From: Octopus vulgaris
Lineage: Eukaryota
Direction of reading: 5' to 3'
DNA: 64,000 nucleotides
NCBI GenBank assembly: GCA_951406725.2
Contig: OX597815.1
Span: forward strand, 53,940,001 to 54,004,000
Shown here piece after piece: positions 1 to 64,000 of this stretch. The notes beneath the pieces were generated by a model that was given only the letters and a program-made list of their open reading frames with translations, was not told the DNA's origin and ran no database searches. The first letter of the stretch is position 1. The number at the start of each line of letters is the position of its first letter. The translations under genes were made by a program, and so were the position numbers.

Positions 1-2717
1 ACAAAACCAATCGGTAGCCTTACAAAAGTATCAGAAGAATGTGAAAGAATAGTAAATTTAAGACTCGACACAAAGAAAATTGAACATAAAGATTGCTCCC
101 AAGAGAAACAAGTACGAAATAGGCAGAATAAGAATCAAGTGTGTACTAAAATACATCACAAACAGGACAAGAATCAGGAAACAAGTTCATGTTTTGCATG
201 TGGAGGTCTACACCTGAGGAAAAACTCTACATTTAAGAAAGCGGAATGATTCCGTTGTAGTAAAATTGGACACGTAAAAACGAACTGTAAAACCAAGAAT
301 ACAAAAAGGTGGAACAAAGGAAAAACGAATGAACAAGATAAGATCGAAATAAAATGGTAATATAGCAAAGAGGAAATTTGTAAATCTGAAAATTAAAAAT
401 AGAAGATTAAAAATGCAATTAGATACTAGAAGTGACATTACCTTTGTAAATGAAAACACTTGGAAATATATCGTTAAGCCGAAATTAATTAAATCTACAA
501 AAGTCGCACATGGCGTTACGTGCAAAAGATTGTATTTTGTCAGCGAATTTGTGTGTAATGTAACATTTTTTGATCAAATGAAAACGGAAAAAATATATGA
601 GCTAAAAAATTCACTTAATCTATTCGACACAGAGTGGATGTAACTATCCAAATTGTGGATGCGCCTATAAGTGTTTTGTGTGGGAATATATATTCGGTCA
701 AGTTGAAGGGTTTTAGAAGGCATTTTAACATCGGACTTATCGTTAGCACATTTGATCCAAAGTTGATTATTATATTGGATACAGATACAAGTGATTACGG
801 TGTAAGAGCTGATTCTGCACAAATATGACGATTGTAGTAAAAAGGCTATAGCCCATGCGTCACGATCGTTATTACCAGCTATAGTAAGAAAAGGAATTGT
901 TAGCAATCATATTCGGTGTGAAAAATTCCATAGATTTATTCATGGAAGAATTTTCTGTCTACAAACGGATCATCATCCACTACTGTTAATATACGGTTCT
1001 AAAACAGAATACCAGCACACACGTCAAATAGACTACAGCGATGAGGCACTACATTATTGAATTACGACCACAAAATGGAATATTTACCGTCAAAAAATTA
1101 GGGCATGCGGAAGGGTTGTCCATACTGATACCGAAAACTGTGAACCAGTTGAAGATACAGTAATCGTAGCTTTAAGATCAAAAAGAGAAATAAAAACGCA
1201 ATGTAGAATGTGATACGCGAATTACCAATAACTCTAGAAGACATAAAACGGAATGTGGTAAAGGACAAATTCATAACTGAAGGGGAAAGAATACTATTGT
1301 CAAGAAAAGTAAGTAGGAATAGGATTGGTGCGAAATGAAACCAAGACGTGAACCTATACACAATTTGTCATGGCGCGCTGATGTATGGATAGAGAGTAGT
1401 GAAACAGTACAAAAGAAAACGTTGAGGGAATTTCATGTTGGACATCCTGGTATAAAAGCTTAAATGCATAACTACGTGTACTAGCCAAAAATGGATTGGG
1501 AAATTGAAAATTTACTGAAAGGCTGTAGAGGATGTGCTCTAACAGCAGAATTACTCACGATAAAATGTAAACATTGGCCAAAAGTAGATGTTCCGTGGAC
1601 GAGACTACACATCGATTTCCCTGGTCCCTTTAGACGGTTCATACTACTTAACGGTAGATGAGAGTTTTTCCAGATGGCCAAAAATTTGTAAGTGGTAAAA
1701 AACCAGCCTCCTCAACTGTGACACATTTTTTTAAATGAGCTGTTTGCGAGATTTGGCATCCTAGTGTCTGCCAATGAAATGCAATTTGTGTCTTTTGAAT
1801 TTAAAAATCTGTATAAAATGTTTGCAGTAGAACATATAACTACGGCGCCATTTCATCCCAGATCTAACAGACAAGCAGTACGATTTGTCGATACGTTCAA
1901 AATAGCCCTTAGAAAGTTGAATAAGGAAGTCATGGGTGAGATAGCTATATAACAATTTTTAAGAGTATACCGTGTGACACCAAATCCAAATACACCAGCG
2001 GGAATGTAACCAGCGGAGCTGATGTTTGCGAAGAAAGTAAAATCAGCCTTCAACAAATTGCTACCTGGCAAGAAAAGAAGAATTGCAAGGAAAGATACAG
2101 CAAGATTTTGCAAAATTGGTGTAAAGGTAGTTGTGAGGGCATATAAGAACGGTAAACAGAGTTGAGAAGATAGCATGATTACTAAACGCATAGGAAAAAT
2201 GCGTGTATAAGAGACACAAAGGCGTGTATAAGAGACACAACTGAAAAAAAAGATTCGTTGAGAGCGAACCCAAGAGAATGGAAGAATCAATGGAATGGTT
2301 ATATACTTTTCAAGTACCAATGACACTACAGGTAATTGGACCCAGGCGCATAAGTCTAAGAAAAAGAAACTGTACGGAGTTCCTGAAAGTGGTTGCCAAA
2401 CGGAAAAAATATTAAATGCGTAACTAAGAAAAAAACTAAAAAATGGAGGCGGGGTGATATAAAAAGTATTGCGAATAAAGGAAATAAAATGACACTCCCT
2501 AAGAAAAAAATTAAAAATTAAAAGGGGAGATGTGGGAATAATAGTATTGATGGTACACCCCTCCCACGTGACGTGTGGTATATACTAGTCGCTATAAATA
2601 AGGTGACATCGGTCAGTGTCAAGAGAAAGTACGTAGTAGACCGCCATAGATAGTCGTGGTCTTACGTGTCTAATAACTATACTGCTACACCGGAGTGGGC
2701 GTTACAGCAATCCCACA
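1..2717 (+). mobile_element. Degenerate Ty3/Gypsy LTR retrotransposon (3' part; RT domain deleted)
   Basis: Domains in order on +: gag zinc knuckles (CFACGGLH..., RCSKIGHVKTNC, ~190-290); aspartic protease (QLDTRSDIT, ~415); RNase H (FDPKLIIILDTDTSDYGV, IAHASRSL); integrase (FHVGHPG...CRGC, PWTRLHIDFPGP, TTAPFHPRSNRQAVRFVDTFK); then polypurine tract and LTR. Many stops and frameshifts. Confidence 0.9.
2531..2717 (+). repeat. 3' LTR (187 bp) of the Gypsy element
   Basis: Preceded by polypurine tract aaaaggggaga (2520-2530). Starts tgtggga and ends tcccaca (7-bp inverted termini, TG..CA). TATA-like tataaata at 2593-2600. Confidence 0.8.
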
Positions 2718-2734
2718 TAAAGGATTACAGCAGT

Positions 2735-3610
2735 TTTCCTCAATGCACAGATACTTGTAGCATTCTTTGTGTGGTAAGGAGAGACAGTAAGACCATTGAT
2801 GCATAAAGTTTGGGTCTGAGAGACTGATTTCCTCCGTTCAAAAATCAATATTAACAACGATTTTGGCCAAATTCCATTCCCATGTCAGCTGAAAATGTTA
2901 TTAATTCCAGCTGCTTTTGGCATTATTAGCATGTTTAGCATCAATCTTGAGGTCATTTACAAAAAAAGTGAGTTACAGTGATATCTCTAGCAGTTGCAGA
3001 CCATAGCATGTCGCTATGATTTGTGTAGCTGTTATGATAATGGGTTTAATGCCAAAATTAACAGGATTACAGAAATACTATCTTCTTGGAATATCCCCTT
3101 TAAACTATTTATAACATTGGTAACGATCGTTCCGCTCTCAGCTCTAAGCGTAAGAATTGTTTACCACGTCTTTGTGAGCCTCTCGATGACAGCAATTAAG
3201 GTGGCAAGCACTTTCGCCAAATGTAGACACTTCAGCAGCCATGGGTGAGGAACAGAGTTGAATGCTTTCCTATAATCAAGCCATAACGTCAAAAGTTCCC
3301 TACGGTATTTTTTCACTTCACATATTGTAGCTTTGTTCATCAAATGTTGTTCGGCAATCCCCACATTCCCTTCTTTCTTCTTACATGTTCATCAATCACT
3401 ACGTTGTTGCACTCGCAATGATCCTGGAGGAATTAGTTGCAGCATCTTGTGTACAGCTTGTACTTAAGGTTTGGGCAAGAAATGGAGTGATAGTTTTCTG
3501 CCAACTAGTTGTTTTCATTTTTGGCTACAAGAATTGTTTCTGCTATAGCAAACCAATTTGGTATATCAACCTAACCTCTCATACACATATTAGAAATTTT
3601 CTGTAAAATC
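2735..3610 (-). mobile_element. R4/Dong-like (RLE-type) non-LTR retrotransposon RT remnant
   Basis: Minus-strand motifs WLDYRKAFNSVPHPWL, GIFQEDSISVILLILALNPLS, FVNDLK, FGQNRC and YKYL; disrupted. Confidence 0.75.
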
Positions 3611-3640
3611 TCAGCCTCATGTACTAATATTCACCTGTTT

Positions 3641-3795
3641 TGTATGTATGTATGTATGTATGTATGTATGTATGTATGTATGTATGTATGTATGTATGTA
3701 TGTATGTATGTATGTTTCTGTATGCATGTATGTGTGAATGTATGTATGTATGTATGTGTGTGTGTATGTATGTATGTATGTATGTATGTATGTAT
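3641..3795. repeat. (TATG)n microsatellite
   Basis: Tandem tatg units seen directly. Confidence 0.95.
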
Positions 3796-6700
3796 ATAAC
3801 CAAAAGAAAAGCATATTGGTAACACTTTTACCAATATTTCTAACTAGCTCACGGAAGAATTTCTTCGTGATTAGTCCCCCAGCAAGCAAATTCTCTGTAG
3901 TCTTACACCGTGCTGGGTTAAAAGGAGGAAGAACATAGGCGAATATACGCCTTGATAAACTATGCTGGACAAAATATTGGACATCTACAGCTATCAAGAT
4001 TTATTCAGAGGTCTTTTAGATCAATGCTGTTCAGGGATTAAACAATAATCATGCAAATATTATTGGGAATATCTTCTGAAATTGCATTACTATATTTACA
4101 GTCAAATATTTTGCCATGTCGTGTCTTGAACTTAAGATGCTCAGGCCCGAAACTATAAACGAGAAAGAATGATGACTGTTTTTGTTGAATAAGTGATTAT
4201 TACCGGGAATCAGTATTTAGATGAAAATAAAACAATAAATACGACAAAGATAATAATTTAACACGAAACATCATCCATCTTCGAACATTACTCTAATAAT
4301 AACGTCAATACAGACAAAAATAAACATTGTTGATTACTAACTCTGATCTGTATGTATTTAACATGCAGATGTAAACAATCTGTTTACTCAGTTATAAGTA
4401 TTCTAAAGATCAACTCTGAGGGATGAGAGTTTTTAAATATTATTTGCAATTAGTTTTGCGAATACTATATGTTGCGAGTATGGGGCAAATATCATCTTCA
4501 ATTTTATACATTGATGAGTTTCGTTCGAATATATTTATACCTATGTATCCATGCACATGCACACAATGAAACGCGCAGGTGCGCATGCACACACATACAA
4601 ACACACACACACATAAACGCACACACTTGCCCATTTCTAATTGAATTTGCTTAAGAGTGCTAGACAATTGTTTGAACTAATTTATCAAAGTATGTAGACT
4701 ATATTCCTGGTATTTTCTTCAAAAGTGCATAGGCTTTTAACGTTAACAGTCTTGTCTGCACTATCACGATCAGTTCTTAATTGCAGTTGTATTGAGCAAC
4801 ATGCGTCTATGACAACCATGTCCTACCGTTGCTTGGCAAAATGATCAAGGAAAACTATCCACATATTATGAACGACTTTCACAGAAGTATCTGAAATCTC
4901 ATAGACATATCGATCCATTTTTACCAAAATATTGCATGCAAAAAGCTAGCGAAACACTTGTGAAACTTTAATAGTCTTGACATAAGCAAGATGGGGAGAA
5001 TGAATGTGAAATCAATGCCAATAGCAATTGGATTATTATATATGATAAAGTAGAAAGTGAACAAAAAGATAAAAACCATATCAGGTCTCACAAGTTATAC
5101 CTATTTCAAACGACAGCCCGGTTAGATACTTTACTTTTCCTGTGCAAGACTTGTTTAAAATAATAGCAAATATTTAACATTATAAAATGTACACATACTC
5201 TATACTAACAACCCAATAAAGATAAAATACCCCAAACAGTACACATTGTATAGAATCATGACTAGAAATATAATTTAACATATACTAAACACAATAGGCA
5301 CCCAATAAAATAGCACAATATAGCCTTACATAATCGATAACAGACACTATTACACCAACAGCTCACATTCTCAGTAGTTGTACTCATTTGTGTTACAGCA
5401 CATAGACTACATAGTATTTACAACAACCACGTAATAAAAAAACAAACGCATATGCTAACAATCACAGTACATATGAATGATAAACACCTTCCAACAAAAT
5501 AATGCCATTGTCTTTGTGTATTCTCAAAACAACAGAAGAGACTCTATTTTAATTGACATCTCGTGAAATTATTTTATATGACTATATACACACTCTTCAC
5601 ACCGTCCATGCTCTGATTGATCACCTGATACCGATCCTGCTAATAATATTAGGGATGATGATGATGACGACGACGATGATGATGGCGACGACGACAGCAA
5701 TCATGATGATGTTTCTGAGGATGGTTTGCTAATAAATATGTATGAGTATTGATTGTAATTTGATTCCAGATTAGATCTGATCGAAACGCATGACATCTAA
5801 AAGAAAAATCATTCTGACCTTGGTCAGCTAATGCTTTGTATGTGTTTAGGACTACATTGCTGGATGTGTCCTCTAATTGTAATATGTCAAGTTATTAAAG
5901 GTATTTAGCGGATTGTTTTGTCATGTTAAGCAACCGTGTAGATGACACCTTGTTGGTTTGTATGATAAATATGTTGCAATTTCAGGTGAATAAGCGATTT
6001 ATGCTTGACTCACATGAAATAAAACTCACATGAAGAAAAACTCTACTTTCCTTATATTACGTATAAGTTGACTTGCGGTGGTTAAAATACAGAATGCACC
6101 AAATATAGTTTGACTTTCGAATAACTTGTAAGAGTAATATTTGACCATATCTAATAATTTATACTTTATCAATCTCATATTAGAGTAAAATCTTTTTTCT
6201 TTGTCTCTGTCTCAACACGACATTTTTCAGAATATAAATTGTATAACAGTTATTTGATACAAATTTTTCTAGAATATTTGCTTAAATTATCTATTACACT
6301 TAATTATTATTCACGAATTTATATTGTCATGATGATGTAATATCAAATATTTTGCATTCAAAATTTGTGATGTATCTTGATAATGGAATATAATTCAAAT
6401 TAGCAAAATTGTATTTAGAAGAATAAAAGAAGCAAGAAATTATGATACAATGAATATTTCAAAGATTTTGACAAGGAACGAAAAAGTGAGAAGAAGAAAC
6501 AAAACAGAATCCTATCATGTAAATATAACACTGCTGCTTATCAGGAGTATTGAGTCCGGAAATGTTGGGACTGAACTAACTCCCATTACGAAATATTGTT
6601 TATTTTCCACAGCACACTAACTCTACTAAGAGTTATAAATTGATAAAAAGCTTCACACTTCATGAGTAGAATAGTTGGCTTGCTGTCGGAAAGAGAAAAC

Positions 6701-6959
6701 AAAATTCACTATAAAACATTTCGTCTTCTAAATCTCAATTCTAGATGTCAACAATGTAAATATATTTTGATTATTAGAAACATTCAAGGCAGCGAGCTGA
6801 CAGGCTCGTTACCAGCAGGCGCACAACTGAAAGAGACCCTTAAGTTGTGTCTATTGAATAAAAGTCATTACCTGTGGGATTGCTTGAAATTCTTGTCCAC
6901 TACTCTGAGGAATATCCTTCTCACGCAGGTCTTGACGTTGAGTGAGAAAAATGGTTGCC

Positions 6960-7780
6960 AAAACCTCGTTGTAGTAGGTGGCTGCAGCACTAAAAAGTTC
7001 TTTCTTTTTTCGAAATCCTCTTACTAATACCCTTCACTAGGCCCTTAAACATAAAAGATATTTGGTTTGCTGTAGGGTCTGTATGAAGAGGTACAAGAAT
7101 CTAGCGTAACAAGTAAAAAGTTAACTATGGTAAGAGTGGTCTCAATTGTAACATTAAGAGCAGGAAGATAAACGTGCGAATAAGATCTTTCTTAAGCCTA
7201 TCTATGGTGTACTCGTTTGCACCTCTAGAGATGGCTAAAGTCTCATCTCTGTATAGACCAAAAATATGATGGAACCTCTTCATTAATGCCTCCAGTATAT
7301 ATAATTCTATGAGGTCACAGATATCCGCGCTGTCGAATGCTCGCATCGCCACATCAAAGAAGCCTATTGGGATAGTTTATTTGGACAATGCCGAACCTTT
7401 ATTGAACGGCAACATTTTCCTAACCTGTAAAATTACATCTATATCTTTATCGCTATCGTGAGTAAATTCCCTATCAAACTAGTTATCCGTTCGATATGGA
7501 CGGATAAAAATCTATTATATCAAATTGGGTGAACCTTGCCCTGCCTATACACCGGTTTGCTTTAAACTATGAAATAATCTCGTTTGTATACGAGATAAGG
7601 AGAGACTAGATGCTCTCTTTATGTCATTATTAGTCTTTCTCAGATTATGGTTGCTCGCCAACCAAATTCCCGATTTAGCTCGGTTACTCAGGCGGCACTT
7701 GAGGTTCGAGGCGATGTTCGGCTTCTGATCTTTGATGGTGATAAAGGCATTTCTCTTAGCTAAATGCTATCACCCTGTTG
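6960..7780 (-). mobile_element. Degenerate Penelope-like element RT, same group as the 62801-64000 ORF
   Basis: Minus-strand motifs NAFITIKDQKPN..KCRL, FTQFDIIDFYPSI, AFDSADICDLIELYIL, GLYRDETL..IDRLKKDLI, RPYSKPN and FSAAATYYN. The last four are collinear with the ORF at the window end. Confidence 0.8.
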
Positions 7781-10700
7781 GTTATCACTAGATTCCTGAC
7801 TAATATTTGGGCTTCGTTGCTTATACTACATTGTTAGCTCCAGTAGTATATAAGTTATGCACCGAGTTGAGTGGTGCCTACAGTTGAGGCTACGGAATTA
7901 ACCGAAACTGACCGATCAATATAAGGAAGTTCTGACATTTCGGCGATTAGAGTCCCTGTCAGTACATATGTTTAGGATTATGTACCTTAGACCTTTTTAT
8001 CTCTTCTCTCAAGCAAGGTAGGTGTTCCTAACACCCTAGTCAAATTTAGAGACAATTATAGTTTTTTCCATTTGGTAAAACATTGCACACAGCTGTCTAT
8101 GTCAATGTTATATATATATATAAATATATATATATGGTGGATTTGCGTTACTTAAAAAACCATCTTGATTGATAAATGCCTTGGTAAATGATTAGAAAAA
8201 CAGATTACAATTAAGTAGAGACACAAAGGTATCTGTTGCTTTCATAATTTTTATTTTAATGGCGACTGGGCGATGAGCTTGCATGAATCTAAATGTTTCA
8301 AGCAGTGTCTTTCACCTGTATAGCCGCAATACAGCTTCATCTGAATCACTGTGGCTGAAGTAAATCGAGGATATAAACAAGTGAATGATATCGGCAATTT
8401 TCTTAGCTATCTCAAATGGATCAAAGATCAATCATGATTTCTGACATAGGTAAGTGGATGCAGCTGCAACCAGTTAGCTGGTTGTAACTTTCAGGGGCTT
8501 TGAAGCCTATAAAATATTTGAGAAGGCAGTAAGTGCTTATATTGACTAAGTGAATTATGTTATCAGATTTTAAGTCCTACAAAGTCATCAAGGGAGCTGA
8601 TGTGACAGCAAGGTAATAGTTGAGTTTAGAGGCAACAAAGTTGTTAAGAGTATTCAGAATTTCGGTACAAAGGTTAGAGCTATACATAGACACGAAGAGG
8701 AACGTATGTAGATATTTCAGAAAAGTAAATGATTCGTTCTCTGTACCAGACGTATCGGTGTGAGAAGTGTGTGAAATTTAAGATATTTGTCTGCATTGAA
8801 GCTATTGAGGATAATAGCTTCAGAGACGTCAGTTGAGGTAAATGTTCTCTATGTAGGTAACAGGGAAACTGATGACATTTTGAAAAATTCGTAGAGCGGT
8901 TGATACAACAATTTAATTTAGATGAACTGGTAAGAGAAATCTGTGGTAGATTAACTAGATATCGTTGATACTAACATCCATGTATGACATGTAAATGACT
9001 TTAACATTGGGAAAAATTAATATATACAAAGTAAGTTGGACAGCAGATATTGCTTAGAGATAGGTAGTAAATTATCCTCCAGAGTGAAACAAAACATAGT
9101 GCTTGTGTAGTAGTAACAAGTTAGTAGTTAAATGTTTTAACCAAATCCAGAAAAACTATTTGTCTATTTAAATTAATTTGGAACTTTTGCATGAGTCTCT
9201 GAAACAGGTTTTAAAGAAAACTTTTTTTCAGAAAATGGAAGCCTAAAAGAAACCTCAGAATTTGCGACTGAACTTTGTAGTCATCCATACAGGCATACAT
9301 TTCAGGATAAATGACCAGTGACATCAGACAGGATTTTAGAAATCCAGAAAAGAAAATAATGGAGTAAAATCATAGGAGATTATATGGCAAGATGATAGTC
9401 TCTTTAGGTGATACTTACTAGTTCTGACCCTCTTACGTTCTATAGGTTAGCTTCAGCTAATAAAAACTTTCCGTATTTGTACTTTATGACGTTCAATGGA
9501 TATAACTGGAGGGAGAGTGATACGTATAATTCTTAGTCATAAATCGGTGGTACGGCTTGAATGTTTGCAACGCAACTGTTCTCGGAGGCCAGAAAGTGAC
9601 GTTAAGCGGGTGGCAGTGAGGACCTACAACATATGCACCACAGCGCTCTGTAAAAAAAAATAGATTTTTTTAAAATGTCAATATAGAAGAGACAACTAAA
9701 AACATATCTGGAAGCCATTTGGACATAATTTAAGTATTTACGCCTAATATTGTTAGTTGTAGTAACTAGATAGCTGATAATGTACGTTACAGTAACTTCT
9801 AACAAACAACGATGGTTTAATAATATTTAGTACGTTTTGAATACTCCCTGAATGAGGATATTTCTAACTAAAAGATGATTCGTATTTAAAATCCACTGAA
9901 ACCTCATCAAATAATTCCACACATCGTTAATGACCTTGAGATTTTATTTAAGACATTTGTTTGTTTTTGTTTCCCAATACTTTTATTTTCTAAGATATCT
10001 TTTACTATGTACATAAACAAGCAAGATTATAGTATTATGTCAACAGCAAAAACAACATATTAATTTTATTAAAAAATCTAAATTATTTTCTTTTTACGAG
10101 CTGTTCTATTTCAAAAGACTTTCAATACGATAATCATGTAAGCTGCTTCTATTATTTTCAAGCTTCAGTTGTTTCAATTATTTAGTTCACAATGAAAATA
10201 ATGATATTGAATGTACAATAAATCCATTCAGGTTTTTGTTTTGTTTTGGTTTATATTAGAAATCATATCTTTTTGCAACTAGAAATAAATTTTATTCATT
10301 TGTTCGTATAAATAGGCATATACAAACATTTTCCAAATGCATGCGAACATTTGTGTTCTGTATTATATTGTAACCATAAATCTTTACTCCTTAATTTTCG
10401 CTATCTTAAGCTTCATATGTTCTAAAAACACACATTATTTTATTTTGTATATTCTTTCAACCTGTCATACGACATATTTAGCCATACAGCTGAACATTGT
10501 ATTAAATGAAATACTGAGTCGTTGCTTTAAAGATTTGCAATTCTCTGTCTTTATTTCCCTGTCCACAATTTATATGCATTCAAAGTGCAAAGATTTATAT
10601 TCAATCTCAACTAATATCCTGCATTCAAGTTTTAGATAATCTGGTTAGATGATATACAAATATGTACTGATTATCCTCTCCTAGTTAGATGCTAAATTTT

Positions 10701-12433
10701 TTTAGAGGCGGTTAGCTAAAAGACGCAGATAAAGAAGAGAAACTATATCTGGTTTTGTGGTTCATACCCACACAAATTACTTTAATGAAGTAAATAAAAA
10801 TAGCTTGACTCAGTTTGGTCTGAAGTCAAACCGAGCATTTTCTGGCAGACTTTTTGTTGCCGAACTTGATTCAAATCTTTTTATGTCAAATTGTTCAGTT
10901 GTTTCCGCATATAACACGGCTGATGCAACTCTAAACACGTCTGATATTCAGACAAGTTTGTAATAGAATTACATTTTCACTAATTTGGTCTGCTATTAGC
11001 TATTAGTGATGTTTACAATTTACTCCATAATTAAGAAAATCGTTAGAAGCAATTACAGTTCTCGATTTCAACAGATAGGTGCTGAAATCTATTTACACGT
11101 AACTCTAAAGAGGCGTGTGTAATTGAACAGAAATTGTTTTAAATTTCGACAAGTATTATACCATAATTTATTTAGTTAATTAACTATACGTTAGAATAGT
11201 TTTGTATTTCACTTGGTCTTTTCTTCCTAATCAAATAACTTTTCCTAAAATTCAATCTTCCACCATATCGAAATTTCCAGTCATTTGAAAACTTCAGGAT
11301 TGATATTATGTTCTCTTAAGAACAGTAATGTATAGAACAATTAAAGAAGAGATATAGCAGCTATCGATACAGCAAATTAATATCACTGCTGATTAGTACT
11401 ACTATTATACGATCCCAGATAGTGAATATATTTAAACATTTAATTTTCCTATATAGGAATTTGTAAATAATATCAGAAGTAGAACAATCACTGAATTACT
11501 ACAAGTCTGATGATGTAACAGACAAGAAAACGTTTGTGGCTCTGAAAGTTGTTAGAAGAGCACCAGCAGATGGTTGCCGATATTGATATCTTTCTGAGGT
11601 GAAAACTTATTCATGTACACAAACAGATGCATACATGTATACTGTTGACCTCAACTCGATTTCGAGCATAACTATTTTCTTATTGCAAAATATTATACCT
11701 ATAAGAAGTTTGATAGCTTTTGCCATGCTTTATCAGATGGCTACTCAGCATTGATTTAGTTCAAAATGGATTTTCGGCATAGTAGCACATGAAGACAATT
11801 TTGGACATATAAGTACTGCGCTGATGGAGCTGTTGTAGCTATATGAATATAAATCTTCTAGGTGTAATGCGGCCACAAACAGTACAGGAGGGATGATCTT
11901 TGGGCCCACAGTACGAAATAACTTTAAAAGTCTGCAGTTTATGGACTTTACATTTTTTCTATTTCATTTGCAATTTGATTTTTCTTAAATTGCAGGCTGC
12001 ACTTCTACTATTTATCTTTGTTAGTGTGAGATGTTCCCAATGAGCAGTACTGCTATTCAAGAACTTAAGGTTATTTTGTGGCTTATGCTAGGAACACTTA
12101 CCAAGAGTGATGCTCTTATGACGGCTTGACATGCCAACATTTCGAAATCACTATTAATATGTCAACCAATGGGATCAAAGCAGGGGAATTTTCAATATAT
12201 ACAACGCTATGTTATAACTATCATAATCAACATAAGTGAAAACAAAAGCAGAAAATGTATAGGTGGCCAAAGTGAGAACAGGTCCAAGTCAATGTGCAGC
12301 AATTTGACACACACACACATGAAAAAAGTAAATAGATGCTCCATAAAATATTGTTTTATGTTTATTTTAACTTGAAAAGTTTTATATTTTTATTGACATT
12401 TTTGCTTCAGAATCTATATGTGACTGCTTCATC

Positions 12434-13410
12434 ATGCCACATACAAAAGAAGCCTTGGAATTGTCCGAAATATTGTGGGCCAATCTCAATGTGGACAGAG
12501 TAAAATCGCAGAAATCCTTGGGATCCTGCTTTCTTAAGTTAACAGGGGGATTGTGCAATTCCTCAGAGAGCTGATGGTGTCCACATCCTCTTGCACAGGT
12601 AGGCCAGAGACCTCTGACAGGACTCTTTACTTCGTTAATGGGAAAATCCTCATTGCAAAGCCTCTGACATAGCAGATCAAGTTGATGTCAGTCCCAGAGC
12701 AGCTGTCACGTATCTCCACAAACTTGGCTACTATGGCAGAGCAACAAGAAGGAAGTCACTTCTTCGACTAGCCAATATCTAGCGGAGAAACGAATGAGCC
12801 AGTGAGATGGTGGGGAGGCCACTAACATTTTGTGATACAGTCATATTCTCTGATGACTCCAGATTTGCTCTATTTTCTGACAGGGGTCGAGTGTGGGTCT
12901 AGAGACTCTGTGATCAAGAATTTGACATGAAGAGATTGCAGCCAACAATGAAACACAGCAGCTATTCTGTGATGTTTGGGGAGCAATTTGGAGCAATGGC
13001 CAATCAGAGCTGGTGGAGTGTGAAGGAAACATAAACTCAGATAAATATTGCAGAAAGTACTCCTTCCAATCTTCTACAGTGGTGAAATGGTTAAAGAAGA
13101 CTCTTTATTTATAGATGTGATTCCTTGACACATGGTTATAATGAATAAAATTGGTTGGAAGAGAACGGTATTAAAAAACTTCCATAGTCAAGCCACTCAC
13201 CAGATATGAAATTTATTGAACACCTCTAGAGCATAATGGACAGAACACTTCATAAAACAGAAAATAAATCATCCTCAAAGTTAGTTTGTTTTTAGACTAC
13301 TCCATGGAATTTGGCAAGAAATTCCTCAAGAGAAAATTCGTCATCTCTTATCAGTAACATACCTTATACGGTTCTTGCATTGAAAAATGAGAAGGCATGT
13401 CTAGTAAATA
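12434..13410 (+). pseudogene. Tc1-family DDE transposase remnant
   Basis: YLHKLGYYGRATRRKSLL, VIFSDDSRF, LQPTMKH..SVM/VWGAIW, EGNINSDKY, SPDMKFIEHL; stops and frameshifts; TIRs not clearly resolved. Confidence 0.85.
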
Positions 13411-13419
13411 AGAGGTTCT

Positions 13420-13649
13420 TTTATCCCTTTATTTATTTCAGTCATTTGATTACGGCCACGCTGGAGCATCGTCTTTAGTTGAACAGATCGACCCCCTAGG
13501 ACTTATTCTTTGTAAGCCTAGTGCTAATTCTATCGGTCTCTTTTGCCGAACCGCTAAGTTACCGGGACGTAAACACACCAACATCGGTTGTCAATCGGTG
13601 GGGAGGGACAAACACAGACACACAAACGTGTACATGCATACACACACAC

Positions 13650-13691
<42 letters not shown>

Positions 13692-13789
13692 GACGGTCCA
13701 AGGCTATCGTAGAAGGCACTTGTTTAAGGTGCTGAATCCGAAACCATGTGGTTGGGAAGCAGGCGTCTTACCACACAGCCGCGCCTGCG
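13420..13789 (-). mobile_element. tRNA-derived SINE family A copy (internal TA/CA microsatellite)
   Basis: Reverse-complement match to 50845-51240 (ggctgtgtggtaag head; ttagcggttcggcaaaagagaccgatag...ctccagc..ggcc tail). Confidence 0.85.
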
Positions 13790-13910
13790 TAATAATTAAT
13801 AAATATTTTGAATGTTTAATTTCAGATTTAAATAAATTTTAACGATTATAAAGGTGTTTATTTCTTTCTGTCATGTCCGTGTGTGTATGTATGTATGTAT
13901 GTATGTATGC

Positions 13911-13967
<57 letters not shown>

Positions 13968-14002
13968 CGTGTGTATTTTTCTCTTGTTTACAATTAGCAT
14001 AG

Positions 14003-14068
14003 TGATTGTGCAATTCCTCAGAGAGGTTGAAGGAGTCCACATCACCTTACACAGGTTGGCCAGAGTTA
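14003..14068 (+). repeat. Short copy related to the 5' part of the Tc1 remnant
   Basis: ttgtgcaattcctcagagag..gtccacatc..cacagg..ggccagag also occurs at ~12551-12609. Confidence 0.6.
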
Positions 14069-14433
14069 TGGGAGTTTTATTTCTTCATTTCCCTGAAGAT
14101 AGGCTTACTTTGTTTTACACCATTTTATTCCTTTGGAATAATATTAATGATATCTTCGAAACATGTGTTGAATGTAAAAGAATTTGAATAACACCTATAT
14201 AATATACAAGAACATTAATCATCACATCAAAATGGCAGTTCCACGTTTTTACTTGTTCAACCTCAGACAGATCTTACGTCAGCTGATTATCAGTGCGGCA
14301 CTGCATCGATAACTAGTTTGTGTAATATCTGCCTACTAGTAGTAATGTGGAATAGCAACTTTGATGTGGGTTTACTTGTTATTATATTTACTACTCTGAT
14401 CTCTTCTTGAAATTCACAACTAGCTACTTTGCT

Positions 14434-14506
<73 letters not shown>

Positions 14507-15339
14507 GTGTGCGTGCGTGTGTGTCTGTGTGTAATCCAAGTTTTTATGTTCGCCGCCCGCTTACATTTTTGCCAGTATATATATATACAGTGAAGCTTTC
14601 CTATAGCGTCGTATATCGACTGCTATTTCCAGTAAATATTGTTGCATTGTGTGCGTGTGTGTGCGCGCGCGCGCGTGTGTGTGCGTAATTATTAACAAAA
14701 GAAGCAGCATCAGTACCAAAATACATCCATTATACCCAGCTTCACGTTGATATCTTGTTAGAACACTGAATAATGCACTTGATGCAGCGTCGGAAAAGAT
14801 GTTGATAATAATATAAATAACGTCAGTGAAAATTGCCAGTTATGTAGTAACCGAAAGTTTTCCATTGATGATGCCCAGTAGACTGAAATCATGTGATGTG
14901 GGATTTCCTGCACCCAAAATAGATGACTTTCGTTTGCTACGATCTATGAGTGCTTATACGCACCAAGCGCCTATATTAAAATTATCTCCGCATCGAGAGG
15001 ATGTACCATAATTAGCAATGGGCAGTTATGCCCAGCTCCACTTGAGACAATGAGAAAATCTCAAGAATCAAGAATTTTCGAATGTCATTCGATTGAGGAA
15101 GAGGACAGGTTTATAGCCGGGGGAGAAGAGTACAGTCATTACATGTGTTTCTGGCTCAATATCCGTTCTCGACATGACAAGCAAAGCCTGTACATCGTAC
15201 ATTAATTTCTACATCAGAACATTCACTAATAACATTTATTAATTAACCAAGGTCCTAAGGTGAAGTATGCGTGTAAATGTCGCAAGCAAATTTATGTACA
15301 CACATTTCACAATATACATATATGCTGGGGTACTCTATC

Positions 15340-16156
15340 ATCATAATTGTTCGACCGTGGTCGAGACAATGGAATTTACTATGTTACGCCAGACTTCACG
15401 GCCCATAGCATTACGGAGGTCCTGTTGCTGAATGCATGTATCCCTGGAGATTACATCAGGGTAGGAGAGTGTGCGCCTCTTCTACCTTTCACAAGAGATG
15501 ATACAAGTGGTAATTTCCTATATATTTGTACTTTGGTTGGATGACGCTTCCACGAGAGATTTTGAGCTCTCATAAGGAGGCGAGTGTAAGTTCCATCCAA
15601 CCGCCTCTCAAGTTTCTTTGATAACGATCCATATAGTAGAATTGGTTCGACTGTGGCTTTGAAGATTTTAAGTTTGAAATCTCTACTTAGATTTGAGGAC
15701 TAGATGTTATGCATATCATTAGAAGCTGACCAGGCCATACGCTTTCTAGTTAGAAAATCTTTTTCAGATGAGGATATGTATGACCCAACATATTTGTAAT
15801 CAGAAACCATATTTAAGAGCGTATTGTTGAGAGTATGGATGATGAAATCACTGTTGGACAAGCATTTGTTTACATATACAGTCTTGGACTCATTGAGGTA
15901 AAGACCTACATAATTTGAGGCTTGTTCAAGCGATTGTAAAAGAGACTGGGCATTGGAGAGAGAATCACTGATAAGAGCGATGCCGTCAGCAATGTCAGTG
16001 TCTATTAAGTGTTCAGCTGGGTGTCTGGAACTTCTTCTAGGTTTTATTTCAATGCCCTTACCAGAAATGGTATCAACTGACATGCGTAGCACATAATCAA
16101 CGACAACGATGAAGAGAAATGGGGCGAGTGTGTCTCCCTGCAGCATTCCAGCTTTG
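15340..16156 (-). mobile_element. 5'-truncated RTE-like LINE (RT C-terminal part and 3' end)
   Basis: ORF 15700-16146: LQGDTLAPFLFIVVVDYVLR, ADGIAL (ADDIAL-like), GLYLNESKT, YKYVGS; similarity continues past a stop. Confidence 0.85.
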
Positions 16157-16343
16157 ATTGAGGAAGATGATATTTCCCCTATACTCTATAAAAAAACTGC
16201 ATGAAGAATATATGTATAAGCTTTACCTCTTTATATTAGCTGGTCAACAATGTTTCCTCCATGCATTTTACAAGTGTTTATTTACACGTTTCTTAAACAT
16301 CTGCATGTTTTACAACTCATCTAGAGACACGCTACTTAAGTAC

Positions 16344-16383
<40 letters not shown>

Positions 16384-17233
16384 TTGTGTGTGTACATATA
16401 AATATAAACATATATGCACATATTTTTGTATGTGTGTGTATAAATTAGAGAAATAGAAGACTTTAGAATTCAATGTATAATATTCTTACAACTACAAGTA
16501 CTTTATTGATTTTTCTTGTCATAACATTTCCTGTTCAGCGTAGTTTATATAGCAAAGGAAGTCATAAATGTGTAATTTGCCGTGCCTTACGGAAAACTGA
16601 AATTAAGCGGTGAAAACATATCTTGGACTTTCGATAATATTCAACACCATCAAGAAGCGGAAGTGATATAGTTTTCGTATTATGCACAAATATGACAAAA
16701 CAGGAAGACGGAGAGAGTGGATAAAAATGACTTTCTGTTAACTTTCATTTCAAACTCTATGAAATATTAACGTTAGACACAAACGTTCATACATACATAC
16801 ATAAATACGTACATATATAAATCCATGTGTGAACGTATTTATATAAATATACACATACACACATAAACAAACGCATACATACAATAAAGAGACAGCGAAA
16901 GGATAACAAAAAGAAGGAGACAGAGATGTTAAAAGAGCGGAGTTGCTAGAGTGTCAAGATTTTCTTCCGTCTTTCCTCATTCTGAGTTCAGATTCTACTT
17001 TTGGTTAAGTTTGTAATCAATAGATAAGGACTCAGTCAAATGGTCTCATCTATAAAGCTGTCACCTTCTAAATGTTTCATTGGGTCAGTTGTGGAAATCG
17101 AGAGGGTAATTTATATGAACCCCGTTTACGTTGGTAAATCAAACGATCAGGGAAAGCATAGTACATGCTAACACCAATGATATCGAATTATACTCGATAA
17201 CGAGTGACAGTATTGCTATTCACAAACACCCAC

Positions 17234-17321
<88 letters not shown>

Positions 17322-18245
17322 TAGATAGATAGAGAGAGATAGGATTGACACTTACGGGTTAGAATATTTATGAATTTTCGTTCTATCACAAAAATTTCAA
17401 TTAACCAAACCTTCAGTTTAATGTTTACTTTTTAATGAGACAGTTTTCAGCTATATTCTCAATTTTTTGTGTACTATTATATTTTGGGTTACAAGTAATA
17501 GGTTCTCCCTTTTCAAAACCAAGGGAGTAAAAAGAATACCCAAATTAACTGATAGCATATATCCAACGGCTTGACTGTAAGGAAAATTCCTAATTTAATG
17601 CTCGATTCCTCCTCTTCCTTTCCCCCTAAAAAGGCGTTCAGATAAATTACTAACTAATATAAGAAGAAACGGTTTTATTCATATTTAAAATGAATTTCAA
17701 TTACTCACTGGAATGAAAGTGAGGCAGAACAAACATTTTCCCCATATTTGTACTGTTACTGCTGAGGCATGTTTTATATTTTGAATATTTCATATTAATA
17801 TTTTTTTAATCTCTGATACATTTTCGTCGTATTAGGTATTTAGTACTGAACTTTATATTCGTAAAAATCTCTCATTATTTCGCTGCGGTACTCTGCATTC
17901 GATGAATCATTGTTGATCACACTATAAAATATTAAAGTAAGCTAGTGTAGAGAATATTAGAAGATACTTTGTTTAGGGAGGTAAAATTGTAGTGATTCGT
18001 TCATCACGAATGTAGCTAGATATAAATTTGTGAGTCAGTATTGCATGGCAAAGCATCGTTAAGAAATGATTATTATAAGTAAGCTTACTTTAGACGTAAG
18101 TAAAAATAAGCTGTAATCTAACAATTCAATACTATTCATCTAATCCTGCTCTCAACGAGAAAAATAAATGGGAGGTAAAGAAAACGCCACGAACCGTCGA
18201 AGAGTTTGGGTATGAATCCATTAACATTGAAACTATCAATGTTTA

Positions 18246-18939
18246 TCATATCTATAAAAGGGATGATGTGTGTGTGTGTGTGTGTGTGTGTGTACGTGAT
18301 TGTAATTTATGCACATCCACAAATTAGCGCGCATGTCGCTCAAAATTTAGGAGGACATTCGCCAACATCCTATCTGGGTTTTGTCAACTTATTTTTTTCC
18401 CGAGGCACCCGCGGATAGAGTAAAAATCTATTTTCAGCCATAGCTTTTAGCCATAAAAATATCAGCCATAGCTTTTTTGACAGCGTCTAACAAAAAAACA
18501 AGATAAAGAAAAGTGGAAGAGGAGCAGAGTTTCATGGGAAAGACAAAGTGAGAGAGGGAGAGAGAGAGAGAGAGTAAGTACCGACGCTCATAGAAAATAA
18601 AATGTAAAATGTTTTGATTTTTCTTAAACACGAGATATAGTTTTCAAATTCAGGATGATTTTGAAAGGCACTATATTTTATAATCATAGCATATATACTT
18701 TCTCATGCAACAATTAGAATATATTTATTTTAAATCACTTATTTATTTTAAATCGTTCATTTTTCTCCCCCTCTCTCTCTCACATTACTTTGGGTGTGAA
18801 AGAGTTTTATTTTTATTTTACGCCGAGTAAAAAAGTGTTTTGCTGAGAGTCGATATTACTTAGTTTGGTTTGAAATAAAGAATTTGATTAGCTTAATAAT
18901 CGTAACTTAATCACGGGCAAGGCCGGGTTATACTGCTAG
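18246..18939 (+). mobile_element. Non-autonomous Helitron
   Basis: A|TC 5' end (tcatatctataaaagg, then TG repeat). 3' GC-rich imperfect hairpin cacgggcaaggccggg followed by CTAG|T at 18936-18940. No TSD. Confidence 0.65.
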
Positions 18940-19014
18940 TTTCAAATAATTTACCAAATAACCTACTAATACTATGTATTCTTATGAATTGTTTTCAATA
19001 TATAACCACGGTTT

Positions 19015-19220
19015 ACGGCGAGCTGGCAGTATCGTTACCACACCAGGGAAAATCCTTAGCAAAGTGTCCGTCTTTACATGCTGAATTCAAATTCTGCCTA
19101 GGTCAACTTTGCATTTTATCCGTTCGAGGTCGATAAAATAAGTAGCAGTTGAGCACTGGAGTAGATGCAATCAACTTATCTCCTACTTCAAACTGGCCTT
19201 GTGCCAAAATTTGAAACCAG
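19015..19220 (+). mobile_element. SINE family B copy (degenerate)
   Basis: ggcgagctggcag..ttcaaattc..ggtcaactttgc..gtcgataaaataagta.cagttgagcactgg matches the reverse complement of 23610-23975. Confidence 0.75.
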
Positions 19221-19649
19221 TATATAACAACGGTAAGTTTATTTGAAGTTACAAATAACTTTAATAACATATTTGCAAAACGTCAATTGCTTGAATCAAT
19301 TTACCTTACTCGATTTCTAATTGGTATCGCTCGAACTGAATGCAAAACCAACATTTATTAAACTTTATTTTTAACTGAAGAAATAAATAATATTTATAAT
19401 TATAAACAATTTTTCACTTAATCTTTCGAAGACAACAATTATTAAGTCTGACAGATTCATATTCTCAATTTTGCAGACGATAATAACAATTTCTCTTGAT
19501 TCCTTCCGAAAAAGATCATGATGATGATGATGATGAACAACATGAAAAAGAAGAAGAAGAAGAGGAGGAGGAGGAGGATGGGGAGGTGCAGAGGATAAGG
19601 AGCAAGAGGTGTAAGAAAAGAACAAAATTATGACGACTCCGACGACGAG

Positions 19650-19718
19650 GAAGAAGAAGAAGAAGAAGAAGAAGAAGAAGAAGAAGAAGAAGAAGAAGAA
19701 GAAGAAGAAGAAGAAGAA
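19650..19718. repeat. (GAA)n microsatellite within a purine-rich triplet tract
   Basis: Seen directly; produces the spurious poly-Phe ORF. Confidence 0.95.
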
Positions 19719-20059
19719 ATTAATATGTAAATGAAATGGAAAGTATTTCTTTGAGCAGAAGTTATTAGCAAGGAACAAAATATGTATGTACCTAATTTTC
19801 ATATTTAAACTAATATCATGAAGTGAAATGAACTAATATATATATATATATATATATATATGACATGGCAGTTCATAGAAATATATATGTGTTTGTGCGT
19901 GAGTGTGCGTCCGTGTTGTGTATAAACACACACTTACACAGTTATTACTTGTATCTCTATAGCGCGCCCATGCAAGTGTATATCATACTAGGTTTGGAAA
20001 AAAAGTCCTGTCACATTTCAACATGGGAAAGAAACATATACTTTTTTCATCTTAATTTA

Positions 20060-20950
20060 CACATTTAGTCAAGATACTTTTCTGTTATAATTCCGTCTAG
20101 TTTGCAAATATTCGATCTCTAGAGCATTGGATGCTTGAGGTTTGGAAGTAAAGGAACGCTTGGAATAATTTTTTGCCTCCTCACAATTAACAAACTGTTT
20201 TCGTTCTAAAGAATGCTGCAATTATCTGAAAATATTTCTTGAATGATTTGGACTTGCATTATCGTCCGAGAGTAACAACCTTTTTTGTCTGACCAATGAT
20301 GGACGTTTATTCGGCAACTTTTTATGCCAAGCAACTTTATTCGGCAACTTTTTTATGCCAATTGACAATATGCCTGCGTATTAACAGCATCGTTGGGGTT
20401 TAACATTTCATCACAAGCGATACTCTTCATGTTCAACCAAACAGAGCATAACTTTTCTCGAATTTAGGTTTGATTTAAGGATGGTCTATCCTTTCTCATT
20501 TGATTCTTATCATTGTCGTTTCTATTGAATATGGTTATAGAGAACCCACTTCATAACTTGTGACGATTCTACCTCGGAAAAGCTTAGTCGACCGTCTACT
20601 CATCAATCACAAGTAGGGGACGATTCTTTGATTAAGCTGAGAAGCGGTCGAATTTTGAAGGATCCGCTGATCAAGTTTAGACCCGCTTCCAGATTCATAA
20701 ATGAGTTTTATGATTGAAGTGTGACTTGCATTTAACTGATCTGGTAATTTTGTGCAGTTTGCTTTGGATCTTCCTTAACTACGGTTTACAGAAGCTCAAT
20801 ATTGACCAAACTCGGTGATCCAGATCAACAGAACCATCGTTATTGTTCGGTCACGTAAAACTTCAGGTCCATAGACAGAACGTTTGTTTCTTGCCACTTC
20901 CATTGCTGAAAAGCCCCTTTCGGATTCATATAGCATGAAGTGTCTGAACT
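20060..20950 (-). pseudogene. Highly degenerate mariner transposase remnant
   Basis: Minus-strand motifs resembling VTGDEKWVLY (..KWVLYNH), RKVMLC, and C-terminal LQHSLERKQFVNCEEAKN..FTSKP. Confidence 0.6.
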
Positions 20951-21429
20951 AAACCTTTAGAGTAAAATTGATACGAATTGAACCACTATGGTACAAAGTA
21001 ATCTACAAAGAATGAAAAAGATATTAGAAGGTAAAAATCAGTGCTTATTTTACTGTAAGTATTGGAAAAGTACCCTCAAATCGATTATATCAAATATGCG
21101 CTAGGATTGTCTTCGCAAACTAATAACATTCTCTGTACACACATACACATATATATATACCCACACCCCTACACCACATCCCCATACCCCACACCAATCT
21201 ACACACACTAGCATTGGCAACTACCCAGCACCCATACCACACGGCATCATCTGCACACCCACACACCATTATCCACACATTCGAGACACACACACTAACA
21301 CATGCACACATCTACATACATCAAAGACACTAGCCCATATCCACACACACACACACACACACACTTTCTCGTATAAACACGCATGCGCACCATCGTTTTG
21401 GGATCGCTAACACTTTATTAACGCCTCTT

Positions 21430-21623
21430 CTTTCTACCACCCTTGTCAAACCTTTTTTCCAGCCAGTAAATCCAAAAGTTATTTTTTTATTCTCTCTGTT
21501 AATTTTCTCATATTTTCTTTCTGTTCAAGAGCGTATGGTCGAGACATAAAATACTTTCTCGTGCATCTAATACACCTGCTTGTTGTTCATGCACCTGTTT
21601 TTTGCCTTTCTGTAAATGTCCAC

Positions 21624-21628
<5 letters not shown>
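21430..21628 (+). repeat. PLE pseudo-LTR-like repeat, family C
   Basis: Matches 33330-33541, 40236-40415(-) and 52570-52790; ends at (TA)n. Confidence 0.7.
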
Positions 21629-21662
<34 letters not shown>

Positions 21663-21736
21663 GTGTGTGTGTGTGTATGCATACACATACACTCACATAC
21701 ACACGCACATATACCCACACACATACTTATATACTA

Positions 21737-22605
21737 GAATGAAAAGTGCGAGCGCAGAATCCTACAATATCATTAAGTATTGAAGCTGGAAAAATACAGG
21801 ACAAGAAGAAATTCTGCGGCTGAAGTTACAATTTAAAAGCCAAAATAGTAGTAAATGTCCTTTTACACTTTTTAGTTTTACCTATAAATTTAAATAAAAA
21901 TACTAAAGAAGCTATTTTCAATTTAAGTGAAAAGATTAATTCCCTGCAAATTTACACATAAAAATTTACCATTACAAATTTATATATTTTAAAAATCATA
22001 TAATTGCAATTTAAGCAAAATTGAGAATTATAACCCGTTATATTTTTTTTAAAGCTAGAGATATTTCTACATTTTGCACTCAATTTATTCATTAGCCTTC
22101 GTTTTCAAAAAAATATTTTTCTTACTGTAAATAGAAAATATTTGCTAACTTATGAAAAATTTAAAGATATTAATTCTTTTGTTTCCTCAATTTTTTTAAC
22201 TTTTTTACTTTTTTGAATTAGATATATTCTACATGAGTTTAATTTTATAACATATCTGTGATTTAAAATATCTGGATAATGAGTTTTATTACGTAAAGAA
22301 AATAAAAAAATTATAATACTAAGATAAATGTTTTAGCTTAATAGGAAGAAATTCTTAAATCAAGATTATTAACTTAAATTTAAAAAACATTGTAATAAAA
22401 AGCAAAATAATATAAAAAGCAAAACAGTGTCCACGCTATTTGATGAACAATTTCAGAAATTTATTTACAAAATACTAATTTTTGTAGCAAAATTTCTTTT
22501 TCTTCTTGTCCTGTACTTTTCCAGGTTTAATTAGTGCCTGTTGTTTACATTTCCAGGTTCTATAGTTAAAATACTGTAGGATTTTGCGCCCTCATTTTTT
22601 CATTT
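21737..22605. mobile_element. AT-rich non-autonomous DNA element with imperfect terminal inverted repeats
   Basis: gcgcagaatcctacaatat (~21755) vs atactgtaggattttgcgc (~22571); ctggaaaaatacaggacaagaagaaa (~21787) vs tttcttcttgtcctgtactttttccag (~22499). Confidence 0.6.
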
Positions 22606-23609
22606 TAGCGCACTTTTTTCCAGGCAACGCTTCTATAATTAGAAGTAATTATATTTACCTTTATAATTAAAAAAGGGATACAACTGCAAATATTCTTTAA
22701 ATTCAGATTTTTTATGCACAAGATTTTGGTCGGCCGGAGGCTATTGTAAAGACTCTCGAGCAAAGTACCATGCAGTAGGACTGAACCCGGAACCGTTGGT
22801 TTGGGAAGCCACACATATTTGTTTCTGCGTGTTGCGGAGTTTTAACATAAATTTTCTTATATAGCTTATATGAATAAATGTTTAAAGCATTAAAAATAAC
22901 AAGACTTTAAATTTGAAATTTTTAAAGCTATTGTTATTTTGTAACGCAGATTGTGCAGTAGAGCATAAGTTCGACATACTACAGATTATTCTAATACGTC
23001 ACTCACGAAGACAGCATTATTTTATGTAGAAGACTTGATCGATTTTTGCTGGTTTTGACAATATAATAATTACATTCTCCCCTCCGGTTCCTAGCAGTTA
23101 AATGTTGGAAAAAAACTCTCTTGTATAGTAATAATATCGAACTAAGCAACACATAGACCAGAGATTGCAAACGGACTAAGACATTATGTATCTATTTTCT
23201 CATCTTAGTATTCGTACCAGATATAACTAATATTGTCAGGAAAAATATAAATTACAAATTTTATTGATTCTTCACCAATAATGTGAACGTTTATATATTC
23301 CATAATTTAATAAAGAGACATAAAATAAAAACCGTAGAAAGACTTTTACATATGAGTGATATAATTTTGCAGTTATCTTTATCAACACATAATTTTCAGA
23401 AAGGAGGAAAAAGAAACAACACGGAAAGCAGGTAGGAAAATGTAAGACGTGCTGCTATTAAGGATTATTTATGTAGGCATGGTATCTCCAATTAAATACG
23501 ACAAATAATGGGTTGTTCTAATGTTCATATTTTTATGAGTTGCCTAACCACGTGACTGAAAGCAACGTCTGGCGAAAAATTGAAACTGGATCCTCGGTTT
23601 ATGTTTTTG

Positions 23610-23975
23610 GATAGAAGGGGCCAGTCGATTAGATCGATCCCAGTACGTAACTGGTACTTAATTTATCGGCTCCGGGAGGATGAAAGACAAAGTCCACTTC
23701 GGCGGGAATTGAACTCAGAATATAAAGACACGAAATACCTATTTCTTTACTATCCACAAGGGGCTAAACACAGAGAGAACAAACAAGGACAGACGGACGG
23801 GTTAAGTCGACTACATCGACCCCAGTGCGTAACTGGTATTTATTTAAATCGACCCCGAAAGGATGAAAGGCAAAGTCGACCTCGGCGGGATTTGAACTCA
23901 GAACGTAGCGGCAGGCAAAATACCACTAAGCATTTCGCCCGCCGCAGTAACGTTTCTGCCAGCGCGCCACCTTCC
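23610..23975 (-). mobile_element. SINE family B, with a partial tandem second unit
   Basis: Minus strand ggtggcgcgctggcagaaacgtt...ctgagttcaaatcccgccgaggtcgactttgcctttcatcc...; B-box-like gttcaaatcc; the core is repeated at 23610-23720. Confidence 0.85.
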
Positions 23976-24038
23976 TGCTTCCAGGTATTATTGGGAAAAT
24001 ATTTCATCTGTAAATGTCTTCTTATGTATATAAACACA

Positions 24039-24090
<52 letters not shown>

Positions 24091-24112
24091 ACCCCCATAT
24101 ATATATATATAT

Positions 24113-24322
24113 AGTCACAATTTAGGTTAGTTGAAATAGGTTTGTCACATATTTCAACAGCGAAAGGAAAATACACAAGAGTTACACTGCAAATGCACTG
24201 CAAATACACTGCAGTTACCTTTTTACCGAAAGAGAGAATTTTTCTCCACGCTAACTGCAACGTATTTGCCTTTAGCAGTTGAAATATGTGACAAACATAT
24301 TTCAACTGCTAAATTGTGATTA
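24113..24322. mobile_element. MITE-like fold-back element next to (TA)n
   Basis: tcacaatttag..agttgaaata.gtttgtcacatatttcaac at the left end, reverse complement at the right end. Confidence 0.7.
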
Positions 24323-24351
24323 TAAGTAAACACACCTTAGCGCATTTTCTC

Positions 24352-24450
<99 letters not shown>

Positions 24451-24555
24451 TTGATAGAAATTGCAAGATAACAAAAGAATGAAAGAGACCTCGATATTAT
24501 GTAAATAGAGGAATTTATCTGTAAATATAATATGTGACAATTATTCGGTAGTCAT

Positions 24556-24616
24556 GATAAAACTCCGAGTTTCGAATGTCGGGGCGGAAGCCCACACCAG
24601 CATCTCTTCAGTTATC
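24556..24616 (-). ncRNA. Type I hammerhead ribozyme fold
   Basis: Minus strand: stem I GAUAA/UUAUC; core CUGAAGA; imperfect stem II with inner GGGC-UUCC-GCCC; GAAA; stem III ACUC-G-GAGU; GUU cleavage triplet. Confidence 0.7.
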
Positions 24617-25152
24617 GAGCCATCGAAAAAGATAATATGAAAATGACCGTTAAAACAAAGGGAAATTACTGTGTAAATGACCGTTATTAAGACAAAAGAG
24701 CTTTTAGAATGATCGCAAAGTAAGGGGAGGGAGTAAAGTTAAGGGAGTAAAAATGTTCATAATAATCGCGTAAGCGCGCATGTCCATACATACACATGCG
24801 CGCCCGCACAACCACGTACATGCGCCTATATGTAAATACTCATCCACCCTCACTTGAAACACACACATGATCACCCATACATTCGCCAAAAACTATATAC
24901 ATACCCGCATACACGCTCGCACACACACACAGACACGCGCACAGAAAAGATTCATACACACGTCTATATACGCACAGGCACAAGAGAAAACAGTGTTATA
25001 CGCAAAATACAGAAAAATGTGTAAAAGAAGTGTAAAAAAACAAGCAATAAGAGTAAAACACGTCGATCGATATACGCACATATTCGCATGCATGCACACA
25101 CACGTCTATATACGCATTTACCCGCACACACGTACTCATCCACACGCGCACA

Positions 25153-25196
<44 letters not shown>

Positions 25197-25198
25197 AA

Positions 25199-25244
<46 letters not shown>

Positions 25245-27577
25245 AAATAGATAGATAACATCTCGTTTTCTTCACTTGGTATCTCTGCTTATTGGTTGCC
25301 ATTTATCTCTTCTTTATTTGAATGTGTTTTTATGTGGTCCAGTCAATTTTTTGTTGACCAGATACAACTGTTAGTTTTATTCAATATTCCCGATATTAAT
25401 TATAACCTTTTTAACAGAGCCATCTCCAAATGAATAATAATCATAGCCATGTTGATATAATAACCCAAGCTTGTAACAGGCTTTAACATCAAATATGTTT
25501 GTCTTCTAATGGTATGCAATGTTGATTCCGGTTAGTCATCTGGATCGTCTCTCACAACCTTCCTTATCTGCTATCCTCGTGCATAATTCCATAACGAAAA
25601 CGATAACGTTGTATATTATTCTTTTAAATTCGAACATATTCATACTGCCAATGTTAATGTCAAGTTACTACTCACTAAATGTTAATATTTTATTAAAGGA
25701 TTCTTTACGGGTTTGTAATCTCATTTATCTGTCTATACGGAGAGTATACATGACAACGTGACAGACGTTTTTGTGCATATAAAAATTGAGAATATTTGTT
25801 GGTTTGAACAAAATAAATATAGACTCAATATATGAATAGTGTAAGAATTAGTAATCAAGTAACATTCAGAAACTAGTATTCATTCTCATACATCTAAGCT
25901 TTATATAGAATTTAAGGTTTGCATAACATAATGTAGGAAACATCTGAAGTTTCGAGATCGTATTGATCGCGAGTTAATTTGAGATTTTAGGAAGTGGTAA
26001 GGTGAGAGACTCGGTAAATACCATAAATATTTAGTTGCGTACTTTCAAGTTCTGAGATTAAACCTCAAAAGAAAGGACCTGGCATTTCCCCTCTCTGTTG
26101 TCATAATCATAAATATTAGTAATGATTATAGTCGGCCATAAACTACTATATCACCACGCTAAATTATGATAATTGAAGAAAACGTTTTAGATGCGCGAAT
26201 GAAACATTTTTCAGGCCTCAGTAAAGAAAGACTGAGTGAATATGTAATAACTTCTAAATCTGAGTTCAAATTTTGCAGATATGAACCTTATATTGCTTAA
26301 ACATCAAAAGAACCTTTTCAAGTAACTCCCGCTTATATTGAAAAAAAAAAACACACACACACACAAACACACAAAACTAGATAATCTCGTTCTAGAAACA
26401 TTGTTTGGAAAAGGAAGGAATCTTCGCGGTTGGAACGCCTTTCATCATACTTCAGCGGGGATAGATCCTGCTTTAACTGGGACTAAATAACAACAATGGT
26501 ATAAACCATATTCCTTGGAGAGAAATCAATATATGCTAACAAAACTTCTTCACTTCCATTTTGCCAGTCTTCGGATGACTAATGCAGAGAAAAAATATGT
26601 GGGCGACTCATAAATAAATTAACTCAACATTCACATGATTTAACCGTCATCATTATTACGCATTAAACACAACTATTTTTATTTCAAATATAACTGATAT
26701 TTTTAATTCAATTTCTCTGCAGCCATTTGGATCTTCTTCAAAAAATACAAAAGCCATCATATCACCTATCTTTATATATTGTTCTACTTAATAAACACAC
26801 ACACACACACACACATACATATAGACATATGTTCATATTATATAGATATGTACGTATGTATTCTTCTCACCACCACCTTCTGTTCAATACATTCTATTTA
26901 AACTTTTGAGCTGAAACAAACGGATTTAGAAAATGCAGCAGTTTCACTGCAACCACATATTAATGATAATATAAAAATAGCACCAATATAATATTACATG
27001 CATAAATAATAAACTGTGAACATTTATATTGTTTTATCGTGGAAATTGCAGATTATTAATTAATTACAGCTTCTCGGTTGATACTAATGTCAATTCTGAA
27101 ACCAGCACCTTATGTATCAAACCCACAAGATGTCAAAATGTAAAGTACAAATTAGGTCCCCCAACTTTTTAGGTTTTTAGGCGTTACTTAATACATCAGT
27201 GTCTCCCAAAGTAGAGATGATTGCGTGAATCTGATGCCATATTTGGACGTAACACGCCACTGGTTAGAGATTTCAACAGTAGCAACGTTTTTTTTAAACA
27301 CAAGACCAAAAAAGTAAAATACAAGCTTCCCATCTGAAAGATTCAGTTTAGAACAATATTACATATTGTTGAATAGGCTGACTACTATTATCTGCTCTTG
27401 TATACTAAGATGTATCGACTGCCGTATATCGGATTAACAGATTTAATAAGGAACTTTAAGCTGTGTATGTATATATGTATGTATTTACGTATGTGAACAT
27501 ACATACGTACGTGAACAGACGCACATAAATACATACACACACAGATACACACATACATACATACATACATACATACA

Positions 27578-27638
<61 letters not shown>

Positions 27639-27934
27639 GCAATGTCAACAATAACCGCCACAAATAAAGAGGAAGGGAATAGTGAAAGTGTATAGGAAAA
27701 GATAATCAGGAGCGATTAAGAAGTAAAACAGAAAGATGATAATAGTCAATGGGAAAAGGTAAGAGAGAGGGAGAGAGGGAGGTGGAGAGAGATCCAGAGG
27801 TAGAGAGAGAGAGAGAAAGAGAGAGAGAAAGCGCGAGAGTGAGAGACAGACAGACAGAAAGAGAAAGTAGTGAACAACAGTAGAGGTGGTTTCTAATTGC
27901 ATAAGGAGTTATCTCAACACAGGAATGTGTACAT

Positions 27935-27996
<62 letters not shown>

Positions 27997-28008
27997 GTAT
28001 ATATACAG

Positions 28009-28055
<47 letters not shown>

Positions 28056-28442
28056 CATACAAATACAAAACACACACACACACACATATGATTATATGAT
28101 TCCGAATCTAGTTGGTGTGAACAGGTGAAGATGCCAAGTCACTGTGTTCTTGACCTCCAACAATTCCAAAATAAACAATCTCTACATTGAATAACTGTGA
28201 AAACCACCTGTGCCATAGTTTACCGCAGGCTATTTTACTCATTTTAGTTTCTGAAATGGGGCTAAGCTGCGACTTATCGATCAGAGTACTACTTATCTAA
28301 GTCTGGTAGATATTGTTACTGTTTTTTGAACCGCTAATTTACGAGGCATAATCATAAATTTAGATATTAAGCATTGTAAGCGTGACAGCAGACATTCGAG
28401 TCAGTTAAATGCTGAGCACTTACATACATATACGAGTGTATT

Positions 28443-28477
<35 letters not shown>

Positions 28478-28484
28478 TATATAT

Positions 28485-28538
<54 letters not shown>

Positions 28539-28587
28539 TGTGGGATAGCAGCGCCAAGCTGTGATGTGTATAAATAAAAGGACATTA

Positions 28588-28766
28588 CCAGTTGAAATAT
28601 GCTTGTGGCATATTCGAACACGTAAGAAAGCTATTCACTGTCTTGTCACGGAGAAAATTTCTGGTAGTAGACACCATCTGGCTACTGCGAGAAATTTTCC
28701 CCATGACAAAACACAGTCAATGGCTTTTTTACAGGTTCGAATATGCCGCAAACATACTTAAAATGG
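28588..28766. repeat. Imperfect fold-back (MITE-like), related to 24113-24322
   Basis: tgtggcatattcgaac...gagaaaatttct / agaaattttcc...gttcgaatatgccgca, centred near 28675. Confidence 0.75.
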
Positions 28767-28792
28767 CATCAACCACATATATATATAAAATT

Positions 28793-29008
28793 GCAGCGTG
28801 GTAGGTGTTTATATGCCATTTAAAAGCACACAAAACCGTTAGATTCACTTCAACATTTAAATTTAATTTGTAAAATTCCATGCTATATCTCGGAATTTTG
28901 TCGCAGTTTATTAACGACGAAAATATTTTGACAAATTAAATTTAAATGTTGAAGTGAATCTAACGGTATTTGTGTTTTTAAATGGCTTATAAACACCTTA
29001 CACGCTGC
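28793..29008. repeat. Inverted-repeat element (~85-bp arms) between TA tracts
   Basis: ccgttagattcacttcaacatttaaatttaatttgt vs acaaattaaatttaaatgttgaagtgaatctaacgg. Confidence 0.85.
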
Positions 29009-29069
29009 TACCGTATTTGTTTCAGCACATGATCTCAGATCAAGTCACTTGCTACGCAAGTACATCTCC

Positions 29070-29103
<34 letters not shown>

Positions 29104-29104
<1 letters not shown>

Positions 29105-29169
29105 TAATAACGAGAATTTTGGGATGGAAATTCATATATGAATTTCTATCCAAAAGTTCTCGTTATTAC
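29104..29169. repeat. 66-bp near-perfect palindrome next to (TA)n
   Basis: gtaataacgagaa...gaaattcatatatgaatttc...ttctcgttattac. Confidence 0.85.
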
Positions 29170-29964
29170 TATATTCATCTTATGTTATAGCAGCATCAGA
29201 CTAATAAGCATCCCGTAAAATTACTCTGGAAGATGGGAATAACAAGCGGTAGCCGGAAAAATAGCATAGGAGCTTTTCATTCCACGCACTCAAAATACGT
29301 TTTACATAAACGAACTTAAAGGAAACACACACACATATGAATTGCATATTTCCCTCCTAATTTCATTCACAAAGCAATAATAAGCCAGAGGTTATTAGTA
29401 GAAAACACTAGCAAAAGGTGCCACTCAGTAAAGCCTAATCCGATAATATATGGTTGCCTAGTGAATTCCTTATCCATATAGCCATACCTGCACTTGCAAT
29501 AAGTACAACTCCTGAATCTAAAGCTAGTTGCCTAATGGGAAATAATCCACCTTTCTTTACATTAATCGTGTACTTGAATACTCGCTTGTACATATACAAT
29601 ACTAGTTGTTCCTTTATATGCATTAGAAGAAGTATAAGAATTTATATTAAATTTATGGCGTTAATATAATATTTGAATTAGAAATAGCAGTGGATAACAA
29701 AATAAGGTGATCATTACGTGAAATTACTTGTAATTCACGTTGAAATTCAAGTTTCAAATTTGCTGTTTATCAGTTCAGGGTTGCTAAGAAGAGACTATAT
29801 GTTGCTTTCACCGACAGTTAGAATTGTTTTTAAATGGAGTAGCGGCTAGAGAATCGAGAAAGCGCTGAGTAAAAGATGTTGTGGTATTCATTGTATATCG
29901 CTGCATGCTCAAGTTGAAATCTCTTGAGACAGGCTGTGCGTTTTACATCACCGTTACTGATATA

Positions 29965-31204
29965 CGAGGGACGTTCAATAAGTAATGCCCCTGACCCACT
30001 TGCAATTGTTTTATCTAGCTGAAAGTTTGCATGTGCAATTATTCATATCTCTACAGATTAAGTGGCAAATTACAGCTTTGAACTAATTGTGGTGTCTGAT
30101 TTACAGGTGTTTGAACTGAGTCAAGTGTGAAATGGAGCCTGTTGAGTGTCGAGCAGTGATCCGGTTTTTGTATTTGAAAGGATGCACACGACGGGAGACT
30201 TTTGATGAAATGAAAGTAACTCATGGTGATGATGCCCCATCATATGGCCTAGTAAATCACTGGCATCGTGAATTCAAACATGGTCGGAAACAACACCCAG
30301 ATCTGGTCGTCCCACCTCTGCCATTGATGAGGCATCTGTCTGTCAAGTTGAGGCTGCCATTTTGGAAGATCGACGCATAACTATTCGCCAAATAGCTCAT
30401 TAGTACCGGGTCTGTGAAAACTATCATTCATAACCATTTCCAGGTTGCTCACACCTTTCCAGAAGCAAGAATGCGTCGAGTGCTCGAGGATGAATTTGGA
30501 GATGTGCCAAGAAGATGAGTCAAAATTTTTCAAAAGACTGTCTACACAGGATGAAACCTGCGTCCATCACTATGATCCAGAGAGCAAAGCCCAGTCAATG
30601 AAGTGGAAGCACCGTGACTCACCTCCTCCAAAGAAGGCAAGGGTGCAGCCCTCCGCTGGCAAGGTCATGCTCACAGTCTTCTGAGACCAGGACGGAGTAG
30701 TGATGACAGATTTCCTGGCAAAGGGTACCACATTTACAGGAGCCTATTATGCTTCACTTTTGAGGAAATTAAGAGAAGCTATCAAAATCAAGAGGCGGGG
30801 CAAGATCAGCAAAGGCTTCCTCTACCTGCAGGACAACGCTCCGGTCCACAACTCGCGTGTCGCCAGATCAGAAGCACAGGCGTGCGGCTATGAACTCCTC
30901 CCCCATACCCCCTACTCTCCTGACCTTGCACCCTCTGATTTTCACCTCTTCCCAGCCATGAAGTTGTTTTTGAAAGGAAAGCGTTTCCCAGATGATGCAG
31001 CCTTGATTTCTGAAGTCACGTCGTGGTTGGAGGACCAAGCTGGGGTCTTCTACAAAAACGGTCTTCAGAGCTGCATCAAACGATGGGAGAAATGCATAAC
31101 TCTGGGTGGTTCCTATGTAGAAAAAGATTAATAACTGTGCCAAGTTTCGTTTCTCTACTGCAATGGGAAGTGGGTCAGGGGCATTACACATTGAACGCCC
31201 CTCG
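29965..31204 (+). mobile_element. Full-length mariner (DD34D) transposon, 1240 bp, TA TSD, irritans-like termini
   Basis: TA|cgagggacgttcaataagtaatgcccctgacccactt ... aagtgggtcaggggcattacacattgaacgcccctcg|TA. Confidence 0.95.
30132..31131 (+). pseudogene. Mariner transposase pseudogene (frameshifts, internal deletion, stop at 30682-30684)
   Basis: MEPVECRAVIRFL (HTH), TQDETCVHHYD, AGKVMLTVF, LQDNAPVH, YSPDLAPSDFHLF; 34 residues between the 2nd and 3rd catalytic Asp. Confidence 0.93.
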
Positions 31205-32141
31205 TATGTTGTAGTTAAACATTTAAAATCAATCCAACCTAGTCGTCAATTCTAAATGAGTGGCTTTGTATCTGAGAACCGGCATCAAGAAACAATGAGT
31301 GGTACTTCAGGCAGATTCAGCCTTATAAAAACAAAACATGATTTCACTTTAACTAATATTGTTGAATATTCTTTTCGTTTAATTGCAACTCAAATGAGTA
31401 TGAAGCCACGTCTGCCATTGTCAGAAATCAATATTTAAAAACTTGGCTGATCTGTAAATTTGGCAGAAATGTTAGGATGCCAGGATTAGTATTTTGGTCT
31501 TATTCCTTTGTACTCAAAGTACAAATTCTGCAGTCTTTGACTTTATAATTAAGTAACAGTAATAATACACTGCAAATATATAGTCGATTATCTTTCCTCT
31601 ACTGGAGAAATTGTCCTTGTCCTAAATCTAAACAAATCAATATTTTGCAGGTGGGGAAGAAGCACATCGGATAAGCAGAACAGTTCACAAAGTGAGCTAA
31701 TCAATGGTCATATTCGATCAGCTGTTGTTGGTTTGTTACTATTTTTACTTTGGTAATAGCACAAGAGAAATATAGACAAAGGCAAATTAGTTTCTCTAAC
31801 GCAATAAATTTCTTAAATAAATCAAAAAGGCAATAATTATTTTTTTTAATAAAAGAATACAAAATGTATTTTGTTTTGAATGTGGGAAATATAATGTATG
31901 GTGTATTTCAATTATCAGTAGCTTAGTTAGCATGTTTCTTTCCCATAAAGTCCATAAATTACAACAAACTATTAATTTACTAAGATCAATTTAATCGAAT
32001 CGAAAAAAGAATGCCTCCCTTGCCCTCGAGTTCGGCAATAACTATACATCATTTACAGGAAGGCCAACACAGCATATGTCATGCTATAAATAAATGAACA
32101 AATAACTACACTTATATTTACAAGCACATTCATACATACAT

Positions 32142-33538
32142 CCGCACTTGCCCTTACATCTCCAACACCACCCTCCTCACCAGCACCCATCATCGACCCT
32201 ATCGCATCATCGACTCTTTCACCTGCACCTCCAGCAACATCATCTATTGCATCTCCTGCTCTCTCTGCCATTCCCTGTACATCGGACAAACGGGACGCCG
32301 CTTGGCTGACCGGTTCGCGGAACACCTCCGAGACATCCGCCTCAACAATGACACCCCAGTCTCACGCCATTTCCGCTCCAACGGTCACTCCTTGCAACAC
32401 CTGTCTGTGTTTGGATTGTCCTTGCACAGAGGCCATTCGGACTCCCGTTTGCGCCGTGAACAGGGATTAATCTTCTCTCTTCGCTCTTTTACGCCTTTTG
32501 GGCTCAACTCTCCTCTCCTTTTCATCTAACATCCTCCCCGACTCCTACTTCTCTTCACTCCTACATCTTTTCACCCCTACTCTCTTTCCCTCTATTCCCT
32601 TACTCTCTTTCTCTCTTCTCTCTCTCTGCTCCCTCACTCTCCTTCTCTCCTCTCTCTCCCCTCCCTCCTCCTTCTTCCCACCCAGCTCTCCTCTCTTTCC
32701 CAGACTCCTACTTCTCTTCACTGCTACTTCCCTTCATTCCAACTCTCTTTCCCTCTTACTCTCTTTCTCTCTTCTCTCTTACTCTCTTTCTCTCTTTCTC
32801 TCCCCTCCTTCCCTCTTACTCTCTTCTTCTCTTCTCTCTTTCTCTCTTCTCTCTTTCTCTCTTTTCTCCTCCTCTCTCTCCTCACATACTCACCTTCCCC
32901 TCCCCCCAAAAACCCACCCATCACTACATATCCCTACTCCACCTTCCCTATCCTTCCCATCCCCCATCCTATCCCACACCTCTCCCCCACATACCCCACC
33001 TCTACCCCCACCCTCTGCCTACCCACAAACCCCAACTCTACCCCAACCCCCAGCCAAACCCACACCCCACCCGTGCTTTCCCCACTCTCACCTCCCCCAC
33101 CTCCCAACAACATCACACCACGCTACATCATACAATATTACACATCACATCACAACACACCACCCACACACCCATCCCCACACCTTCACACCTACACATA
33201 CATACACGCACACGTGCAGACCACCAGCCCTCTTTCACACGCACATACATGCTCTCTTATACACACACGCACCTTTGTGTTGGGCGTCATCTTTACCTTG
33301 TTATCTCCCCTACTTTCCTTCCTGCGTTTGACCCTTCTGTCCGGCACTAGTCGCCATGATAGATCGTTAGCCACTACACACATTTTTTTTCTCTCCTTGT
33401 TTTTTTCTATGTCCCTTTCTGTAGAAGAGCGTAGGCTAGAAACGTAAAATACTTTTTTCTGTTCCTAAGCGTTATACTAATACATCTGTTTGTTTTGTAC
33501 ACCACCAGTCTTCGTCTTTTGTTTTTTTCGTAAACTCT

Positions 33539-33541
<3 letters not shown>
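32142..33541 (+). mobile_element. 5'-truncated Penelope-like element (Neptune-like): GIY-YIG C-terminus, CT/C-rich 3' region and pseudo-LTR ending at (TA)n
   Basis: Open frame 32143-32529: RTCPYI...FTCTSSNIIYCISCSLCHSLYIGQTGRRLADRFAEHLRDI...VSRHF...REQGLIFSL..FTPFGLN. Confidence 0.88.
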
Positions 33542-33588
<47 letters not shown>

Positions 33589-33607
33589 ATACATGCATAT
33601 ATACATA

Positions 33608-33660
<53 letters not shown>

Positions 33661-35348
33661 CAAAAGAAAAAACAGGGCGTGTGCATATATGCATATATAG
33701 ACAGGAACTTGAATGAACCTCTGCGGGCGCATACATGTTGATGTATGCATGTGTTTGTTCGTGTATGGATTTCACTGTATATGTGCACACATGTACTTAT
33801 ACATATGTATATGTATGCATATAGACACACATATATATATATGTGTGTATGTGTATATAAGGGTGTAAGGATGAGTATATATATGTCCATGTGTGTATGT
33901 ATGTGCGTATATGTATTATATATATATATATATATATGCTTTTGTATGTGTGGGTCTATGGATGTGTACGCGTATGTATAGTTACATGTCTGTGTGTGTA
34001 TCTACGGGTGCGGGTGTATATATTTTTTTTCTTGGTTTCTTTTGGGGGTGTATGTGCGAGTGTACATATAAATATGCATATATGCATATATGTGTATATG
34101 CATGGAGATTTACTTCCTTATGTATGTGTGTATGTGCGTGTGTGCGTATATGTACGTATGTGCGGGGGTTCTTGTACCCAGCTACATACACTTTTTTTCT
34201 GTATGTATGTGTATATTGAGATATTTATGTATGTACGCATATACGTATACAAGTGTGTAGATGTGCGGGCTCGGTATATGTACGTGTGTGTATGTATTTA
34301 TATGTATACGAGTACGTGTGCAGAGGGGTGTATGTGTATATGTATATATGTATTTAGTTTGTGCGAGTTTGGGTTTCTGTGCGTAGCGGTATGTATGTGT
34401 ATGCATATCACTATCGGTACTTTCACACGGGTGTGTGTATGTATATATCTGTGTGGGTGTGTATGTGTATGCATGCATGTATGTGTGTACATGTTGACTG
34501 ATAACAATACGATCCCAAACATTTTATGAGAAAGCAAATAAACTATTTAGCCACACACCAACTTGGAGCAGACAACTTATATTGACCATCCGCTTGGTCC
34601 CCAGATAATTAAGTTCTAATTTATGACACCCACCAGTACATCCTTAAGCTTCACTAACCGTAATATTCCTTTCTGTACCTTACTTTATCTTTACGTCCAC
34701 CCTTTTATTTCTTTACCCCTTTATATTTCTTTTTCCCTTTATATTTTATTTTTATTTTTTATTTTTTATCCTTATTTTTCGTCTTTATTTTTTAGCTTCT
34801 TTATCTTTATTTAGTTATATTTAGATTTCCATGTTTTTTCACGTCTTTGTATATTTATATACTTATATACTTTTTATATTTTTTTTTTATATTTTAAATT
34901 TTTACTCTGTTATTACTTTCTGCACCTACTACTTCTCCTCTTTGTGATCCCAAACTCATTAAAGATTCACCCCCTCCATCTCCTTCCCTCTTTATCTCAA
35001 CATCCAACCTCCTCATTCCATATCGAGTGAAAAACGGTATGGACGCTTTGTTTTTGCTTTGGTGTCTCGCTCTGCTGTATACGAATATGAGGATTTGCAT
35101 CCCCAACGAAAATCGTCTTTTTCTCAAACTTATAATGTAATACATGTCCTTGGTGTGGTAAATGAAGGCTATTGATATACATATTACATCAATTATGCAT
35201 TGATATAAACTGTCTAATAAAGGCCAGAAACATATGTACCGCTAAATCTTTTGCATCCTGTTTTTCTTTTGATAAATATACTCTATCACCTACACCACTA
35301 ACTGGCATATACAGGTGCTTACAGTTATTAAGTATTCACCCTGAATTT

Positions 35349-35390
<42 letters not shown>

Positions 35391-35393
<3 letters not shown>

Positions 35394-35628
35394 GCACTCT
35401 GCCGGTTACAACGACAAGGGTTCCAGTTAATCCGATGAACGGGACAGTCTACACACGTGAACCCTTAACATAGTTTTAGGGAAATTCAACATGACACATA
35501 GTGTGACAAGGCTGGCCCTTTGAAATACAGATACTACTCATTCTTGCCAGCTGAGTGGACTGGAGCAACGTGAAATAAAAGTCTTGCTCGAGGACACAAC
35601 GTGCCGCCAGATATTGAACTTATGACCA
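35391..35628 (-). mobile_element. SINE family D copy (head missing)
   Basis: Minus strand gttgtgtcctcgagcaagac..ttatttcacgttgctccagtccactcagctggcaag: a conserved SINE central-domain-like body after a B-box-like gttcaatatc. Confidence 0.65.
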
Positions 35629-35799
35629 TACGTCTGATATATCCATGTGTATGATAAACATATACTTGATCTTCTTGTGAAGTCATGTCCCATGTGTAAA
35701 TGCAAAATCTTTCTTCAAAGTGGAATGCAAAACGAACACACTAGCTCCATCGTATTTACTACGATTTACTAGGTTTTCCCTAATTCCCTATTTCAACAA

Positions 35800-36850
35800 G
35801 ATTTCAATTAGATAATAGTAAAGAAAAATGGATCGAAATGGATCTTCAATATGCACCATTAGCCTCACCCTTTACATACTTTCATTAAAAACAATTGTGG
35901 TACATTAAATATTCACAAGCATTCGATCTTGTCTGACATGTAAATCTTCTCTCAAAACTTCCATCCTACGGCTCCATCCATCTCTTATCTTTTCTTATGG
36001 TAGCTTACAGTATTGAAGCAGTTCTTTCTATTCCACCCTCAACAAAATCTGGTATGCCCCAGGATTAAGGTCGTCTCCCATCACTTCCTTCTATGACCTT
36101 ATTGCTGTCATGTCCAACAACACTAACACGTGCAAATTATAAAGACTACCATTAGCTCCCAAACGTTCCTCAACCATGATCTACAGAGAGTTTAAACACT
36201 ACACGTCTAACCTACACTTATCCATGGACGGTGATTTATTAGGGCTGCACCTATCCTGTGTCTTCTACCAAGAAAAGAACTCAAGTATACTCGTAGCAAG
36301 AGAACACAAACTTATTTCCAGGCATGAGCTGCACTCAGCTCAAGACCATGATGTTGACTCTGAAATTTTGGACCTCATTATTATCGTGAACATCTGACAA
36401 ATACACTTTGTCAATATAGCTACGAACACCTCTCAAAGACTGGTCCTTCTCTTCAGCCATAACCTCAATTATTCATGACCCTCTAGAAAGTTCATCTGAC
36501 ATACGCAAAAGGTAATAGTTCCTACATTTGGAACGGTACTGTTCCTATGAACACAGACATTCGGGACTGAAACCAGAGGAGAAGAGTCACTCAACAAGTT
36601 TGCATTAAATCATTCACAGTCACGCTCCATTTTCTGGTCCGCAAACATCCCTTGTCTCTGCTTTTGTGTCGCTACAACAATGACATCCATTTCACGGAGC
36701 GAACTGGTAACGAACCTCCATACTCCGGTACATCCGAGTGTCTTGTTAATCTACATCTTCTCACCTTTGTTTTCAAGATCTCCGGTAGCACACTTGAAAT
36801 TGTAACCATTTCTTCTTTCCCAGAACTCAGAACTTCTGCAATCGTCTCGC
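35800..36850 (+). mobile_element. Degenerate CR1/Jockey-group LINE RT remnant
   Basis: AFDLV*HVNLLSKLPSYG (~35918) and SGMPQG (~36048); boundaries approximate. Confidence 0.55.
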
Positions 36851-37134
36851 AGCACGTGTCTTTTGTGCTGATATTAGTTTGGATCAATTAAAACGTAACG
36901 TTAACTACAACCATTAACCACCGTTGGAGGGTTTGTAATGATCATCGTCAGTAAGACACAATGGAAATAAAGAATGAGCGACGAACACATATATTAGAGC
37001 CTATATCACGTATTTCTCTGAATGAACTTGTGTGCACGATCTTCAGGCTACAACCTTATAACGCAATCTATAGAGAGGTTAACTGAGTAAGCCACCGGCA
37101 TATAGAATCTGACATACATACATACATACATACA

Positions 37135-37166
<32 letters not shown>

Positions 37167-37818
37167 AACAAACATACACATATACATACATACATAGTTA
37201 TACATTTCATACTCAAACATATATGAGTAGATGTACACATATACGTTGATTATGTATTTTTGTATATACATATGTATACATGAATGTTTCTGCATTATTG
37301 CATATATCTGTATATAAATGTGAGTGTGCACGCACGTGTATATGCGTTTGCATCATACACAACACATTCACACGCATATATATTCTTGTTTATACGTGTG
37401 TACGTGTATATATAATAATATGTCCGTATTCGTCTGATGATATTACATTTTTATTCTCATATTTTTTGCCTCGTATACAAGTACTGACTACTTTATCCTA
37501 AGTTTCTTGCACTATCATAAATTAATCAGTTTCTTTGCCTATAAGGGACTCTCTGGCTTTGCTGACAACTCTGTTGGTATATGTATAATACAACTACCGA
37601 TAGCATGTGTGTGTGTGTATTTGAGGAAACAAACAGGAAAATAGAACCCAAAACGTAAATATATAAATACATATTCTACCAAACGTTACAGAGCGACTCA
37701 AGAACCAAGATTTTCGTTGTATGGCATTTATCAAACTTTATTTATGAAAAAATGCCAATGCACAATAATCTGGGCTTTTTCATCCATTCTGTAACTTCTA
37801 CCAATTAATACATGCGTT

Positions 37819-37871
<53 letters not shown>

Positions 37872-39110
37872 ACATACACCCACATACACACGCACGCACA
37901 CGTGAATTCACTGCGTGTTGCTTTTGATGTTTAGCACCAGGTAAACCACAACTGATTAGAAATATGACCACAAGTTTTCCAGGTATGGCATCCCCTCCTG
38001 TCTGATATTACCCAATATATCCTTTACACATAATATAGAAAGGACTATATTATCCCACAGCCTATTTTCCATTTGATATCTTCGTCATATTCTGAAGTGA
38101 TTAACAGCCAGGAGGAATATAACTGCTAAGAAAGAATGTGACCAGTGCTACAACTTGACAATATTTGATAACGTCTATTATGGAAGATGAAAACAACATT
38201 ATTTTCACCAGGATCGATCCCAGAATGTAGAAACATTACAAACTGGTACACTTGTTACGCCTTTATAGTTCCTAACATATATGTCTGGGGAAGAAAAATA
38301 TTCAATTTGATCCTACTTTCTTTATCTATCTAGAGATTTCCACAGAGACATGGAGTCTCGGAAAGTAAATGGATGTAAAGCAATTTGTTCTGCACTCGAC
38401 CGATATCAGGCATCAACTCGAATGTTATAAGGTTACTCTTAATAGTAATAAATCTAGTATCTAGAAGCTTGAGCTGAATTTCATTGTAAAGGTCACTAAA
38501 ACTTGGATATCAGCAGAACAGAATGACTGCTTTGATTCTGAGGAAGAAGCAAACATATTTAGGTGGGCCTTTCTATTAGTTAACATAAACATAACATCAA
38601 CAAAAATGAAATAAAGTTCTTAGAAAAGTCAACTGACAACCTACTAATGCAGAGCCAAATAATCTGTCCCTTCGGTTCTTTTTCCTCCAATATCTTCTTT
38701 GTTTAACATGCGAAATCTGATTACTTGTTGATGTTTTTTTTTCTTTTCTAACCAGTCACTATTTTTCTTTTCAACGTAATTGACAGCTAAACAACTCCAA
38801 ATTAATTCGTGAAAGTCGGGCATTTAAAAAAAAAATTCTTTATCTCAGCTCTCAATATTTCATTCTGATCACGTGAATATTTGTGTTAGCCATCGATTAT
38901 TTTCTTTCTTTTTGCATATTTTCACTTTATTCTTCTGATTTTGATTGTCCTCTTGTTCTTTTTGTGCTCATTCAGCGTTTTACTCCAATAATTTTCTGTT
39001 TTCTATTGTTTTCTTTCATTTTCTAAATCTCATCTCATTTTTCTTGTTTCACTATTCTTCTTAAGCTTCTTTCTCTTCTCTTCCTTCTTCATTCTTCTAC
39101 TTCTTTCTTT

Positions 39111-39345
<235 letters not shown>

Positions 39346-40162
39346 TGCTGCTGCTTCCGGTGAAGCCACCGCGGGTCCGGTTTCAAAGATATAGTCAAAT
39401 AATACGTCCTCAACATCAGACGGCGATTTTCTGTGACATATGCAAAATTTGAGTTAAAAACATAGGTGCAGACGTAATTTGCACAAAGTACTATGTCAGG
39501 AGCAATCCAATAACCACACCCATTTTTAAAGTTTTACTTTACTATCTCTTCAGTTTCTTTCTCTTACTGTATTTTCTGTTACCAGATATCTATTCTGCTC
39601 CATAAATATAATGTTTAATATAAAATGTAATACAATATGATTTAAATTAAACTACAGATGTAATTTTTCCATTTCAGGAGATTTCAATATATAATGACTA
39701 TGAAAGCAACCAGCCAGCCATCCGTCCATCCGTACGTATCTACATACATACATACATACATACACACATACATACATACATACATACATACATACATACA
39801 TACATACATACATACATACATACATACATGCATGCATGCATGCATACATACATACATACATACATACATACATGCATGCATACATATATATAATATATAT
39901 ATAATTTACGTTTCTATGTCTAGAAAGGTTAATGCAATTATATCCGATAAATATTTACCATTTTCCTTGCAACAAGAAATACATGTTTCCTGCTGCCGTA
40001 TTAACATAAATACCATCTATATCAGCTTCATGTAAACATAGAAATATTACATACGTATCTTTATATTCAATAAAATTGAATTTAGCTCTATCAGTCTCGC
40101 CTCCCACCCATAAACACACACAGACACACACATATATATATATACAATGATATATGTATATA

Positions 40163-40227
<65 letters not shown>

Positions 40228-40235
40228 ATACATAA

Positions 40236-40415
40236 CGGGAAGCTTTATGAAAATAAACAAAAGACGAAGGCAGGTGGAATACAAACAAACAATTGTATTA
40301 GTATGGCGCTCAGGAATATGAATAAAACAAGTCTTTTACGTTTCGAGCCTACGCTCTTCAACAGAAAGATACACAGAAGAGAAACACAGAAAGAAACAAG
40401 GAGAGAAAAAAAACA
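40236..40415 (-). repeat. PLE pseudo-LTR-like repeat, family C (best hammerhead-like variant at 40332-40369)
   Basis: Reverse complement of 33390-33541; next to (TA)n. Confidence 0.8.
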
Positions 40416-40514
40416 TATATGTTTGCATGTTTATATATATGTGCATGCGCATATAGATATATATGTATACGCGTAATCTTATTTAAGTTTATATCTGTAT
40501 GTATGCGTGACTCT

Positions 40515-40750
40515 TTTTCTTGTTTCAGACATTTGACTGTGGTCATGCTGGAGCACCGCCTTTATTCGAGCAACTCGACCCCAGGACTTATTCTTTGTAA
40601 TCCTAGTACTTATTCCATCGGATCTATTTGCCGAACTGCTAACTTGTGTGGACGTATACACATCAGCATCGGTTGTTAAGCAATGTTGGGGAGACAAACA
40701 TACATACAAACATACACACACATACAAACATACACACACACGCATATATA

Positions 40751-40801
<51 letters not shown>

Positions 40802-40966
40802 GACGGGCTTCTTTCAGTTTCCGTCTACCAAATCCACTCACAAGGCTTTGGTCACTCACAAATCCACTCACAAGGCTATAGTAGAAGACACTACTAGAGT
40901 GAGACTTAACGCGGGACCATTGTGTTTCGTAAGCAAGCTACTTACCACACAGCCACTCCTATGCCT
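40515..40966 (-). mobile_element. tRNA-derived SINE family A copy
   Basis: Reverse complement of 50845-51240; internal (TA)n; local duplication of aaatccactcacaaggct. Confidence 0.9.
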
Positions 40967-41230
40967 ATATATATATAAATTATGCACAGTTATATGACTA
41001 TGGATATTATGCATAGTTAAATAACGTAGGTTGCTATCTCACTATGCCATCTCATTAATAATACTATGAGAAAGTTATATACATCGATATAAATTTAAAT
41101 AAAGAAAAACAAAACACGGATGAAACAAGTCTACGACAGTTCATAGCTACAGGCACATCAATATCATAGAGATCAATAGAAGATACCAAGAGACGATTTG
41201 CTAATATATACAACAGAACTTCATACATTC

Positions 41231-41261
<31 letters not shown>

Positions 41262-41267
41262 TGTATG

Positions 41268-41298
<31 letters not shown>

Positions 41299-41366
41299 GT
41301 ACTACGTATGTATGCATGTGTGCATGTATGCACGTACGTACGTATGTATTATGTATGCATATATGC

Positions 41367-41508
41367 AAGATTGGAGCAATCTCAAGATTAATCAGCCGAA
41401 ATTGCGAGGATGATCCGGTTCTTGACTGAGGATAAAGGGTTTCGAATGACCCGTCCTTGTTTTTTTACTATCGTCTATCTGGATGTTTTGTCGTCTCTTT
41501 TTGTATTT

Positions 41509-41512
<4 letters not shown>
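41367..41512. repeat. Interspersed repeat family E (second copy 43217-43342), ending at (TA)n
   Basis: agattggagcaatctcaagattaatcagccgaaattgcgag...ctgaggataaa...cgaatgacccgtccttg is shared by both copies. Confidence 0.85.
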
Positions 41513-41570
<58 letters not shown>

Positions 41571-41910
41571 ATATATATATAGATATGAGTGTGTATATAT
41601 GCATGTATGAGTGTGTATGTATGTATCTATATATAGTGATCTATTTATATACAGAGATTGACAATACTTTTCATGCTATGACAGCGAATAGATTTTGTAT
41701 TTCTCACAAATAAATATTAATGATTGCGGGATATTTCGTGCAACTTAGAAAATACATGTTATCTCATTTTAAAGAACACACACCACACAAGCAGAAAAAT
41801 AAGAAAATAAAAAACATGCACAAACACACATGCACTCGCACACACACACACGCGCGCATGCACACACAAACACACATACATACTGTTGAAAGAAGTCCTC
41901 TGCTCATGTC

Positions 41911-42249
<339 letters not shown>

Positions 42250-42414
42250 GAGATAGGGGTTGTAAATGCAACCCTCCATGGGATAACATATATCCAATTT
42301 ACCGCTAGTTAAGTACCCAACAAAGTTAATACATAAATGTTAATAATTGCGATGCAATTAATTCACTTACTGTATTATATGGGCAAAGGTAAAATGTTTT
42401 ACCATAAATTCATA

Positions 42415-42837
42415 ATACAAAATAAGAAAATGGAGAAATACATCTAAATCAAATATCGATTACCAGATAATACCTAATCACATACTTTATTAAACCACCA
42501 CATAAGAAACTGTAAGGACAAACTGTAAGGCCTTAGGATATTTTTGTAAATGTCTCATTTATAACTACGAGACATGCTAATCTGCAAGGCCGAAACAGCT
42601 GTAAGATGTAGTCTATATCTATACTTATATTCACTTATTTTTATATTATCTTATACATATTGTACTTACTGTATAACATTACTCCTTTATGTACACTCCT
42701 TTATGTACACTATTTTGTTCTACTTTATGTTTGTCCTTACAGTTTCTTATGTGGTGGTTTAATAAAGTATGTGATTGGGTATTATCTAGTAATCGATATT
42801 TAATTTAGATGTATTTCTCCATTTTCTTATTTTGTAT
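42415..42837. mobile_element. Inverted-repeat element (109-bp arms) holding the 3' half of a hammerhead; PLE pLTR-like
   Basis: Arms 42415-42523 and 42729-42837; internal ggcctt..aaggcc-GAAA-CAGCTG-TA at 42529-42603. Confidence 0.75.
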
Positions 42838-42968
42838 ATATATATATATATATATATATACATACATGCATACATCGATATACTTCCCTCTTCCGTAAGG
42901 TTTAATTTCCACACACGCCAGCTGAACTCAATTCGCCCCACTCGGAAGACGCCTGTTGTTATGTCTTG

Positions 42969-43095
<127 letters not shown>

Positions 43096-43359
43096 ATTTT
43101 CGTATTTATATTCGTGTAACATCGTCTGTTTTCCCGTCTTTGTTTTCGTATACATTCGATGCTTTTTTTCCAAGGAATCTAATGCTGTTAGCTTAGTTTT
43201 TCCTTGTGGCTGGCCAGATTGGAGCAATCTCAAGATTAATCAGCCGAAATTGCGAGTATGATCCGGATCTTGACTGAGGATAAAATGTTTCGAATGACCC
43301 GTCCTTGCTGTTTTAGTATCGTCTATCTGGATGTTTTGTTGTCCTTTTTTGTATTTTAT

Positions 43360-43413
<54 letters not shown>

Positions 43414-43447
43414 TGTATGTATATATATATATATATATATATGCATG

Positions 43448-43479
<32 letters not shown>

Positions 43480-43515
43480 ACTAGATAGATAGATAGATAG
43501 ACAGATAGATACAGA

Positions 43516-43547
<32 letters not shown>

Positions 43548-43959
43548 TACATAGATATACACATATACTATGGATATACGTACATATATATATGTATATA
43601 TATATTATGTAATATATAACGTATGGTATATATGATACATATATGTGTGTGTGTGTGCGTGTGAGCATGCGACTGCGTACGTGCGTGTATGCGTGTGCAA
43701 TATACAATATATGATGTACATGATGTATATGGGACAAATATCTGATTTAGATCTCAATACAAAGGAATGAGTGGATTATGATCAAACACGCCAACCTAGT
43801 TACCTGTAATGCCCGCCACCAATCTCACACAGAGCGCGTTGGTTCGTTATATTTTATGATCAGTCATGATAAGCCAAAGGCAAAATTCAAAGAGATAAAT
43901 TTTCCCCCTACCTAATAAAAGAATGTACGTATACACACACACACACACACACACGCACG

Positions 43960-44000
<41 letters not shown>

Positions 44001-44792
44001 TGACAGAGAGACGGATATTATATTTATGTGTGTGGAAGTGGAGTATACACGATCTTCTCTCACTGTGTATCTGTTCAGCACATACTGTGATTTTGCACTT
44101 AAGATTAATACTATGATTGAACAACCACTAATAAATGCAGCCTTATTTGTTAGTTTCATGCAATGTACGCGTGCTCAGTGATCAGGCAATATTTACTCAC
44201 ATTTTGTTAGCACAGCTCTGCAACTATTACAGTTTTAACTATGACAGTTTTGATCACTATGCCAACAAATTTTGCTTGAAACTCGGCAAATCTGTACCCG
44301 AAATCCTCAGTGTACTTTTAATCTTTCGTATTGATGTTGAACATGCGTTTTTAGTACAGCTCAAATGCTAGCTTTGTTTGACACTATTTCAAAGAGAACA
44401 ACAGAAAGGAAAGCGAATAAAATAGATAGAAAAGAAAAATTAAAGAAAAGATTTTCTAGGTAGCAATGAGGAAAGATCCGTAAAGTTGTCACCAGAACCT
44501 TCGCTGAACAATCCACCAGTTAATATATATATGGATGTATGCACAAACACACACGCAGACGCACAAAAACACACGCAAACACACACATACGCACACAAAT
44601 TCAGATACGCACTCACACACACACTCGCGCACACACACACACACACACACATAGTATCGACAAATACATGCATACATATCTACAGATATATGTATGGCTG
44701 AATTGGTATATATGTGTGCGCGCGCGCGTATTTGTAAATAACACATCTCTGTATGTATATATGTGCAAGCATGTGTGTGTGTACATACATAC

Positions 44793-44823
<31 letters not shown>

Positions 44824-44850
44824 CACAGAAAGAGAGACAGAGACAGAGAT

Positions 44851-44881
<31 letters not shown>

Positions 44882-44884
44882 TAA

Positions 44885-44962
<78 letters not shown>

Positions 44963-45399
44963 TACTTTGATTGTTAGATAGATATGCATGTACATCTATG
45001 AATTAGCAAGTGCAACACAGAAAATCCAAGAAATTGTTAGAAATTCTAGAATAAGAGAAATAGCATAAAAATTATAAATAAAAATAATTTTCCATGGTAC
45101 AAATAAATGTGATGCTATAGTGTCCTTTCGTAAATCCTATTTACTTTAGCTTTTAATCCATGTATTCAATTCATACAAAGTACATCATCATTTGCTTTAT
45201 TGTGAATAGCTGGTGCATAGACGAAATGGTTCAACAGTCGAGGTGGCACATAATCGGTTACAAATACATATTTAATCTCACACGCTCACACACACATACA
45301 CAAACAAACAAACACACACACACACTCATACACATGTGCATACACATGTACATATGTATGTGTGGAGAGAGAGAGGGGGGCGAATATATATTCCCCCAC

Positions 45400-47290
45400 T
45401 CATGAATGCTATAAGGCCTTCAACATGCTAACTTTCCACAGAGCATTATCAAAGCCACAGCTCACTTGGCTTCATCTCTAGCCTCTATCTTGAAGTTAAA
45501 TACAAGGAATGATTGTAATTTCATTGTTAAATACGATATCGCAGAGATATTCCAAGGGGTCCGTCTCTCTCTAATGCCAGTCATATTTTTATCAGACCCC
45601 CCACCCCCCCACCCTGCCAGTTATGTTGAGAAAGTCTGAAGAATATCTCATTGGTTCACAGGGAGAAAGAAATATCAAAATCATACACTACTTATTTGTG
45701 GATGACTTGAAGCTATGATACGCATAATATATTTTTTTAAAAGCCTGATTTGGTTGCAACTTTCTCAAAGAATATAGGAATGGTGTTTGGTCAAGATAAA
45801 TGTTCCTATATGATTGTGAAATGAAGGGAAAATGTAAACCAGGCTAGAAGCACCAACCATCAATGATTTTACTTTTATCTCGATAAGTGTTGTGGAATAC
45901 TACAGGTATTAACCGATAGAACGTGATGTTGTGGCCATGAACCTGTACAGTGCGATCCATCAGAAGAATAAATGCTGAGACTAAAGGCATAAGAGCCTAA
46001 ACGTAGTGTAGATACCATAACCACTTATGAAAGGAAAGTCCCTGTGAAAACCTCAATAAAACGTAAATGACAAATGAGGCATAGTGATTTGGGACAGAAA
46101 AGAAAAACTCTGAATTAGTTGAAGTCAGTTGCCCACTCGATGCCACCATAAAGCTAAATATTAGCGAAAAATAAAAGCCTATGCTGAAGTACCGAGACAT
46201 TTAAAGATATTCCACCAGGACTACAAGTTTAGATTTATACACATAATTAATGAACATTTGGATATGTAACCAAGTGCTTCAGCACCAATGTTGAGACTAT
46301 AGGGTTCTCAAAACCAGAAAGTGGGAAACTAATTAGAATACTACAGATACAAGCCATCAAAATATGTATATCTTAACAAAAGTTTGGTATATAAGTATGT
46401 ATACACATGCCTAGTCATGCAATTATATATGTGAGACATATACAAGAAAACTAAACATATTGATCTGCACTGAATACTGACTAACGGCAAATACTTGCTC
46501 ATATACACACATTTATTCACAACTGCCCTGTTTATGTTGAAATTCTATTGAAGACTAGGATGTTTATTAGAAATCTGCTCTTTCTTCATAGGTAAGAAAT
46601 CTATAAATAAGATTAAATAATAGTATACATACATAGAGGAATGCATACATACATGCACGAATCCATATATACATACAGATATGCATACATACAAACATGA
46701 ATACATATACACATACGTACACACACACATACACACGCGCACACATACATAATACACACATACATATGTGTCTAGATTACGTCACATTTTTGTGGAAGAC
46801 ATCCCACATGTGATTAGTAGCAGCCAAAGAATGTCATCAAGGTACTACCTTCTTACGTGACACAACGTTGTCGCTAAAATAAAATGCAAGTCATCCAACA
46901 AACAACTGTTCGAGAGTAAATAAACAGACACCCTGTTATTAAATACATACATAAACATCAATACAAGAATGATGGTGGAATATCTTCATCAAACCTTCTA
47001 TCAACTGGAACATCCCCATCAGGCAGGATATTGTTGTTTAGGAAAGAAAATTAAAAGTATGTATCGTCAGAGATCAGCTGCGCTGCTGATGTGAATGTGC
47101 TTCGAAAATCAAAGAGAAAGAGGATAACTACGAACAACAACTACGAAACATGCAACTTTTTTATATCCAGGTTATAAATTCACATTTATACCAATAATAA
47201 TTGATGCACTTCGTTTTGTGAATAAATGCCTAAGTGACAATCTGGAACTAAGAAAAGAAGGTATCCATCTAATTCGCATATTACAAATAC
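45400..47290 (+). mobile_element. Degenerate R4/Dong-like LINE (RT, Zn knuckle and RLE endonuclease remnants), interrupted
   Basis: IFQG, IIHYLFVDDLKL, FSKNIGMVFGQDKC (45545-45805); FVEDIPHVISS, HNVVAK, RQDIVV, EISCAADVNV, KIKEKEDNY, IPIIIDAL (46770-47220). Confidence 0.75.
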
Positions 47291-47294
47291 AATC

Positions 47295-47936
47295 TGTCTT
47301 AGCAAATAGAGCAATATCCTCTGTATACCTGAGATTAGAAATGTGCAAGCCATATATTTTGATGCCATCTTCTTCCTGTATTGCATTTCGCACTATCCAC
47401 TCTATATAGTTGTTAAACAACGTTGGAGAAAGAATACTATCACGACGAACTTCTTTCCCATTTTAAACAGTTTCTGCGATCTCATTATTTACACGAATGC
47501 ATAACTCTTACTGAAAGTAAAGCTGTTTGATAAGTAAAACGTGTTGCAGAACGCCGATATTAAATATGATTGCTATATGTGGTCATAGTTTGCACTATCA
47601 AAGGACTTTATGTATTCAAAGTAGCAATGGAAAATTGTTAGGACAAATAAATGTGTTACAAGTAGGTGAAAGATGGCAACTTATGAACATTGTAAAAAAA
47701 CAAAAGTTCATCTGTTCTGGCTATATTCGAAGAAGCAGTGGTCTAGAAATCATTATAATTGAAGGAAGAGTAGAGGGTAGTAGATCAAGAGACAGATAAA
47801 TAATGCAGTGGATGGACAATATCACGAGCTGGTTCAACAAGAGTGACAAGGCAGATGGAGGAGTCGAGTTTAATCGGGAAAACTTTCATTTTAGTGTCAA
47901 ACAATGCACCACAGGTTTACTATACATGACGACGAC
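47295..47936. mobile_element. RTE LINE fragment with an inverted 5' portion
   Basis: 47295-47530 minus: VRRDSILSPTLFNNYIE..ISNLRYTEDIAL. 47531-47936 plus: GYIRRSSGLE..IIEGRVEGSRSR..WMDNI, with a (gac)n tail. Confidence 0.75.
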
Positions 47937-48128
47937 AAAGTGGGACAGTAAAACTATGTACGACTTTTCTCAAGTTTAAAATGTGAACTTTTGTTATCTA
48001 CAATCCAATGATGGGGCTTCGCATCTTTCTTAGAAACCAGCTCATTCTCTAAAGGAAGATTTCAAATGCTTTAAAGTAGAGAAGAACACACACACACACA
48101 CACATACATACATATATATATACACACA

Positions 48129-48196
<68 letters not shown>

Positions 48197-48197
<1 letters not shown>

Positions 48198-48233
48198 GAG
48201 GCGCAATGGCCCAGTGGTTAGGGCAGCGGACTC

Positions 48234-48234
<1 letters not shown>
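48197..48234 (+). mobile_element. tRNA-like SINE head fragment between (TA)n and (TG)n
   Basis: ggaggcgcaatggcccagtggttagggcagcggactcg with A-box tggcccagtgg. Confidence 0.6.
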
Positions 48235-48264
<30 letters not shown>

Positions 48265-49022
48265 CGCGCGTGCTTGTACATGTGTATTTGAATGCGTAGT
48301 TGATTTCATATTGGAAAATTTGCATGCCACACTTGTTTTGTTAGTCACGACTTTTTTTAATTGTAAAAATTATATTTAATTTTGTTTCTGGGAATTATTG
48401 AATAAACAAATTTGTGCTGTTACGGGAGACAACATACATCTCGGCAGGTTGAAAACACAGACATACACTCACATGTACACTTATGTACATACGCTCAAAG
48501 TGCACGCATTGAAATATACACGTTGTTCATAATTAATGTCTACAAAGATTATATGTATTGAATTATTCATAGATAGTTATCTATATAATCAATATTAACT
48601 AGCTTACAACTAACCTCCGATTCAAATAATACTATATTGTGTTTATGAGACAGAATTTAAATATTTTGCTGCATTTTAATATAATGGCTAAGGCCTTGTT
48701 TGGTATTTGTAGAAATGTTGGTCCGTGTTTTCACTCAAAATTTGTAAATTTATGTCTATATTTGAAGTCATAATAATGCCTTAAATATTATACATAGTTG
48801 TTACTAAGAAAGGAACGAAGTTCCGAAATCGGAGATTTAAAAAACATATATGCGATTCATTGACAATTTCCTAAAAAGAAAAAGAAAAATATTAATCAAT
48901 GGTAAGTTGTGAATTGTATGTGTGTGTTGTGCGCATATCAGTCTATCTCTCTATCTATGTATCTATTAATCCATCAATCTATCCACTGATCTCTTTCTAT
49001 CTATCTTTCATATATATATGAA

Positions 49023-49186
<164 letters not shown>

Positions 49187-49199
49187 AATACACATATGC

Positions 49200-49273
<74 letters not shown>

Positions 49274-49779
49274 GCATACATATATATATATATATGTATG
49301 TATATGTATATAATTTTATTTTCAGAATGAGATAAAAAACCAGGCTGTGAAGATTTTAGAACATTTATAAATAGGTCTTACAGCTGTCTCCGGGATATTT
49401 TTCTGCACCCATTCATTGGAGACGGTGTGAGAAAATGGTTAAGCAATAGTTAATTTAGGTAAGATATGAAATAGTGAGTGAAGTGGAGGAATGAAAATAG
49501 ATGTGAGATATGCAGGGATATTATATTTGTAGATCCATTATTTAGGCAGAATCGTATACATATAAGATACCAATACCTTGTGAGTAAATTTGAATCGTAT
49601 TCAAAATTGGTCATTCCAATATGTTGGACTCCTTATTCGCATAATCACTGAACCTAGAGCTTAACTATGGTCTGTCCATAGCACTTACTCAGCATTACCT
49701 GACACCTTTGGGTCTTATTGACACCATTACCTCTCATAATCTCTCTCTCTATTATATATATATATATATATATACATAT

Positions 49780-49868
<89 letters not shown>

Positions 49869-50078
49869 CATATACATTCATACATATAAGCACTGTCGAA
49901 TTTTACAATTCTGTAAATAATAATAATCGTATTTTCTAAATGCTATTATTATCATTTACAGAATTGTTAAAATCGACATTCATTAAAAAAACATTCGCAG
50001 TAAAACCACATGAAGTTTGCTTACAAAAGCAATTACGGATTAATTATAGTTCTCAAATTTTACAGAAAAAAAGCAGGT

Positions 50079-50152
50079 GGGTTCGCTAGTGTAATCGGCA
50101 GCACACTTGATCGTGCAAACAAAGAGGTGTGGGTTCGAGTACCACGCATACG
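50079..50152 (+). pseudogene. tRNA-like remnant (pseudo-tRNA or SINE head)
   Basis: A-box tagtgtaatcgg and T-arm gtgg-gttcgagta-ccac; acceptor and anticodon stems do not pair well. Confidence 0.4.
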
Positions 50153-50247
50153 GAAAACCTACTGTTTTCAGTTAAAGGTTTATATACCCCATTATTAGAC
50201 TATTTTCTTTAGTCATTGCGCGGTGATCACTTTAAGCTTATAAAATA

Positions 50248-50287
<40 letters not shown>

Positions 50288-50844
50288 CATGTTATGTTTG
50301 TTTTGCAAGATTCTTGATGTGAAATCATCCCCAAGTATAACAATATATACGTGTGGGCAGGAGAAGCTTTTTGGTAAGAAGTTTCCTTCCCAACAATATG
50401 GTTCCAGTTTCAAACAACTGTGTGGTATCTTGGGCAAGTCTATATAGGATGAGAGACAGGTTTGATGCTCACGTGGTTTGTTACAGCTATACTCGTCACT
50501 GAGCAGCCAGGGAACAAACTTTTCAAGAATCTCCTACTATAGCCCCTATAGACAAAACCTTGCGGATAGATTTGGTTAACAAAATTTGACAGATGTCTGT
50601 TGTATGTAAGTGTGCGTGTATGTGCGTGCGTGTGTGCGTGCGTTTGAGTTTGATTTTGTCCCCCACCACCGCTTGAAAATCAGAACCGGATTGTTTACTT
50701 TAGCGGTTCGGGAAAAAGACTATGAGAATAAGTAGCGGATTTTAACAAGTGAAACCCTATGTAGTGCTATGACTGAAACCATTAAACATAAAAATTGTGT
50801 CTGCACGTATATCTATTCATGTATATATGTATTATGTATGTATA

Positions 50845-51239
50845 GGCGCAGGAGTGGCTGTGTGGTAAGTAGCTTGTTTACCAACCACATGCTACCGGGT
50901 TCAGTCCCACTGCGTGGCGCCTTGGGCAAGTGTCTTCTACTATTGCCTCGGGCCGACCAAAGCCTTGTGAGTGGATTTGGTAGACGGAAACTGAAAGAAG
51001 CCCGTCGTATATATGTATATATGTGTATATGTGTGTGTGCGTGTATGTTTGTGTTTGTTCCCCTAGCATTGCTTGACAATCTATGCTGGTGTGTTTATGT
51101 CCCCGTCACTTAGCGGTTCGGCAAAAGAGACCGATAGAATAAGTACTGGGCTTACAAAGAATAAGTCCCGGGGTCGAGTTGCTCGATTAAAGGCGGTGCT
51201 CCAGCATGGCCGCAGTCAAATGACTGAAACAAGTAAAAA

Positions 51240-51240
<1 letters not shown>
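50845..51240 (+). mobile_element. tRNA-derived SINE family A, best-preserved copy (degenerate copy just upstream, ~50352-50780)
   Basis: A-box tggctgtgtgg, B-box ggttcagtccc, ccttgggcaag central domain, internal (TA/TG)n and A-rich end; several copies in this window. Confidence 0.9.
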
Positions 51241-51292
<52 letters not shown>

Positions 51293-51533
51293 GAGTAGAT
51301 GAAACCATAGCGACTGAAGAAGGGGTTTTTTCTTTGTGTTAATTGTCCTGTACTCCATTTTGTTGTTGTTTTTAAAAAAATGTCCAGTTCCTTTGGTTTG
51401 TGTCTATGTTTTCGTTTCTCTTTGTGTTCGACGAACCTTTGGTGTCCTGTACTCATATATGCGTGTATATGTACATGTAGAGGTAGGTACGTACATATAT
51501 GTTTATATATATGCATATGTTTTATTTCATTTA

Positions 51534-51578
<45 letters not shown>

Positions 51579-52569
51579 TACATATCAAATTTCATTACGA
51601 TAAACAAGTACACGAAATGTGTGTATAAAATTGACCCGCTATTTGAAATGTTGCAGAAAACCGACGTGGTACTATCGTTTATTTTCATGGATTAATTATT
51701 CTTAAAAAATTCTCGAGCTTTTTTTTTTGTTTATGCTCAACACTAATGAAATCAACTATTTCTCATTATTTGATTGAAAAATTCCTCGGCGATCTCATCG
51801 AGAGAAAAATCGAAGATTTTTATGATCAGTAATTTATATAACCTCGTTGTTTATCAGAAACCAGTTTTCTGATGGAAGAATTCACTTTTTGGTGAAAGTA
51901 ACAGTAAACAAAGGTTTCCGAAATATACAGGTTGTGTTTAGAAATTGCTTGAAAGAATCTCACGTGCTTAAGCATACCATTTACACTTTTTCTAACAGCG
52001 AAGTATACTGGTATTTATTAGTATAAATGTGAATTTCTTATCCGTGTTGACATGTGCATTTTGAATCAGTTATCCGTAGACAATAGTTATTTCTATGTGT
52101 ATGCATGCATGTGTGCATGTACGTATGTATGTATTTACATATATATAAATGTCCTGCTTATGACTTTAAAATGCGTTCGGTAGTGTAGCAGGGTTCCGGT
52201 TCGGGAGTTCCAGACATTTGTGGAATGTGGGGCCACCCCTTAACTATTATTGTTCTCAGGTGTATTCTGACCCGGAGGAATAGCACCTGTCATGTAAGGG
52301 GCAATGGTTTAATTAGCATGCCATGAAATTGCCTCAGACAGAGGGTCACTCAAAAAACACACCAACGCTCCTGCAGCAAATGAGTCACTTCAGCTGTTTA
52401 ACTGTTCATCTAAGAGAAGATAACTCAACACAAACTTTGCATCGTGACAACTACAGTATGTATATATATATATACATACACGCACACAACCAAATATGTA
52501 TGTATATATATATGTACGCATATGTGTGTGTATGTGTGTGTGTGTGTATGTGTGTGTGTGTATGTTTCC

Positions 52570-52790
52570 TAGCTCTCCTGTCCAACTTCTTTTTTCTAAC
52601 CAGTCACCATGATTGACCGCTAAATCCAAAGTTTTTTTTTTCTCTCTGTTTATTTCCTCGTGTTCCTTTTTGTTGAAGAGTGTAGGTTCGAAACGTAAAA
52701 GACTTTCTCCACTTCCCGAGCATCAAAGTAATACACCTGCTTGTTGTTTATACACCTGTCTTCGTCATTTGTTTTTCTGTAAATTTCAAT
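52570..52790 (+). repeat. PLE pseudo-LTR-like repeat, family C
   Basis: Matches 33330-33541; ends at (TA)n. Confidence 0.8.
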
Positions 52791-54136
52791 TATATATATA
52801 TATATATACACACACAATCATATATACACGCACACACATACACACACATAGGAGGAGGAAAGAGAGTGAGAGAGAACGAAAGGAAGGTAGAACAAAAGAA
52901 AGACTGAAAGAGAGAGAGAGAGAGGGGGGAGTAAGAGAGATTTGTTGACAATTAAATAGAACAGAAGGGTTATTGTCCGTAGAGACTAACCTTCAGTAAA
53001 AGATTTGGTTTTCAGATGTAGTCACAATTCCATTAGCAAAGACAGTTAAGTGTTGTTATGTAGAACACTTCCGCGTTCATGACAGCTCTCATGTAATATA
53101 CAGAACATCAGAAAACCTTTCGCAGTCGCGGCGTGTGTTGTCTAGTGGAATTGAAGGATTTCGTAATAGAGGAAACGACAAAGTCGCAATGAAGAAACAT
53201 CTAAAATGACTAGAGGTGTGGCTATTAAGATTATTCAAATATATACAGATGTTTGAAGGTGTTTCTTGCAATTGAAGAGTTTAAAGTTATCGATTAGCCA
53301 TCTCGAACTCAAGTTCTGAGTCGTCTTTGAAATTACGGGGACACTTTTAACAAGATCATTAATGAAGAATAAATAATCATAAAGAATATGATGAGGCAAT
53401 ATTTTTACCAATTAGGTGGAGGCTCCTGTGAACTTTTTCAATGATTCTGCTTGATTATAAGAAGTTTCATTGACAATAAGATGTAGAAATAGAGGTGGAC
53501 ATCTAATTATTAATTAATTATTGCTTTAGTTGCATATTTTCTTTCATTATTTCTCAAAAATACAAATAAAATGTGATACTTTGAGCAGTTCATTTTGTTC
53601 ATTTACATACATCAAAGAATATAAATTTACAATCGAGAATGTACGTCGGAATTTCTTTCATATATTTTGATATGTATATGATAAATATATAAAGTTAATT
53701 ACTGACAGATCCTTGTTAGCTGATTTAATCTACAGTAAACAAATAATGTACATCTACCTCGCTTCAAAACAAATATATTCTTTATCCTTTTACAAGTTTC
53801 AATAATCCACTCCCACGATGCCGAATTATTGCCTTCAAAATCTTGCGTGAATTGCATAGACTTCTGCACTAGAACTAACTTGATACTTACTTTATAGATT
53901 TTTGCTTTCTAACTGCTGTATTGCGAGAAATAAAGAAGATGACAACCACAGAAATTTAAGCGTGCATAGAGGCATACACGCTAACACCCACTCACACACA
54001 CATACATACACATGTATAAAGACATTCAGCAAAACCCAACACAGTAAGGTATCCACTAACATGAAATCATAGCAGAAGAGACCCCAGTCGATCTCTCTTA
54101 CTCTCCCCCCTCTTTCTTTCTCACTCTCTCTCTCTC

Positions 54137-54206
<70 letters not shown>

Positions 54207-54211
<5 letters not shown>

Positions 54212-54750
54212 ATAGTAATGCAATACGAGAGCATTGCTTTCCAGTAAAGGATAGCCCGTGAGGGTAAAACTATACATATAAAAGTAAATAAATGGCACAA
54301 CGGAGCACCGATATTTACTGGAAAATAGCGAACGTAATAAATACGACGCTAATGTATTGCTTCACTCGTATGTACTAAAATATTGCATTACTATTTTCAT
54401 TGAAACTTCTTCACTGTTCTCGTTATGTTAACGTTTTGGCGTTCAGACGAGTGTACTGGCATATATGTGGCAACATTTGAAATATTGTCGAGGTATATGC
54501 AGCTGATGAAGATAAATCAAATATACGTTGGCAAACGTATTTTGAAGAATCTGAAACCGGTACTGCATTATCCGTTTCTAGGTTTTTCATTTTTCAGATG
54601 TTCTTCCTAGAGGTAAGACAATTCTTTTCATGTTTGTTGCACACACGCATCTTTACTAGTACATACGCAGTGAAGCTATACATTAGCGTCGTATTTATTA
54701 CGTTCGCTATTTTCCAGTAAATATCGGTGCTTCGTTGTGCCATTTGTTTA

Positions 54751-54752
<2 letters not shown>
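54207..54752 (+). mobile_element. Hammerhead-bearing inverted-repeat element between (TA)n tracts
   Basis: 84-bp inverted arms 54283-54366 / 54669-54752, a second short inversion (tgaaaatagtaatgcaata / tattgcattactattttca) and an internal hammerhead. Confidence 0.8.
54497..54568 (+). ncRNA. Type I hammerhead ribozyme
   Basis: Stem I AUGCAG/CUGCAU; CUGAUGA; stem II AGAU/AUCU extended by UCAAAUAUACGUU/AACGUAUUUUGA; GAAA; palindromic stem III ACCGGU; GUA site. Confidence 0.88.
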
Positions 54753-54805
<53 letters not shown>

Positions 54806-56158
54806 CGAGTAGGGAGACGAATGGCCGTCATCTCTAGTAGGCAAACGTCCAGTACTGAAAGCAGGAAGGAACCCAGAAACAACTGGTTTTACTTTGCTGG
54901 AGTGGAAGTGGTTCGCTCGCTTGCTCACAATAAATAACGTGTAGTTATCCAGCGGGAAAATATATTTTCCCCTGGATAAAGTGTACGTCAATCTTCCGGA
55001 GTCGATAAAATATGTATCAGTTGAGCACTGGGAGCGATCTAATCGACTAGCTCCTCTCCAAATTTTCCGGCCTTGTGCCTAAATAGAAAGGATTATTGAT
55101 ATAAAGAAAGGATTATTAATGTCATTGGTGTCGTGCAAGAAAGTGTGATGATGTATACGGAGGAATATATGATTTCTGAATGTCCTGAAGACTTCTATGT
55201 CGTATTCTTGTACTAGCACTACGCATGAGATTTTGCAATGTTAAACTCCAGGTTACATTTGAAATGAAAATATTAAATTGACAAATGTATAAGTGAGAAC
55301 AAGAAACGGGTCAGATCTCATGTTTATTGATCTATCTCCTGAAATTACAGCATCACCGCAGAAATGTTTATTAGAAATTACTTTATAACACACTTTAATC
55401 AGCGGAGGTTTCAACGCGTGTCCACAAACGAAATACTTACTGAATCTTGCAGACCTCATGTAAAATTTGCAAGAGTGATAAACATCAAAAGCTAATAAAC
55501 AAAAGATTTTGGTGTATATTTTTGTTTTTGCTGTAGCTCTCGTTTCTTGTTGATGATATGGTTATGATGCTATTGAAATTATCATTTATTGTTGTTATTG
55601 TTGGTCTTCATCTGTTCTTTTTCTTCTTTCATTGTTTTTCTTCTTCTTTGTTTTACTTCTACACCTCTTCCTTCTCTTCTCCTCCTCTTCTTCTTCTTCC
55701 TCCTCCAGCTACTACTATTACTCCTACTCCTACTACACCCACTGTGACCGAATATCTAAGAAGTTTGCTTTGCAACCACGTAGTAACGACATTCCTGTCA
55801 TTGCGTGTAAATCAAGCAAGTGTCATTGTTTACTGTCTCTGAATGTTTTTCCTTATAAAAATATGTATATATGATGTATGTTTGTTTCTATTCTTAATAT
55901 CTTGAATCTTCCAGTAAAGAAAGAATTGGTTTGTAACAAAGATACAAACACTATCGTTGGAACGTAGATACGAAAAATAAATTCAAATTTTGAACTTGAC
56001 AAAAGACTTGCATATTTTTACCATTCTGCTAACAGATTTTATTTGTAATATGTGCGTTATGTGCTAGCTGGTTGAATTTTTTTCTTTTGTGTGAAAATCC
56101 TGCATTTTGCGTATTATCATCTAGGAATATCTGTGTATGTAGGTTGTTTGTGCGTGAG

Positions 56159-56221
<63 letters not shown>

Positions 56222-56298
56222 CTGTGCGTATGTGTGTGTATGTGCTTACACAACATAAATAGCATTATATTAAAATAGCCACCTATGAGTTATATTTG

Positions 56299-56347
<49 letters not shown>

Positions 56348-56498
56348 TTATATGTATATATATATATATAAGTAGGTACTGTAAATTTAGGGGGAATACT
56401 TGATAAGTGTAAGCACCTCAATATGCCAGATAGTGGCAGAGGTGAGAGAGAATATATCAAATATTTTATTTTATTTTAATTTTAATTTTAATTATATT

Positions 56499-56586
<88 letters not shown>

Positions 56587-56651
56587 TGCTGAAATGCATG
56601 ATACTGTAGTTTTTATGAGAGAAATCCCCTTCACAGACCTGTTGTCTTATA

Positions 56652-56699
<48 letters not shown>

Positions 56700-57144
56700 C
56701 TTTCCGATTTGGTATGCAATATTCCTAATGTGGGTTTGGGTGTTGAAGCATATTTTGTTGTGTGTGGGGAGAGTTATTCTCTTTTAGTGCCTTATTATTT
56801 AACACACTCACCGGTAAAGCTTCCACCCTTTTTCTTATTACATGTGCGCATACACATGTATGTATATATATATATGTATGAATATATGCATGCATGTAAG
56901 TGTGTGTATGCATGTATGTTCGTGTGCGTGTGTATGTATATGGTGATGTGTTTCATTCTTCATTTGCGTATATGTGTGTGTGCTTGTCTGTTCATATTAC
57001 CTGTGTACCTTGACGTCTGTAAATCTATCCGTTTACATCCATATCCATTTACCTACATACATGTGCATATATATATATATACGTATACACACACACACAC
57101 ATACATGCATCTACATAACAGCCCACTAACTTTTCTGTCTCTAT

Positions 57145-57190
<46 letters not shown>

Positions 57191-57317
57191 GAAATATGTT
57201 ATGAAAAGGAAATATAAAATATAAAATACACGTGGAAAAGTAAGGGTAAAAAATGAAAAATCAACGAAAATGCACATTGCAAATAAAAGAAGGCTATTTA
57301 TGACAGGTAACGACAAA

Positions 57318-57409
57318 TATTGATTCACCACATCGAAAGATACCAGTAGTGTTCGGTCCTTTACTGTCTTCGGGAGGTGGTTCAGCATGTCTAGGTCATC
57401 CCTAATATA
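57318..57409 (-). mobile_element. Short PLE RT fragment
   Basis: YIRDDLDMLNHLPKTVKDRTLLVSFDVVNQY (PLE RT motif A region). Confidence 0.65.
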
Positions 57410-57525
57410 GATATATGCCAAGGACCCTTTCCACATTAGGCCGGGATTACCTATTGGCCAGGAGATTGGATTTTCGCCTTGTGAACTGTTTTTTTTTTTC
57501 CCGTTTATCCTTCATTTTTTACCCC

Positions 57526-57598
<73 letters not shown>

Positions 57599-57627
57599 AT
57601 CTATATACTTACATACATACATACATA

Positions 57628-59912
57628 GGTGCAAGCTTGGCTGTGTGGTAAGAACCTTGCTTTCGGTTGAACAGTGAGGACGTGAGCTTTGAGATCCGTC
57701 CTAAAAAGAAAAAAACACAAAAACAGAGAAGGTTGTCGAGGTAGGTGATTTTGTTTGTTGTGAGCTGGGCATAATTTATTGCGCGTGAATTATTTTTTCA
57801 GTAAATTGTGCTCAGCTCTGGAACAATTTCGCCTGCTCTCGGCGGCTGCTGTTTTTGCATATCGAGAATTTATTGAATTAATTTTTGGTGGGGCGTATCC
57901 TCGTCCGAACAGAACCTGTTGCTGTTGCAGGTACCGTTGGCTGTAGCCAGCACTGTGTTTGAATTGTTGGATTAATTTACAAAAAGATTTATGCCTAGGA
58001 CCCTATCCACATTAGGCCGGGATTACCTGTTGGCCAGGAGATTGGATTTTCGCCGTGTGAACTGTTTTTATTTTTTCCGTTTATCCTTCCTGATTTTGTC
58101 TTTCGTTTTGAACTATTAATTAATTTTTGGACTTACTTTGTTTTATTTATTTATTTTTTTGTGTACCTTTTTTACATTCTCTTTGAACTTTGAACTTTTT
58201 TTTGGAACTTTTAAGACTTTCTTTTTGGCACATGGCAAAAACAAACGGTGCCGCTGTTTTGGAGTGGAAGGTGGTCTCACCCAAACAGTGGATTAAAGAT
58301 CTTGAGAAGAGGACGGTGGTACTACGGACCTATTCTAGGTCATGTGATGCCCAAATTTGCAACGGTCTGGTTGCTGTTTGGTACCCCCGAGGAAGCTGGC
58401 AGATATGCCAGCGAGCCCCTTGAGGGAGAAGAAATTTTGTTCCTCCCCACTTATTGTGGGAGGAAGATAAGAAGAGCCTCGGTGTGCGGGCTGCCCACGG
58501 GCACGGATGCGGGATGGATCGAGAAGACCATCCGGCGAGGCCTGGGGGATAGCGGGCCCAGGCTATTGAGTGTGAAGATTTCTCTCGCGGTCGACTGGGA
58601 GGGGTCAAAGGCAACTTTAACCTCGTGGACCCCGTGGACCCGGTGGCCGTAGGAGACATGATGTTTCCGGACTTCCTAAAAATGGCCGGGGACAGGTATC
58701 CAGTGATACTTGAGGGACGCCCCCCCCACAAGTGTCACCTGTGCCTGGAGCCTGGCCATATAAAAAGGAACTACCAGGGGGCCGTGGTGGGGTCCTGGAG
58801 CATGAGAAAGAGAAGGTACCCGCCGCCCCCTCATTGGAGGGGAGACGGTGGAAGTCGTGGAGGAAGTTGCCTCCACGAAAAGAAAAAGAAAGGTGAGCAA
58901 CAATGGTTGCTCACCAAAGAATGTTTAAGCGGCGGAGGAGGGTAGCGACCCCCGCGTCTGTCGACGCAGCTCCCTGCTCCCGCAGCCTCAAAAAGAAAGA
59001 GGAAAAGCGGAGCAGAGGACGGTCGGCGGATGTTCCTGGCCACCGACGGAGCCGCAGGTGGGATGTGTGCCACCTGCAGATAGGGCTCCGTCAGTGGGAA
59101 GTGTGCCACTGACGGAGCAGTGTGTGGTCCCTTCCTGTGAAGAGGAGGTGTTTGTCCTCCTTTACCACGAGGGAGGGACGGTGAGTAAATTTTTGGACGG
59201 CTTGGGTGACCGAAAACGTGTGTATTCGGTCCGCTCGAGTAGTCCGATATGGCCTCTGCAGGTGGCTGCGGAGGTAGTAACTGAAAAAATTTTGTCAAAG
59301 GTCACAGCGACCTTTGACAAGGAAGAATTTGCTTTCCTCTTTGCAGGCCCCGATTTGTCGATGCAGAGTTGGGGGACCTGACAAAGAGAATTGTTGTAAG
59401 AAACTTTGTATTCGAGGGTTTGTCGGTCGGTGGGCGCCGACATCCCTCTCATCCGTATCATTTTGTTTCATTTCATCTCATCTTGTTCATGTCAAGCCCA
59501 CAAGCTTCTCTTTGTAAGGCCTATATGGCCAATTTAATGAAATAAAGAAGCTTGCTTCCCAGCCACATGGTTCCGCGTTCAGTTCCAAGGTGTGGCACTA
59601 TTGGCAAGTGCCTTCTACTACAGCCGCGGGCCGTGCAAAGCCTTGTGAGTGGATTTGGTAGATGGAAACTGAAAGAAACCCATCGTGTATAAATGTATAT
59701 ATCTATATGTGTTTGCGTATGTGTTTGTCCGCCACCATCGCTTGACAACCATTGTTGCTGTATTTACGTCTCTCTAACTTAGTGGTTCGGCAAAAGAGAT
59801 CGATATAATATGTACCAGGCTTACAAAAATAGTCCAGGTGTCGATTTGTTCGACTAGAGACGTTGCTCCAGCATGGCCACTGTCAAAATGACTGAAACAA
59901 GTAAAAGAAAAG
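57628..59912 (+). mobile_element. SINE family A copy split by a 1.9-kb insertion (head 57628-57662, body 59545-59912)
   Basis: ggtgcaagcttggctgtgtggtaagaaccttgctt ... aagaagcttgcttcccagccacatggttcc...ccttgtgagtggatttggtaga...tgactgaaacaagtaaaag. Confidence 0.88.
57663..59544 (+). mobile_element. Non-autonomous, ORF1-only L1/Tx1-like non-LTR retroelement
   Basis: 13-bp TSD aagaa(c/g)cttgctt; frameshifted ORF 58232-59381 with EGRPPHKCHLCLEPGHIKRN zinc knuckle; ends in aataaa; no EN or RT motifs found. Confidence 0.75.
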
Positions 59913-60081
59913 AATGTATGACGAAAGGACTCTGGCCGAAATAAGATTAAGATTTATGTAGAAAATAAATAACGCTGGAGCAAAGTAACACCAAATATAT
60001 AGTGCGTGTATTTTTATTGGCTAAACTGGCAATATATATATATATATATACGCGAGAATGAAGCAACAAGAATGGATAGGT

Positions 60082-60172
60082 TTTTAGTACAATCGTTTCA
60101 TACAAGGACAGGTTTTATTAAAAGTTGCAAAAATTACAGCATATAAACGTGTCCCGTACTCATCAGCTAAAA
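60082..60172 (-). ncRNA. Type I hammerhead ribozyme (mirror copy in left arm)
   Basis: Exact reverse complement of 60731-60821. Confidence 0.82.
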
Positions 60173-60730
60173 TACATGTGAGTTCTCTAGACATCCTAGT
60201 GGTTGAGGCTATACTCATGAAGTAATGTAGATAATTAAGTAACATAAACAGATTTCAAAAGTTCATTAAAGTTCTTTAAAGATGATGTACAGTCTTATCA
60301 CAGAATTTTAAAAAGTCTTAATAGCATCACAGAGAAGGTGACCTAATCCATAGTGCACATATGAATTTCCAGAGATATGATGAGGGATTACATACTCACA
60401 GAAGACAAATTTATCCATTGTTAATTACAACGAGGTGGGTTTCAATTCAAGCAGGAATTGAAACCCACCTCGTTGTAATTAACAATGGATAAATTTGTCT
60501 TCTGTGAGTATGTAATCCCTCATCATATCTCTGGAAATTCATATGTGCACTATGGATTAGGTCACCTTCTCTGTGATGCTATTAAGACTTTTTAAAATTC
60601 TGTGATAAGACTGTACATCATCTTTAAAGAACTTTAATGAACTTTTGAAATCTGTTTATGTTACTTAATTATCTACATTACTTCATGAGTATAGCCTCAA
60701 CCACTAGGATGTCTAGAGAACTCACCTGTA

Positions 60731-60821
60731 TTTTAGCTGATGAGTACGGGACACGTTTATATGCTGTAATTTTTGCAACTTTTAATAAAACCTGTCCTTG
60801 TATGAAACGATTGTACTAAAA
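60731..60821 (+). ncRNA. Type I hammerhead ribozyme
   Basis: Stem I UUUUAG/CUAAAA; CUGAUGA; long stem II GUAC-GGGACA...UGUCCU-U-GUAU; GAAA; stem III ACGAUUGU; GUA site. Confidence 0.82.
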
Positions 60822-60963
60822 ACCTATCCATTCTTGTTGCTTCATTCTCGCTTATAATCACCCCACATTACTGTATTGTTAAATCAGTATAGTTTTTTTT
60901 GGTGCATCTAAGTTAGGTACCATATTCAAGTAAATTCATTTAACTTAACTTGAATCTTTATTG

Positions 60964-61021
<58 letters not shown>

Positions 61022-61025
<4 letters not shown>

Positions 61026-61509
61026 ATAGAAATATTAAAATTACTAAGTCTCTCTAAAGGAGATTACGGCAGCGTTACTGGATATTAATAGTTATCGCCA
61101 TACTAATATGGCAGTCTAGATATAAGATTAAAGCTGTCGCTGATTAGCTCCGAGAGGCCATCGCCTCTAGCTAGCTATATGACACACGAACCTGCGTCCA
61201 TTACAACCTTCGAACAGGGGAGGTCAGCCGCTTCACCTTGCTAGTCAGACATCTGCAGACATGTTTCAGGGTTGTTGCCTTTTATCAATGCAGCGTAGTC
61301 AAACCCGCAGGTGTCGCTACTGACTGTCTGTTCGAAGATTTTATTTACCTAGTTACAGTGGAATACATCCACTTGTTTTCAATAATAGAAATATTAAAAT
61401 TACTAAGTCTCTCTAAAGGAGATTACGGCAGCGATGGCCTCTTGGAGCTAATCAGCGACAGCTTTAGACTTATATTTAGACTGCCATATTAGTATGGCGA
61501 TAACTATTA

Positions 61510-61512
<3 letters not shown>
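61022..61512 (-). mobile_element. Short PLE pLTR-like element with direct and inverted internal repeats, between (TA)n tracts
   Basis: Direct repeat ~61022-61074 / 61381-61433; inverted repeat ~61083-61164 / 61431-61512; internal hammerhead. Confidence 0.8.
61253..61293 (-). ncRNA. Minimal type I hammerhead with U3-A8 core variant
   Basis: Minus strand CUGCA-UUGAUAA-AAGG CAACAA CCCU-GAAA-CAUG-UC-UGCAG; palindromic stem III ACAUGU; GUC site. Confidence 0.7.
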
Positions 61513-61568
<56 letters not shown>

Positions 61569-61596
61569 CATATGTATATATATATATATGTATGTA

Positions 61597-61665
<69 letters not shown>

Positions 61666-61697
61666 TTTATTTTAAGCAGCAGAAAATTCAACAAAAT

Positions 61698-61735
61698 CTG
61701 TTACTCTGAGTTTCTCGTTGCCGTTCATCAGACAG
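61698..61735 (-). ncRNA. Minimal type I hammerhead at the 3' end of the terminal PLE
   Basis: Minus strand CUGU-CUGAUGA-ACG GCAA CGA-GAAA-CUC A GAG-UA-ACAG; the stem II closing pair is an A.A mismatch. Confidence 0.72.
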
Positions 61736-62800
61736 TTTTTGCTAGAATGGAACTGATATATCAATTCAATCTATACTCTTACAAACGCTACACCTTTAAA
61801 AAGAAATGGACTTGTTTGATTGGCCCTTTAGAAAAAACGGTCAATCTTCGAGCGATAAACAAAAAGGTCAAAAATATATGTATATATATATAAAAAACTT
61901 ATAAAAATTATAAAATCCGAGGAAAAAACCTACTGACGTTAATGAAGACAGTGCAAATTAATGCATAGAAATTAAACCTGTTATAAATACTGCAATACAT
62001 ATTTATATTAAAATCTACATATATATATCAACATACACAAAAGGATGCGCGTAAACGCCATACATACATATACAGACGTATGAATATAAATCTAAATATA
62101 CACATAAAAGCATGTGTACATATATTCACGCAAACCGTCTCGCACGCAAGCTAAAATTCATCTATGTAGCAATTCTCATATACTGAGCAAGGAGGGGGAA
62201 CGAAAGAAAGGGAGAGAGAAAAAAGGAACGAAGGAGGGGTGGGGAAAAAAACGAAATAAGAAAAAAATTATGTATACAAGCAGTGTAACGGTGTTATTGG
62301 CATCTATAGAGACCAGTATACATACACAAGTTTGAATGGATACATATACATACCGTCGTGTATATGTGTGCTTAAGCACAAACATACTTTCACTTACACA
62401 TACACAGATACGCATGCTTACAAATACATATGCTTTGCTATACACATACTTATATAAACATTCTAATTTTGACAACATTGCTTTTTTTAAAAAAACATTG
62501 CTTTTAAAAATGGGTGCATTAATAAAAATATATACGAAAGACATATAAAATAAAATATAACATCCTATTTTGGGTCATTTATAAATAATCAAGGTAATAT
62601 AAATAATCAAGGTAATCCTATGCAATACAATAACATGAAAACAAAGTTTGTAGGTTTTTCCTAATATATATGTAGAAACATAAGACTTTGCTATACGGAT
62701 TAAGATCCGCATAGCTTGGAAACAAAAACAAAATCAAAATCCATCGTAGCGCTCAAGAGTCAAAATCAAAATCAAAAATCAAAAATACAAAATATATACT

Positions 62801-64000
62801 CTATCCATATGGTATATTTATATTCGACATTTTAAATTTAGCCGCGTGCCTACATAAGTTCATTAGCTCACTTCTTTGATTCAAAGAATTATTGTCTTTG
62901 AATAAGATGTACATTTTTTCTAATAGACAAAGTCTGCACTTGAAATTATTTTTGTAAGCTCCATGCCTGTATGGTGCCGCCCTGTCCAGAATGCTCCATG
63001 TCACGTTGAAAGGTGGGGCCTCCTTTTCTTTTAGTTCCCAGACATATTTTGCTAGGCTGGTTTTCTTCCTATTCTCTGGGTATTTAAATGAATTTTTATG
63101 AGAATAAAATCTTGTTTTAAATGAATTTTCTGAAGCCCCTGTGTATGTCTTGTATTCCGATGAGCCTTCCACTTGCACCTTGGCTCTATAAACTACTCCT
63201 TTCCCTAGACATTTCCCTTCTAACGGACAGGAGCTTTCGTTTTTGAAATTACATTTCTTAATGGGCTCGGCACCATGTCTAATCTCAATTAGATTCCTAT
63301 TATGTTGGCTAATGTAAGAGGCGAAATTTCTGCAACAAGAATAGCTAACCTTCAGGGTTCTTCTATTAAATATTCTGTAGAATTTATGACCCTGCTTAAA
63401 ATGCTTAGAGACTAATCTCAAAAATTCCTTACCTATATTAGTCTTTACGGCCAAATTGAAAGCCGGGTTGAACCACAAAACTTTCCTGGTCCTAGTTCTT
63501 CGTGCAGCATTATTATCAGCATTAAGCTGGTTGAACTGGATCTTCTCAGAGAATCCACTATTCTTTAATGCGCTATCGTAATAAGGTGCAGCATTATGGA
63601 ATGCTGCCTCGTCAGAAGAAATTGAAGATATTATTCTACCTACATTGCTGACTAAGTTCCTAAGGATAACTGGTGGATGGTTCGAATCTTTGCTAATATA
63701 CGATAGCTTTTCATTGGGCTTACGGAAAGGTTTAAATCTATCCGATCTTACATTAAAATTTACGTCTAAAAAATCTACACTATTCAGGTTAGCATCTATC
63801 GTAACCCGTAAGCCCATCCTTTGAAAGAAAGCTATAAGGTCCTTCCTAAGTCTATCTGATTCATGGCCGTTTAGATTATGCGTGGCTATAAGGCCGTCAT
63901 CCCTATATAAACCTGCATCTATAAATGGGAATTCTATTTTTAGATTATGGAGAATAAAGGCTCCTATGAGCATACATAATTCAGCCCCGTCGTGTGCCCC
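62801..64000 (-). CDS. Penelope-like element RT + C-terminal GIY-YIG endonuclease (Hydra-clade-like), open to the window edge
   Basis: 400 uninterrupted codons: GAHDGAELCMLIG, GLYRDDGL, VDFLDV, WFNPAF, KVSYSC, CNFKNESSCPLEGKCL, VVYRA..YTG..FKTRFYSH, CRLCLLEK, LNQRSEL..CRH. Confidence 0.93.
   Translation of the reverse strand, partial: GAHDGAELCMLIGAFILHNLKIEFPFIDAGLYRDDGLIATHNLNGHESDRLRKDLIAFFQRMGLRVTIDANLNSVDFLDVNFNVRSDRFKPFRKPNEKLSYISKDSNHPPVILRNLVSNVGRIISSISSDEAAFHNAAPYYDSALKNSGFSEKIQFNQLNADNNAARRTRTRKVLWFNPAFNLAVKTNIGKEFLRLVSKHFKQGHKFYRIFNRRTLKVSYSCCRNFASYISQHNRNLIEIRHGAEPIKKCNFKNESSCPLEGKCLGKGVVYRAKVQVEGSSEYKTYTGASENSFKTRFYSHKNSFKYPENRKKTSLAKYVWELKEKEAPPFNVTWSILDRAAPYRHGAYKNNFKCRLCLLEKMYILFKDNNSLNQRSELMNLCRHAAKFKMSNINIPYG

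Follow-up and report, generated by a model that had tools for sequence, protein, structure and literature searches.

A near-perfect palindrome in Octopus vulgaris from a young retroelement assigned by motif to the Hydra clade of Penelope-like elements, and its probable origin by twin priming on one RNA

In published descriptions of Penelope-like elements (PLEs), standard features include inverted copies truncated at the 5' end and a tail of 30-40 bp on one side only (PMC8557442, PMC3846280). Schistosoma PLEs carry pairs of hammerheads on opposite strands ~100-700 bp apart, and it has been described that single motifs of dimer-type PLE hammerheads did not cleave (PMC4209133). Members of the Hydra clade are characterised by an RWK motif, the change of DKG to DKT, CxCx5C, CxxC and CxH motifs, the lack of CCHH, a (TA)n target and a hammerhead (PMC8557442). 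The protein of an anole PLE cuts and extends both strands, with two internal RNA start sites bounding the tail; it is predicted to be a dimer with uncleaved RNA as its main substrate, and in vitro its start site was no different between strands (PMC11167929). Self-priming on an antisense template has been proposed for Penelope elements of Adineta (PMC3846280), and the origin of PLE inverted copies and tails is named as an open question in PMC8557442.

The window, which is the whole stretch of 64,000 nucleotides analysed from Octopus vulgaris, contains an inverted repeat for which the initial annotation had given 397-bp arms with one mismatch, no indels and TA flanks. This was confirmed from the sequence: the arms (60052-60448 and 60455-60851) are complementary over 397 bp each, differ at a single position (60177/60726) and lack indels. 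An inverted repeat of 397 bp at 99.7% is far beyond chance. The right arm does run on, as described, for a further 115 nt (60852-60966) to the next TA tract. A 6-nt spacer had also been reported; six nucleotides do separate the arms, but these letters are element sequence, the 5' end of a right arm that spans 60449-60966. Judged by sequence comparison, the feature is the last 518 nt of an element joined head to head with an inverted copy missing the last 115 nt. Its parts are the following:

60032..60050, no strand: left (TA)n target, a 19-nt AT run up to 60050
60051..60448, minus strand: inverted arm, the element's 3' region from start site 2 to the 5' truncation point, including the extra junction letter at 60051
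60082..60172, minus strand: type I hammerhead motif of the inverted arm
60449..60966, plus strand: direct arm, the element's final 518 nt (3' UTR and pLTR), ending at start site 1
60449..60454, plus strand: apparent spacer, the first 6 nt of the direct arm, in a blunt join to the inverted arm with zero microhomology
60731..60821, plus strand: type I hammerhead motif of the direct arm, with the cut predicted after A60815
60807..60814, plus strand: self-complementary helix III stretch (dimer-type ribozyme)
60852..60966, plus strand: 115-nt PLE tail, from start site 2 (60850/60851) to start site 1 (60966)
60967..61022, no strand: right (TA)28 target, common to a neighbouring insertion of another family

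A search of the 2.8-Gb genome with 60455-60966 returned 1,758 first-look candidates, the 40 of these that were scored being 99-100% identical over the entire query, and an exact 25-nt pattern from the 3' half of the hammerhead had 990 matches. These matches extend upstream into more element sequence and are 5'-truncated at differing points, with RT and C-terminal GIY-YIG frames found on the upstream extension of 11 loci. The parent PLE with an ORF that had been anticipated was thereby found directly: an intact 954-aa RT/GIY-YIG frame (P0053) lies on the minus strand at L102:1889-4750, a locus on contig C2, with YRDD followed by VIY...YLG, R, E and N. The parent protein is 39% identical to P0001 over 482 aa in an alignment across RT and EN, the EN block also matching, and a query with the RT part gave 52 homologues, the best of them 35-40% identical. 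The closest named protein relatives are Octopus proteins. Since a Pfam scan of two partial frames and a PDB search with the full frame gave zero matches, the RT/EN identification rests on motifs and homologues. Pieces of two Octopus sinensis proteins with public names of kinase-like and ankyrin type (P0020 and P0012) are 69-86% identical to the parent RT; on sequence similarity these names look like mis-annotations of related Hydra elements.

P0053 possesses the RWK and DKT motifs of the Hydra clade (IRWKTY, ADKTG) as well as its linker and EN motifs, CKCRIKSKC (CxCx5C), CQLC (CxxC) and CVH (CxH), and no CCHH was seen in its EN by inspection. The 3' end runs into a TA-rich run at 30 of 30 loci examined, and the hammerhead motif is found in both the 5' and the 3' pLTR of L035 and L102/L103. 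The general but not diagnostic size of less than 3 kb is exceeded, with 4,646 bp (L035) and 4,678 bp (L102) from hammerhead to hammerhead. The parent unit thus measures 4.65-4.68 kb and includes two Asn-rich inserts and a 3' UTR of ~1.75 kb. In full-length tandem copies the start codon lies 54 nt beyond the element 3' end, and the 115-nt tail sequence is the leader ending 54 nt ahead of this ATG. By its motifs, and with reference sequences compared by eye, the parent is a young Hydra-clade PLE family. The initial reading of a young, non-coding, PLE-derived, inverted and truncated pair in (TA)n is hence supported; a coding role of the arms was rejected, as they hold no long frame. One insertion (L102 and L103, G000:C2:37617000-37628300) is an 11-kb head-to-head structure with each arm longer than one unit and four hammerheads, the intact 954-aa frame lying in the inverted arm and a frameshifted one in the direct arm.

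The palindrome is no rare object: a divergent hammerhead pair is the commonest state of the family (24 of 41 loci on contig C1). The 65 hammerhead matches on C1 consist of 24 divergent pairs and 17 singles, and no convergent or tandem close pairs were found there, all 24 close pairs being divergent; if C1 is typical, the genome total would be, by rough extrapolation, about 350 divergent pairs. An inverted arm is present in 21 of the 30 best-match loci, all 21 ending at site 2, the outer end seen in the window. Two insertions on C31 (L013 and L014), 1.3 Mb apart, have the same flanks and differing junction sequence and are either a segmental duplicate or a retained haplotype; they were counted once in later statistics. 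Opposite-strand hammerheads, inverted pLTRs and a tail on one side have all been published for PLEs, and so the palindrome is an ordinary object and the hairpin a usual by-product of PLEs; the value lies in the family statistics. A MITE or foldback DNA transposon was rejected as the source, given arms from tens of bases to more than 4 kb, fixed 3' ends, random 5' ends and solo arms. Retrozymes are direct tandem hammerhead repeats with no ORF-bearing parent of the same sequence; this identity was also rejected, as none of the 24 close pairs on C1 is tandem and the arms represent the 3' end of an element with an ORF.

The family possesses two fixed 3' ends, observed directly and 115 nt apart: site 1 at 60966 and site 2 at 60850/60851. 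In read-through RNA each is followed directly on its 3' side by a UAUA-like stretch to which a TA primer could anneal. The pattern of the site-2 end occurs in 320 rows genome-wide, of which the first 100 represent 93 sites after removal of 7 double listings, and that of site 1 in 729 rows, many listed twice. A hand count of these 93 first-listed junctions found an extra CG-type junction like that of the window in 60, a CGAG start in 16, template throughout in 12 and other sequence in 5. The C at 60051 of the window is likewise part of the insertion junction and is the same extra letter as in the 60; such letters are either one untemplated C or a 2-nt slip-back.

Pairing of the two ends was assessed on C1 and on C2 to 202 Mb, where the lists for both sites are complete. 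The unequal pairing is seen directly there: for 37 of 49 site-2 ends a site-1 end lies opposite at a distance of no more than 12 kb, and 39 of 81 site-1 matches are paired. No pair of two site-2 ends was found in this region, and the only two matches for a pair of site-1 ends are both internal pLTR-ORF junctions of one tandem locus. The twelve unmatched site-2 ends comprise two pairs missed by the pattern (L067, L115), seven clear solo copies with TA on both sides and three irregular cases (L045, L111, L117). Site 1 also occurs alone between TA flanks (for example L007, L012, L017, L026 and L031). Since each occurs alone flanked by TA, sites 1 and 2 are each a priming site in their own right.

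Forty-three paired insertions (20 from the best-match set and 23 from the site-2 set) were used for comparison of the arms, with homopolymers and a pyrimidine tract masked; in four composite loci the arm ends were corrected by hand. The arms differ at 41 of 21,116 sites, where ~229 differences would be expected for random family copies. Common template variants were directly apparent: comparison of the arms at 24 shared polymorphic columns gave 173 agreements, against 114 expected, and 2 differences. Private variants in 59 insertions were present in both arms in 26 cases and in one arm in 28. Coincident 5' ends were also observed directly. Of the 43 pairs, 12 have ends at most 10 nt apart (mean of 20,000 permutations 0.84, maximum 6), as do 6 of the 26 pairs that the site-2 end had led to (permutation mean 0.5, maximum 5). 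In 28 of 43 pairs the 5' ends lie more than 30 nt apart, the direct arm being the longer by more than 30 nt in 22 and the inverted arm in 6, by up to ~1.5 kb; this difference in arm length is biased because 20 of the 43 pairs were chosen as best matches to the direct arm. A lockstep dimer, with equal arm lengths and 5' ends 115 nt apart, was rejected, as none of the six pairs in which the inverted arm is longer shows it.

With five composite junctions excluded, 28 of 38 junctions between arms were resolved, and these consist of 6 with at least 2 nt of microhomology, 4 blunt or with 1 nt, 5 with short inserts and 13 with longer inserts, a class of inserts that adjacent polymorphisms may inflate. 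The junction in the window is blunt; elsewhere, 7 of the 13 longer inserts match nearby sequence over at least 8 nt. Near-perfect palindromes have 31 inter-arm mismatches in 7,258 sites (one locus contributing 10 of the 31) and spaced pairs 10 in 13,858. L107, L111 and L120 are loop-less palindromes, and L111 possesses a 42-nt mirrored piece at the end of its site-2 arm. In L107 (G000:C1:224763900-224769600), with arms of ~2.6 kb, the 10 mismatches between the arms are confined to the direct arm and are mostly changes to A or T. Possible traces of ADAR were also sought: A>G makes up 8 of 26 both-arm variants and 1 of 28 one-arm variants (Fisher p 0.01), but T>C is at 4 of 26, and retained ancestral states would give the same picture.

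The head-to-head, 5'-truncated pair probably results from twin target-primed reverse transcription of one uncleaved element RNA. The element's GIY-YIG nuclease would cut both strands of the TA tract, after which the two DNA ends would prime at different places, the first at site 1 and its partner 115 nt further upstream at site 2, the TA primer pairing in each case with the UAUA-like RNA stretch just 3' of the site. Both cDNAs would then run until a stop, often at a common place such as the broken 5' end of the RNA, and host end-joining would link their 3' ends bluntly, through short microhomology or with a templated insert. The sequence between sites 1 and 2 would in this way end up on one side only, as the tail. 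The initial annotation had proposed a fold-back insertion; fold-back of one strand is the less favoured origin, both outer ends being fixed priming sites and either arm being at times the longer. Twin target-priming is favoured over the published self-priming because of the unequal pairing of fixed sites, the common variants, the coincident 5' ends and the fact that either arm may be the longer one. The anole study saw no difference in site between strands, which speaks against a strict pairing of site 1 with site 2. The excess of mismatches in the palindromes is not predicted by twin priming and might mean a second, error-prone route or hairpin sequencing error.

A rather unlikely alternative is self-priming or snap-back, whereby one cDNA (or antisense RNA) folds back at its end and is copied along itself into a mirror arm. 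It would account for arm identity and coincident 5' ends, for the templated inserts and small palindromes at junctions, perhaps for the extra palindrome mismatches, and the 42-nt mirror of L111 fits such synthesis. However, the inverted arm exceeds the direct one in 6 of 43 pairs, a result that snap-back of the tail-bearing strand cannot produce; snap-back of the tail-less strand cannot provide a tail, and the loop-less palindromes misfit an intramolecular fold. Furthermore, because the outer end of the inverted arm matches solo site-2 insertions both in position and in its extra letters, it is a start and not a stop. It also seems rather improbable that two separate RNAs from one master locus prime the two ends, with the likeness of the arms owed to a single active master per germ cell or to later gene conversion between neighbouring inverted arms. 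Such an origin could explain arm identity, and fits both the common variants and the pairs whose arms end more than 30 nt apart, but gives no reason why 5' ends coincide so often or why same-site pairs are missing from C1 and most of C2.

Long perfect palindromes can arise as artefacts, and four DNA-type public runs contain only short contigs, none of them across the window stretch, with zero depth over the TA run. We nevertheless regard an assembly or library fold-back artefact as extremely improbable, because the mirror halts at site 2 of the family, shows the extra letter of the family's junctions and omits the tail and flank. The flanks also differ on each side, there is one mismatch between the arms, and the same anatomy occurs with kilobase spacers, beyond any fold-back artefact.

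Each arm had initially been credited with a complete type I hammerhead. Motifs are indeed present at 60731-60821 (plus) and 60082-60172 (minus), possessing the CUGANGA, GAAA and NUH core with helices I-III in type I order; in the direct arm, helix I has 6 bp, CUGAUGA occupies 60737-60743 and GAAA 60804-60807. The term complete is overstated, however: helix III consists of just 2 bp enclosing a loop that is complementary to itself, a G-U wobble occupies position 10.1-11.1, helix II is long and there is no Rfam match. Scoring with hammerhead models did not bear the claim out: for 58000-63000, Rfam gave 14 matches at E<=1 and no hammerhead among them, for which the long helix II may be responsible. 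Matches to microRNA families at the hairpin centre were rejected, being below gathering score and reflecting perfect pairing.

Folding predictions do not favour a stable monomer: the constrained fold has -10.5 kcal/mol against -12.5 kcal/mol for the free fold, and helix I has a probability of ~0.01 in a single arm. The double-hammerhead fold reaches -31.6 kcal/mol, compared with -21.0 for two monomers, and the co-fold minimum is -32.5. The helix III stretch (60807..60814) has no fold on its own; paired with another copy of itself it forms a duplex of 8 bp at -5.8 kcal/mol. Of 81 arms, 76 retain an intact core, and in four of the five that vary (L105, L119) helix III becomes a perfect palindrome, a shift from -5.8 to -10.0 kcal/mol. 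By these predicted energies the hammerhead is of the dimer-dependent type, and the intact core and dimer fold support a role in the parent element. Genomic copies begin no more often at the hammerhead cut site (8) than at two control positions (9 and 18), and cleavage as a source of 5' ends was rejected. One tiny solo copy (L135, G000:C29:13081404) extends exactly from the cut site to site 2 between TA runs, which is within chance. Three long arms cross an upstream hammerhead (L035 and both arms of L102/L103).

Because the motifs point outwards, transcription through the hairpin from either side would yield the antisense copy before the ribozyme. The plus-strand read-through RNA is predicted to fold with every one of the 91 ribozyme nucleotides paired to antisense, within a hairpin of about -723 kcal/mol. 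The initial annotation had offered either self-cleavage or dsRNA as an outcome; a motif plus its antisense on either strand is indeed present, but the choice is lopsided, as the antisense comes first and a partner is needed anyway. On these models the hammerheads here would be passengers, since the pLTR motif needs a tandem partner and would be sequestered in the 397-bp duplex of read-through RNA; only RNAs started within the hairpin would carry a free predicted motif. Hammerhead cleavage would also separate the start sites from the upstream ORF. Because of the missing partner and this sequestration, the DNA at this locus is most likely inert, or would give long dsRNA if transcription ran across it. 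We give very little credence to the idea that the hairpin works here as a self-cleaving RNA switch or was selected as a source of dsRNA. The intact cores, the perfect helix III palindromes among the variants and the favourable dimer fold would speak for it, but the copy is ~99% identical to hundreds of others, so that core intactness reflects youth, and the antisense copy, made first on either strand, pairs with the whole ribozyme in the predicted fold. In addition, metazoan PLE hammerheads had none or low in vitro activity (PMC4209133) or were protein-dependent (PMC11167929) in the published assays. Contigs of the family's 3' region occur in four public runs guessed to be of RNA.

Other repeats were also identified in the window. 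A second TA-targeting family occupies 61022-61513 in the same TA tract, with a 359-bp tandem unit whose sense is on the minus strand; it has inverted arms without the outer 60 nt and the same one-sided tail anatomy, gave 2,828 first-look candidates, and showed no hammerhead motif by motif scan. A type I hammerhead-like motif (CUGAAGA, GAAA) at 24541-24625 on the minus strand is probably from a different PLE family. The frame at 32098-32529, with YIGQT and CxxCxxC, resembles the end of a GIY-YIG endonuclease and is presumably another PLE fragment. We take 15700-16185 (minus) to resemble a LINE RT, 30685-31131 (plus) a mariner-type transposase and 58553-59381 (plus) the zinc knuckle of a LINE ORF1. 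No host gene was evident in the ORF list of the window.

Among described systems, the Hydra clade is close to the parent element: it includes Hydra-1_Obim, and the protein motifs, the hammerhead near the 3' end and the (TA)n target are common to both (PMC8557442). That element, the sole octopus Hydra element in the supplement of PMC8557442, has another protein and another hammerhead in a by-eye comparison; it measures 2,507 bp with no pLTR listed, in a clade generally below 3 kb, whereas the unit here has 4.65-4.68 kb and a tail of 115 nt in place of the 30-40 bp given there. The window motifs resemble the metazoan PLE hammerheads of PMC4209133 in being type I and in having a short helix III, a palindromic loop and a predicted dimer dependence, and the distance of 559 bp between them falls within the range of the Schistosoma pairs. 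They differ in a longer, branched helix II and a G-U at its base. Adineta vaga Penelope elements share the head-to-head inverted pLTRs, junction palindromes, optional tail and Asn-rich ORF inserts; self-priming on an antisense template is the account given for them, whereas the octopus counts favour two cDNAs from sense RNA (PMC3846280). Poseidon PAc of Anolis carolinensis has, like the octopus family, two internal RT starts bounding a tail, an AT-rich target, cutting and extension of both strands and insertion for which hammerhead cleavage is unneeded (PMC11167929). It belongs to another PLE clade, its start sites lie in the ORF and not in the leader, and the main text of PMC11167929 gives no coupling of site to insertion end, single-template test or account of inverted arms.

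We would put it at about an even chance that PLEs integrate by obligately asymmetric twin priming, in which a dimeric RT-endonuclease would copy the same uncleaved RNA twice from two fixed sites, often with a slipped telomerase-like 2-nt repeat (CG) at site 2. If this is true, one step explains the one-sided tail, head-to-head copies and perfect palindromes across PLE clades, and PLEs are steady makers of long genomic hairpins. If the model of one RNA and two sites holds, the route is distinct from LINE target priming and PLE initiation is tied closer to telomerase; the octopus family would then seed its genome with long palindromes, from which dsRNA or fragile sites could follow. The family suits tests of this: its young copies number in the hundreds and are nearly identical, one 954-aa frame is intact, the target is simple and the position of both start sites is known to the base.

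During twin priming by LINE-1, both target ends prime on one RNA and microhomology joins the cDNA ends. The second primer of LINE-1 is placed at a variable internal site, and the inverted part consists of upstream, non-overlapping sequence. In the octopus family, by comparison, the position of the second site does not vary, and a palindrome results from the nearly complete overlap of the arms.
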